IMG/VR virus record: IMGVR_UViG_3300047479_000009
Coordinates: 1-37,848 of that record
Source: a virus
Taxonomy: Duplodnaviria > Caudoviricetes
Reading direction: 5' to 3' (one strand)
Length of the DNA: 37,848 bases
The stretch's first letter is position 1, and the number at the start of each line of letters is the position of its first letter. Positions 1 through 37,848 of the stretch are shown here, piece by piece. Position numbers and translations under genes: made by a program. The notes under the pieces are model-generated. The model worked only from the letters and a program-made list of their open reading frames with translations. It was not told where the DNA came from and searched no databases.

Positions 1-127
1 TGTAGCTACCGTTAGAAACACCCTGAGAGTTATAGATAGTTACCGTGCCATCAGGATTGACTTGCTTATAGTTTGGAGCAGATCCTGTATCGTCAGGGAT
101 TGCTGTGATAGAGCCGTTTGCCAATCC
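1..127. repeat. Terminal direct repeat, identical to 37722-37848 (circular assembly overlap)
   Basis: The first 127 nt (tgtagctacc...gccaatcc) are identical to the last 127 nt. 127 is a common assembler k-mer, and an ORF reads through the junction. Confidence 0.95.
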
Positions 128-340
128 TGCCTGAAATGAAGCTTGTTGCTGTGCTGCCTGTTGTGCAGCAGCGGCATTTGCTTGTGTCGCCTGTTGGCTT
201 ATCTGCTGCGTCTGTGCAGTATTCGACCATCCAGAAGGTTTTGAAACTGGAAGCCAGCCATCCTCACCTCCGTCTGTGTACCACTGAGCACCGTCATACC
301 CGTAGTATTTCCCGCCAATATTTTGTTGCTCCCAAAGCAT
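1..340 (-). CDS. 5' part of a probable DNA ejection/pilot protein spanning the circular junction (joins 36838..37721; 407 aa in total)
   Basis: ATG at 340 after AAGGGGG. The open frame MLWEQQNIGGKYYGYDGAQW...QASFQAGLANGS is in frame with the 36838..37845 ORF. Confidence 0.8.
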   Translation of the reverse strand, partial: MLWEQQNIGGKYYGYDGAQWYTDGGEDGWLPVSKPSGWSNTAQTQQISQQATQANAAAAQQAAQQQASFQAGLANGSITAIPDDTGSAPNYKQVNPDGTVTIYNSQGVSNGSY

Positions 341-349
341 ATGGCCCCC

Positions 350-1111
350 TTATTTGATAGAGTTAGCCAGCGACCAACCACCCAAAGCACCTAGCAATGG
401 GTTTCCAGGCATAGACTGTGAGCTTGTAGAAGTACCGCCGTAACCGCCAATAGTGTTGGCTACGTTGCTAAACTGGTTGAAGTAGTCCAAAGGCGTATTC
501 TGGACATTCGTAGCATTGGTAATGTCCTGCTGGCCCAAGGTGTTAGCCTGATTCATCATTGCCATGTAATCAGAGAGATTCTGGCGATTCTGGTTAAACG
601 AGGTGTCGTATCGGTTAGCGTCAAAGTTTTGACCTGTCCAATACTGGTTAGCGTCAAAGTTGCGGTTAGTGAAGTCTTGGTTAAACGCCTGATTCTGTGC
701 GCCTAGACCGTAGTTAGCCCAACCCATGTTTTGGTTGTACGCATTCTGGTTAGTCGCCAAATTCTGGTTGAAGCCTTGATTCTGAGCTTGCAAACCGTAC
801 TGCTGATTACCCATTTGCTGGTTGTACAGTTGGTTTTGAGCTTGAAGACCAAACTGCTGTTGTCCAAGGTACGCATTGTTTTGCATGTTGCCTGCGACAT
901 TGCCCATAGCTTGAAGCTGGTTGTAATCGTCGTTTTGACGCATTTGCTGCAAGCCAGAATTACCGAAACTTCCCGAGTTAATCATGGAGGTTTCCTGCTG
1001 TGGACGGTTGATCAGGTTGTAATTCCGCGCCATGTCATTCATGGTGCTGTTAACCGCGCCCTGCGTGTAGGGATTCATGCCGCCAAAGCCTAGGTTATAT
1101 ACGTCTGCCAT
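350..1111 (-). CDS. Gln/Asn-rich probable DNA ejection (pilot) protein
   Basis: 253 aa, Q/N-rich with xGLQAQNQ and NFDAN repeats and a C-terminal PLLGALGG. Lies after the nozzle gene, as P22 gp7/gp20 do. Confidence 0.6.
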   Translation of the reverse strand: MADVYNLGFGGMNPYTQGAVNSTMNDMARNYNLINRPQQETSMINSGSFGNSGLQQMRQNDDYNQLQAMGNVAGNMQNNAYLGQQQFGLQAQNQLYNQQMGNQQYGLQAQNQGFNQNLATNQNAYNQNMGWANYGLGAQNQAFNQDFTNRNFDANQYWTGQNFDANRYDTSFNQNRQNLSDYMAMMNQANTLGQQDITNATNVQNTPLDYFNQFSNVANTIGGYGGTSTSSQSMPGNPLLGALGGWSLANSIK

Positions 1112-1112
1112 A

Positions 1113-1403
1113 TCAATTCCCTGTCAAAAATCTGCACTGCACCCAAGTGCCAGGACTTCCACCTGTGACGCACTGCCAGCCGTGGACTACATATTTACTA
1201 CTTACCGCACCAGCCTCTGAAGGGTTGCTGTTTAGCAAGAAGTCACCTTTAGCCCATGTACCGGAAGTAGGTGCAGCAGTAGAAGCACCGTAGAAGGCGA
1301 CTAAACGCCCTTCAGACAACGCATTTACCTGCTGCGCCACCTCTCGATACCAGCGAGCGGTTTCAGCGTCTACATTGACGCGAGGGGTTACGTTTAACTT
1401 CAT
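1113..1403 (-). CDS. Small tail structural protein (needle/plug or spike-tip-like)
   Basis: 96 aa. N-terminal helix plus an APTSGTWAKGD...GWQC..GGSPGTW motif seen in tailspike C-termini. ATGA overlap with the nozzle gene. Confidence 0.5.
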   Translation of the reverse strand: MKLNVTPRVNVDAETARWYREVAQQVNALSEGRLVAFYGASTAAPTSGTWAKGDFLLNSNPSEAGAVSSKYVVHGWQCVTGGSPGTWVQCRFLTGN

Positions 1404-2866
1404 GCCGTGCCCTGTGGTATCAATACTGCACCCACGCCCAACACTCTCACATCACCAGTAAAGTTAAAAGTAGCACGGTGAAACCTCCCGCTTTGCAACA
1501 CATCAAACCTGCTACCTTCGTTGATAGCAACGTCATTATTCACGCTGGTAATGGCATCACCCTCTGCCATCTTTGTGTATGTATTAACAGTCGCTGTAGT
1601 AGGTGCATATCCAGGAGCGAAACGTAGGCGGATCTTGGTTAACAGTGAAGTGGTGTCATCGTCACCTGCGTCCCCTGTGGTGAAGGACGAAGAAGTAGAA
1701 ACACCCGTCATAAGTTGGATTTGGTGCGAAGTGTCCACAACGGACAATGCCCGCCCACCATCTAGCCAATACTGAGAGTCAAAAGAGTAACCAGATAGTC
1801 CGTCAATCGTCGATGAAATACTCGATAGCCCGTCAATCGTCGTACCTGCCGAAACGTAATTCATGATCGTTTCAACCGACTGCGTGATACTTCCCCACTG
1901 CTTAGTGAGCGTGTGATAGACGAGAGCCTTGTCTAGCGTAGTCGAGTTTGTAGAGCAATACCAGACGAAAACGCGATTGTTTTGTCTGTCATAGACACAC
2001 TGCGTCTTGTATCGGTAGCCAGGGTTTGAATTGTCGTAAAACCACTGCCTAACCTGCCCAACAGCGATAGTGTTTGGGCGACTACCGTCAAACAAGAAAA
2101 TATCCGATTGCCCGACAACGAAGTGAGCGCCACCAATGTCGCACCAAGCATCTTGCCCGACACAGCCAAAGTCGCCGCCAGGGATTTGCTGCCAATCCCA
2201 AACAGCAGGAGCGCCGACAAACTGCCCAATGTGGATAGATTTGTCTTTGTAGGCAACAGCGTAATCACCCAACTTGCCACCGGCTGTAATCTGTCCAGGA
2301 CTAGATACCAAAAGGCCAGTAGTCGCTAGCGTAGTGACAGAGGGAGTCCAGCTAGTCTCGTCAAACGAGGCACAGCACCACCAACGATTAGGGCTAGAGC
2401 CATACGTTGCGTCATTGGTATTCAGTGCCATGACGAAAGCACCAACCGAAAAGATAATCTTTGCTTTCGGTGCTGTAGCAATTGAGGCAAACGCCCCACC
2501 GGAAGAGGTAGAGCGCTGGATAGTGTCAGACAGGTTAGAGGCTAACGTAGAGTTGCCAAACTGTGCCCATGACCACCGTGTATCTGCCCCACCTGTGTAG
2601 ACCGCACCTGACAAATCACTCCAAGCACCCGCAATCAGTTGATAGAGCTTAGTCTGCGTGCCTGCCAAGATTCGGCGGGTATCGTCCAACAGCGTGACAA
2701 CCACTGCACCCTGACAAGTAGCAGCTAACGCAGGGGTAGAGGAAGGCGTAGAGGCACTCGGCGCACCCTTCATGCCATTCTCATAGGGGATAAAGTTTGT
2801 GCAGGCGGTGATAACCCCAGGCAAGGTTTCATTTGCGTCGGGGGTGAAGCCTAGTAGCTTGTCCAT
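1400..2866 (-). CDS. Tail nozzle / tubular protein (P22 gp10-like)
   Basis: 488 aa, beta-rich, directly downstream of the adaptor in a podovirus gene order. Confidence 0.65.
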   Translation of the reverse strand: MDKLLGFTPDANETLPGVITACTNFIPYENGMKGAPSASTPSSTPALAATCQGAVVVTLLDDTRRILAGTQTKLYQLIAGAWSDLSGAVYTGGADTRWSWAQFGNSTLASNLSDTIQRSTSSGGAFASIATAPKAKIIFSVGAFVMALNTNDATYGSSPNRWWCCASFDETSWTPSVTTLATTGLLVSSPGQITAGGKLGDYAVAYKDKSIHIGQFVGAPAVWDWQQIPGGDFGCVGQDAWCDIGGAHFVVGQSDIFLFDGSRPNTIAVGQVRQWFYDNSNPGYRYKTQCVYDRQNNRVFVWYCSTNSTTLDKALVYHTLTKQWGSITQSVETIMNYVSAGTTIDGLSSISSTIDGLSGYSFDSQYWLDGGRALSVVDTSHQIQLMTGVSTSSSFTTGDAGDDDTTSLLTKIRLRFAPGYAPTTATVNTYTKMAEGDAITSVNNDVAINEGSRFDVLQSGRFHRATFNFTGDVRVLGVGAVLIPQGTA

Positions 2867-3460
2867 TTAGCGCCTCGGGCGAATCTGCATTGGTGCGCTA
2901 GACGGTTGGCCTTTGCGCTCTGCCAATCTGCGCACAGAATCCAGAATTCCAGGGATTAGCCCCTGTAGCTTCTGAGTCTCTGCCATGTCCCTAACGTACT
3001 TGGCACCCTCTAGGCATGAGCAATACAAGTACAAGTCGGCAGCGTTTTCCAACAGCCAGTTAGTAGTCTGCGTGTCCGACAAGGCAGGGATTACCGGCTT
3101 GTAGTACAAGGTGTAAGCCTGTCCGTCAGAAGCACCGTAGATACGCAAAGAGCCGTTTTCTAATGCGTAATATTTAGGATAGGCGTCTGCATTGGTAGGC
3201 ACCCAAGCCTGCGGAGCGTAGTCAAGAAGCCTAGCCGCGCCGTTGTACGTTACGGAGATTTTGGATATTGATCCAAAGTCTGTTGGCAGAGTACCGTAAC
3301 CGCTTGTCGTAGTCCCTGCGACGGAGATTTCAGTCTCTTTTATGTCCAACTCACGGAACATATACGACTCTGCAAGAGAGATAAACGTAGGGATTACCGA
3401 CGTTAAATCCGTCCTGTGCAGGTAGTTGGCAATGTCCGTCTTCAGGGTTGAGTAAGTCAT
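2867..3460 (-). CDS. Head-tail adaptor protein
   Basis: 197 aa. MTYSTLKTDIANYLHRTDLT..IPTFISLAE and TNWLLENAADLYLY motifs typical of podovirus adaptors. Confidence 0.75.
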   Translation of the reverse strand: MTYSTLKTDIANYLHRTDLTSVIPTFISLAESYMFRELDIKETEISVAGTTTSGYGTLPTDFGSISKISVTYNGAARLLDYAPQAWVPTNADAYPKYYALENGSLRIYGASDGQAYTLYYKPVIPALSDTQTTNWLLENAADLYLYCSCLEGAKYVRDMAETQKLQGLIPGILDSVRRLAERKGQPSSAPMQIRPRR

Positions 3461-3461
3461 T

Positions 3462-3785
3462 TCAGTGTGTCTTCAAAAACTTATCAAAGGTGACGAAGTA
3501 CGGGTTTGCTTTCAACCACAGAAGGATTTGAGCTTTACGCTCTACCTCTGTTTTGTACGTTTCTTGAATGCGGATTAGCTCTGCCATTGGGATAGTCCCA
3601 ATCTTGCGCATATCTCCCCACCGCTCACCAGCAGTAGCGCTACGCTCCGCAGCAGCAGCCTCCAACATGGGAGCCGCGTCGTAAGTGAGTTTGGTTACAG
3701 CCTGATCACCCTCAAGAATGATTTGGCGCTGAATCCCGTACTCATTAACACCTTCGTCAATAGTTACGTTAGATTCAAGCTCCAT
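3462..3785 (-). CDS. Hypothetical phage morphogenesis-region protein
   Basis: 107 aa, tightly packed in the structural operon. Confidence 0.7.
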   Translation of the reverse strand: MELESNVTIDEGVNEYGIQRQIILEGDQAVTKLTYDAAPMLEAAAAERSATAGERWGDMRKIGTIPMAELIRIQETYKTEVERKAQILLWLKANPYFVTFDKFLKTH

Positions 3786-3786
3786 G

Positions 3787-4077
3787 TCAAATATCCTCTA
3801 CCGGCGCGACGTTGACAACACCAGCCGCTGCCTGTTGGATAGCAGCAATGTGCGTGCAACCATTGGTTGACAGAATCACCGCCTCAGACGGTTGGACTAG
3901 CAAGTCCGTAGCCACCGCAGTTTGTGCACCCGTACCGATACGGACACAAGCGGAGACAGTTGCAGACACTCGGATATATCGAGGGACTGCGCCATTGGAA
4001 GCAAGGGGGATAGTTGCACCGGCAGACGCTGCGCCTGTGGTGATATTTACGCCCGTAGCGAAAATTTGTAGTGCCAT
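3787..4077 (-). CDS. Probable capsid decoration protein
   Basis: 96 aa, Ala/Thr-rich beta protein immediately after the major capsid gene, with a GAGG RBS. Confidence 0.5.
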   Translation of the reverse strand: MALQIFATGVNITTGAASAGATIPLASNGAVPRYIRVSATVSACVRIGTGAQTAVATDLLVQPSEAVILSTNGCTHIAAIQQAAAGVVNVAPVEDI

Positions 4078-4155
4078 TTACAGCGTCCTCTCGACGTTAA
4101 TAAGGAGGGGCATCACACCCCACCGGAGATTTGCGGAATCTCTATCCGTTACCCA

Positions 4156-5130
4156 TTAGGGGGTGAGGTTGGTAATCTTAGCTTGGGCAGTCGGAGCACG
4201 CACAGCCAGAGCGCAGTCAGCAGTGATCAGAACCTTATCGCTATCGCCTGTCTTAGCCAGATCGGAGGTTTTGAAACCGTCCAAGAAAGCCAATTCCAGA
4301 TAGTCGGTATTCAGCACGTATGCAGTGTCAGAACCGGACAGCAGGTAGTGAGGAACGACCGACAGCGAGCCGAAGTCAGACATATAAATGTCAGCACCGG
4401 CAACCACAGCACCTTGACCGTTGGACTTCTTAGCCACGTCAACGCGATTCTGTGCAATCGAAGAGAAAGCAGAGAACAGAACCTTGTGGGCAGGAGACAG
4501 AACCAACATCTCAGCGAATTGACCGCTGGTGGTGTAGATGTTCTGGCAAGCAGTGTCCAGCAAAGACTTGGTGAAGGTGCGGTTAGTACCAGCAGTGATC
4601 GCGGCAGTAGGAGCGCCAGAAGTCCAAGCAGCAGTAGCGCCAGCGCCGTTGTGCAACGGGTTGGATACGCACTGCACACCCAAGCCACCGGATTGACCGG
4701 CAACAGAGGTAGTAGCAGCGATAGCTACTTGAGTCGGTGACAGAACCATCGCCTCAATGTCACGCTTCAATTGCAGCATGGCTTTACCCTTGAGGTAAGC
4801 CATTTCTGTGGCGCGGCCTGCTTTTTTCACGATATTTGCACGGCGAGAAACGCCAATAGTCGTGTTAAAAATTTGCAGGTGGTTTCCCAGACGATTGGTA
4901 GCGGTTTGCGATGCAGAAGTAGCGTCATCACCGTCAATCATCTTGTTAGCTGCATTGGCAGATGCCAGCGTGTCAGTTTGCCACTCGTGGAAGTCGGTCG
5001 TAGCAGTGACGCGGCCCATAGCGGAAGAAATGGGAGTCTCTGTAGGAGAGGTGTTGAAGATTTTGTCAATCAGGTCTTCACGGTTACCCTTAAGGGAAGC
5101 CTTCTGATATAGGTTGGTTGGGACTGTCAT
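4156..5130 (-). CDS. Major capsid protein (DUF5309/SU10-like, HK97 fold)
   Basis: 324 aa. GNREDL.D.I....PTETP, HEWQTD.L, Y.SDFG and LAKTGD motifs. Follows the scaffold gene. Confidence 0.9.
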   Translation of the reverse strand: MTVPTNLYQKASLKGNREDLIDKIFNTSPTETPISSAMGRVTATTDFHEWQTDTLASANAANKMIDGDDATSASQTATNRLGNHLQIFNTTIGVSRRANIVKKAGRATEMAYLKGKAMLQLKRDIEAMVLSPTQVAIAATTSVAGQSGGLGVQCVSNPLHNGAGATAAWTSGAPTAAITAGTNRTFTKSLLDTACQNIYTTSGQFAEMLVLSPAHKVLFSAFSSIAQNRVDVAKKSNGQGAVVAGADIYMSDFGSLSVVPHYLLSGSDTAYVLNTDYLELAFLDGFKTSDLAKTGDSDKVLITADCALAVRAPTAQAKITNLTP

Positions 5131-5150
5131 GTTTGAAATGCCTCAGTTAG

Positions 5151-6125
5151 TTACCGCAGGAATGCGGCTAAATCATTCAGTTTTGCCCGACCAGACTTGA
5201 ACTTTTGCTCTAGTGCTTGGTCACGGCGCTCTTGTGCAGGGCTTGACTGTTTGGATGGCATCCTTGGTGCGTCTTGCAGCTTCTGCTTCACAGAGGGTTT
5301 CTGTGCCTGAAGCTCTCGATATGCTGCAGCGTCTTTCATCATTCGCACTAGGCGAGAGTCATAGACGTTTGCTAGCTCTTCGTTAGAAAAACCGTAGTTT
5401 TTGTTAACGTCACCGTAGATTTTTTGCAGCTTTGGCTTGTCAATACCGTCCTTGCTCAGGTCATCCCAAGCCTTCTTGTATTGCTCTTGCAAATGCTGTT
5501 GGTGCAACTGTGTGCGCTGCTGCTCTGCCGCCTGCTTTTCGCCATTAATCTGTTGATCAAGTTGGCTCAAGTAGTTGCTGATTTGCCGCTGCCGTTGTTG
5601 CTCTGCCACCCACGCTGCTGGGTCAGAATTGGCTAGTTGAGCCATCTCCGCCTCAGACTTGATACCCGCCATCTGAATCACAGCCGCCCTTGCGACTTCA
5701 GCCTGTGTCAGATATTGCTGGCGAATCTCATCATTTTTCAATCGTAAGAATTCAACTGCCTCGTTCTCTCGCTTTGCAAGTGCGGTAGTTTTGGCTGTGT
5801 AATCCCTTTGTCGCATATACGACTTGGCGATCTCTTCTTGCGTTAACTCAAGAGTTTCAATCTCGCCATCTTCATTTTTCACCTTAATGGTGACTTTAGA
5901 TTCGATGGGTGTAGGTGCATCCTCTTCGTCCCCGTCAGGGTTTTCAGGGTCTACATCCTGTTCATCGTTCGCAGAATCCTCGGTGTCTCCATCAGAGGTC
6001 GATTCTTCTGCCGTTGCCTCTTCATCCTCTTGCTCAGATTCCTCGGGAGTGTCTGAAAGGAAAGAAGCGAGTCCTGCTAGGTCATTGGATTCGAGTGCAG
6101 ATGACTCTGCTTGTTCGTTTGCCAT
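5151..6125 (-). CDS. Capsid scaffolding protein
   Basis: Acidic N-terminus, Y.RQ.DYT.KT motif and coiled coils, upstream of the capsid gene. Start revised to ATG 6125 (AAAGGT RBS). Confidence 0.85.
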   Translation of the reverse strand: MANEQAESSALESNDLAGLASFLSDTPEESEQEDEEATAEESTSDGDTEDSANDEQDVDPENPDGDEEDAPTPIESKVTIKVKNEDGEIETLELTQEEIAKSYMRQRDYTAKTTALAKRENEAVEFLRLKNDEIRQQYLTQAEVARAAVIQMAGIKSEAEMAQLANSDPAAWVAEQQRQRQISNYLSQLDQQINGEKQAAEQQRTQLHQQHLQEQYKKAWDDLSKDGIDKPKLQKIYGDVNKNYGFSNEELANVYDSRLVRMMKDAAAYRELQAQKPSVKQKLQDAPRMPSKQSSPAQERRDQALEQKFKSGRAKLNDLAAFLR

Positions 6126-6243
6126 ATTTACCTTTAAGTCAAACCACCCCCCATACATCGCCAAGGGGCAGGTACGGCGCATCGCTGCGTTCGTGAAAGC
6201 TGGGCGATCAGCTACTTAATCGCATTTTCGTGATTGGTAATGA

Positions 6244-6921
6244 CTAGATCAAATAGCCTCTTTCCTGCATGAAATCTACAGGGTGCTTCTTATGCTTCTG
6301 ACTATTGCAACGCTGTCTAAGAAGTTGGATGTTGTCGTCAGTATTTGTACCACCCAGCGACAAGGGCATGATGTGGTCAAGGTGGTATTTCTCACCAAGC
6401 GGCTTTCCGCAACAGGCACATTTACCGCGCTGCAAAACAAAGAGCTTTTGCCTTAGCCCTTTTGACAGAATGCCACCAACGCTAAGTTTCCTTGACCTAC
6501 GTGCATGGTTTGCACGATATGCAGAATCAGGATTCTTATCGCGCCATGCCTTGCTTGATGCGCGGATACTCTCAATGTTTTCGCTGTAGTACCTTTGCTT
6601 TGTAACCTTTTCTTTTCCGCTGGCTGCGTGCTTTATCCTTGCCAGTTTCACCTTTTCAGGATTGTTTCTTTGCCATTCAGCTACCGTTTCGCTCTTTCTA
6701 TCCTTGTTTAACTGATAGTTTCGTGCGTTGCGTTCCTTTGCAGCATCAGAGTGTGCTTGGTAGTACCTAGCCTTAATGATGGCTTCTTTGTCCTTGTTTT
6801 CACGCTTCCACTTAGCGGAACCAGCAATTTTGCAAGGCTTGCATTGCCCACACTTGTAGCGCACGGTGTCGCATTGGCAAACCTTGCAATACCTAACTAC
6901 GGTAGAATTTGAATCGCTCAT
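6244..6921 (-). CDS. HNH endonuclease (free-standing homing-type)
   Basis: C-terminal CACC...HLDHIMPLSLGGTN...NIQLL...CN HNH motif and N-terminal CxxC pairs. Start revised to 6921. Confidence 0.85.
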   Translation of the reverse strand: MSDSNSTVVRYCKVCQCDTVRYKCGQCKPCKIAGSAKWKRENKDKEAIIKARYYQAHSDAAKERNARNYQLNKDRKSETVAEWQRNNPEKVKLARIKHAASGKEKVTKQRYYSENIESIRASSKAWRDKNPDSAYRANHARRSRKLSVGGILSKGLRQKLFVLQRGKCACCGKPLGEKYHLDHIMPLSLGGTNTDDNIQLLRQRCNSQKHKKHPVDFMQERGYLI

Positions 6922-6995
6922 AGCCTTCGTCCTCATAACGATGGTTTTTGGGAAGTAACACTCGGGGCCTGCCAGCCTCGGGTGTTGCGCTTATT

Positions 6996-7298
6996 TTATC
7001 CGTTTACTACTCTGCGGTACAGGCTCTTAACGGTAGAGCTTTCTTTAGCAGAATCAATTTTGTGTTGTGCAAACTTACCCTGCTCAACCATGCCAAACAG
7101 AATGCCCTTCTGCTTTCTTACCATCTTCAAATGCCAGATAAGAGCGTCACGGTCATCCTTAGCGTCAGGCTTCATGCTGCAAGCCACCAAAGCCTCTACA
7201 GCTTCGTTTTCAATGCCAGCCCATACCTCAGAGAGAATCGGATTCTCTAAGAGCATTTGAGCTTCTTTCCCACGCAAAACGGTATGCTGATCAGTCAT
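6996..7298 (-). CDS. Hypothetical head-region protein
   Basis: About 100 aa, helical (G.EA..LLENP). Likely start ATG 7298, 7 nt after a putative -10 element. Confidence 0.7.
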   Translation of the reverse strand: MTDQHTVLRGKEAQMLLENPILSEVWAGIENEAVEALVACSMKPDAKDDRDALIWHLKMVRKQKGILFGMVEQGKFAQHKIDSAKESSTVKSLYRRVVNG

Positions 7299-7325
7299 TG
7301 CAGGCATTTTCAACTTTGGTAATGA

Positions 7326-8501
7326 CTATGTGTATAGAAGCAGGATTTCAATGTCTTCGTCTTCCTGCATTTGCATAGCCAAAGCACGTATCTGCATTAC
7401 TCGCTCAAAGTCCTGCTGTGCAATGATTTCCGGCAAGTTAACGGGTATAGAGAAGTGGCTCACCATATGAGCCAGCCAATCTATTTGCACTGTCTCTGCC
7501 GGTAGGACCGTCTCAGCCTTGATTACCTTTTCACGAAGGCGCTTTCTAGCTCTACGTGAAGTCCTTTGCGCCTCTTGGATAGCCGCTTCAGCCGCTTCGT
7601 CAGCCTCAATGAATGCGTCTGCCTCTTCTGCACTGTTAAACAGAAGGATTTGATTCTTGCGCTTGACGTACCATTTCCGCTTAGGCGTCAGGTCTACTTC
7701 GTTTGAGAATCCTGCAGAAGCCTCTCCGCTCCAGCTAAGTACCGCACTGCCGCCAGTAATAGAGTAGAAACCAGCGCCACCAGTAAGCGTGTAGTTGGTA
7801 GAACCAACCTTGACGAGATTGGCAGAGCCGCCAGTTATTGAGTAGCTACCCGCCAGAGCCGTGATACTTCTGCCAACCGACAGCGAAGCACTTCCACCGG
7901 ATAGGCTGTAAGTACCAGCCAAACCCGTCAACGAGTAGTTAACAGGTGCGCCCGTCTTGGTAAGTACCGCACTTCCACCCGTCAGCGAGTAGGAGCCAGC
8001 GTTAGCCGCTAGGTTTCTAGCTACGGTTAGGCTTGCAGAGCCACCAGAAAGGCTATAGGAGCCTGCCAAAGCGGTAAGGCTATAACTTATGCCTGCAACA
8101 CCTTTGGTAAGCGTTGCAGAGCCGCCAGTTAACGAGTAAGTACCCGCATTGGCAGTAAGTTGGCGTCCTACTTTAAGGACTGCCGTGCCACCTGTCAGGC
8201 TGTAAGTGCCAGCGTTTGCGGTGATCTTGCGACCAACCTTGAGAGAGGCTGTGCCACCCGTTAAGGCGTAAGAGCCTGCAAGCGCAGTTAGTGTGTATGC
8301 GGTTGAGCCTGACGTTTTTGTCAGTACCGCACTGCCACCAGTTAGCGAATAAGTCCCCGCTAAACCAGTGAGCGTGTATGAAGTCGGGCCACCAGCGGGA
8401 GGGTCTAACGAAAGCTCGTCAAACCAGCCTTCAGTCTTGGCAGTCTCGTCAAACCAGCCTTGTGGCAGGCCGGTGCTGTCAAACCAGCCGCGCCTTGTCA
8501 T
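7326..8501 (-). CDS. Repeat-containing virion fibre protein
   Basis: 391 aa. Nine 22-27 aa repeats (LTAxAGxYSLTGGSAxL), three N-terminal GWFD motifs and a charged C-terminal domain ending DEDIEILLLYT. Confidence 0.6.
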   Translation of the reverse strand: MTRRGWFDSTGLPQGWFDETAKTEGWFDELSLDPPAGGPTSYTLTGLAGTYSLTGGSAVLTKTSGSTAYTLTALAGSYALTGGTASLKVGRKITANAGTYSLTGGTAVLKVGRQLTANAGTYSLTGGSATLTKGVAGISYSLTALAGSYSLSGGSASLTVARNLAANAGSYSLTGGSAVLTKTGAPVNYSLTGLAGTYSLSGGSASLSVGRSITALAGSYSITGGSANLVKVGSTNYTLTGGAGFYSITGGSAVLSWSGEASAGFSNEVDLTPKRKWYVKRKNQILLFNSAEEADAFIEADEAAEAAIQEAQRTSRRARKRLREKVIKAETVLPAETVQIDWLAHMVSHFSIPVNLPEIIAQQDFERVMQIRALAMQMQEDEDIEILLLYT

Positions 8502-8504
8502 GGC

Positions 8505-9890
8505 TTACCAAGTGTAGACGATGCAATACCCTGCGCCGCCACCGCCACCGTTACCAGCAAGGCCCGGATTCATACCAACGCCGCCACCGCCGCCACCGCC
8601 GCCACCAATACCACCTGCTCCGCCGTCACCACCTGCCGCAGAAGCCAGTGCAGTTGCGCCACCACCTCCACCACCAGAACCACCGCGTCCAGAATTTGCA
8701 TTTGCGCCAGCAGAACCTACGCCTCCAGCAGCCGTTGTGCTTCCGTCAGTACCAGCAGCGCCACCGCCACCAGTGGTGTACGTTCCAGATTTTCCACCTG
8801 TACCGGCAGCAGCAGTTGTTGGTGTAGCAGTCGCGTGACCGCCACCAGCACCGCCACCTCCAGCTCCTTTGATGGATGATCCGGCAGCTAGAGCAGCAGC
8901 CGCAGCAGTTGTGCCTCCGCCTCCGCCACCGCCCCATTCGGCGCAGTTTGTAGCGGTAGTGCCAGCCGCCACGTTACCAACCCCACCGATTGCACCAGCA
9001 CCTCCGAGCGACCCGCCAGAGGTCGGAGCAGCACTATAGTACGGGCCACCAGCAGCACCACCCGATGTACCTGATGCGACAGCACCAGCACTTCCAGTAC
9101 CGCCACCGCCACCGCCACCTGTCACTGCTGCAGTAGTCTTTCCGCCAAGACCGCCGCCGCCACCAAAAGCGGTTAACCAAGAGCCGAAAGTTGACGTTCC
9201 TCCAATACCACCGTTACCACCAGCAGCACCAGCAGCGCCCTTGGCACCAGCAGTTCCACCAGAACCAATGGTCACGGTTTCAGTCGAGGCTAGATCAGCG
9301 GCAGCGAATCGCCCACAGTTGTATGCTCCACCACCTCCACCTCCACCTCCGCCGCCCGCAACAGCAGCGATAGAAGCACCAGCTCCTCCGCCACCGCCAC
9401 CGCCAAATATTTCAACAATCACCACCTTTGGGGTGAAAGTAGTAGGCTTTGTCCATGTGCCGCCAGTGCCGTTGAATATCTGAATATCAGCACCGCCAGA
9501 ATTGGCAGCACCAGCAGACAGGTCAATGCCTTGCGGGTTGCGGCGAATCCACCCACGCCCATCAACAAAAGCCAAGGACTCTCCGGGAGCCAGAGTTGAT
9601 GCGATCAGTTCGCTAGGGTTCGTACCATCTGTGTGGTACACCTCAACCGTGCTGGTCGTAGTGGCGTGATGGTTGTGAATCGCGCAATACTTGATGGCAC
9701 GATAGGTTGATGCAGCAGGCGCTGACACAATCGTAGTGTTACCAGTTCCGGTAATAGACGCAGTGTTTGTGCGACCCGGCGTGATGGTTCCAGCGTTGTT
9801 GTCAACCCAAGACGTGTGCACCTCAATGTCGGCACTTGCCACGGTTGTCGTTACATAGATACTGTCAGTGCTTGGTGCAAGAATAATCAT
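8505..9890 (-). CDS. Glycine-rich fibre/adhesin-like protein
   Basis: 461 aa. Beta-rich N-domain, then a TW.KP...GGGGGG...GxGYCIVYTW glycine-rich domain. Confidence 0.7.
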   Translation of the reverse strand: MIILAPSTDSIYVTTTVASADIEVHTSWVDNNAGTITPGRTNTASITGTGNTTIVSAPAASTYRAIKYCAIHNHHATTTSTVEVYHTDGTNPSELIASTLAPGESLAFVDGRGWIRRNPQGIDLSAGAANSGGADIQIFNGTGGTWTKPTTFTPKVVIVEIFGGGGGGGAGASIAAVAGGGGGGGGGGAYNCGRFAAADLASTETVTIGSGGTAGAKGAAGAAGGNGGIGGTSTFGSWLTAFGGGGGLGGKTTAAVTGGGGGGGTGSAGAVASGTSGGAAGGPYYSAAPTSGGSLGGAGAIGGVGNVAAGTTATNCAEWGGGGGGGTTAAAAALAAGSSIKGAGGGGAGGGHATATPTTAAAGTGGKSGTYTTGGGGAAGTDGSTTAAGGVGSAGANANSGRGGSGGGGGGATALASAAGGDGGAGGIGGGGGGGGGVGMNPGLAGNGGGGGAGYCIVYTW

Positions 9891-10033
9891 GCTGCGTCCC
9901 CAATGTTTAGGTGCGCGTTTGTTTCGGTGCGCTCAACCACCTGATACCCTTGGTAGGCTGAAATAGCCCACTCCATTGATGGTACAGAGACGATGTTTTC
10001 CACCACTCCGTTGAGAATCAGGAAAACGTCCAT
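9887..10033 (-). CDS. Small hypothetical protein (48 aa, not in ORF track)
   Basis: MDVFLILNGVVENIVSVPSMEW...GDAA*. Fills the operon gap, with an ATGA overlap at 9887-9890. Confidence 0.7.
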   Translation of the reverse strand: MDVFLILNGVVENIVSVPSMEWAISAYQGYQVVERTETNAHLNIGDAA

Positions 10034-10035
10034 GG

Positions 10036-10446
10036 TTACGCCGCCGTAAAGACGTTGCCGGAGAATGTAAAGGTGAACGTGTCACCGCTTGCAAGCGTCA
10101 CAGGTGCCCCGTAATCCCACTGTGCTACAGGTGTCCCTGTAGTTGTGTCCCAAAGCACTGCGTACTGGAATGGCCCAACAGCACCGCTGGCAGTCCACAC
10201 CGCCGGATTGCCTAGCGTGAACGTGTACGTCCCTGCCGATTGCGCCGCAGTAGTGATAGAACAGCTATTGCCGCCAGCGGTATAGCCATTGCCAGTAGCC
10301 AGGTCATCAGTACCAGCAACAAAGCTAGTTTTAGCAACAGCACTAGCATTAGAAAGGGCAACTTTCCAAGTATCAGATCCAACATTGATGCCCTCCAGCA
10401 GCGGCTCAATGGCTGCGGTGCATTTTGTATAGGTTGCGGTAGGCAT
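10036..10446 (-). CDS. Virion structural protein (fibre-module component)
   Basis: 136 aa. DT.KVAL, TGNGYTAGG and WDYG...TL..GDTFT motifs common in phage structural genes. Confidence 0.6.
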   Translation of the reverse strand: MPTATYTKCTAAIEPLLEGINVGSDTWKVALSNASAVAKTSFVAGTDDLATGNGYTAGGNSCSITTAAQSAGTYTFTLGNPAVWTASGAVGPFQYAVLWDTTTGTPVAQWDYGAPVTLASGDTFTFTFSGNVFTAA

Positions 10447-10448
10447 AT

Positions 10449-12713
10449 TTATGCTCCTTGATTAACGTGTTGCACACCGATAGCCTTACCTTGTGCGTCA
10501 CGCACAATCACTTTCGGCGCATTCATTTGTTGGACTACTGCTTGAAGTCCGGCGAGTACCTGAGACATGGCATCTACCTGTGCAGCGGCTCCCTGCGGTG
10601 TAGTGCCATTCAGCTTCATTTCTTCAATGTAGATACGTGTCTGAGCTTCAAACTCAGCTTTCCACTTATCGAATTCAAGCTGTTGCTGTGCAAGTTGGGC
10701 GTCATACTGAGCCTTAGCCATTTCTCGGGCCGCATCACGCTCATCATTGGCACGCTGTAGCTCAAGCGAAGCTTGAATCTCTTGCAGCTTGGTTTGTGCC
10801 TTGATAGCCTCAATCTCTTTGGTAAGCTGTGTTTCGGCCTGAAACTTCTGTATTTCCGACTGCGTTTGCGCTTGGAATTTCTGCGCCTCGTTTTGTATCT
10901 TCATTTGCTCAAGCTGCACCGGAATAGGCGGTGGAGCAGGAGGCATTGGATTCTGCGTCGGGTCAACAATGAAGTTTTGTACGTCCTTGAATCCTGTGTT
11001 TTCCACAATCTTGGACATGGTGTGGTAAATCTGCTTCGGCGTAGCGATACCCATTTGCAAACCGGCCTGTTGCATTTGGAATATGTTGGTCAGTTGTGCG
11101 GCCTTCTGCTGTACGTCACCAGTGCCCAAACCGACATTAATTGTCATGTCGTAGGAGTCTCGCCACTCATTCGGGTCATACTCGACAAATTTGTCACGCA
11201 GACGGAATGCCAGCTTTTCCATTTCCCCGTCCGTCAAGACTTTCAGAATGCCTTGGAAGATAGGCTTAACCAAGCATTCGGCAACGATTCGTGCGATAAG
11301 CTCGATACGCTGTGCCGCCGCTGTCATGTCCATTGCACGGCCTGTAGCGGTGTTATTCATGCTGTCAGGATTCAAGCCCTGAGAGGTACGGGAAACGCCT
11401 GTACGGTTTTCACGCATACCCTGCACGTATTCCAACATTGGCATAGACGCCGCTGCTGCAAACGGAGTAACCTGCTCTGTCACCGCGTTAACGTCACGCT
11501 GGCGAATCACACCACCTGCGCGGGAGTCCAGCAAGTCGTCAATGTTTGCCAATGGCGACCAATTAGCGTCCGTAAGAACTTTCGTGCGCGGGTTGTTTGT
11601 CAGGTACAGATTGTTAAGCGTCTGACGCAGCAACTCAGTGTGCAACTTCTGCAAGTCTGCCACAGCGTCAGCGATAGACATACCGTCCCAACGGTGCGTA
11701 TTCAGGATTGGGCTTGCTGTAGCGATAGGTACGTGGCTTGTCACCTCGCAGGACAGAATCTTGTCCCGCAAGCGATACACACACAGACGCTCTGCAATTC
11801 CGTCTCCGTCACGGTCAGCCAGGACGTATTCAATACGCAGCCAGCCTTCAGCCATTGCGTCGTCGTCGCTGTCACCGTCGCCAAACTCGTTATCAGTTGA
11901 CGTGGATTGGTTGTCCACGTTTGCCAAACGGCTCAATCCATTGACGTTGTGGTCAATGTTGTCGCTAGAACGCAAATCCTCTGCCGTAACGTCAAAGCCC
12001 ATTTGCTTCAAGTCGGACAGCGTTACCAACATGAGACGCCCAACATACTGGCAATCGTGCAATAGCGGTGAAGTCCAATCGCGCTGCACTAGAAGCTGAT
12101 CTGGCGAGAAAGCCTCAACCTTGACGATTGTCTTTTTCTCCGTCTTCTTCATGCGCCCGTTGTAGACAGTAATGGGAATGCCCATTTGATCGACTACTTG
12201 GACAGGTGTAGCAGATTCAATCTCTGCGTCTTCCTCCTGAAGCATGAGAGCCAGCATTTCCTCTGTGGCGCCCTTGAATGGCACAGAAGACACGGTTTCG
12301 TTAGTCTCCTTGCGCCACATAACAGCGCAATTCTTCACCGTCAGCATATCCTTCAGGCAGGTATACAGCACGATAAAGCCGTTGTTTTGCTTGTAGAAGA
12401 CGTAGTTACAAGCCTCTGTAGCTTGCTCACAAGGCTCAACGTCATTAGCTGTGGACGGATCGAATGAAACCGCCTTATCCGTTGACGTGAAGGTTTTCAG
12501 GAGTGCTGGCAAAATCCACTCGACCGAGTCCTGGACATCACTGGCGACAATCTGCGACCAGCCTTCTTCCTCGTTGCCATAAGGCATACGGTGATACTCG
12601 CGCATTGCGGTTTCACGCTCACTGCCAAGGCTTCCATGAATGTAATGCGCCGCAGAATCTTCCTTCAACTGAAGGATAGATAGCAAATCTTCGTCGTCCA
12701 ATCGCTCGCTCAT
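10449..12713 (-). CDS. Portal protein (P22-like, long C-terminal coiled coil)
   Basis: 754 aa, follows the terminase. S.DV.D.VEW..P.L, E.RTGVSR...G and TATG motifs, and a Q/E-rich helical tail. Confidence 0.9.
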   Translation of the reverse strand: MSERLDDEDLLSILQLKEDSAAHYIHGSLGSERETAMREYHRMPYGNEEEGWSQIVASDVQDSVEWILPALLKTFTSTDKAVSFDPSTANDVEPCEQATEACNYVFYKQNNGFIVLYTCLKDMLTVKNCAVMWRKETNETVSSVPFKGATEEMLALMLQEEDAEIESATPVQVVDQMGIPITVYNGRMKKTEKKTIVKVEAFSPDQLLVQRDWTSPLLHDCQYVGRLMLVTLSDLKQMGFDVTAEDLRSSDNIDHNVNGLSRLANVDNQSTSTDNEFGDGDSDDDAMAEGWLRIEYVLADRDGDGIAERLCVYRLRDKILSCEVTSHVPIATASPILNTHRWDGMSIADAVADLQKLHTELLRQTLNNLYLTNNPRTKVLTDANWSPLANIDDLLDSRAGGVIRQRDVNAVTEQVTPFAAAASMPMLEYVQGMRENRTGVSRTSQGLNPDSMNNTATGRAMDMTAAAQRIELIARIVAECLVKPIFQGILKVLTDGEMEKLAFRLRDKFVEYDPNEWRDSYDMTINVGLGTGDVQQKAAQLTNIFQMQQAGLQMGIATPKQIYHTMSKIVENTGFKDVQNFIVDPTQNPMPPAPPPIPVQLEQMKIQNEAQKFQAQTQSEIQKFQAETQLTKEIEAIKAQTKLQEIQASLELQRANDERDAAREMAKAQYDAQLAQQQLEFDKWKAEFEAQTRIYIEEMKLNGTTPQGAAAQVDAMSQVLAGLQAVVQQMNAPKVIVRDAQGKAIGVQHVNQGA

Positions 12714-12749
12714 TGCTTAACGCCTTTCGCGTACCAGCTAAATGCAATG

Positions 12750-12768
12750 ATTGTCAGAATTGGTAATG
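12750..12768 (-). promoter_or_regulatory. Putative late promoter CATTACCA-N5-GACAAT (other copies at 1535, 6224, 7306, 14640, 33845)
   Basis: The motif recurs on the minus strand upstream of structural gene blocks. Confidence 0.65.
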
Positions 12769-12769
12769 A

Positions 12770-14050
12770 CTAAGCGATAAACCGGCCTGTTCTGTACTTG
12801 ATAGGCTTAACCGAGCCGTTACTGTTGCTCAGTGAGTCGGCCACGATACAGGCGTATCTAAAAGCGTCAGCACCGTGCGAGTATTCGTCGTGAAGTGCAG
12901 AGCCAGCCTCGTTAGTCTGCTTGTTGATGTGGCGGCGGTATCGTTTAAGACACTCGATTAACCGGCCTGCCTTGTCTTGGTTGAAGTAAATCCGGCTGAA
13001 TGTCATACGCGCAGCCCGAATACCCTCTTCTATGCCCATGTTGGGTGTCTGCTCAACCGTACAGCCCAGAGCTTCCATGATTTCCTGTGCGCTCTTGCCG
13101 GTCTTGAAGTCTTTAGCAAACCCGTCATGGGGTAGATAGTGAGTGCCCCAATTCAGCGGCATATTCTTCAACTGCCTAACGTAATCGTCCAGTGTCCTGT
13201 GCGAGTCCTCGATGTAGTCCACGATGCGTAGCTCTGAGGCTTGACGTTGAACCAGGACGATAGACATAGAATCATTCCAGCCCAAATCCCAAACGGCGTG
13301 AGTTTTCAGCAATGGATCAGCAGGTACAGCCCTAATCCGTCCTTCACGCTCTGCCGCTGCCACCTCTTCAAAGTAGATAGCACCCGTAACCGCTGGCAAG
13401 CACTCGCCTTCCCATACATTGCGGTACTCTTCTGGCTTCATAGTAGCTTCAGCGTGAATGCGCTCGTCATTCAGGATTGCGGGAAAGTGCGGGTTTTCCG
13501 TCCAATTCATTAGCACCGACACACAATCTGGCGGTGGACTTATGACAAACATTTGATGCGTCGGGTCAGTCTCTAGCTCAGGGTTGTATGTCACCCAAAT
13601 CTCGCTGCCTTCCTTACGAATGGTAGGAATCAGTGTTTTCCAAGACTTTGCGCTGATTGCTTGTGCCTCTTCGCACCAAACAATATCAACCCCCTCAAAC
13701 GACTTTAGACCAGTCGCTGTAATGTCTGACAAACCGCTGAAGAAGATTTGCGAACCGTTTATTCCGCGAATCTCAGTCTGCAACACCTCGAAGAAGTCCT
13801 GTAGCCCAAGCATTGCTATCTGGTCGGCCAAAAGCTGGTGGACGGACTGCTGAATATTCTTCTGGATTTCCCGAGTACACAGAGCGCGGGTTTGCTTTGT
13901 CAGGCAAGCGTACAGCAGCGACCTAGCGAATCCCCAAGACTTTCCAGACCCTCGACCACCTCTAGCTACCTTGTACCGTGCTGGCTTTTGAAGGAAAGAG
14001 AGCGCCTTTGGAATCCTGAAGTCTGCGTTAATCGTAGTTGACTGTTGCAT
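12770..14050 (-). CDS. terL: Terminase large subunit, PBSX family
   Basis: Walker A GGRGSGKS, Walker B VWCEEA, IPTIRK, WDLG nuclease motif, SHGADAFRY. Confidence 0.95.
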   Translation of the reverse strand: MQQSTTINADFRIPKALSFLQKPARYKVARGGRGSGKSWGFARSLLYACLTKQTRALCTREIQKNIQQSVHQLLADQIAMLGLQDFFEVLQTEIRGINGSQIFFSGLSDITATGLKSFEGVDIVWCEEAQAISAKSWKTLIPTIRKEGSEIWVTYNPELETDPTHQMFVISPPPDCVSVLMNWTENPHFPAILNDERIHAEATMKPEEYRNVWEGECLPAVTGAIYFEEVAAAEREGRIRAVPADPLLKTHAVWDLGWNDSMSIVLVQRQASELRIVDYIEDSHRTLDDYVRQLKNMPLNWGTHYLPHDGFAKDFKTGKSAQEIMEALGCTVEQTPNMGIEEGIRAARMTFSRIYFNQDKAGRLIECLKRYRRHINKQTNEAGSALHDEYSHGADAFRYACIVADSLSNSNGSVKPIKYRTGRFIA

Positions 14051-14399
14051 TTACGGTAACGCTCATGGCGACTTTGGTAGGCTCGTTGAAACCGTGCATG
14101 GCATTCAATTCCTTGATTGCAGACACTTTTTCGTTTGCCCTAGTCTCTTCCCCTTTGGCTATCTCTGCGAGTGCCTGAACGCTGTCTAGGCGCGTCCAAA
14201 TGGCTGCTATTGCGATAGCTTCCCGAAGCTCTTTCACCCTCATGGAAATATCATGGCCGGACATGAGCAAAGACGCCTCGTTATACACAACTGCGTCACT
14301 GCTGTTATCGCACTCGTAAGCAGTACGGTAGGCGTCTGCCTGAGTCATTCCGCTGGCTACTGCCTGTGCGAATGCTTCTTGTTTGCCAGTTAGGGCCAT
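14028..14399 (-). CDS. terS: Terminase small subunit
   Basis: LT.KQE.FA......T..DAYR.AY N-terminal HTH, immediately upstream of terL. Confidence 0.85.
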   Translation of the reverse strand: MALTGKQEAFAQAVASGMTQADAYRTAYECDNSSDAVVYNEASLLMSGHDISMRVKELREAIAIAAIWTRLDSVQALAEIAKGEETRANEKVSAIKELNAMHGFNEPTKVAMSVTVNATVNYD

Positions 14400-14487
14400 G
14401 GTGTCATTTCCTTTACCGAGTTCACCTTAAAGCGATTGTTCGGATAAATGCTCCCCTTTACCGCAGGGGAAAGCGGTTTTGGCTACT

Positions 14488-14559
14488 TCAGCAGCCCTTC
14501 TTACCCTTACCAGGAGGGCACTTGTCTACAGGTTTCTTGACGGGTTTCTTAGTAGCCAT
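14488..14559 (-). CDS. 23-aa lysine-rich peptide (MATKKPVKKPVDKCPPGKGKKGC)
   Basis: ATG after an AAGGT RBS. First ORF of the late operon. Confidence 0.5.
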   Translation of the reverse strand: MATKKPVKKPVDKCPPGKGKKGC

Positions 14560-14571
14560 GATTTACCTTGT

Positions 14572-14596
14572 AAAAAAGCCAGCCCCGAAGGGCCGG
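14572..14596 (-). terminator. Intrinsic terminator about 60 nt after a putative late promoter
   Basis: CCGGCCC-TTCG-GGGCTGG-CTTTTTT on the minus strand. Confidence 0.8.
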
Positions 14597-14636
14597 TAAG
14601 TAGTCGGATCAGGACTACAGGGGGAAGGAGAATGAG

Positions 14637-14939
14637 CTAATTGTCGGAATTGGTAATGAGTGCGTGGAACACTGACTTAACGCCTTTTAGACAATCGGGG
14701 AAAGTGTCAATGCGTCCAGGCAGTAGATAGATTGCCCGTCCCTGTGCGTCACGGTGCTTTGTACAGATTGCGCCTATGTATGCCAAGTTTGCTATGGCTC
14801 CAGCCACCTGTCCTTTGTTTAACTTGGTTTCAGTGCGTATATCAAGCAAGGTAACGTGCCCGTTTTCTATTGCTTCTAAGACTAGCCTCATTGACGAGAA
14901 TGGGCGCTTGAATTGAAGTGGCTGGCCTTTTTTCAGCAA
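14637..14939 (-). CDS. Winged-HTH protein, candidate late transcription regulator
   Basis: VLEAIENG..T..DI...T.L....V...IANL...G.I wHTH pattern. TTG start after AAGGAG. Last gene of the early operon, in the position lambda Q occupies. Confidence 0.55.
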   Translation of the reverse strand: MLKKGQPLQFKRPFSSMRLVLEAIENGHVTLLDIRTETKLNKGQVAGAIANLAYIGAICTKHRDAQGRAIYLLPGRIDTFPDCLKGVKSVFHALITNSDN

Positions 14940-15487
14940 GATAGCTCCTTTAGCTTGCGACGGTACGTTTCCTTGATTTCTATCAACTCTTCCCGAGTCC
15001 ACTTGTGAGGCGTGTTGTCAGCTTCCAATGCTTCGACTCGCTCCAGGCCAATCCTTGCTATCAGTCCAATGCGGTAGTCAACAGCGCGGCCTGCTCCGTA
15101 CCTGTTGCAGACTTTTCTCTGAGCATGGCAGTTGTCCTCGTTAAATCTAAGGTGACTCGCGCTACCAGTGCTGCGGTAGTGTCCAGCGTCGTAACCGCCA
15201 CCAACTGAGGATTCCCCGAGAGGCTGTCCACAGCAGATACACGGTCGAAGCTGATCCCGTAGACGTATGAAAGCGTTGAATGCAATTTGAGCGTCCTTGA
15301 TTAAGTCGGGGATTCGCTTGAGCGCAGCCTTCCTAGCTTTGTCGCGCTCAAGTTCTTCCTTTTTTTGAGCACGTACTAAGCGACTTGCACAAATTTGGGA
15401 GCACACAGCCTGTAGAGGCCTAACAGGAATGAAGTCGCAATCACACTGCCTGCAAGTCTTTTTCTTGCTTGAACTTATTTCCATCAA
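14933..15487 (-). CDS. ninG: NinG/Rap-family recombination endonuclease
   Basis: AQ.AFN.FIRLRD...PCICCG, YDAGHYRS.G...HLRF.E.NCHAQ and YR.GLI.RIG motifs. Confidence 0.9.
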   Translation of the reverse strand: MMEISSSKKKTCRQCDCDFIPVRPLQAVCSQICASRLVRAQKKEELERDKARKAALKRIPDLIKDAQIAFNAFIRLRDQLRPCICCGQPLGESSVGGGYDAGHYRSTGSASHLRFNEDNCHAQRKVCNRYGAGRAVDYRIGLIARIGLERVEALEADNTPHKWTREELIEIKETYRRKLKELSC

Positions 15488-16059
15488 ATTTCTCCTGTGC
15501 GCTTTAGGCGTGAATACAGCGTTGCATACTTGATGCCGCTTTTTCTAGCGACATTTGCAATCGTTACCTTCTCTCCGTCACGGATAAGAAATCTGTTGGT
15601 GCATGTATTATTTTGTTGCTCTCTATGTGTTGCCCACCTGCAATTTGAAGGCTCATAGTTACCGTTGCAGTCAATTCTTTCAAGTGTCATTCCGTCTGGA
15701 CGCGGCCCCATGTCTTCGTAAAACGACACGAATCCTTTTAGCCACTTTCCGCAAACCTGAATGCCTCTTCCTCCATATCGGTGGTAAGCCTCATGCGTTG
15801 GCAAGTAGCACCTAGAAATCATTGATGAATAACTTGAATGTCCTGGCGTCTTAGTGCCGATTCCATGAGTGCCCTTAGTTGTGCATGTCTTGCTTTTTCC
15901 ACAGATCAAATGCGTTTGATATATGGTTTTCTCCTTGCCGCACACGCACCTGCACTTCCACATGGCTTTATTGCACTTTGAATTTGGCGCTCTTTCTATA
16001 ACTGTCCAATCTCCAAAAACTTGACCTTGAAAAAAGTGTTTTTTTCTTGGATCAGTCAT
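15484..16059 (-). CDS. HNH-like homing endonuclease between ninB and ninG
   Basis: WKCRCVCG, YGGRGI.VC..W, DMG.RP...TLERID.NGNYEP.NCRWAT..EQ.NN. Confidence 0.85.
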   Translation of the reverse strand: MTDPRKKHFFQGQVFGDWTVIERAPNSKCNKAMWKCRCVCGKEKTIYQTHLICGKSKTCTTKGTHGIGTKTPGHSSYSSMISRCYLPTHEAYHRYGGRGIQVCGKWLKGFVSFYEDMGPRPDGMTLERIDCNGNYEPSNCRWATHREQQNNTCTNRFLIRDGEKVTIANVARKSGIKYATLYSRLKRTGEI

Positions 16060-16456
16060 GGAATACCACCCCGCGCTCTGCACCGAATGCCATTGCCAAT
16101 TCCAGCAACTCCGACATTTCCTCTTTAGTCATTTTGCTGGTGGACAAACCCAAGACTACGAAACCACCGTCAACCCCAGGCACTGTCCTTTGCTTGCGTA
16201 GCGAGGCAGTTAACATTGTTTTCCAATCGTCTGCGGTTAACTTTTCACCGTACCAACTGACTTGATTAGCTATGTCCGTCAGTGCTGCCCACATGAGCCG
16301 GTTTTGCTCATTGCTGCGCTTTTCCTTGCGTACCGTTACCTGTAGGCGGTGTCCGGCAGTGAGATAAGGCTTGATAGTTGCCCACAATTCTGAAAGTGCC
16401 TTGTGTCCCTGTTGAGCGTTGTATAGCGTGTAAGTGCTGCTCACTTGCAACTCCAA
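16052..16456 (-). CDS. ninB: NinB/Orf family recombination protein
   Basis: KRS.EQN..MWA.L.DIA.QV.W.G..L...DWK and G.STSKM...EMSEL.E...AFGAE.GV motifs. Confidence 0.9.
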   Translation of the reverse strand: MELQVSSTYTLYNAQQGHKALSELWATIKPYLTAGHRLQVTVRKEKRSNEQNRLMWAALTDIANQVSWYGEKLTADDWKTMLTASLRKQRTVPGVDGGFVVLGLSTSKMTKEEMSELLELAMAFGAERGVVFHD

Positions 16457-16638
16457 ACCCTAGGGCCAATACTTAGCAACCAAGCGTCAAAACCGGCTTT
16501 ATTTGATTCTTGTAGTAACCAACTTTCATACGCTGCTTTAGGTGTCTTTCCAAAACCAACACTGTCGTATTTACCTATTGGGTGACACTTCCATGTTCGC
16601 TCAGGCGCATTCCTAATCAATGAGATATTCGGCTTCAT
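16441..16638 (-). CDS. Hypothetical protein
   Basis: 65 aa with a G.G.TP..AY..W motif. Operon packing. Confidence 0.6.
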   Translation of the reverse strand: MKPNISLIRNAPERTWKCHPIGKYDSVGFGKTPKAAYESWLLQESNKAGFDAWLLSIGPRVWSCK

Positions 16639-16835
16639 TCTGTGTCCTCAATCTCACGCATAAGCGCCCTGCAACGTCCTTCAAATCCCTTGCCGAACAC
16701 CCGCGCCTCTAAGTGCTGCAACCTATCTGCAAGCCACATTGCTGCCTGTGATTTGCCGCTCTTGGCTACTTGGTGGTGGTAGTACATTCTTTGCATACGG
16801 GCTTCCCCTTTTTCTAGTTGCGCTCTGTCACTCAA
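16635..16835 (-). CDS. Hypothetical protein
   Basis: About 66 aa. Operon packing with overlaps on both sides. Confidence 0.6.
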   Translation of the reverse strand: MSDRAQLEKGEARMQRMYYHHQVAKSGKSQAAMWLADRLQHLEARVFGKGFEGRCRALMREIEDTE

Positions 16836-16945
16836 TCCAAGTCACCAGTTAGACGCAGGGCCATGTCAATCACCTGTCTGGGAAAGTGACTACCAGTACC
16901 GCGACGGATTGAATCAAGGATTGCTTTTGCTTCAAAGTAAGTCAT
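16832..16945 (-). CDS. Small hypothetical protein (37 aa, not in ORF track)
   Basis: MTYFEAKAILDSIRRG...ALRLTGDLD*. ATGA overlap upstream; fills the operon gap. Confidence 0.65.
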   Translation of the reverse strand: MTYFEAKAILDSIRRGTGSHFPRQVIDMALRLTGDLD

Positions 16946-17124
16946 GTCATGTCACTCGGTAGCGCAAGAAAGATTTGCTTTTCATTCAATGCCTCTGCCC
17001 TTGCTATCAGGTAGCGAAGAAAAGGCATTGCTTCTTTGTTGATATGGAATGAAAACGTAGGGCTTTCGTCCTTTAGAGCAGGCTTAAACCAATCGACGTT
17101 GATAGCAATAGTTAAGTGCTTCAT
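16942..17124 (-). CDS. Hypothetical protein
   Basis: 60 aa with ATGA overlaps. Confidence 0.55.
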   Translation of the reverse strand: MKHLTIAINVDWFKPALKDESPTFSFHINKEAMPFLRYLIARAEALNEKQIFLALPSDMT

Positions 17125-17456
17125 ACGCGCCCCGTAATCTTTGAGAAGTGCTCTCGAAGGTTTGCTGGTATCGGTGCAGCCTTCTTGCTGTCCTCTGCAA
17201 TCTTCTTCAGCGCAGGGTCAATAGCAGTCTTGGACTCGGAGCGAAGTTGTCCAGGAAACACACCGCGCCAGCCCTTCATGATTGACTGCTCAAGACTGTT
17301 ATTCGGGTCGTAGCCTTCTTGGTGGAACTTCATAAGCTCCTTTAGGACTAGCTTCTTTGCGAACTCGGTAACTGGTGCGCGAGAACCCATCTTCTTACGC
17401 ATGGCCCAAAACTCTTCCCAAAGCTCGTTATCAATATAGGCTGGTAGACAATTCAA
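17121..17456 (-). CDS. Stand-alone C-terminal domain resembling lambdoid replication initiators
   Basis: LP..I..ELW..F..MRKK.....T......L..L......G.D....LEQSI..GW.G.F pattern. No N-terminal HTH or iterons seen. Confidence 0.55.
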   Translation of the reverse strand: MNCLPAYIDNELWEEFWAMRKKMGSRAPVTEFAKKLVLKELMKFHQEGYDPNNSLEQSIMKGWRGVFPGQLRSESKTAIDPALKKIAEDSKKAAPIPANLREHFSKITGRV

Positions 17457-17650
17457 GATTCATCCTCCTGAATCTCCATTGAGAACTTGTTTTCAGCCAG
17501 AAGTCGTTGCAACTCCAGCATTACCAACTCGACTTGATCGCCATTCAAAGCCACAAGTTGATCGTCGTCGGGCCACCCAACTTGACGTATTGATACGCCA
17601 CCTGCGTCGTTCAAGTAAACGTGCGTTTCTTGCAGTGCCATTAGCTTCAT
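17453..17650 (-). CDS. Hypothetical protein
   Basis: 65 aa with a strong AGGAGG RBS. Confidence 0.65.
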   Translation of the reverse strand: MKLMALQETHVYLNDAGGVSIRQVGWPDDDQLVALNGDQVELVMLELQRLLAENKFSMEIQEDES

Positions 17651-17669
17651 TCCCCCTCCTATTTATTTG

Positions 17670-17867
17670 TTATTGATACGCTGCTGGTGCGCGTCCAAAA
17701 TATCGTTTTAGCTTTCCTTCCTGCTTCTTCAGGATCGTCCAGCCCTGCTCCTTCAAGTCACTCAATCTCCGGTGAGGGCTGACACTAGGAAGGACCGCTG
17801 CAATGTCCACAGAGGTACAGCCAGACTTGCGAAGAAGTAGCTTTTTCAGCTTGTCGTGTTGCGTCAT
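17670..17867 (-). CDS. Small winged-HTH DNA-binding protein
   Basis: T..DI........RRLSDLK..GW.I wHTH pattern. Follows cro. Confidence 0.7.
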   Translation of the reverse strand: MTQHDKLKKLLLRKSGCTSVDIAAVLPSVSPHRRLSDLKEQGWTILKKQEGKLKRYFGRAPAAYQ

Positions 17868-17914
17868 GTGTTTATCCCCATGCTGTTGAAAATTTCATAT
17901 TGACTTTGTGAACG

Positions 17915-17930
17915 CTTAGACCAGACTAAG
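17915..17930. promoter_or_regulatory. Repressor operator CTTAG-ACCAGA-CTAAG downstream of cro
   Basis: Perfect match to the CTTAG-N6-CTAAG palindrome found at 18136 and 19810. Confidence 0.6.
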
Positions 17931-18126
17931 GTTCTTTCCTTATGTTTTCAGGTAACATGTCTTCAAGCTTTACGCGCCCTTTTGTAAGTTTCTTAAGAGC
18001 CAACATGTGCTCTTTAGGTACTCCGTTAGTGCGCCATTGCGGAACTGCACCCGATGACAAACCGAAATGCTCAGTGACAAGCTTTACTCGGCCTCGTTTT
18101 TCATCCAACCATTCATTTAGTTTCAT
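17926..18126 (-). CDS. cro: Cro-like HTH regulator
   Basis: MKLNEWL...RGR...V..HFGLS.GAV.QW..NGVP. Divergent from the repressor. Start revised to 18126. Confidence 0.8.
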   Translation of the reverse strand: MKLNEWLDEKRGRVKLVTEHFGLSSGAVPQWRTNGVPKEHMLALKKLTKGRVKLEDMLPENIRKEP

Positions 18127-18193
18127 ACTAAGTATCTTAGCTGAAGCTAAGTTGACTGGCAACAATAGCTAAGAAACCCTACGCTGGACTAAG
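18117..18193. promoter_or_regulatory. OR-like region: pR (minus strand TTGCCA-17-TAAGAT, 18162..18134) and four operator-like sites
   Basis: Perfect CTTAGCTGAAGCTAAG at 18136-18151. CTAAG half-sites at 18128, 18147, 18169 and 18189, spaced 19-22 nt apart. Confidence 0.75.
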
Positions 18194-18197
18194 GTAT

Positions 18198-18719
18198 ATG
18201 ACTGACGAAAGAAGGAAGAAACGACTAAAGACGCTAATAGACGAGCGGTTTAGTGGTAGCCAGCGGCTTCTAACCGAGGCTATGGGATGGTCGAGTGGGA
18301 GAAGCTCTCAGCTTCTTAGCGATAAGTACCCGTTTGGCGAAGATGCAGCCAAAAAGATCATTGAAAAGCTAGAGCTAGACGAGGATTACTTTGATAGAGA
18401 CGCAGGAGAAGCAAAGCCAGCCGCACCTGTGCTTGAAAAGCAAGACATGGCTATGGCCCTGTTTAACGCTTACACGGCGCTAGTCAAAGTTCTAAGCAAG
18501 AACGGTGCGCTACATGTTGCAGACCTATCCAACGAGATAGGAAACACACTAGACTTTAGACGGTCGAATGGGATTGAGTCAGCAGATCAGAACCACATGC
18601 TGGAGCTTGTCTACAAATCGGTTCTGCAAATTGAAAAGTTTGAATCTGACCTTGCAGCTCTAAAAGCTGACTTTGATAAGAAGCTTCAAGACTTGCACAA
18701 GCCTCCTCGTACTGAGTAG
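18198..18719 (+). CDS. cI: CI-like repressor (N-terminal HTH, no S24 peptidase domain)
   Basis: R...L..LI.ERF.GSQ..L...MG.S....SQLL......GE..A.KI..KL.L...YFD. The C-terminal half is helical, with no recognisable Ser/Lys dyad motifs. Confidence 0.8.
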   Translation: MTDERRKKRLKTLIDERFSGSQRLLTEAMGWSSGRSSQLLSDKYPFGEDAAKKIIEKLELDEDYFDRDAGEAKPAAPVLEKQDMAMALFNAYTALVKVLSKNGALHVADLSNEIGNTLDFRRSNGIESADQNHMLELVYKSVLQIEKFESDLAALKADFDKKLQDLHKPPRTE

Positions 18720-18738
18720 CAATCATAAATTCTGTCAT
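18556..18738 (-). CDS. 60-aa ORF antisense to the cI 3' end, candidate SOS-induced antirepressor
   Basis: GGTGAGGT-AAAAAA-ATG RBS and an upstream TTGCGT-17-GATAAT promoter overlapped by a LexA-type box. Confidence 0.5.
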   Translation of the reverse strand: MTEFMIATQYEEACASLEASYQSQLLELQGQIQTFQFAEPICRQAPACGSDLLTQSHSTV

Positions 18739-18758
18739 TTTTTTACCTCACCTAAGAG

Positions 18759-18790
18759 CTGATTATCCGTACAGCCTTTAGTGAACGCAA
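18759..18790 (-). promoter_or_regulatory. Sigma70-type promoter TTGCGT-17-GATAAT overlapped by SOS box CTGTACGGATAATCAG (18759-18774)
   Basis: CTG-N10-CAG with a CTGTA half-site, matching the beta/gammaproteobacterial LexA consensus. It covers the -10 element. Confidence 0.6.
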
Positions 18791-18833
18791 GAGAGCAAGT
18801 TGTGGATAAGTAAGTTTTTTGAAAGCGTTAAAA

Positions 18834-19001
18834 ATGAACTTCTTTTGGGCGGCTGTATGGGCTGCAGTCGGCTTCTGGATATGGCCTACAGGGATAACAG
18901 ACACACCCTTTGCACAGCTAACCTTAAGCATGTTGGGTGCAGCTTTGGTGTCAGTTGTGTCATTCGTAGCCTGCTTCAACAACATGATTGAAGGCAAGTA
19001 G
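18834..19001 (+). CDS. Small membrane protein (two hydrophobic segments) in the cI transcription unit
   Basis: MNFFWAAVWAAVGFWIW...LSMLGAALVSVVSFVACF. Confidence 0.55.
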   Translation: MNFFWAAVWAAVGFWIWPTGITDTPFAQLTLSMLGAALVSVVSFVACFNNMIEGK

Positions 19002-19002
19002 C

Positions 19003-19206
19003 ATGACGGAAGACGAATCAGCTATCTACTACCGCTGCCTTAACTGCGGCTCTGAACGCATCAAGATCACCGGAGAGCCTAAGTTCGCTGACAATAACAT
19101 CGTCACCTGTACCGTCTGCGGGAACTTTTGGACAAAACGAGATTTTGATCAAGCCAACTTTGAGGCAGTGAGCAAGCTGCTCAACGTAGACGGAAAACCC
19201 AACTGA
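19003..19206 (+). CDS. Small zinc-ribbon protein
   Basis: CLNCGS...CTVCGN (two CxxC motifs), with an AAGG RBS. Confidence 0.65.
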   Translation: MTEDESAIYYRCLNCGSERIKITGEPKFADNNIVTCTVCGNFWTKRDFDQANFEAVSKLLNVDGKPN

Positions 19207-19293
19207 AACTCCGCTGTTGATCAATGAGGTGTGAATCCCTCCGATCTGCGACCATAGTTTCGTAGTGTCAGCACCAATCATTTAGCACTCCAT

Positions 19294-19320
19294 GCCCTCC
19301 TAGCGAGGGCTTTTTGTTTT
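19294..19320 (+). terminator. Intrinsic terminator of the cI operon
   Basis: GCCCTC-CTAGC-GAGGGC-TTTTTGTTTT. Confidence 0.85.
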
Positions 19321-19727
19321 CCAACGAGTCCCCTACTGTCTTTACCCTGTATCTACTACTTAAGAACTTTCCCTTGGTGGATTGTTTAGGGTGCAGCAAG
19401 CTAACCCTACCTAAAGAGTACTTACTGCGTCTTTCCCTCGGAGCCATTGCCTGAGAGCTTGGAACTGGACAAGTCAACCTGCCAGAACATCCGAATCCTT
19501 AAGCGGGGATTGACCCACTCCTACCAGGCGATTCAGTCACGCTAAAACCTGTCTATCCCCTTGGCCCTGCTTGGGATTAGCAGCTTGTACGCAGTCGTCC
19601 AATACAAGCGCTGAAAGCAAAAAAACCTCTAGTTCCTGCTTTCATAGGCTCGCACCCTATTGCCATTGAAGGCAGAAAGCAGAGGCTAGAGGCTTCTGCA
19701 CGTCTACTGGTGCGAGCATTAGACGTT
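19321..19727 (-). ncRNA. Putative structured non-coding RNA (about 108-nt terminated form, about 400-nt read-through form)
   Basis: No convincing ORF. Many hairpins, complementary loops CTCGCAC/GTGCGAG, a U7 tract, and an upstream TAGACT-18-TAAAAT promoter. Confidence 0.55.
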
Positions 19728-19731
19728 AAGG

Positions 19732-19827
19732 ATTTTACTTGAGTTCTTAGCTACAAGTCTAATAACCTTACTTTTAGCTCAACTTCTCTTAATTCTGCTT
19801 GCATTGTTTCTTAGCTACAACTAAGAT
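19732..19827. promoter_or_regulatory. OL-like region: pL (plus strand TTGCAT-17-TAAGAT, 19799-19827), a divergent minus promoter (19761..19732), and operators at 19746 and 19810
   Basis: CTTAGCTACAACTAAG at 19810-19825 and CTTAGCTACAAGTCTA at 19746-19761. Same -10/operator overlap as at pR. Confidence 0.75.
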
Positions 19828-19862
19828 AACCACATTGCAGCAAACAACGAAGGGGTGAAGAA

Positions 19863-20228
19863 ATGTACGAACCGACAACCGCCTGGGACAGAGCACCGAC
19901 TGACAAAGAGCTTGAAAACTTCTACGGCAAGCCAGCTAAGACTGACGTGCGTGACAGCTACTTTGAAGTGCTGACAGAAAGCATTCGCAAGGTGCCTGCC
20001 GCCAATCTGGCACTTGTGTACTACAGCAGTTCAAAGAATGGCCTTGCTCAGTATTCCGTGCCTGAAGTAGTCACTGACTACGGCACTGATCCCAAGCCTC
20101 TGGAAGCCCTTCTGGCGGTGCTTGAGAAGTCCGACTGCCCACTGGTGCAAAAGTACCGCGAAGCCCTGGCAGAGCATTTTGCAGATCGCAACGCTGACGA
20201 AGTTGAATATTTCAAGAGCGAGGACTGA
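19863..20228 (+). CDS. Hypothetical early protein (first gene of the pL operon)
   Basis: 121 aa with an AGGGGTG RBS. Confidence 0.75.
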   Translation: MYEPTTAWDRAPTDKELENFYGKPAKTDVRDSYFEVLTESIRKVPAANLALVYYSSSKNGLAQYSVPEVVTDYGTDPKPLEALLAVLEKSDCPLVQKYREALAEHFADRNADEVEYFKSED

Positions 20229-20231
20229 GCC

Positions 20232-20453
20232 ATGTTGACAGCACCTTACATGGCTTATCGCAGCTACGAAATGAGTCCTTCTTACCTATCAGCAGTGAGC
20301 AACGAAACAAAGCCTAGCTTGGTTTCTGCTCCTGTTGACTTCAACGACATAAGCGCACCTGAAACCATGCCAGCAGGTTGCGTCCGTAGCTATCAAACAG
20401 GCGACGGTACTTTTATTGACTTGGCAAAAAGCTTTCGTAGGGGTGCAGCATGA
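20232..20453 (+). CDS. Hypothetical early protein
   Basis: 73 aa with a GAGG RBS and an ATGA overlap. Confidence 0.6.
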   Translation: MLTAPYMAYRSYEMSPSYLSAVSNETKPSLVSAPVDFNDISAPETMPAGCVRSYQTGDGTFIDLAKSFRRGAA

Positions 20454-20545
20454 AACGATACCTCCGCGAGTTGTGCGAGGCAATGGGCATAGCTTGCCTA
20501 TTTGCCGCACCTTGGATTGCTTACTTCCTAAACATGAAACCGTGA
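20450..20545 (+). CDS. 31-aa membrane peptide (not in ORF track)
   Basis: MKRYLRELCEAMGIACLFAAPWIAYFLNMKP*, with an ATGA overlap. Confidence 0.55.
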   Translation: MKRYLRELCEAMGIACLFAAPWIAYFLNMKP

Positions 20546-20553
20546 GGCCAGCC

Positions 20554-21477
20554 ATGAATATCCAAACTGAATTTATCAACCCGCCAATCCCCGTAAGGAA
20601 GTTTGATTGGACAGCTATCGACGTTGATAGCTACGACGAAGAAACCGGAGAGCCTACAGGATACGGACAAACGGAAGAGGCAGCTATCGCTCACTTAATG
20701 GGCAAGTTGGGTGCTACGTGTGAAGACGTTGCCTATGAGCTTGCAGGCCGTGGTTTCAGTGACGCACAAATCGCAAAAGTTATGAATGAAGGAGTTTGTA
20801 TGAAAGTCTATCAAGCAATTAACGCAGTACAAGGCGAGTTGGCAAAGATTGGAATTGCCAAAGACGGGCATAACTCGCAAGGCGCTGGCTACAAGTTTCG
20901 CGGCATTGACGCTGTTTACAACACCATTGCACCGCTGCTTTCTAAGCATGGCCTGTGCATTCTGCCTCGCGTACTTACAAGACAAGTTGACGAGCGCCAG
21001 AGCAAGAACGGCGGCGCATTGTTTTACGTCACTGTGGAGGTGGAGTTTGATTTTGTAGCGTCTGAGGACGGATCTAAACACACCGTAAAGACGTTTGGCG
21101 AGGCAATGGATAGTGGAGACAAGGCTACCAATAAAGCCATGTCTGCGGCCTACAAATACGCTGCATTCCAAGCCTTCAGCATACCGACAGAAGGCGACAA
21201 CGACGCAGACGCACATACACACGAAGTAGCTACAAAGAAGGTACAGGCAATCAAGCAACCTGCGCTCGGTGGCATTGGTGACGATTTGACACCAAAGCAA
21301 CGTGATCACCTTCAGTCACTTGCTGCATGGATCACCGACAACGCAGACGATCCACAGATTGTTAGCGAAGAGTTGAAGGTGCAAAGCCTTGACGAAACGC
21401 AACTTCTGTTTGTGCAAAGTTTCCTGTCTCCAACAGTGCGTAAAGCACTTGGAATGACATACAAAAAAGCCGCTTAA
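20554..21477 (+). CDS. erf: ERF-family ssDNA annealing protein (ERF domain from 20800) with an in-frame 82-aa N-terminal module
   Basis: Y.FRGIDAVYN...PLL.KHGL and GEAMDSGDKATNKAMSAAYKYA.FQ.F.IPT..D.DAD motifs. Confidence 0.85.
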   Translation: MNIQTEFINPPIPVRKFDWTAIDVDSYDEETGEPTGYGQTEEAAIAHLMGKLGATCEDVAYELAGRGFSDAQIAKVMNEGVCMKVYQAINAVQGELAKIGIAKDGHNSQGAGYKFRGIDAVYNTIAPLLSKHGLCILPRVLTRQVDERQSKNGGALFYVTVEVEFDFVASEDGSKHTVKTFGEAMDSGDKATNKAMSAAYKYAAFQAFSIPTEGDNDADAHTHEVATKKVQAIKQPALGGIGDDLTPKQRDHLQSLAAWITDNADDPQIVSEELKVQSLDETQLLFVQSFLSPTVRKALGMTYKKAA

Positions 21478-21494
21478 CTTAACCGAAAGACGAT

Positions 21495-21851
21495 ATGCAT
21501 ATCACCATTGAACACATTGACGGAAAGTACCCGTCCTTTAACGTAGCACTGTCCAGCAAAGAAGGCACACAACCTTTCTTGGTTGTTAAGGGTTGCCGCA
21601 TTGTTGACGGACAGAATGGGCAGTTTGTTAGCGGCCCTGCTACAAAGAATCAGACAAGCGGAAAGTATTGGAATCACACCTACTTTAGCGAGCCTTTTGC
21701 CGCTGCTGTACTTGATAAAGCTCTTGGCAACGATTCACCAGCACCTGCACAGAAGACGTTTAAGTCAGCAAGCCAGGACGCATTCAAGGCCCGCCAGTTG
21801 CCTAAGCATAAACAAGATTTTGACGTTATGTCGGACGAACCCCCGTTTTGA
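21495..21851 (+). CDS. SpoVG-like probable single-stranded DNA-binding protein
   Basis: VKGCRIVDG.NG.FVS.P...GKY pattern, an SSB-like acidic tail DEPPF, and a position next to erf. Confidence 0.65.
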   Translation: MHITIEHIDGKYPSFNVALSSKEGTQPFLVVKGCRIVDGQNGQFVSGPATKNQTSGKYWNHTYFSEPFAAAVLDKALGNDSPAPAQKTFKSASQDAFKARQLPKHKQDFDVMSDEPPF

Positions 21852-21944
21852 TCGTGCGCGATTTTCTATCCATGTATCACCTGCTCCGGCGTAACGGCTG
21901 GAGCGCACTACCAGCAATCAAGAGAGCTTGGAAGATTAGTCGCC

Positions 21945-22412
21945 ATGCGTAAACGTAGCAGTTACCGCCCTAAACCTGTACGTGCTGACGCTGTTAGTTG
22001 GGTGCTGGCAGGTATGAAACCAATGCGGGACGTACCAGCTACAACCACGCTCAGATTGCGCAATCACTTGGCTCTTGAGTCCTTGTTGAAAGGCACTGGC
22101 ACTAGGGCTGACGTTGATTTGATTATTGGTGCTTTGAATATGTGTGAAGTCCTAGCTTTATGGGGCAAAGGTGACGATTACAGAGCCGAGATTTCAGCAG
22201 CACAAGACGCATTGTTTGCAATGGCTGTACGTGGTGCTAAGACAGGGCGATTCTTGTTTACCGGCCCTGAAATGCAAGCAGTGAAACTTGGAATGGAGAT
22301 ACATGACGCGCAGCTAGACGTGTCTTTAGTCTCAGATATTGAGAAGGCTACGGACTACGTTTTTCATGCAATAGCAAACAAGAAAGCAAAGGTAATTCGT
22401 GAGTACGTCTAA
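21945..22412 (+). CDS. Hypothetical protein
   Basis: 155 aa with a basic N-terminus, MRKRSSYRPKPV. Confidence 0.75.
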   Translation: MRKRSSYRPKPVRADAVSWVLAGMKPMRDVPATTTLRLRNHLALESLLKGTGTRADVDLIIGALNMCEVLALWGKGDDYRAEISAAQDALFAMAVRGAKTGRFLFTGPEMQAVKLGMEIHDAQLDVSLVSDIEKATDYVFHAIANKKAKVIREYV

Positions 22413-22749
22413 AGAAAATGGCAAGCCAGGACGGGTGTGCAACGTGTGTAAAGAGTGGCACCCGTATGACAACTTGGTTAGCGCTAAGGGAAATAACGCG
22501 CACAGCACTGGCTACCGTCCACTGTGCAAGCCTTGCCGCAAGCTGAAACAGCACCAATACCGTGCTGAAAACCTTGGATTCAAGTCTCCGCTACCAGTGA
22601 AGGTGCCGAACAAGTGGGCACAAGAGCCGCTACCAAATCAGTCGCCAGGGCAACTGATTAACAAAATGGTAGGTGTGTATGTACCGCCGCCAAGCTACGT
22701 CAGGAATGACGGTTTAAAGCACATTCCTTCAAGGGGTTTTCCATGCTAG
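22399..22749 (+). CDS. Zinc-finger-containing hypothetical protein
   Basis: CNVCK...CKPC motifs. Confidence 0.65.
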   Translation: MSTSKENGKPGRVCNVCKEWHPYDNLVSAKGNNAHSTGYRPLCKPCRKLKQHQYRAENLGFKSPLPVKVPNKWAQEPLPNQSPGQLINKMVGVYVPPPSYVRNDGLKHIPSRGFPC

Positions 22750-22946
22750 ACAACGTAAACCACCCTAAGCACTACACAGCACACCCTAGCGGGATTGAGT
22801 GTGTGCAGATTACCGAGCATATGAATTTCTGCTTGGGTAACGCTGTTAAGTACATATGGCGGGCTGACTTGAAAGCAGACGCTATTGAAGATTTGAAAAA
22901 AGCCGCTTGGTATATCGAGCGCGAGATTCAACGGAGAACGAAATGA
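22743..22946 (+). CDS. DUF3310 family protein (T7 gp1.7-like nucleotide kinase)
   Basis: VNHPKHYT....IEC......NFCLGNAVKYIWRA..K....EDLKKA.WYI.REI. Confidence 0.9.
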   Translation: MLDNVNHPKHYTAHPSGIECVQITEHMNFCLGNAVKYIWRADLKADAIEDLKKAAWYIEREIQRRTK

Positions 22947-23095
22947 AAACGTATTGCAATGGAGATTGCAACCAGGGTAGGACTTGTGACTGTGGCGAGC
23001 CTTTCATTGGTAGCAACTTAGACATGGCGCTTGCCGTGGTTGTGCTGGTGTTCGTAGCGTCCTGTATCGGCTACGTGTGGGGGGGCTGGCGGTGA
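22943..23095 (+). CDS. Small Cys-rich membrane protein
   Basis: CNGDCNQGRTCDC plus a C-terminal TM helix. ATGA overlap. Confidence 0.65.
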   Translation: MKTYCNGDCNQGRTCDCGEPFIGSNLDMALAVVVLVFVASCIGYVWGGWR

Positions 23096-23400
23096 TTTGC
23101 TATTGCTGTGGTGAAGACAAGAAAACAGACTATTTTTCGTATGGGAATAAAGGCTGGACAAAGCACTGTAAAGAATGTGGCGAGTGGCTACGGTTGTTTA
23201 AAGCACGCTTCGGCCCGTCCTTTGAATCGACAGAGCGCATGGGTAGGAAGTCATTGGACATGATTCGCAAAGAAGAAGCGCAGGAGAAAGTGGCGCAGTT
23301 GTATAGCGTGTTCGGGATTCAGTTTCCAGTCGAGCAACAAACAGTCGAGGTGCGTACTGTGTTGGCTGACGCGCCCTGGCCTTACAAGGAGGCAGCATGA
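23092..23400 (+). CDS. Hypothetical zinc-finger protein
   Basis: CYCC...CKEC motifs. Likely GTG start at a GTGA overlap. Confidence 0.6.
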   Translation: MICYCCGEDKKTDYFSYGNKGWTKHCKECGEWLRLFKARFGPSFESTERMGRKSLDMIRKEEAQEKVAQLYSVFGIQFPVEQQTVEVRTVLADAPWPYKEAA

Positions 23401-23627
23401 TTAAGTTACCAGAGCAGTGCAATTTGGCTTTGGTTTCAAACTACCAAGGTCAAGGTGAGTATCGCAATCTGTCATACGAACACTGCGACACAACAGCAAA
23501 GTATTCTGAAAAACAGATGCGCCAAGCAATCCGCGATGCGCTGGAGGAAGCACTGAACTGCTACTCGCAAGATGACACGGCAACCGACTACCTAGACAAA
23601 ATCTTTGAACTGAAGGAATCCGTATGA
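23397..23627 (+). CDS. Hypothetical modular protein (MIKLP N-terminus)
   Basis: 76 aa with an AGGAGG RBS. Its first 15 nt are identical to those of the gene at 25578. Confidence 0.7.
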   Translation: MIKLPEQCNLALVSNYQGQGEYRNLSYEHCDTTAKYSEKQMRQAIRDALEEALNCYSQDDTATDYLDKIFELKESV

Positions 23628-23779
23628 CCAAACAAGAACTACTGCAAATCATGCGCTTGCTATCGGCGCTTGAATCAGCATTGATGTACGACAGACAAGG
23701 CTCTACTCGCATTCCTGACTACCTGCTGGAAGACTTGGAAACCTGCACAGGTTTGATTGAACGGGAGATATTGAAATGA
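23624..23779 (+). CDS. 51-aa hypothetical protein (not in ORF track)
   Basis: MTKQELLQIMRLLSALES...EREILK*, with ATGA overlaps at both ends. Confidence 0.7.
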   Translation: MTKQELLQIMRLLSALESALMYDRQGSTRIPDYLLEDLETCTGLIEREILK

Positions 23780-24423
23780 CAGACGCAGAAACACTGGCAA
23801 CCCAAATCGACCAAGGCGACTTCTCAATGAGTGACCTGCAACGTGCCGCAGAACTACTCCGTCAGCAGGCGGCTGATATAGCAAACCTGCACACTGTGAT
23901 GATGGCCGCTGCGGTTGAGATTAGTGAGCATTGGGAGGCGCACTGTGACAGCGAGGGATATGGACCTGCCAATCTGGTTCGTCGCTTGGAGAACGGGTTT
24001 CCAGAGCAGTACGGCTATGACGCGCAGACAATAGTGCGGATGCAGAAACAGCTTGATGAACAAGCGGCTGAGATAGAGCGACTGACAAAACGAACCGAAG
24101 GAAATACAAATGGACGATGCAACTACCTTCGATTTAATTTGCATGGCGATATGGTTATGGGTGGTGACGCCAATAGTGTTGTGGGCTGTATCGAAGTTCA
24201 TTCCCTGATTGAAAAACTACAAGCTGAAATAGACAACATCAAGCTAGTGGAGTTTCCGCGCAGACTCGGCAAAGTGACTAAGCATGTCATTGCAGAGCGC
24301 GACAAACTCCGCACCTTGATCTCCAAACTCCACACGGCAAAGGGCCGCTACCACACACAACTTGCGGTGTGTGATTTGTTCGATGCCGTTGGACTAAAAA
24401 ATGAAAGGCCAGCGAATGATTGA
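23776..24423 (+). CDS. Modular coiled-coil protein (Ea22/Ead-like region)
   Basis: 215 aa with AAELLRQQAA and QAAEIERL linkers. Ends GLKNERPAND. Confidence 0.7.
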   Translation: MTDAETLATQIDQGDFSMSDLQRAAELLRQQAADIANLHTVMMAAAVEISEHWEAHCDSEGYGPANLVRRLENGFPEQYGYDAQTIVRMQKQLDEQAAEIERLTKRTEGNTNGRCNYLRFNLHGDMVMGGDANSVVGCIEVHSLIEKLQAEIDNIKLVEFPRRLGKVTKHVIAERDKLRTLISKLHTAKGRYHTQLAVCDLFDAVGLKNERPAND

Positions 24424-25444
24424 ACAAGCAAAACCGTGTGAACACTGGCTCAAAGGATTGATTAGCGGCGCATGGAAACAGCAGTGCGTGTACTGTGAGA
24501 ATGACCAACTCCGCACAGAGGTGGAGCAGTACAAAGCTGATTGGAAAGCCTGCACTGCAATGAACCGCGAGTTGCTGGCAGAAGTTGAGCGGATGCGTGT
24601 CGATGCTGAACGACTGAACTTTATCCAAGCCAACCCGAAATTAAGACTATGTAACTACAAACGTCGTTGGGCGCTTGTTGGTTTAACCAACTACGAGTAC
24701 GACACGTTTAAGACCGTGCGTGAAGCCATAGATGCTGCCATTGGCGAAACAGTCGGAATCAATGGGCTAACCACCACAGAGACTGACGCAACTGCATCAG
24801 TAATGGGGTTGGTTAAGCAGGAGCAAGCAGAGCCGGTATGGAAAGATATAGACGAATGCGATGGCTATGAGGTTTCAAGTCACGGTGATGTTAGAAACAA
24901 AAAGACTGGAAAGATATTAGCCAAGAATCTAATGGGCGCTGGTTACGTTAAAGCAGATATGTGGCTTAACGGGAAGCGTAAACAAACGTCAGTCCATCGC
25001 CTAGTTGCTACAGCCTTCCTAGGCCCGTCTGAGGGAAGAGAAGTAAACCATAAAAACGGCGACAAACAAGATAACCGTGTAGAAAACCTTGAGTGGTGCA
25101 GTAGGAGCGACAACGTAAATCACAACTACTACAAGCTAGGAGCGTTAATAAAGCCAATAAAGATTACCAACATTGAAACCGGTGAAGTGCTGCACTTCCC
25201 ATCATGCAATGAGGCAACTAGGCATGGATTCAAATCAGCAAGAATCCATGAGTGTCTTTCTGGTAAACGTGACTCGTATGGTGGTTTTATGTTTGAGTAT
25301 GACACCGCACCCCAAGGCCAAACCGCCCTGCTAAAGCAGGCTCTGAAGGCGTTGCAGGGCACAGGAACGCCCGGTGGATGCAAAGCCTATCTCCGTGAAT
25401 TAGCCGCAATCGAAGCTATCAAACAGCACTTGGGGGAAGCATGA
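24416..25444 (+). CDS. Modular protein containing a NUMOD4-HNH endonuclease domain
   Basis: WKDI....GYEVSS.G.VRN (NUMOD4) and VHRLVA.AFL......VNHKNGDKQDNRVENLEW (HNH). Start revised to 24416. Confidence 0.85.
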   Translation: MIEQAKPCEHWLKGLISGAWKQQCVYCENDQLRTEVEQYKADWKACTAMNRELLAEVERMRVDAERLNFIQANPKLRLCNYKRRWALVGLTNYEYDTFKTVREAIDAAIGETVGINGLTTTETDATASVMGLVKQEQAEPVWKDIDECDGYEVSSHGDVRNKKTGKILAKNLMGAGYVKADMWLNGKRKQTSVHRLVATAFLGPSEGREVNHKNGDKQDNRVENLEWCSRSDNVNHNYYKLGALIKPIKITNIETGEVLHFPSCNEATRHGFKSARIHECLSGKRDSYGGFMFEYDTAPQGQTALLKQALKALQGTGTPGGCKAYLRELAAIEAIKQHLGEA

Positions 25445-25581
25445 CAAACATAATCAGACTACAGCCGACAACCACGATGACCGCACAGCAGGCGCTTGAA
25501 TCAGCACTGGTTGATGCGGAATCGGATCACCTGAAAGACGTTCTTATCTGCGGATTGAAGAATGAAAGGCCAGTGAAATGA
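25441..25581 (+). CDS. 46-aa protein ending in the GLKNERP module (not in ORF track)
   Basis: MTNIIRLQPTTTMTAQQALESAL...DVLICGLKNERPVK*, with ATGA overlaps. Confidence 0.6.
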   Translation: MTNIIRLQPTTTMTAQQALESALVDAESDHLKDVLICGLKNERPVK

Positions 25582-26093
25582 TTAAGTTACCAAAACCAGA
25601 TGTTTATGCATATGAACTGGCAACGCACTCCAACACTTTGCAAGCGTTTTCTGCTGAAACGATGCTCGCATATACCGCAGAAGTAACCAAGGAACTCCGC
25701 GCAGAAGTGGAGCGGCTGAAGCAGGAGCAAGGCCAGAAGTGCAAGAAGCACCCGCGCTACTTCACATATCCAATGTGCCCAGATTGTGAGCTTGAAAAAG
25801 AAGCGGCTCGTAGGCAGGAGCAAGCGGTGCCGGTGGCGCGTATCCGTACATGGAAAAAAGCAAGTATGTTTACTGGAGAGCCAGAAGGTCACGGAGAAAT
25901 TGTTGACTGGCTAGATGGCGCAGATAGTTTGCCTGATGGTGAGCATGACCTATTCGCCGCACCCCAAGGCCAAACCGAGTTGCTAAAGCAGGCGTTGGAA
26001 ATCATGCCCTACCTTGAGGCGCTGAACAGTGACACAGAGAAGCAGAAGGTTGCGGCAATCTATTCGATCAAACAGCACTTGGGGGAAGCATGA
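25578..26093 (+). CDS. Modular hypothetical protein, partial paralog of 24416..25444
   Basis: Shares the ELRAEVER, QEQAxPV, APQGQT.LLKQAL and IKQHLGEA modules. Confidence 0.75.
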   Translation: MIKLPKPDVYAYELATHSNTLQAFSAETMLAYTAEVTKELRAEVERLKQEQGQKCKKHPRYFTYPMCPDCELEKEAARRQEQAVPVARIRTWKKASMFTGEPEGHGEIVDWLDGADSLPDGEHDLFAAPQGQTELLKQALEIMPYLEALNSDTEKQKVAAIYSIKQHLGEA

Positions 26094-26245
26094 CACCAAA
26101 CGAAGCCATAGGGTATGCCGTTGCCTTCTTTGTTGTGGTTGCAACTATCTGCGGGGCCATAGTTGTTTTGGCTATGTTCTACAAGGACTTCTGGAAGGAC
26201 AAGAAATGGCCCGCCCCCGCGAATCAGACTACACCAGCCACGTAG
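26090..26245 (+). CDS. 51-aa single-TM protein (not in ORF track)
   Basis: MTPNEAIGYAVAFFVVVATICGAIVVLAMFYKDFWK..., with an ATGA overlap. Confidence 0.6.
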   Translation: MTPNEAIGYAVAFFVVVATICGAIVVLAMFYKDFWKDKKWPAPANQTTPAT

Positions 26246-26433
26246 GCTACACCCGAGCTTTGGAGGCGTATTGCGACAAGATTGAAATTGCGCTGGATTT
26301 TTACAAGTTAGCTAAACCTGTAGAAAAATCTACATGGTGCAACATTCACGGTAGCTACGCTAGGTATCCAAACTGCCAACAATGCGCTGCAATTGAACAA
26401 CACTTTCGGATTTATAGAAATGAAACTGAATGA
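26206..26433 (+). CDS. Hypothetical protein
   Basis: MARPRESDYTSHVGYTRALEAYCD, after an AAGGA RBS. Start revised from 26029. Confidence 0.65.
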   Translation: MARPRESDYTSHVGYTRALEAYCDKIEIALDFYKLAKPVEKSTWCNIHGSYARYPNCQQCAAIEQHFRIYRNETE

Positions 26434-26653
26434 CAACAAAGCCATAGAGGTGCTTCGCTTTGAGCCTACCGGCGACTTGTACTGGCGCGGGCGAAAAATT
26501 GAATCTGACGCAGAACTGCGCGAGGCTGTGATTGACGTACACCGTTGCCTGTGCGTGAAGGCATACGCCAAACCAAGCAAGGTTTACGACATTACAGGCG
26601 CAGAGCCGCCGCCACCGGATTCGGGATTTGCAAAGCTAGGAGAGTTTGAATGA
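26393..26653 (+). CDS. Hypothetical protein
   Basis: 86 aa. Operon packing. Confidence 0.55.
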   Translation: MNNTFGFIEMKLNDNKAIEVLRFEPTGDLYWRGRKIESDAELREAVIDVHRCLCVKAYAKPSKVYDITGAEPPPPDSGFAKLGEFE

Positions 26654-26853
26654 AAGTCAGCGAACTGATTGAACTGCTGAAGACGTACCCGCAAGATTTG
26701 CAGGTAGCGCATGAAATGTATAGCGAGCAACTTCTTTTGGAAGATAAAGACTTGAGCGTTAAGGAATTATGCCAAGCAAGGCCGGACGGTTGGATTGAGC
26801 ATAAGCGCCCAGACAAGCCGACACAGACTTACCTAGTATTTGCAGGGAATTGA
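26650..26853 (+). CDS. Hypothetical protein
   Basis: MKVSELIELLKTYPQD, an N-terminus common in phage early proteins. AGGAG RBS. Confidence 0.75.
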   Translation: MKVSELIELLKTYPQDLQVAHEMYSEQLLLEDKDLSVKELCQARPDGWIEHKRPDKPTQTYLVFAGN

Positions 26854-26854
26854 A

Positions 26855-27046
26855 ATGAGCAAGGGAAGTAACCGCCGCCCGACAGACGAGGCAAAGTTTC
26901 AGGCGAATTGGCAAGCAATATTTGGCAACAAGAATCAGCAGCACCTAAGCGAAGTACCCGCTTCGTTGATAGAGGGGATTATGACTAGCGATAAGTGTGG
27001 GCACCCATTCTGCGACTGCAAGGACGTGTGTAAGGAGGCGAAATGA
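26855..27046 (+). CDS. Hypothetical protein
   Basis: MSKGS.RRP.D..KF..NW..IFG motif. Start revised to 26855. Confidence 0.65.
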   Translation: MSKGSNRRPTDEAKFQANWQAIFGNKNQQHLSEVPASLIEGIMTSDKCGHPFCDCKDVCKEAK

Positions 27047-27261
27047 CAGAGGCACAAGTTATTTCACGCGCAATATCACGCGCTTATCCTCCGGTTGTTA
27101 TGAGCCTTGAGGACGTTGCTGACGTGCTTGGGTACTCAGTCAACTATGTCCGTAACGACTTGCAGCACCAGCCAGGATTCCCGCCGAAGCTCGATAGGTT
27201 CAAGCAACCGCGTTGGGACAGGGCGACCGTGTTGGCATGGGCTGGTGTTCAGTCCAACTGA
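27043..27261 (+). CDS. xis: AlpA-like excisionase
   Basis: DVA..LG.S..YV........GFP......PRW....V..W. Convergent with the integrase. Confidence 0.75.
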   Translation: MTEAQVISRAISRAYPPVVMSLEDVADVLGYSVNYVRNDLQHQPGFPPKLDRFKQPRWDRATVLAWAGVQSN

Positions 27262-28241
27262 CCAGCCATGTCCTGCGCTGACTTGCGAAAATAGATCAGC
27301 AACGAGGACAGATCACGGTGCCCAATCATTCGGGCTAATTCGTGAATAGACAGTTTCTGCGCCAGCCGAGTGACCGCCGTTGCTCGACTGTCGTGGAAGT
27401 GCAAGTCTTTCAGTTTCAGCTTATCCCTAGCCCTGCGAAACACAACGTCCAGCACCGCAGGCTTGAGTGTGAACACCATTTCACTGTCCACGCCCTTCAT
27501 GCGCTCAAGAAGGGCCACGGCTACCTTAGACAATGGAACGTCCCTTGCGTCACCATTCTTGGTTTCTTCCAGTGTCACAAACCGCTTATCCAAGAATACC
27601 CTGCCCCACTCTAGCCCAAGCATTTCTGAAGCTCTCATGGCGGTTTCTAAGGCCAACAGAAGGGCTAAACCCGCTTGCTGTCCCATGCTTTCAGGCTTGC
27701 CAATAGGTTGGTAGCCAAGCTGGTTTAAAACCCCTGTAACCTCGCTGTCGGTAAACAATCGCTTCCGTGCTGGTGGTTGTGGTGGTTTCTTAACGTCAGA
27801 CAATGGATTTACAAGGATAGTGCCCCAATCCCGCCTAGCTGACTCAAACACACCGGACAGGATTGCAAGCTCTTTCAAAACCGTCGCAGGTTTGACCTGT
27901 GCTGCCCGAATGTCCCTAAAACGGCTTAGATCAGCCGCAGTGACCTCGTTTACTTGTCTCAGTACAGGTAGTAGTCCAGGCGTGGAAGAAAGCGATTTAA
28001 GGCGCAATGACACGTTAGCGCCCGACTTCATTTCTGGGCAAACTTCCTTACGGTAGCGGTCAATGGTGTCCTGTAAGGTAGCCTTTGCCACGCCCTTACG
28101 CATGGCCCTAAGTTCGGCCTCTTTTGCGTAGCCCCAAGCTGAAGCCTTAGACTTGCTGTCAAAGATTTGGGACTCTTGCGGGAAACCAACAAGCCTAACT
28201 ATCGCTTGGAATCCGGTGTCGCGTTTGCGTATGGTTGGCAT
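27249..28241 (-). CDS. int: Tyrosine recombinase (integrase)
   Basis: Catalytic motifs TAMRASE, TKNG, HFHDSR and GH...L.IY. Confidence 0.95.
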   Translation of the reverse strand: MPTIRKRDTGFQAIVRLVGFPQESQIFDSKSKASAWGYAKEAELRAMRKGVAKATLQDTIDRYRKEVCPEMKSGANVSLRLKSLSSTPGLLPVLRQVNEVTAADLSRFRDIRAAQVKPATVLKELAILSGVFESARRDWGTILVNPLSDVKKPPQPPARKRLFTDSEVTGVLNQLGYQPIGKPESMGQQAGLALLLALETAMRASEMLGLEWGRVFLDKRFVTLEETKNGDARDVPLSKVAVALLERMKGVDSEMVFTLKPAVLDVVFRRARDKLKLKDLHFHDSRATAVTRLAQKLSIHELARMIGHRDLSSLLIYFRKSAQDMAGQLD

Positions 28242-28415
28242 TTGGGCACATTTTGGTCACAGTTGAATCATGATAAACCATGAAACAACGTGACAAAACG
28301 TTGTGACCACCACTCGAAAACTCAAGAATCGAACACTATCTTGTACGATTCAGATTCATCTCTCCGGCACCATTCTCCACTGGAGAACCCCGTTTTTCGT
28401 CACAGTTTGGGCACA
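28241..28415. other. attP: tRNA 3'-end core (28353-28372) flanked by paired arm-type repeats
   Basis: Core GATTCATCTCTCCGGCACCA ends in CCA. Arm-type repeats TTTGGGCACA (28241), TTTGGTCACA (28252), TTTCGTCACA (28395) and TTTGGGCACA (28406). Confidence 0.8.
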
Positions 28416-28446
28416 GTACTAGTAACCTAGCAAGCCGCGAAACTGG

Positions 28447-30075
28447 TTACTTTTCTTTGGCGTAGTTGTAGCCAAGCAATCCAAGACTTGTACCTCCGCT
28501 GATTAAACTCAATAGCTCGTTAAGAGCTTTGCCGCTTTCGTCGTAACCAAATTCATGGATTGAGTCGCCATTGGTAAACAGTTTCCGCGCTGGCACTTGC
28601 TGCTGGATAACCCTGTAATTGCCGCCCAATGGCCCTTCGCCGTGAATTTTGGCGTAATCAGGATTGATTGTTACCCAATCGCCGTTATTGATCTTTGCAC
28701 CTTCCGCAACGTCACTAGGGACTGCGCGGTACATCGTGACAGGCGCATCAGGATTCCCCCTGTAAGCGTTTATCTTTCGGATTGTTCAACGGTCTAACGC
28801 AGGCTCTCCATGCCCGTAATACTGCGCTGCTTTTGGTGAATAAATGTCATCAGGATAAACCTTTGTCAGATCGTGCAAAGGTGCGCTTACATCATCGCTT
28901 TTCATGGGGGCTTTATGATGACCAACATACGCATCACGCTCGGCAGTAGTGGAAACTTGTTTTACAGGCTGTCCGTTGCGCTCAAGAATAGACATTTGCG
29001 GTCCATTTCCACTATGTCGCACGATTAGCTGATTGATTGGTACATCGTATGAATCTTCAGGGAATAGCGCCCTGCGTTGTGCGTCATCAAGTCCAATACG
29101 GGATTGTGTTGCGCGAGCTTCTGCCTCGCCTGCAAGCCGTTTGTAATACTCCTTTGCCGCCGTTTCTTGTGCCGCCCTATCAATCTCAGGAGTGATACCA
29201 GATTTGATTTGTTTTACATACTGCTTATAAGCGTCAGCCACTTCCTGAGTTATTGACCCAGTTCCCCACGCTTGTTTTGCATAGTCTTCAATTGGCATGG
29301 GGGTATGCATTTTCCCAAGCAATCCCTTGTAAATGCTCCACGCTTCAGGGTCAGAAAATGACATGGCAGAACTTCCGCCACGCGCAAAGCCTTCAATATC
29401 TTGTACACCATGCTGCACCTCATGGGCAAGAATTGAATTCAATGAGTTTTGCGTCGGCGCTCTAGCGAGTATGTTTGCACCTAAATATTGACCGTCCATC
29501 GTTGAAGTCCCATAAGCTCCTTTGGTGCGATTTGGAGACACTTCAACGTCTGCTTCAATATTTCTCAATTGTGGGTAAGCATCAAAAGCCGTTTTGTGTG
29601 TGTATGCAGCTTCCAATGGCCCTGCAATTCCAATTGATCCATTTGGAGCACCAACAGAAGTACTTGCAGCCTTATCGCTAATCTCCTGCCGCCATTTACC
29701 GTCTGGTGCCTTCCATGTACCTGTCTCGCTCCAAATCTGGCGAGGTGCCACACCTTGAGCGGATAGGTATTCAGCCTTCTTAGCTGCAATAGCGTCCCAA
29801 ACCTTAGCACCCTTACCGATAAACATCAGCGGGCCAATGTTTTCAGAAGCAAACCGTCCTGCTTGATTCTGCAAAGCCTGATTAGCAGGCCCGTAGCCTT
29901 TTTCCTTTACAGCATCAGCAAGCAATCCATTCTGCACCCGAGCGTCGTCATTGCCCTGCCCTACCGCTTGTTTCAGGTAGTCAATTGGAGAGTCTAGGAG
30001 ACTATTGACATTGCGCTTCAGTGCGTTAGAGCGCGAGTAGATAAAAGGTAGTACGTCACCCAATAAGCCTGCCAT
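28447..30075 (-). CDS. Polyvalent-type effector (LPD23-like + HExxH metallopeptidase + C-terminal ART-like domain) interrupted by an in-frame TGA at 28786-28788
   Basis: ETG.W...DGKWR.EISD, AHEVQH...LAGEAEAR, then ...ALDR*TIRKINAYRGNPDAPVTMYRAVP...GDWVT...SIHEFGY, all in one frame. Confidence 0.7.
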
Positions 30076-30077
30076 GA

Positions 30078-30593
30078 TTACCTCACCGGAGAAGAGTTAG
30101 CTAGCATTGCGTCCTTCGATTGACTGCCGTGGCTAGAGCCAAACCAGAAGGCCAACACCATCATCAATGCGCTATCCAAAGTACCAAGTACGCGCCCTAG
30201 GACAATCTCACTTGCTGGCTTAGGCATTTGTCCAAACAGCATTAGTCCCTCAAACGTCAGGCACAGCAAAACCACAATCCATGTCAGGATTGCAGGCGTT
30301 ACAGCTTTGGTAGCTACTTGCATTTCACGCGCAGATTTACGGTCATCAAAAACCAATTGCTCTTGCTTCAGTTGGTTATCGCCGCACCACTTCTTAAACT
30401 CAATCTCAGCAAGTTTGATTTGTGCAACTTGGTCAGGATTCAGCTTGTCGCCGTTTAAAGCCTCTGTAACCGCTTGGACGGTTTTCTCAGGCACTCCTAG
30501 CTTGTCAGCCAGAAAAGACGCTGCAACTCCACCAAACGGGCCAGCAATGGCAGTGCCCAACATAGGGGCCAATGTTTTCAGAAAATCATTCAT
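30078..30593 (-). CDS. Probable holin (3TM/GTA-holin-like)
   Basis: AP.LGTAI.GP.GG, DRKSAREMQ, two TM helices and FWFGSS.GS..K. Located in the lysis region. Confidence 0.7.
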   Translation of the reverse strand: MNDFLKTLAPMLGTAIAGPFGGVAASFLADKLGVPEKTVQAVTEALNGDKLNPDQVAQIKLAEIEFKKWCGDNQLKQEQLVFDDRKSAREMQVATKAVTPAILTWIVVLLCLTFEGLMLFGQMPKPASEIVLGRVLGTLDSALMMVLAFWFGSSHGSQSKDAMLANSSPVR

Positions 30594-30823
30594 AGTTCAC
30601 CCCAGTTAGTGATGTACTTACGTCCTTGCGTCAATTCCAACCACAGCATCCAAACCGCAGTCCCTGCGCCGTGCGCTTCTTCAAACCTGCCCTGCCGCAC
30701 ATACTGTTCACGCTTGGCAAGGATTTTTGCCATTGCCACAGCTTCCAATTCGGTAATGCGCTCGTCCTGCAAGTTGATTTGCGATAGGACGTTTTCAGCG
30801 TTTGGTAGATTGCTCATGGGCAT
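30590..30823 (-). CDS. Hypothetical protein
   Basis: About 77 aa, within the lysis operon. Confidence 0.6.
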   Translation of the reverse strand: MPMSNLPNAENVLSQINLQDERITELEAVAMAKILAKREQYVRQGRFEEAHGAGTAVWMLWLELTQGRKYITNWGEL

Positions 30824-31209
30824 CCAGGGCTTAACTTGTTGCCACCGTAGACGCGTCTTTCAAAGTGGTCTTTAGAGAATGGCCCTTGTGCGCTCTTTAT
30901 CTCGTCTGGGAGCCACTGCATATTCGACACCGCATCAATCCCGCCGCAATCAAGGGGCACGACATGATCGATTGCCCAACCCTTGCAGGCTCCGGTGTGC
31001 TTTCCTGTGGCTGGACAGGCCCATTGCTTTTTGAAGGCCGCGATAACTTTGTCGCTTCGCGCTGTTTTTCCATCGGCTGCGCGAACAACTTGCCCAACAT
31101 AGCGATAGTCCTTCATGGGGTCCAACGTCTGGGCGCGCACCGTGCCACTAAGCACGATGACCCAAATCAGGAAACAGATAGCGAAAACAATCCGGTGAAA
31201 GCGGCTCAT
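30814..31209 (-). CDS. HNH-like nuclease with an N-terminal signal peptide/TM helix
   Basis: Hydrophobic N-terminus ending VRA-Q, then CPATG...GAC.GW.IDHVVPL.CGG.D...NMQW. Confidence 0.65.
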   Translation of the reverse strand: MSRFHRIVFAICFLIWVIVLSGTVRAQTLDPMKDYRYVGQVVRAADGKTARSDKVIAAFKKQWACPATGKHTGACKGWAIDHVVPLDCGGIDAVSNMQWLPDEIKSAQGPFSKDHFERRVYGGNKLSPGCP

Positions 31210-31820
31210 GCAAGTGCCTCCTTTGCTTCTTGGGTGATGTGCTCACGCTCGGCCAGGCCAAGAAGCCCGCCATTCACGCGCTTGGTGATCTTGGTCACGT
31301 CACCCAGCATCGAATCGGGTATGCGGTCCTCCCACCAATGAATGCAGGCTTCCAGCGCAAAGCGTGGTTGTTCCAGCAGTTCAGGCGAGGTAACTAGGTC
31401 CTGGCCCATCAGGTCACCGACATGGGCATAGTTGTCCTTGCCGGTCAACTGGATCGGCGTGCGGCCACGGTAAAACCAGCCATCGCCAGGTTCGGTGTTG
31501 CCCATGCGCCCGCCATACACAAAGTTGGCCAGGGCCTCGGGGTTGTGCGCGAAGGGTTGTGCAGATTCCAGCGTGGGAAAGCGGCCCGGCCAGACTGCGC
31601 ATAGTCGCTCGGCGCTGTAATTCAGGTTCTCGCTCAACCGTGTGAGCTTGCCGCTTTCGTGCAGGATCTGGCCCAGGAAGTCATCGAGCTCTAAATCACC
31701 CTGGCTGAATGATTTTTCAGTGATCACGTCAGCGAACACCGGACCCCATGTCGATGCCGTGTGGTCATCCACACCGCAGGCGATCAGGATCATTTGCCAT
31801 TCGGTTGCGCTGCGTGTCAT
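31206..31820 (-). CDS. Endolysin, glycoside hydrolase family 19
   Basis: FLGQ..HESG....ENLNYS, GDGW.YRGR..IQLTGK.NY and TKRVNGG..GL.ER. Confidence 0.9.
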   Translation of the reverse strand: MTRSATEWQMILIACGVDDHTASTWGPVFADVITEKSFSQGDLELDDFLGQILHESGKLTRLSENLNYSAERLCAVWPGRFPTLESAQPFAHNPEALANFVYGGRMGNTEPGDGWFYRGRTPIQLTGKDNYAHVGDLMGQDLVTSPELLEQPRFALEACIHWWEDRIPDSMLGDVTKITKRVNGGLLGLAEREHITQEAKEALA

Positions 31821-32137
31821 TTCTGGCCTCGCTCAATCAAACGGTCTAGCTTGGCATCCAGGCGCGCAAACTGATCTTGCATGAGCTTGATGGCTTCACG
31901 AAACGAGTCCGACTGTTGCGTGTCTCGCAAGTGCAAAGCCATTGCGTCCTGCTTCAATAGCTCTACATCCTTCTTTATGTCTGCGATGGCCCAGATCACC
32001 ATGCCTGCTTGCACAAGAATGGTGAATATCAAACCTAGCGGCACCTTCTTATCAAGATGCCAACCCTCTACCTGTGGAGGTTGTGCACGTCTTTCGCCTG
32101 CGCGTCTGTCATATCCCGATTGTTGAAAGTCAGTCAT
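31817..32137 (-). CDS. TM + coiled-coil lysis-cassette protein (holin/antiholin-like)
   Basis: WHLDKKVP, one TM helix and R.D.KLDRLIE. Directly upstream of the endolysin. Confidence 0.6.
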   Translation of the reverse strand: MTDFQQSGYDRRAGERRAQPPQVEGWHLDKKVPLGLIFTILVQAGMVIWAIADIKKDVELLKQDAMALHLRDTQQSDSFREAIKLMQDQFARLDAKLDRLIERGQK

Positions 32138-32328
32138 TTCTTTTCTTCAGGTGCTGGTTCAAGAAGTTGAATCGTCTGAGTTACTGCCTGCTGTGTTGTA
32201 ACCACCGTGGCAGAGAGTAAGAGAAGGTTTTGCATAGGCACTTGGTTTTGCGCTACCCAACCGGCAGGCCCGATTAGTTGTGCACAGCCGGAGAGTGCGA
32301 CGGTGAGGGTTATGAGAAAGAGCTTCAT
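32134..32328 (-). CDS. Small lipoprotein
   Basis: MKLFLITLTVALSG-C lipobox. Confidence 0.65.
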   Translation of the reverse strand: MKLFLITLTVALSGCAQLIGPAGWVAQNQVPMQNLLLLSATVVTTQQAVTQTIQLLEPAPEEKK

Positions 32329-33806
32329 GCGATACCTGCTGCGTTGAGGCGGGCGCGGAGTGACTTAATCTCTGCTACTAAGTCGGCAATGACTTCCGCA
32401 CTACCTGCCTGCATGGATTGGTACTTTGGATTGCCTTCAGCATCTACCTCATCCTTGGAGCCGTTGACAGACTGCGCGTACACCGCTTGGAATTCGTGAG
32501 CCAAGAAACCGCGAGTGCGTGTACCGTCAGCCTTCCATTCGTATTCGACAGGATTGAGTGCGTCGATACGAGCACCGGCACCAGAGACAGGTGCGATTAC
32601 AGTTTTCAGTCGGTAGTCAGAAGTGGTGTTGTATAGGACTGCTGTTGTGCCTGATTGGGCAACGTTTCCAATGACAGTACCGTTATAGATATAACGCTGG
32701 TAAGAGGTAGTGGTTGGTGTGCCAGTAATGTGTCCAATGTCCACATTGCTTTGACCCGTACCAAACGCATTGGGCATTACCTCAATGCCGCCACTGGTGA
32801 CGTTTGCTGTTGCACCTACAAACAAATTCCCGCTGGCATCAAGCACAACAGAAGGTGTGGCACCCATAGTTGACCCGCCAGCAGCAGTGCTTTGGGTAAA
32901 TTCAAGGCCGCCTGTTGTATTCCAGTTGTGTGCAATAAACCAGTTCTTTTGAGTTGAACTGGTTGTCATTGCAATTCGACTTGACCGTGTGGCAACTGGT
33001 GTTGTTGGGCCTATTTGTAACGTAACATCAGATGCTGTTGTATCACCAAGCGTTGCATTCCCCGTAGCACTCAGCGCACCAGTGACTGCCAAGCCTGCTG
33101 CATTAACCGTAGCTATATCAGTACCCGTACTCTTTAGTCGAATAACCCCACCGTCAGAATTAAGCACAACATTCTTTGCAAGCGTTGCATGGGTGCTGCC
33201 GTACAAAAGAGCATAGGCAGAGCCATTGTCGTTTTGCAATCCACCGTTACCAGAAGCGGAGGAATATGTGGTACGTGCAGAAGCGCCTGATTGGGTGAAG
33301 TCAGAGCTTGCCGACAGTGCGCCGGTTACGGATAGGCCGGTGCTTGTCCAATTCGCAATACTTGAATCGTTGACTTTCAAGAAACCTTGTGTGGTTGCAT
33401 TGAGGTGCAAAGCACTTGCGTCATAGCGAACGCCAATAGAATAATTGGTTGCAGATGGAGTTACGCTTTGGGAATACAAAGCACCGTAGCCAGTGCCCAT
33501 ACCAGATGAGCCAAGTACAACAGCAAGACCGGTCGTTGCACCAGTACCTGTTCCGAAGTCTGCACGCCCACTAGCCGACAGAGTAGTAAACGCACCCGTA
33601 CTCGGTGTGGTTGCGCCTACAGTAGCGCCGTTTATCGTGCCTGCTGTTACGTTGGCTGTGGTGGATACAGCGCCGGTATGCAACTGCCGGACGAATGCGC
33701 CCACAGCACGCATTTGGTCGTCGAGTTGGGCTGGGCTGTCCGTACCCGCCGGAAAATTGCTGGCTGCGGTAGTGGAAAGGTCTGTGATTACAGTGCTCAC
33801 GGGCAT
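32325..33806 (-). CDS. Tail fibre with C-terminal intramolecular chaperone (peptidase S74)
   Basis: TSDYRLK cleavage motif, GFLAHE.Q, and GL.VTGALSA repeats. Confidence 0.9.
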   Translation of the reverse strand: MPVSTVITDLSTTAASNFPAGTDSPAQLDDQMRAVGAFVRQLHTGAVSTTANVTAGTINGATVGATTPSTGAFTTLSASGRADFGTGTGATTGLAVVLGSSGMGTGYGALYSQSVTPSATNYSIGVRYDASALHLNATTQGFLKVNDSSIANWTSTGLSVTGALSASSDFTQSGASARTTYSSASGNGGLQNDNGSAYALLYGSTHATLAKNVVLNSDGGVIRLKSTGTDIATVNAAGLAVTGALSATGNATLGDTTASDVTLQIGPTTPVATRSSRIAMTTSSTQKNWFIAHNWNTTGGLEFTQSTAAGGSTMGATPSVVLDASGNLFVGATANVTSGGIEVMPNAFGTGQSNVDIGHITGTPTTTSYQRYIYNGTVIGNVAQSGTTAVLYNTTSDYRLKTVIAPVSGAGARIDALNPVEYEWKADGTRTRGFLAHEFQAVYAQSVNGSKDEVDAEGNPKYQSMQAGSAEVIADLVAEIKSLRARLNAAGIA

Positions 33807-33879
33807 TTTGAATCTCCGGCGTCATCTCGACGTTTAGTGGGTTGATTGTAAAAATCTGGTAATGGGCTATAGTTGCTAC

Positions 33880-34053
33880 ATGACTGAAGACCAATTTGTC
33901 AGGGTTGCTGCCGTTTCCGTACTAATGCCCGCTTACCTGTATATATTGAAGAAGGCCAAGCAAGCCATTGCCCCCTACTGGAGCAAGATATGGACTGGTT
34001 TGCCTTACCGCATTGGCTACTGGTTGAGCAAGGCCAGGACGAGAAGCCACTAA
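33880..34053 (+). CDS. Small membrane protein antisense to the late operon, candidate superinfection exclusion factor
   Basis: 57 aa with a hydrophobic N-terminal helix and a Trp/Tyr-rich basic tail. TTGTAA-16-TATAGT lies 6 nt before the ATG. Confidence 0.5.
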   Translation: MTEDQFVRVAAVSVLMPAYLYILKKAKQAIAPYWSKIWTGLPYRIGYWLSKARTRSH

Positions 34054-35568
34054 GCCACGTAAAACGGCTTGTGCTGGCTGCGTATAAGCCGCAGCACCTG
34101 TTACCAAACCGGCAGGGATTAGCGGGTTAAATAACCCCGTACCCAAAGCGCCACCACCCAACAAAAGACGGTCTACCGTGCCGCTGTTTGGCACTTTGTT
34201 AGCCAAGAGATTCTTACCCGCTGCGCTCAAGTCCTGCATGAGTGCATTGCCTTCAGCGAATCGCGCCTTATCCTTAGAACGATCTGCCGCCTTAACAGCG
34301 TTGTGCAGTTGTGCAGGGTTAAATTGCCCGTCCTCAGCAGCAACAGAAGAAGCCGCCTTTTGCACCCGTTTGAAGTTAGCCCAACCAGTGTTTACAGCCT
34401 GCAATTCATTTGCCAAAGCAGGATTGCTACGCACTGAAAGCTGATTCAGTTGATCGCCAAGCTCACGGTAAGCCTGACTGAGCAACCTTTCGTCTGCATT
34501 GGTCGAAGCTGCCGTACGGTTGATTTGCTCTGTAATCTTGCTTTGCAGGCGTTTCAGTGTCTCGCCTGTCATAGAAGCCTGCTGTCCTTGAAACAACGGA
34601 TTTACCTCGTTTGCCAGGAATCGCTCAAACTGGTTTCTAGCACCTGTGCTGATTGCGCCTTGCTGCACCATGTTTCTAAGTGTGCCAACGCCTTGAGCAA
34701 ATTGAGGGTCTTGACGCACAGCCATATGCGGCAATAGGTTGTCGTAAGAATCACCCAATGCCCGACGCGCAAACAAGACTGCTTCGTTACCCGTAACACC
34801 GGCTGGCAACTGTTGCCCAACCTGAGCCAGTGAACGATTGATTGCGGCCACACTCAGATCATTACCGGCAGATTGCCTTGCCGATTGGATAGCGTCACCA
34901 ATGATAGGGACACTCTGCAACTTTTCTTCTACACGGTTAGCCCAACCACCTAGGGACTGCCCAACTGTAGGACGTACACCCTCATTGCGCAAAAGTTGCA
35001 GTTGTGGGTTTGTAGAGGCATTCGGGCTTATCACGCGAGAGGCACCAGTAACAGCGCCATGCACCAATGCACCACCGGCTGTACCAGTACCGACTTGCTT
35101 GGCCTTTTCAGTCCAAAAGTCACCTCCAGCCACCGGAGCGATTGCAGACGTTGCAGCGCCAGAGATAGCGGCATTAGCCAATGGTCGAGTAGTCATCATT
35201 GCAGCGCGAGAAGCCACAGCAGCGTTAGCAGGGCTTATTACGTTGCCAAACATGCGATAACCATCAATTCCAGATTCTCCTGCTGCCGTGCGTTTTGCTT
35301 GGTAGTCAGCCTCTTCTTGCTTAACCTGTTGGTCTACGCCACCCTCAGGAAACTTGGCTACAAATCCTGTCTTTTCAGCTAACCAGTTGTTGAAGTTGTT
35401 GCCAGCATCTACCATGCCTTGCGGAAGAATCTTCGTCAAAAGCTGTGCGCCACCGTCAATAGGGTCTCGCATACCCTTCAACACCTTTTCTGTACGAGAA
35501 ATAGGCTCAGGTGTAGCGTCTACGAATTCATACCGTGACTTCTGCTCGTCAACAAATTCATAGGCCAT
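33922..35568 (-). CDS. Probable DNA ejection protein
   Basis: Ala/Gly-rich helical protein with PT.GQ and PNSGT..R motifs. TAATG overlap sets the start at 35568. Confidence 0.65.
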   Translation of the reverse strand: MAYEFVDEQKSRYEFVDATPEPISRTEKVLKGMRDPIDGGAQLLTKILPQGMVDAGNNFNNWLAEKTGFVAKFPEGGVDQQVKQEEADYQAKRTAAGESGIDGYRMFGNVISPANAAVASRAAMMTTRPLANAAISGAATSAIAPVAGGDFWTEKAKQVGTGTAGGALVHGAVTGASRVISPNASTNPQLQLLRNEGVRPTVGQSLGGWANRVEEKLQSVPIIGDAIQSARQSAGNDLSVAAINRSLAQVGQQLPAGVTGNEAVLFARRALGDSYDNLLPHMAVRQDPQFAQGVGTLRNMVQQGAISTGARNQFERFLANEVNPLFQGQQASMTGETLKRLQSKITEQINRTAASTNADERLLSQAYRELGDQLNQLSVRSNPALANELQAVNTGWANFKRVQKAASSVAAEDGQFNPAQLHNAVKAADRSKDKARFAEGNALMQDLSAAGKNLLANKVPNSGTVDRLLLGGGALGTGLFNPLIPAGLVTGAAAYTQPAQAVLRGLVASRPGLAQPVANAVRQTSPYLAPVGGNGLLGLLQYIQVSGH

Positions 35569-36836
35569 TATTTGCTCTCCACCCACTGCATTCCGTTAGA
35601 GCGCAGTAGCTTTCCGGTTGTGGTGTCACGAATAGTCCGGCCCTTGTTTTCAACAGGGCTTGGCAACGAATCAAGCTGGTTAGGCTTTGGTTGGTTGATA
35701 ACAGGCTCTGGCCCAAGAATGTCAGCCTCGCTTAAATTGTTGCGCTTTGCAATTCCTGCGTACTCGGCACGTTTAGCGCCATACTGCTTTGCACTTTCAT
35801 TCAAAAGCGTGCCGGAAAGTGTTTGGAAGTCTTTGCGCTGTGCAGGCGTTAGCTTTGTGCCTTTAATCACCATGTCGGCGTAATTAACAGCACGGTCTAG
35901 CAATCCACTGGCCGCCATTGCCATGCCAAGCTCAGATTCGCGCACAACAGAGCCAGGGTCTAGAATCTTCATTAACTTGGTTGCACCGGCCAAGTCACCA
36001 GCCGGACTCGCTTGCTTTAGAGATTGGGTAATCTGCGAGTGTGCAGACTGAACTTCTCCGTAAGCCTTGTAGATTGGCTCACTTCTAAAGTCGCTTCGTA
36101 CTTTTAGCGTGTTATCAAGCCCTTTTTGGCCTTCATTGATAACCGTCTGATTGCTTGCACCGGCCTTCCTGTCTTTTATAGAAAATTCCTGATACGCCGT
36201 GTTTGGCGTTCCATCAGGAAGGAATGGCTTGTTGTAGTCAATCTTCTCTGGCTTACTTGGCGCAGTAAACAAAGTCTTGTAAGTAGTCGGGTCTACCAAA
36301 ACCTCGTCCTGTTTTAGCGTAATAGGCTTGCTGTCTTTAGTAAGAAACGGCAAAGCTCCAAGCGGGTCTTTTTGAGCATAGGACTCAATAAATCCACGCT
36401 GATCAAACGAAGCAGGAGAGGCTTTTACAGCAGGCGATACCAACTGTTGCACCGGAGGCATTTGGCGCGTCTGAGCAGGGTCTTGGCCCATTGGATTGGC
36501 TATTGCTGGCGCTGCTTGTGGCACCTGTGGCACGTCTTGAAACTGTGCAGGCTGTGCAGGTACGGACGGACGGAAAAACTTGGGTGCGTTTTCTTGCGTC
36601 CACTTTTGAATGTCTGCTGCGCGTTGTGCTTCAGCCAGTTTTAACTCCACTTCTTGCTGCTGCAAGTCCATGAGTTTGTTTTTCTTCTGCTGCTGTTTCC
36701 ACTGCTGCCCTTGTTGGACACCTTCAAGCAATCGAGTTCCGAAACCAGCACCGTCAGCGCGAGGTGCAGCGGCTGCAAGAAGGCCCAATCCTAGTTGGGC
36801 ATCACCGTTGTCGAAAAAATCTAGCAATCCTGCCAT
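35568..36836 (-). CDS. Probable DNA ejection protein
   Basis: 422 aa. Starts MAGLLD and contains K.LDPGSVVRESE. Confidence 0.65.
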   Translation of the reverse strand: MAGLLDFFDNGDAQLGLGLLAAAAPRADGAGFGTRLLEGVQQGQQWKQQQKKNKLMDLQQQEVELKLAEAQRAADIQKWTQENAPKFFRPSVPAQPAQFQDVPQVPQAAPAIANPMGQDPAQTRQMPPVQQLVSPAVKASPASFDQRGFIESYAQKDPLGALPFLTKDSKPITLKQDEVLVDPTTYKTLFTAPSKPEKIDYNKPFLPDGTPNTAYQEFSIKDRKAGASNQTVINEGQKGLDNTLKVRSDFRSEPIYKAYGEVQSAHSQITQSLKQASPAGDLAGATKLMKILDPGSVVRESELGMAMAASGLLDRAVNYADMVIKGTKLTPAQRKDFQTLSGTLLNESAKQYGAKRAEYAGIAKRNNLSEADILGPEPVINQPKPNQLDSLPSPVENKGRTIRDTTTGKLLRSNGMQWVESK

Positions 36837-36837
36837 T

Positions 36838-37848
36838 TCAGCCTCCGAATGGGTTTGTAGTCATGCCGAGATTCGACGTGCCGAAGTTGTACGGGTTAAC
36901 CACTTGGCTTTGCGGTGTACGTTGATAAGGACGGAATGCATTCAGTTGCGGTGTCATACCGTTAACCATGCCTCGGAATTGGTTTCCAAGTCCGGCAGAG
37001 TTGTTGTAAGCCTGCTGTTGGAAGGCAGAGAAAGGATTGTCTTGATACTGCTTTTGAAGCTGTTGCCCACGAGCTAAGTTAGCCTTCATCCATTCTTGAG
37101 CAGGTGCCCAAGGGTCTTTATTCGCTGTGGTTGAGGTGGACGAGTTGCCGGAGCCTAGTGCTCCGAGTGCAGCACCAATCAAGCCCTTGTTATCACTCGC
37201 TAGTTTCAATAATTCGTCTGCTGTCATAGCACCTCCCGCTGCGCCAATTCCTGCGCCTGTAGATAAACCAGGGTAAGCAGCACCACTAGCTGCACCCGCT
37301 GCCGTACTTGCTGCGTCAACACCTGCCATAGTCGTTGTATTCACTGGCACCGCACTAGCGCCTGCGTCAGCAAGCAAACCACTTGCAGGAGCGGTTGCAG
37401 CTACAGGTGCAGCGGAAGTCGTAGCGGCAGGCGCAGCAGCAGAGGCCAATCCAGCCGCAGTAGAAAACGGAGTGATTGTTTGGGTAGCAGTTACGCCAGC
37501 GTCACCGAGGAATCCACCTGTAGCGAGTGGCATATCCATTGTTAGTCCAGCAGGAGCAGAAGCAGCACCAGCAGTACCCAACAGGCCTGCATTGCTCAAC
37601 GCTCCACCCGTCATTGCAGCAGCAGTCAATCCAAGGACAGGATCAGACGTAATCGCATTAGCAGCGTTTTTTAGCCCACCAAACAAGTCACCAAGAAATC
37701 CACCGCCACCGCTAGAAGGCGTGTAGCTACCGTTAGAAACACCCTGAGAGTTATAGATAGTTACCGTGCCATCAGGATTGACTTGCTTATAGTTTGGAGC
37801 AGATCCTGTATCGTCAGGGATTGCTGTGATAGAGCCGTTTGCCAATCC
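36838..37848 (-). CDS. 3' part of the junction-spanning Ala/Gly-rich ejection protein (starts at 340)
   Basis: Frame is continuous through the 127-nt overlap. T..DPWAPAQ motif. Confidence 0.75.
   Translation of the reverse strand, partial: GLANGSITAIPDDTGSAPNYKQVNPDGTVTIYNSQGVSNGSYTPSSGGGGFLGDLFGGLKNAANAITSDPVLGLTAAAMTGGALSNAGLLGTAGAASAPAGLTMDMPLATGGFLGDAGVTATQTITPFSTAAGLASAAAPAATTSAAPVAATAPASGLLADAGASAVPVNTTTMAGVDAASTAAGAASGAAYPGLSTGAGIGAAGGAMTADELLKLASDNKGLIGAALGALGSGNSSTSTTANKDPWAPAQEWMKANLARGQQLQKQYQDNPFSAFQQQAYNNSAGLGNQFRGMVNGMTPQLNAFRPYQRTPQSQVVNPYNFGTSNLGMTTNPFGG
37722..37848. repeat. Terminal direct repeat, copy of 1-127
   Basis: Direct sequence identity to positions 1-127. Confidence 0.95.

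Follow-up and report, generated by a model that had tools for sequence, protein, structure and literature searches.

The stretch of DNA analysed here (the window) is a full phage record of 37,848 nt with direct terminal repeats at its ends. Its gene order is lambdoid: a cro-like gene and replication genes run leftward, and a cI-like repressor gene runs rightward; beyond it come a pair of small cargo ORFs, a terminator (19294) and the early recombination genes. The elements considered below are the following, in coordinates of the window.

17121-17456: replication O-like gene, after the cro-like gene (PHROG match)
17926..18126, minus strand: cro-like HTH gene with its ATG at 18126, transcribed divergently from cI as the first lytic gene (matches to Pfam YdaS/P22_Cro-like and to PHROG regulators)
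18134..18162, minus strand: P_R-like promoter TTGCCA-17-TAAGAT amid CTAAG/CTTAG half-sites of putative operator function
18198..18719, plus strand: cI-like repressor gene, 173 aa, with an N-terminal HTH, a linker and a C-terminal domain predicted to form three helices (about aa 78-167)
18429..18716, plus strand: C-terminal domain of CI, belonging to an unnamed family with the core G-N-T-x-D-F-R-R
18556..18738, minus strand: ORF60, 60 aa, candidate antirepressor, with 164 of its 183 nt shared with cI and 19 nt outside it
18628..18738, minus strand: codons 1-37 of ORF60, a predicted single acidic helix (5 D/E, 0 K/R)
18745..18752, minus strand: Shine-Dalgarno sequence GGTGAGGT (-8.4 kcal/mol), then six A, then the ATG at 18738
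18759..18774: predicted LexA (SOS) box CTGTACGGATAATCAG, 39 nt past the cI stop, over the -10 GATAAT (18767-18762)
18785..18790, minus strand: -35 TTGCGT of the leftward (antisense) promoter, with a 17-nt spacer to GATAAT
18801..18809, minus strand: TTATCCACA, the only exact copy in the genome, 11 nt upstream of the -35
18819..19206, plus strand: rex-like slot with two small cargo ORFs, the first of which is replaced in relatives
19294..19310, plus strand: intrinsic terminator, the first found after cI
27249..28241, minus strand: tyrosine integrase (profile matches)

The positions that the initial annotation had given for cI, the box, the promoter, the Shine-Dalgarno sequence and the ORF (60 aa, 164-nt overlap) were reproduced base for base. 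The tyrosine integrase marks the phage as temperate, and a PHROG scan showed that the genome also encodes an ERF recombinase, NinB, NinG, an O-like replication protein, terminase, portal and capsid. None of 58 ORFs, compared with PHROGs in batches of 13 and 45, matched a named antirepressor or S24 family. The cargo ORFs of the rex-like slot encode a hydrophobic protein of 55-60 aa and a Zn-ribbon protein of 67 aa that starts at the ATG at 19003. Since the first terminator after cI is the one at 19294..19310, the cI transcript would cross the leftward promoter. Among public runs the locus was best matched by freshwater metagenomes, from which this DNA may have come, and no RNA dataset was among the listed runs that matched it. 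Relatives of the CI domains occur in Variovorax and Polaromonas, from which we infer a host in the Comamonadaceae.

Other parts of the genome also deserve mention. Across 19320-19860 some 500 nt are free of long ORFs; this segment contains CTAAG/CTTAG half-sites at 19746, 19810 and 19821 and a TAAGAT -10 resembling that of P_R, spotted by eye, with no Rfam match; from these letters it is probably P_L/O_L. Five HNH or endonuclease-VII-like ORFs (6244-6936, 15484-16083, 22399-22749, 24401-25444 and 30814-31209) are present in this 38-kb genome. Between the lysis region and the integrase lie a 429-aa ORF (28786-30075, minus strand) and a ParB-C-terminal-like 95-aa ORF (28447-28734, minus strand); both align with parts of long unnamed PHROG families and are possibly fragments of a single large protein.

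Analysis of the repressor indicated that residues 4-82 match HTH transcription-regulator families (three PHROG hits, best E 2e-5), and a search for an S24 peptidase matched no Pfam and no NCBIfam family. The AlphaFold model of CI is all-helical, without any strand, and places three helices in residues 81-167 (pLDDT 70-84), the HTH part being of low confidence; a fold search with this model against the pdb and viral sets returned nothing at E 0.001 or better. We also looked for the conserved A/C-G cleavage site of S24 proteins, and the sole A-G of CI, at position 69, is absent from the relatives P0001 and P0002. Both the family searches and the model thus bear out the earlier statement that CI is without an S24 domain, and they support a repressor that lacks a self-cleavage domain and would be non-cleavable.

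Six full-length relatives retain the C-terminal domain; in three of them it follows the HTH type of CI and in the other three a different one. It also exists as stand-alone proteins of 75-104 aa, of which 13 were picked and more appeared in a further search. Two of these could be placed: one at 8001-8276 of the phage L001, after its cI, and one at 9595-9894 of the Variovorax prophage L218, between Q-like and terminase-like genes (labels read from the translations). Because these stand-alone loci are cargo, the domain appears to be a mobile cargo module, either joined to repressors or shed from them, and a copy on its own could act on the fused repressors as a dominant-negative partner. At neither of the two loci does a box directly follow the stand-alone gene, and the proposal that the domain is always accompanied by a box was rejected. 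A profile of the domain matched one of 401 genomes of the family, weakly, in a Mu-like region without a good box. The loci of the full-length relatives P0002-P0006 were sought in viral, metagenome and genome contigs and in annotated phages, and none was confirmed; the Zn-ribbon protein, used as a query for these loci, gave one 13-residue match.

The bare pattern CTG-N10-CAG occurs 14 times in the window and 15.2 times in shuffled sequence, that is, at chance level, and we therefore used a matrix built from lexA and recA operators. The matrix comprises 97 unique operators upstream of Comamonadaceae lexA (34 loci, two without a box) and recA (30 loci, two without), the host group being deduced from relatives of the CI domains. 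With this matrix no site in the genome scores higher than the box at 18759-18774 (14.4 bits), in agreement with the earlier assignment; the runner-up, at 11.1 bits, lies within the endolysin gene. Sites of this score are expected at 0.0016 per 200 nt, and 27 of 100 whole-genome shuffles hold one somewhere. In a leave-one-out comparison the box outscores 21% of real operators, so it is a plausible operator and not a strong one; one real recA operator of the training set equals the box with two positions different. The promoter below it is weak, with 8 of 12 consensus matches, which falls under the 9-of-12 threshold of our scan, and 68 sites of such grade exist in the genome. It is the only site with at least 7 of 12 matches on either strand in 18700-18850. 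Upstream of it lies TTATCCACA, which we take to be the DnaA-box consensus. This site is possibly a second host input on the leftward promoter; our search of the open-access literature for DnaA and LexA boxes occurring together found nothing.

The Shine-Dalgarno sequence of ORF60 ranks within the top 6% of those of 1012 ATGs. An open antisense run of 54 codons in the register of ORF60 was found in 5% of windows in other genes. An antisense ATG with a strong Shine-Dalgarno sequence near the stop was seen in two of 56 genes, cI and the Zn-ribbon gene. Over the latter runs an antisense ORF of 87 codons (19018-19281, minus strand) whose Shine-Dalgarno-like letters belong to the terminator stem 19294-19310, and its presence is therefore probably due to chance.

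Searches for homologues of ORF60 among 5.8 billion proteins found none, and its exact sequence is absent from the protein collection. Neither did tblastn of 50,697 phage records find any; the best Atlas score was 0.83. Pfam and NCBIfam gave no hit, and PHROGs gave a single unnamed family at E 0.006. These blanks are weak counter-evidence, because gene callers tend to discard overlapped ORFs. A single-sequence model predicts one helix over residues 4-44 of the peptide, with a pLDDT of 76-89 for residues 1-30. Residues 9-28 align ungapped with residues 147-166 of CI, its last helix, at a marginal score (p=0.03 against shuffles) that 4% of antisense-register controls reach and that the reversed peptide exceeds; BLASTP and hhalign found no match between ORF60 and the CI tail. 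We therefore did not accept sequence mimicry of the CI tail and keep it as a hypothesis only. The minus-strand transcript is no better folded than shuffled sequences (z 0.79) and has no Rfam match, and no minus-strand terminator was found between 18556 and cro.

To follow the locus in related phages, we aligned to it contigs from eight of the 15 listed public runs; one run, X8, yielded no coverage. In contigs X3 and X4, which come from two studies and for which every counted difference is listed, all 16 bases of the box and the ATG are unchanged amid changes at 18744, 18750, 18755-18758 and 18780. The Shine-Dalgarno core GAGGT is retained in both, with one adjoining change in X3, and the ATG is retained in X11 as well (five of five differences listed). 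The -35 TTGCGT is kept in X4 and X6. The aligned block of X13 (18435-18774; 340 nt and 36 differences, of which 31 are listed) runs out exactly at the final base of the box, and in the unaligned end of the contig TTGCTA stands 18 nt ahead of GATAAT. X6 shares 18785-18825 with the window and differs in the DNA to the left, where a promoter TTGCGT-17-GAAAAT has again a box, a different one, over its -10; the core of that box scores 10.4, against 14.1 for the box of the window. Up to five unplaced differences in X13 and 16 in X7 might fall in the Shine-Dalgarno sequence or the box. The gene to the right of the box is replaced in X4, X6, X7 and X13, and the box therefore travels with the leftward side. 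Beside TTATCCACA, X4 and X6 have an 11-nt insertion behind 18799 that starts with a CTGT half-site, and X13 is without the TTATCCACA site. We considered CTAAG at 18752 as an operator for CI next to the box and did not accept it, since X3 and X4 differ in this motif.

The pooled listed differences are unevenly spread over the cI codons. Third positions vary in 18 of 38 codons before the overlap and in 10 of 23 over residues 38-60 of ORF60, whereas over residues 8-37 they vary in 4 of 30, against 28 of 61 for the rest (p=0.002). Such a pattern agrees with an additional constraint from the helical part of ORF60, and recent recombination could also have produced the low variation. All listed changes in codons 1-60 of ORF60 alter the residue. 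Those in codons 1-37 are F4I, A7T, Y10F, S16N, S23I and T34I, of which F4I and A7T fall in the 19 nt outside cI; changes after codon 37 are often drastic. No stop in ORF60 appears among the listed variants of five related contig sets, which carries little weight, as a stop would arise from only 3 of the 98 synonymous changes possible in cI. Conservation in relatives, which the initial annotation had named as a check, holds for the box, the ATG and the GAGGT core in X3 and X4.

An independent case was found in the phage L001 (G550), an unrelated phage that came to our attention through its stand-alone C-terminal domain and not through a box. Its short cI encodes a 118-aa repressor, and 123 nt past that gene comes the box that scores highest in the 39-kb genome of this phage (19.8 bits). 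The box is followed by a Shine-Dalgarno-led antisense ORF of 61 aa, recorded as a called gene, which shares 80 nt with cI. The same genome has two near-identical inverted SOS-box promoter regions, 6171-6230 and 7445-7505, 1.3 kb apart. The second copy precedes an unrelated hydrophobic ORF of 109 aa whose ATG directly follows the box, which suggests that its message would be leaderless.

We also surveyed repressor genes more widely. Of 145 entries, 140 other distinct repressors were kept; those with less than 250 nt after the stop or shorter than 90 aa were dropped, and boxes were sought from -30 to +300 relative to the stop. A box of at least 12 bits near the stop was found in 2 of 51 other short repressors and in none of the 89 long ones (Fisher p=0.13), where short and long were divided at 190 aa without a domain scan and many entries come from taxa with other LexA motifs. 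The two boxed short repressors are those of L001 and of L093, whose box falls within a gene, and we rejected the idea that short repressors generally carry a box. The antisense-ORF layout recurs and is not a rule among the sampled short repressors. High LexA-like sites, up to 18.6 bits, also occur in or upstream of other repressor genes, in L008, L085 and L009 (in the last at -363 and -900 relative to the cI stop); these may be coding coincidences or alternative LexA wiring into immunity regions.

The anatomy observed in the window comprises an HTH repressor without S24, an integrase, the box, the Shine-Dalgarno sequence and ORF60. Since CI is without a self-cleavage domain and a predicted LexA box covers the predicted leftward promoter, DNA damage would likely release the ORF60 transcript. 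We hold, with moderate confidence, that ORF60 so released is a peptide antirepressor acting on the C-terminal helices of CI. The matrix scores and the conservation suggest that host LexA would keep the leftward promoter closed in the lysogen; RecA-triggered cleavage of LexA would open it, and the strong Shine-Dalgarno sequence would then yield ORF60. If the helix prediction and the example of AimX/AimC are a guide, the peptide would, through about residues 4-37, replace a partner helix of CI and break CI oligomers, upon which P_R and P_L would fire and the prophage would induce. Antisense or collision effects on cI might help, and we treat them as secondary. The proposal of a LexA-type box over a leftward promoter with a Shine-Dalgarno-led ORF as the likely inducer thus gains support from both computation and conservation.

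It is unlikely that a genuine LexA-gated promoter acts through its RNA instead, convergent transcription or antisense pairing lowering cI and perhaps reaching cro, with the ORF incidental or serving to protect the transcript. Such an explanation agrees with the purely non-synonymous changes in ORF60, its lack of homologues and the failure to find a minus-strand terminator between 18556 and cro, and is opposed by the strong Shine-Dalgarno sequence and the ATG retained in relatives, and by a transcript without structure (z 0.79) or Rfam match. Halting the synthesis of a stable repressor is, besides, a slow route to induction. A precedent is offered by lambda, in which, according to the accessible text, oop-pO has a LexA site and OOP suppresses cII (PMC5869508); in phi106 and phiW23, in contrast, the preprint text available describes little effect of the antisense transcript without the protein (bioRxiv 10.1101/2025.11.23.689978). 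The three roles first ascribed to the transcript (peptide message, antisense or colliding RNA, and read-through toward cro) are thus not upheld as a set, with RNA and collision minor in those Bacillus phages, an unstructured RNA in the window, and read-through resting on the terminator search just mentioned.

Somewhat less probable still is that the SOS-induced product of ORF60 acts on something other than CI, such as a host protein, cell division or a co-resident prophage, and that induction proceeds by another route. The second promoter and box of L001, which precede the unrelated 109-aa hydrophobic ORF, speak for it, as they imply that SOS promoters in such a slot drive cargo too. In the window, however, no other inducer is recognisable, the next-best box sits within the endolysin gene, and ORF60 is physically bound to the coding region of the CI tail. 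We give about the same low probability to a chance assembly of a middling box, a weak promoter and an accidentally open antisense frame. Its ingredients are common enough taken one by one: an equal site in 27 of 100 genome shuffles, 68 promoter matches of equal grade, 5% of antisense windows open and a Shine-Dalgarno-led antisense ORF in one of 55 other genes. Yet here all features fall within 55 nt, the box is unchanged amid changed flanks, the geometry is kept with other letters in X6 and X13, and L001 has the same layout with a 19.8-bit box. That the box governs the rightward cargo genes, or that LexA is a roadblock to the cI transcript entering them, is very improbable: the box does lie between cI and the cargo, with the first terminator at 19294, but no plus-strand promoter match of at least 7 of 12 exists in 18700-18850, and relatives swap the cargo while the box stays.

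Returning to ORF60 as a peptide antirepressor of CI, a broader version of this reading can be put forward tentatively, and we rate it as doubtful. A single portable induction cassette would unite the CI C-terminal domain and its tail helix with the SOS promoter and the peptide encoded in antisense; in it, a cargo protein that also occurs on its own would have been fused to various HTH domains, and the same 90 bp would encode the oligomerisation helix of CI and, on the opposite strand, the decoy helix that breaks it. With both helices encoded by the same 90 bp, lock and key would be inseparable by recombination.

Many Proteobacterial prophages have a repressor without S24 and no annotated antirepressor, and their damage sensing is therefore unexplained. 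If our reading is true, one answer has been hidden from annotation on the opposite strand of cI, and a layout demonstrated by experiment in Bacillus extends to a freshwater, Proteobacteria-type phage without arbitrium, in which the peptide is nearly wholly overprinted on the repressor. It also offers a small testable pair, a 96-aa domain and a helix of about 40 aa.

Among known systems, the window differs from the auto-cleaving S24 repressors, lambda CI and LexA, since its CI has no S24 hit and an all-helical model. With Tum of 186, AntC of N15 and GfoA-GftA of Gifsy it would share SOS control through a small LexA-repressed gene in place of repressor cleavage, a likeness that is predicted here. 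As the accessible text of one study describes, the Gifsy antirepressors are under LexA and outside the immunity region, and 186 Tum and N15 AntC are named as similar, which accords with the separate loci cited for them in the initial annotation; the genes lie beside or fused with dinI in Gifsy and 186, whereas ORF60 overlaps cI (PMC3121763). Pfam, NCBIfam and tblastn of phage records showed no similarity of ORF60 to the Tum, AntC, GfoA or GftA families. Sar-SroF of SPbeta-like phages and lambda oop-pO are looser parallels than AimX-AimC. The former has an SOS box upstream of a small antirepressor near the repressor gene, but Sar sits an ORF further downstream, and the accessible part of the preprint mentions no overlap; Sar mimics DNA, the repressor having an integrase-like fold (bioRxiv 10.1101/2025.11.27.690993). 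In lambda, the available texts show an antisense promoter with a LexA site reaching over the 3' end of the gene for a lysogeny regulator; there the non-coding OOP RNA is directed against cII, and the window has a Shine-Dalgarno-led ORF against cI (PMC5869508, PMC7067206). An OOP-like structured RNA with its own terminator was not seen in the window (z 0.79, no minus-strand terminator, no Rfam match).

The closest parallel is the AimX-AimC pair of the phi106 family. In the accessible text of the preprint, the 29-aa AimX of phi106 starts just past a LexA site, overlaps by 30 bp, in antisense, the 3' end of the non-cleavable aimC, binds AimC and blocks its oligomerisation; in phi106 and phiW23 the effect was lost when the start codon became a stop and persisted when the overlap was recoded, so that RNA and collision have minor roles there (bioRxiv 10.1101/2025.11.23.689978). 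The principle of nesting is thus not new, phi106 aimX having an equal layout in which, on this account, the protein acts and not the antisense RNA, and the earlier claim that nesting within cI sets the window apart from all known systems does not stand. A search of the open-access literature, with subscription papers outside its scope, found no Proteobacterial case of an antisense ORF overlapping a repressor gene. Shared with AimX-AimC, as far as that text goes, are a short non-cleavable HTH repressor, a divergent cro-like gene, a LexA site before a small ORF antisense to the 3' end of the repressor gene (LexA binding being predicted here), and a helical peptide facing a helical repressor C-terminal domain, again predicted here. 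The window differs in having a Proteobacteria-type LexA box, an overlap of 164 nt against 30 bp, a CI of 173 aa against the 80-140 aa reported for extended arbitrium repressors, and no aimR or aimP; only ORFs under 90 aa lie in 18719-19863, and no such family was matched. The sequences are unrelated as far as the searches show, and binding was demonstrated for AimX and is presumed for ORF60. Without aimR and aimP the locus is not a member of the AimX-AimC-AimL module but, by analogy, would likely work like it.

What the first reader, a model, noticed from the sequence alone, without database searches (positions are those of the whole stretch)
19619..19761. Repressor-controlled 108-nt RNA with complementary loops, terminator and alternative fold
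Seen on the minus strand: promoter TAGACT-18-TAAAAT overlapped by an operator. Hairpin 1 (ACGUCUA/UAGACGU) has CUCGCAC in its loop. A branched stem follows (CCUCUAG/CUAGAGG, CUGCUUUC/GAAAGCAG), carrying UGCC/GGCA and AUAGG/CCUAU hairpins; the latter displays GUGCGAG, the exact complement of loop 1. Then comes a U7 tract. Downstream UGCUUUCA can re-pair with UGAAAGCA, giving a mutually exclusive fold in read-through RNA. Known: loosely reminiscent of the P4 CI and P1 C4 RNA target systems. Inference: an RNA switch controlling termination or read-through.
Basis: partly seen in the sequence, partly recalled or inferred. Interest (0 to 1): 0.7.

Follow-up and report, generated by a model that had tools for sequence, protein, structure and literature searches.

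The report
Phage self-pairing RNA termination switch family
A freshwater phage and about 50 related sequences carry a folded non-coding element whose first loop and last hairpin match each other and change together, so it likely works as a password-specific RNA switch deciding whether transcription stops or runs on into a conserved non-coding stretch, possibly a replication origin.

Summary
The element belongs to a family that I found in no Rfam scan: 45 distinct members were analysed and six more found later. Each has a promoter, a leader hairpin (P0), a three-way junction and usually a U-run. P0's loop matches the 3' hairpin P3 over 9-14 nt in 40 of 45 members, across 24 loop types, and never between members with different loops. 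The match runs into P3's stem, and the sequence after the U-run co-varies as an antiterminator. G-U pairs fix the strand. Likely mechanism (inferred): P0:P3 pairing in cis favours read-through; accumulated short RNA masks P0 in trans and forces termination, as with P4 CI or P1 C4. It is not an Rfam C4 member: no second target, no RNase P signature. Repressor control is local to this phage. Read-through enters a conserved ~260-nt non-coding region, in some members Rfam Betaproteobacteria-1. That region is enriched in phages whose O-like initiator lacks its N-terminal part, hinting at an RNA-primed origin (about 30%). An unchecked earlier scan note (e1-10216974) proposed this for Betaproteobacteria-1 on other DNA. 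No expression data exist.

The parts
19747..19763 (.). degenerate operator-like site over the -35 (11-nt identity with the site at 19810-19825, second half shifted by one base); specific to this phage
   Evidence: sequence
19732..19761 (-). sigma-70-type promoter, TAGACT-18-TAAAAT
   Evidence: positional conservation in the family
19700..19726 (-). P0 leader hairpin presenting the target loop
19709..19717 (-). 9-nt target in the P0 loop (variable specificity element)
19675..19696 (-). 5' strand of the P1 stalk, with internal loop
   Evidence: stalk 99.7% of cells paired, 12 of 19 pairs with two-sided changes
19661..19674 (-). P2 small hairpin
19644..19660 (-). P3 hairpin; 19656-19648 is the complement of the P0 target
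19626..19643 (-). 3' strand of the stalk (also the 5' arm of the predicted antiterminator)
19619..19625 (-). U7 run directly behind the stalk (predicted intrinsic terminator)
   Evidence: sequence
19612..19619 (-). 3' arm of the predicted antiterminator
19340..19611 (-). conserved non-coding read-through region (about 270 nt), homologous to the one behind the switch in L105
   Evidence: E 7e-10
19294..19320 (+). terminator-like hairpin closing the convergent cI-like operon
19799..19827 (+). divergent pL-like promoter (TTGCAT-17-TAAGAT) overlapped by the palindromic operator 19810-19825
   Evidence: sequence
17121..17456 (-). short (111 aa) O-like replication protein matching only the C-terminal part of the family profile; associated gene, link inferred
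   Evidence: (phrog_678, positions 219-282 of 346)

Best explanation
The element is the 5' end of a mobile, promoter-bearing non-coding phage cassette, and it likely works as a same-strand antisense attenuator: in a new transcript the leader loop would pair with hairpin P3 and favour an antiterminator fold and read-through, while accumulated short RNA would mask that loop in trans and force termination at the U-run. Shown from sequence comparison: the family, its strand, the three-way junction, the co-varying P0:P3 match, the co-varying antiterminator arm, the conserved promoter position and the conserved downstream region. Predicted by folding: two exclusive folds 1.6-4.4 kcal/mol apart in the four members compared, and P0:P3 dominating in transcript prefixes. 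Inferred: kinetic trapping of that state, removal or bypass of the short RNA's own P0, action in trans, positive feedback, and a role of the 24 loop types as immunity or incompatibility types. The output is the ~260-nt read-through RNA. I think it most likely primes or marks a replication origin (about 0.35), ahead of a mere leader for the next gene (about 0.3).
For: P0:P3 match: mean 10.5 nt, >=9 nt in 40 of 45 members (19 of the 24 outside the training set). Between members with different loops 0% reach 9 nt (mean 4.4); there are 24 loop types. Seven members found without any sequence pattern of this RNA match over 8-13 nt (L058; L222, L223, L224, L240, L242, L243). All 7 loop pairs and 12 of 19 stalk pairs show two-sided changes. 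Antiterminator duplex over 42 unique pairs: own -11.0, permuted -9.5 +/- 0.3 (0 of 5000 permutations as low), tail-shuffled -7.1 kcal/mol. P0:P3 dominates prefixes in 45 of 45 members up to 12 nt past P3. The stalk falls below 0.5 probability with 20 nt of read-through in 8 of 45. 148 G-U pairs occur in the folds, and the sense fold is more stable in 40 of 45. Promoter conservation. No opposite-strand promoter behind the U-run: 0 of 45. Precedent: P4 CI RNA causes termination by pairing with same-strand seqA and seqC (PMC4825925, section 21).
Against: No expression data. In the window copy the terminator fold wins at equilibrium (-48.0 against -43.6; stalk probability 0.93-0.98), and by 24 nt past P3 it wins in 45 of 45 members, so read-through needs kinetics that were not modelled. 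Two-strand folding of folded P0 with the folded junction gave about 0 kcal/mol for cognate and non-cognate pairs alike (24 types); the program cannot represent kissing. No processing signal that would free the short RNA from its own P0 was found. The U-run is short (2-4 U) in 3 of the 7 pattern-independent members. The antiterminator is weak in some members (L198 -3.4, L099 -5.0). The training alignment was picked by match length >=9, so one search is partly circular. Members are related, so the permutation values are not probabilities. Two divergent second hits (L209 second copy; L165 148-270) with 4-5 nt matches were dropped before the counts.
Confidence: 0.6

Rival explanations
1. A purely cis attenuator: P0:P3 versus stalk is decided by transcription speed, pausing or a protein, and loop variation is neutral drift with compensation.
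For: All covariation found is equally expected in cis. The trans cofold test was null. No processing site was found.
Against: 24 loop types change wholesale on an otherwise conserved scaffold, which is typical of specificity determinants such as the C4 a' loop (PMC5320573, section 16). No conserved ligand-type core or leader peptide is visible in the alignment.
Confidence: 0.18
2. A stand-alone stable small RNA whose P0 and P3 loops kiss as a fixed tertiary contact (or join copies into dimers), ending at a plain terminator.
For: The terminator fold is the equilibrium fold in most members. The element has its own promoter and a mobile position. A 7-nt P3 loop is the commonest.
Against: The match extends into both strands of the P3 stem (up to 14 nt), which a kiss cannot use. 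The post-U-run arm co-varies with the stalk. A homologous ~260-nt region follows in most members.
Confidence: 0.14
3. The switch works as proposed, but its output is only expression of the next gene (or, in this phage, antisense transcription into the cI-like operon), with no origin function.
For: The cassette ends directly before a same-strand gene in many loci. In L079 its conserved CTATG end contains a likely start codon of the short initiator. The read-through region is not more stable than shuffles (mean z -0.16 over 45). Cassettes also occur with full-length initiators.
Against: Downstream genes are unrelated (portal, Erf, nin-region genes) or convergent, as in the window, L089, L157 and L158, while the ~260 nt stay homologous with a co-varying helix. 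The association with short initiators holds also where the cassette is not adjacent to them (window, L100, L236, L238, L240).
Confidence: 0.3
4. Chance hairpins and a terminator in an intergenic region.
For: The promoter match alone is at chance level.
Against: A family of about 50 sequences with compensatory changes.
Confidence: 0.01

Closest known systems
C4 antisense RNA of phages P1/P7 (Rfam RF01695) with its a1b1 target motif
   Same: Long stalk, small 5' hairpin and a 3' hairpin with a variable specificity loop; same-strand target in an upstream hairpin (PMC5320573, section 16; alignment rows in the PMC2864571 supplement).
   Different: No Rfam match. No b' loop in the junction and no downstream target. 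The stalk ends in a U-run and does not begin with the GGW RNase P site. The predicted output is termination, not blocking of a ribosome-binding site. A co-varying antiterminator follows the U-run.
CI RNA / seqA-seqC immunity system of satellite phage P4, and the related IsrK locus of Gifsy-1 (IsrK Rfam family recalled)
   Same: A same-strand small RNA acting on its own read-through transcript; CI causes premature termination upstream of replication genes (PMC4825925, abstract and section 21; PMC3632133 passages).
   Different: No seqC-like downstream target. No conserved kil/icd-like peptide was seen (only the window/L105 pair was checked). The read-through product is a non-coding region.
Rep-less RNA replicons: ColE1 (RNA I / RNA II) and MRB plasmids of Vibrionaceae
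   Same: An ORF-free stretch of about 400-500 bp, a small terminated RNA with variable loops and a longer RNA; loops set incompatibility (PMC3035462, parts 2-3 of 6).
   Different: There the small RNA is on the opposite strand and the long RNA extends past its promoter. Here both are on one strand, the conserved part lies behind the terminator, no opposite-strand promoter was found, and no sequence similarity to ColE1 was found.
Betaproteobacteria-1 RNA motif (Rfam RF02932)
   Same: It is the read-through region in one class of cassettes (L094, L120, L170, L212, L151/L217).
   Different: The Rfam model does not cover the switch, and the window's read-through region is of another class. One RF02932 copy (L232) had no recognisable switch of this family upstream.

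Membership tests
C4 antisense RNA (RF01695) / c4-2 | match to the Rfam covariance model | tested here: not met
   no C4-type family among the hits for the window at E<=10, for 20 member loci at gathering score, 20 loci at E<=1 or 12 loci at E<=0.5
C4 antisense RNA (RF01695) / c4-2 | three-stem junction with a variable loop on the 3' hairpin | tested here: met
C4 antisense RNA (RF01695) / c4-2 | second pairing element b' in the junction | tested here: not met
   P3 joins the stalk with no unpaired stretch in nearly all members
C4 antisense RNA (RF01695) / c4-2 | GGW RNase P site at the 5' base of the stalk | tested here: not met
   the stalk begins at GAAGCC or AGGCC and ends in a U-run; feature taken from PMC5320573
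C4 antisense RNA (RF01695) / c4-2 | description of the c4-2 motif in its source supplement | not testable with these tools
   the supplement of PMC5737381 could not be read
P4 CI / seqA-seqC | upstream same-strand target | tested here: met
P4 CI / seqA-seqC | downstream same-strand target | tested here: not met
   longest match in 400 nt downstream averages 6.1 nt, against 5.8 upstream and 5.8 on the opposite strand, 45 members
P4 CI / seqA-seqC | small RNA acts in trans to cause termination | not testable with these tools
   needs an experiment; the cofold test cannot represent kissing
ColE1 / MRB RNA replicons | regulatory RNA encoded opposite the primer RNA | tested here: not met
   0 of 45 members have an opposite-strand promoter scoring >=8/12 behind the U-run, against 14 of 169 control windows
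ColE1 / MRB RNA replicons | sequence similarity to the ColE1 primer region | tested here: not met
   mean z 0.11 (sense) and 0.15 (antisense) over 44 members; the MRB record was not held
ColE1 / MRB RNA replicons | autonomous, protein-free initiation of replication | not testable with these tools
   needs a replicon assay
Betaproteobacteria-1 RNA (RF02932) | match to the Rfam model in the window | tested here: not met
   met only in other members' read-through regions

The most novel reading that the evidence does not exclude
Temperate phages of Betaproteobacteria carry a mobile, protein-free replication origin: a ~260-nt primer RNA whose synthesis is gated by a self-reinforcing same-strand antisense attenuator with at least 24 passwords. 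It gives RNA-only copy control and superinfection immunity, lets the phage discard the DNA-binding half of its O-like initiator, and explains the orphan Betaproteobacteria-1 motif.
Probability: 0.3. Interest if true: 0.88.

Novelty: new variant of a known kind. Interest (0 to 1): 0.72.

Why it matters
It adds a compact same-strand antisense switch (about 110 nt, no protein) with many natural orthogonal alleles. Such a switch can be tested with short templates and could serve as a set of RNA-controlled terminators. It places an orphan Rfam motif behind a regulator, so that motif's function can be tested. If the read-through RNA is a primer, these phages replicate from a Rep-less RNA origin with a control geometry unlike ColE1 or MRB plasmids; the literature searches returned no such case.

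Tried and rejected
Rfam scans found no family for the switch. blastn against cultured phages and plasmids gave no real match for the window or four relatives' cassettes; one search hit only an insert of L239. The exact P3 hairpin pattern found nothing. The neighbour protein 19863-20228 found no relatives in viral contigs. No RNA holder was listed among sequencing runs, which says nothing on expression. ColE1 similarity, suggested by eye, was not above chance. A second downstream target was not found. A tail-repeating internal segment (claim of note e1-10216974) was not seen in class A (own 6.26, permuted 6.49, 27 rows; 4 of the 31 rows were left out) or in three class B members (p 0.1-0.5). 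The window and L105 gave p about 0.015 each, but at non-homologous places. A consensus fold of the read-through region gave only 3 pairs on a poor alignment. The 69-aa ORF 19268-19477 has no family, and the homologous stretch in L105 stops after five codons, so it was rejected as the output. Fold searches of the short O-like protein gave nothing clear (no Foldseek match at E<=0.001, best Z 4.8; DnaD domain Z 3.7). The GC-skew minimum at 19-22 kb coincides with the transcription divergence and is not diagnostic. The L042 match to the read-through region lies inside a coding sequence and is chance. Literature searches. The alignment files of PMC10690425 and the supplement of PMC5737381 could not be searched, so prior listing of this family there is not excluded.

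Full report
Context. The window is a complete 37,848-base virus record with terminal repeats, held in freshwater runs. It is a lambdoid-type temperate phage with cro-like (17926-18165), cI-like (18198-18719), Erf, integrase, NinG, terminase and portal genes. The element lies on the minus strand between the end of the cI-like operon and the divergent pL-like promoter.

Observation. Every listed sequence is present, and the fold has z = -3.95. The loop match is 9 nt. Perfect palindromic operators lie at 18136-18151 and 19810-19825. The site over the -35 shares 11 bases with the latter but is out of register. Rfam gave no family.

Family. Contigs of other freshwater runs carried the same core with different loops that stayed complementary. 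Pattern scans that left the loops free gave 4, 6, 10 and 51 viral loci, 9 genome loci and 56 metagenome loci. Of the 43 distinct matches tabulated, 21 had a match of 9-14 nt and 22 had 6 nt or less; most of the latter lay in coding sequence. The model's 21 training rows were 20 of those 21 plus L089, so the training set was selected by the match. Model searches gave 47 distinct forward hits. Two divergent second hits with 4-5 nt matches were dropped, leaving 45. Six further members came from whole-record searches or beside read-through hits. Two genome hits lie in contigs titled Thiobacillaceae and Janthinobacterium. The model rang in 2 of 151 genomes of the latter's order, one being the seed, and in 3 of 16 near-complete Erf-related phage records.

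Structure and strand. On the training alignment 92% of cells pair. The stalk is 99.7% paired, and all 7 loop-loop pairs show two-sided changes. In the 45 members the P0:P3 match averages 10.5 nt and is >=9 in 40 (19 of the 24 outside the training set). Between members with different loops no pair reaches 9 nt. There are 24 loop types. Members found without any pattern match over 8-13 nt. 148 G-U pairs and the lower sense-strand energy in 40 of 45 fix the strand and point to RNA. A promoter sits at a fixed distance (27 of 43 against 4 of 248). None sits on the opposite strand behind the U-run (0 of 45). No second target lies downstream.

Two folds. The bases behind the U-run pair with the stalk's 3' strand better within a member than across members (-11.0 against -9.5 +/- 0.3 kcal/mol; tail-shuffled -7.1; 42 pairs). 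With P0:P3 forced, the fold buries the U-run in a hairpin: -43.6 against -48.0 for the terminator fold in the window, -52.7 against -50.6 in L188. In prefixes P0:P3 dominates in 45 of 45 members up to 12 nt past P3, in 14 at 20 nt and in none at 24 nt. Read-through therefore needs kinetic trapping, which is inferred. A trans cofold test was null and cannot represent kissing. Three of seven pattern-independent members have short U-runs.

What lies behind. The element moves between genomic sites (terminase-portal gap, nin region, immunity-early gap) and is followed by 200-400 nt without long ORFs in most members; the next gene differs and is sometimes convergent. In the largest class this stretch is homologous over about 260 nt and homology stops at CTATG. 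A short helix co-varies in the 21 of 31 rows that could be compared. In another class it is Rfam Betaproteobacteria-1. The window's stretch is homologous to L105's (E 7e-10). As a whole it is not more stable than shuffles, has no measurable ColE1 similarity, and shows no general tail repeat.

Link to replication. The window's O-like protein matches only the C-terminal part of its family. Cassettes lie directly before such short genes in L079, L225, L229, L239 and L151. Among 10 loci fetched by the short protein alone, 5 hold a switch or read-through region. These include all 3 records at least 85% complete, while the other 5 are fragments 12-32% complete. Of 18 whole records scanned, 3 of 15 with a long initiator carry a cassette, both with only a short one do (G217 with the read-through region only), and G161 has neither. 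Adding G218 and G219 gives 4/4 against 3/15, p = 0.009; the Erf-selected set alone gives 1/1 against 3/15, p = 0.25. Limits: kin are not independent; G218 and G219 were not scanned whole for a long initiator; the G159 variant profile was built from G159 itself and L079; G192 was not fetched. Cassettes also coexist with long initiators. This is a hint, not proof.

Known systems. The architecture recalls C4 (PMC5320573: passages and section 16; PMC2864571: passages and supplement rows). The logic recalls P4 CI (PMC4825925: abstract and section 21; PMC3632133: passages). Membership tests fail on model match, b' loop, RNase P site and downstream target. The element works like CI/C4 but is not filed as one. 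ColE1 and MRB replicons (PMC3035462: parts 2-3 of 6) differ in strand geometry. PMC5737381 was seen as passages only (supplement unreadable). For PMC10690425 I saw the listing and searched four supplementary files without a hit; its alignment archives could not be searched. Prior cataloguing there cannot be excluded. Other papers were seen as search listings only.

Earlier scan notes. None matched by sequence or place. The eight C4-like notes shown concern ribosome-binding sites. Note e1-10216974 proposes an origin role for Betaproteobacteria-1 behind an attenuator on another genome. I had noted the origin idea before seeing it. It is not independent support, and its tail-repeat claim was not confirmed by my test.

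Verdict. A real RNA family not found in Rfam; a likely same-strand antisense attenuator (0.6); output possibly an RNA-primed origin (about 0.3). New variant of a known kind; interest 0.72.

Noticed in passing
L079 (minus, upstream of 2883) and L229 (about 780-960): A variant switch with a long P2 arm. In L079 the linker behind the leader hairpin matches the P2 arm over about 10 nt, and the P3 loop may pair with the leader loop, so pairing may be two-part as in C4. Both precede short O-like genes; model R1 misses them.
   Followed up: partly
L236 3600-3750, L239 5460-5630, L100, L166, L110: Extra structured RNAs sit between the switch and the read-through region, in L236 and L239 inside a long flanking stem. 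L236's looks tRNA-like. L239's matches 52 nt (89%) of the non-coding stretch before the tRNA cluster of Xanthomonas phage RiverRider.
   Followed up: partly
L267 961-1410 (G191): A second cassette in one phage: a class C read-through region behind a different three-way junction with a U-run and only a 5-nt leader match. G198 (L105, L225), L209 and L165 also hold two elements each.
   Followed up: partly
window 19294-19362: Relatives in two runs share this stretch and diverge at 19359-19362, with ends resembling the Betaproteobacteria-1-class cassette, which suggests exchange of cassette classes at one site.
   Followed up: partly
window 17915-17930 and 22473-22488: Further operator-like palindromes, one just behind the cro-like gene and one inside the early operon.
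   Followed up: no
window 14000-17900: No helicase, loader or primase gene was recognised near the short O-like gene; two HNH-type genes occur at 15484-16083 (by eye) and 24401-25444 (Pfam).
   Followed up: partly
L284 1339-1388: A weak type III hammerhead match (25 bits, below the gathering score) in the RiverRider tRNA leader.
   Followed up: no
L232: A Betaproteobacteria-1 RNA in a bacterial genome without this switch upstream, followed by several GC-rich hairpins.
   Followed up: partly
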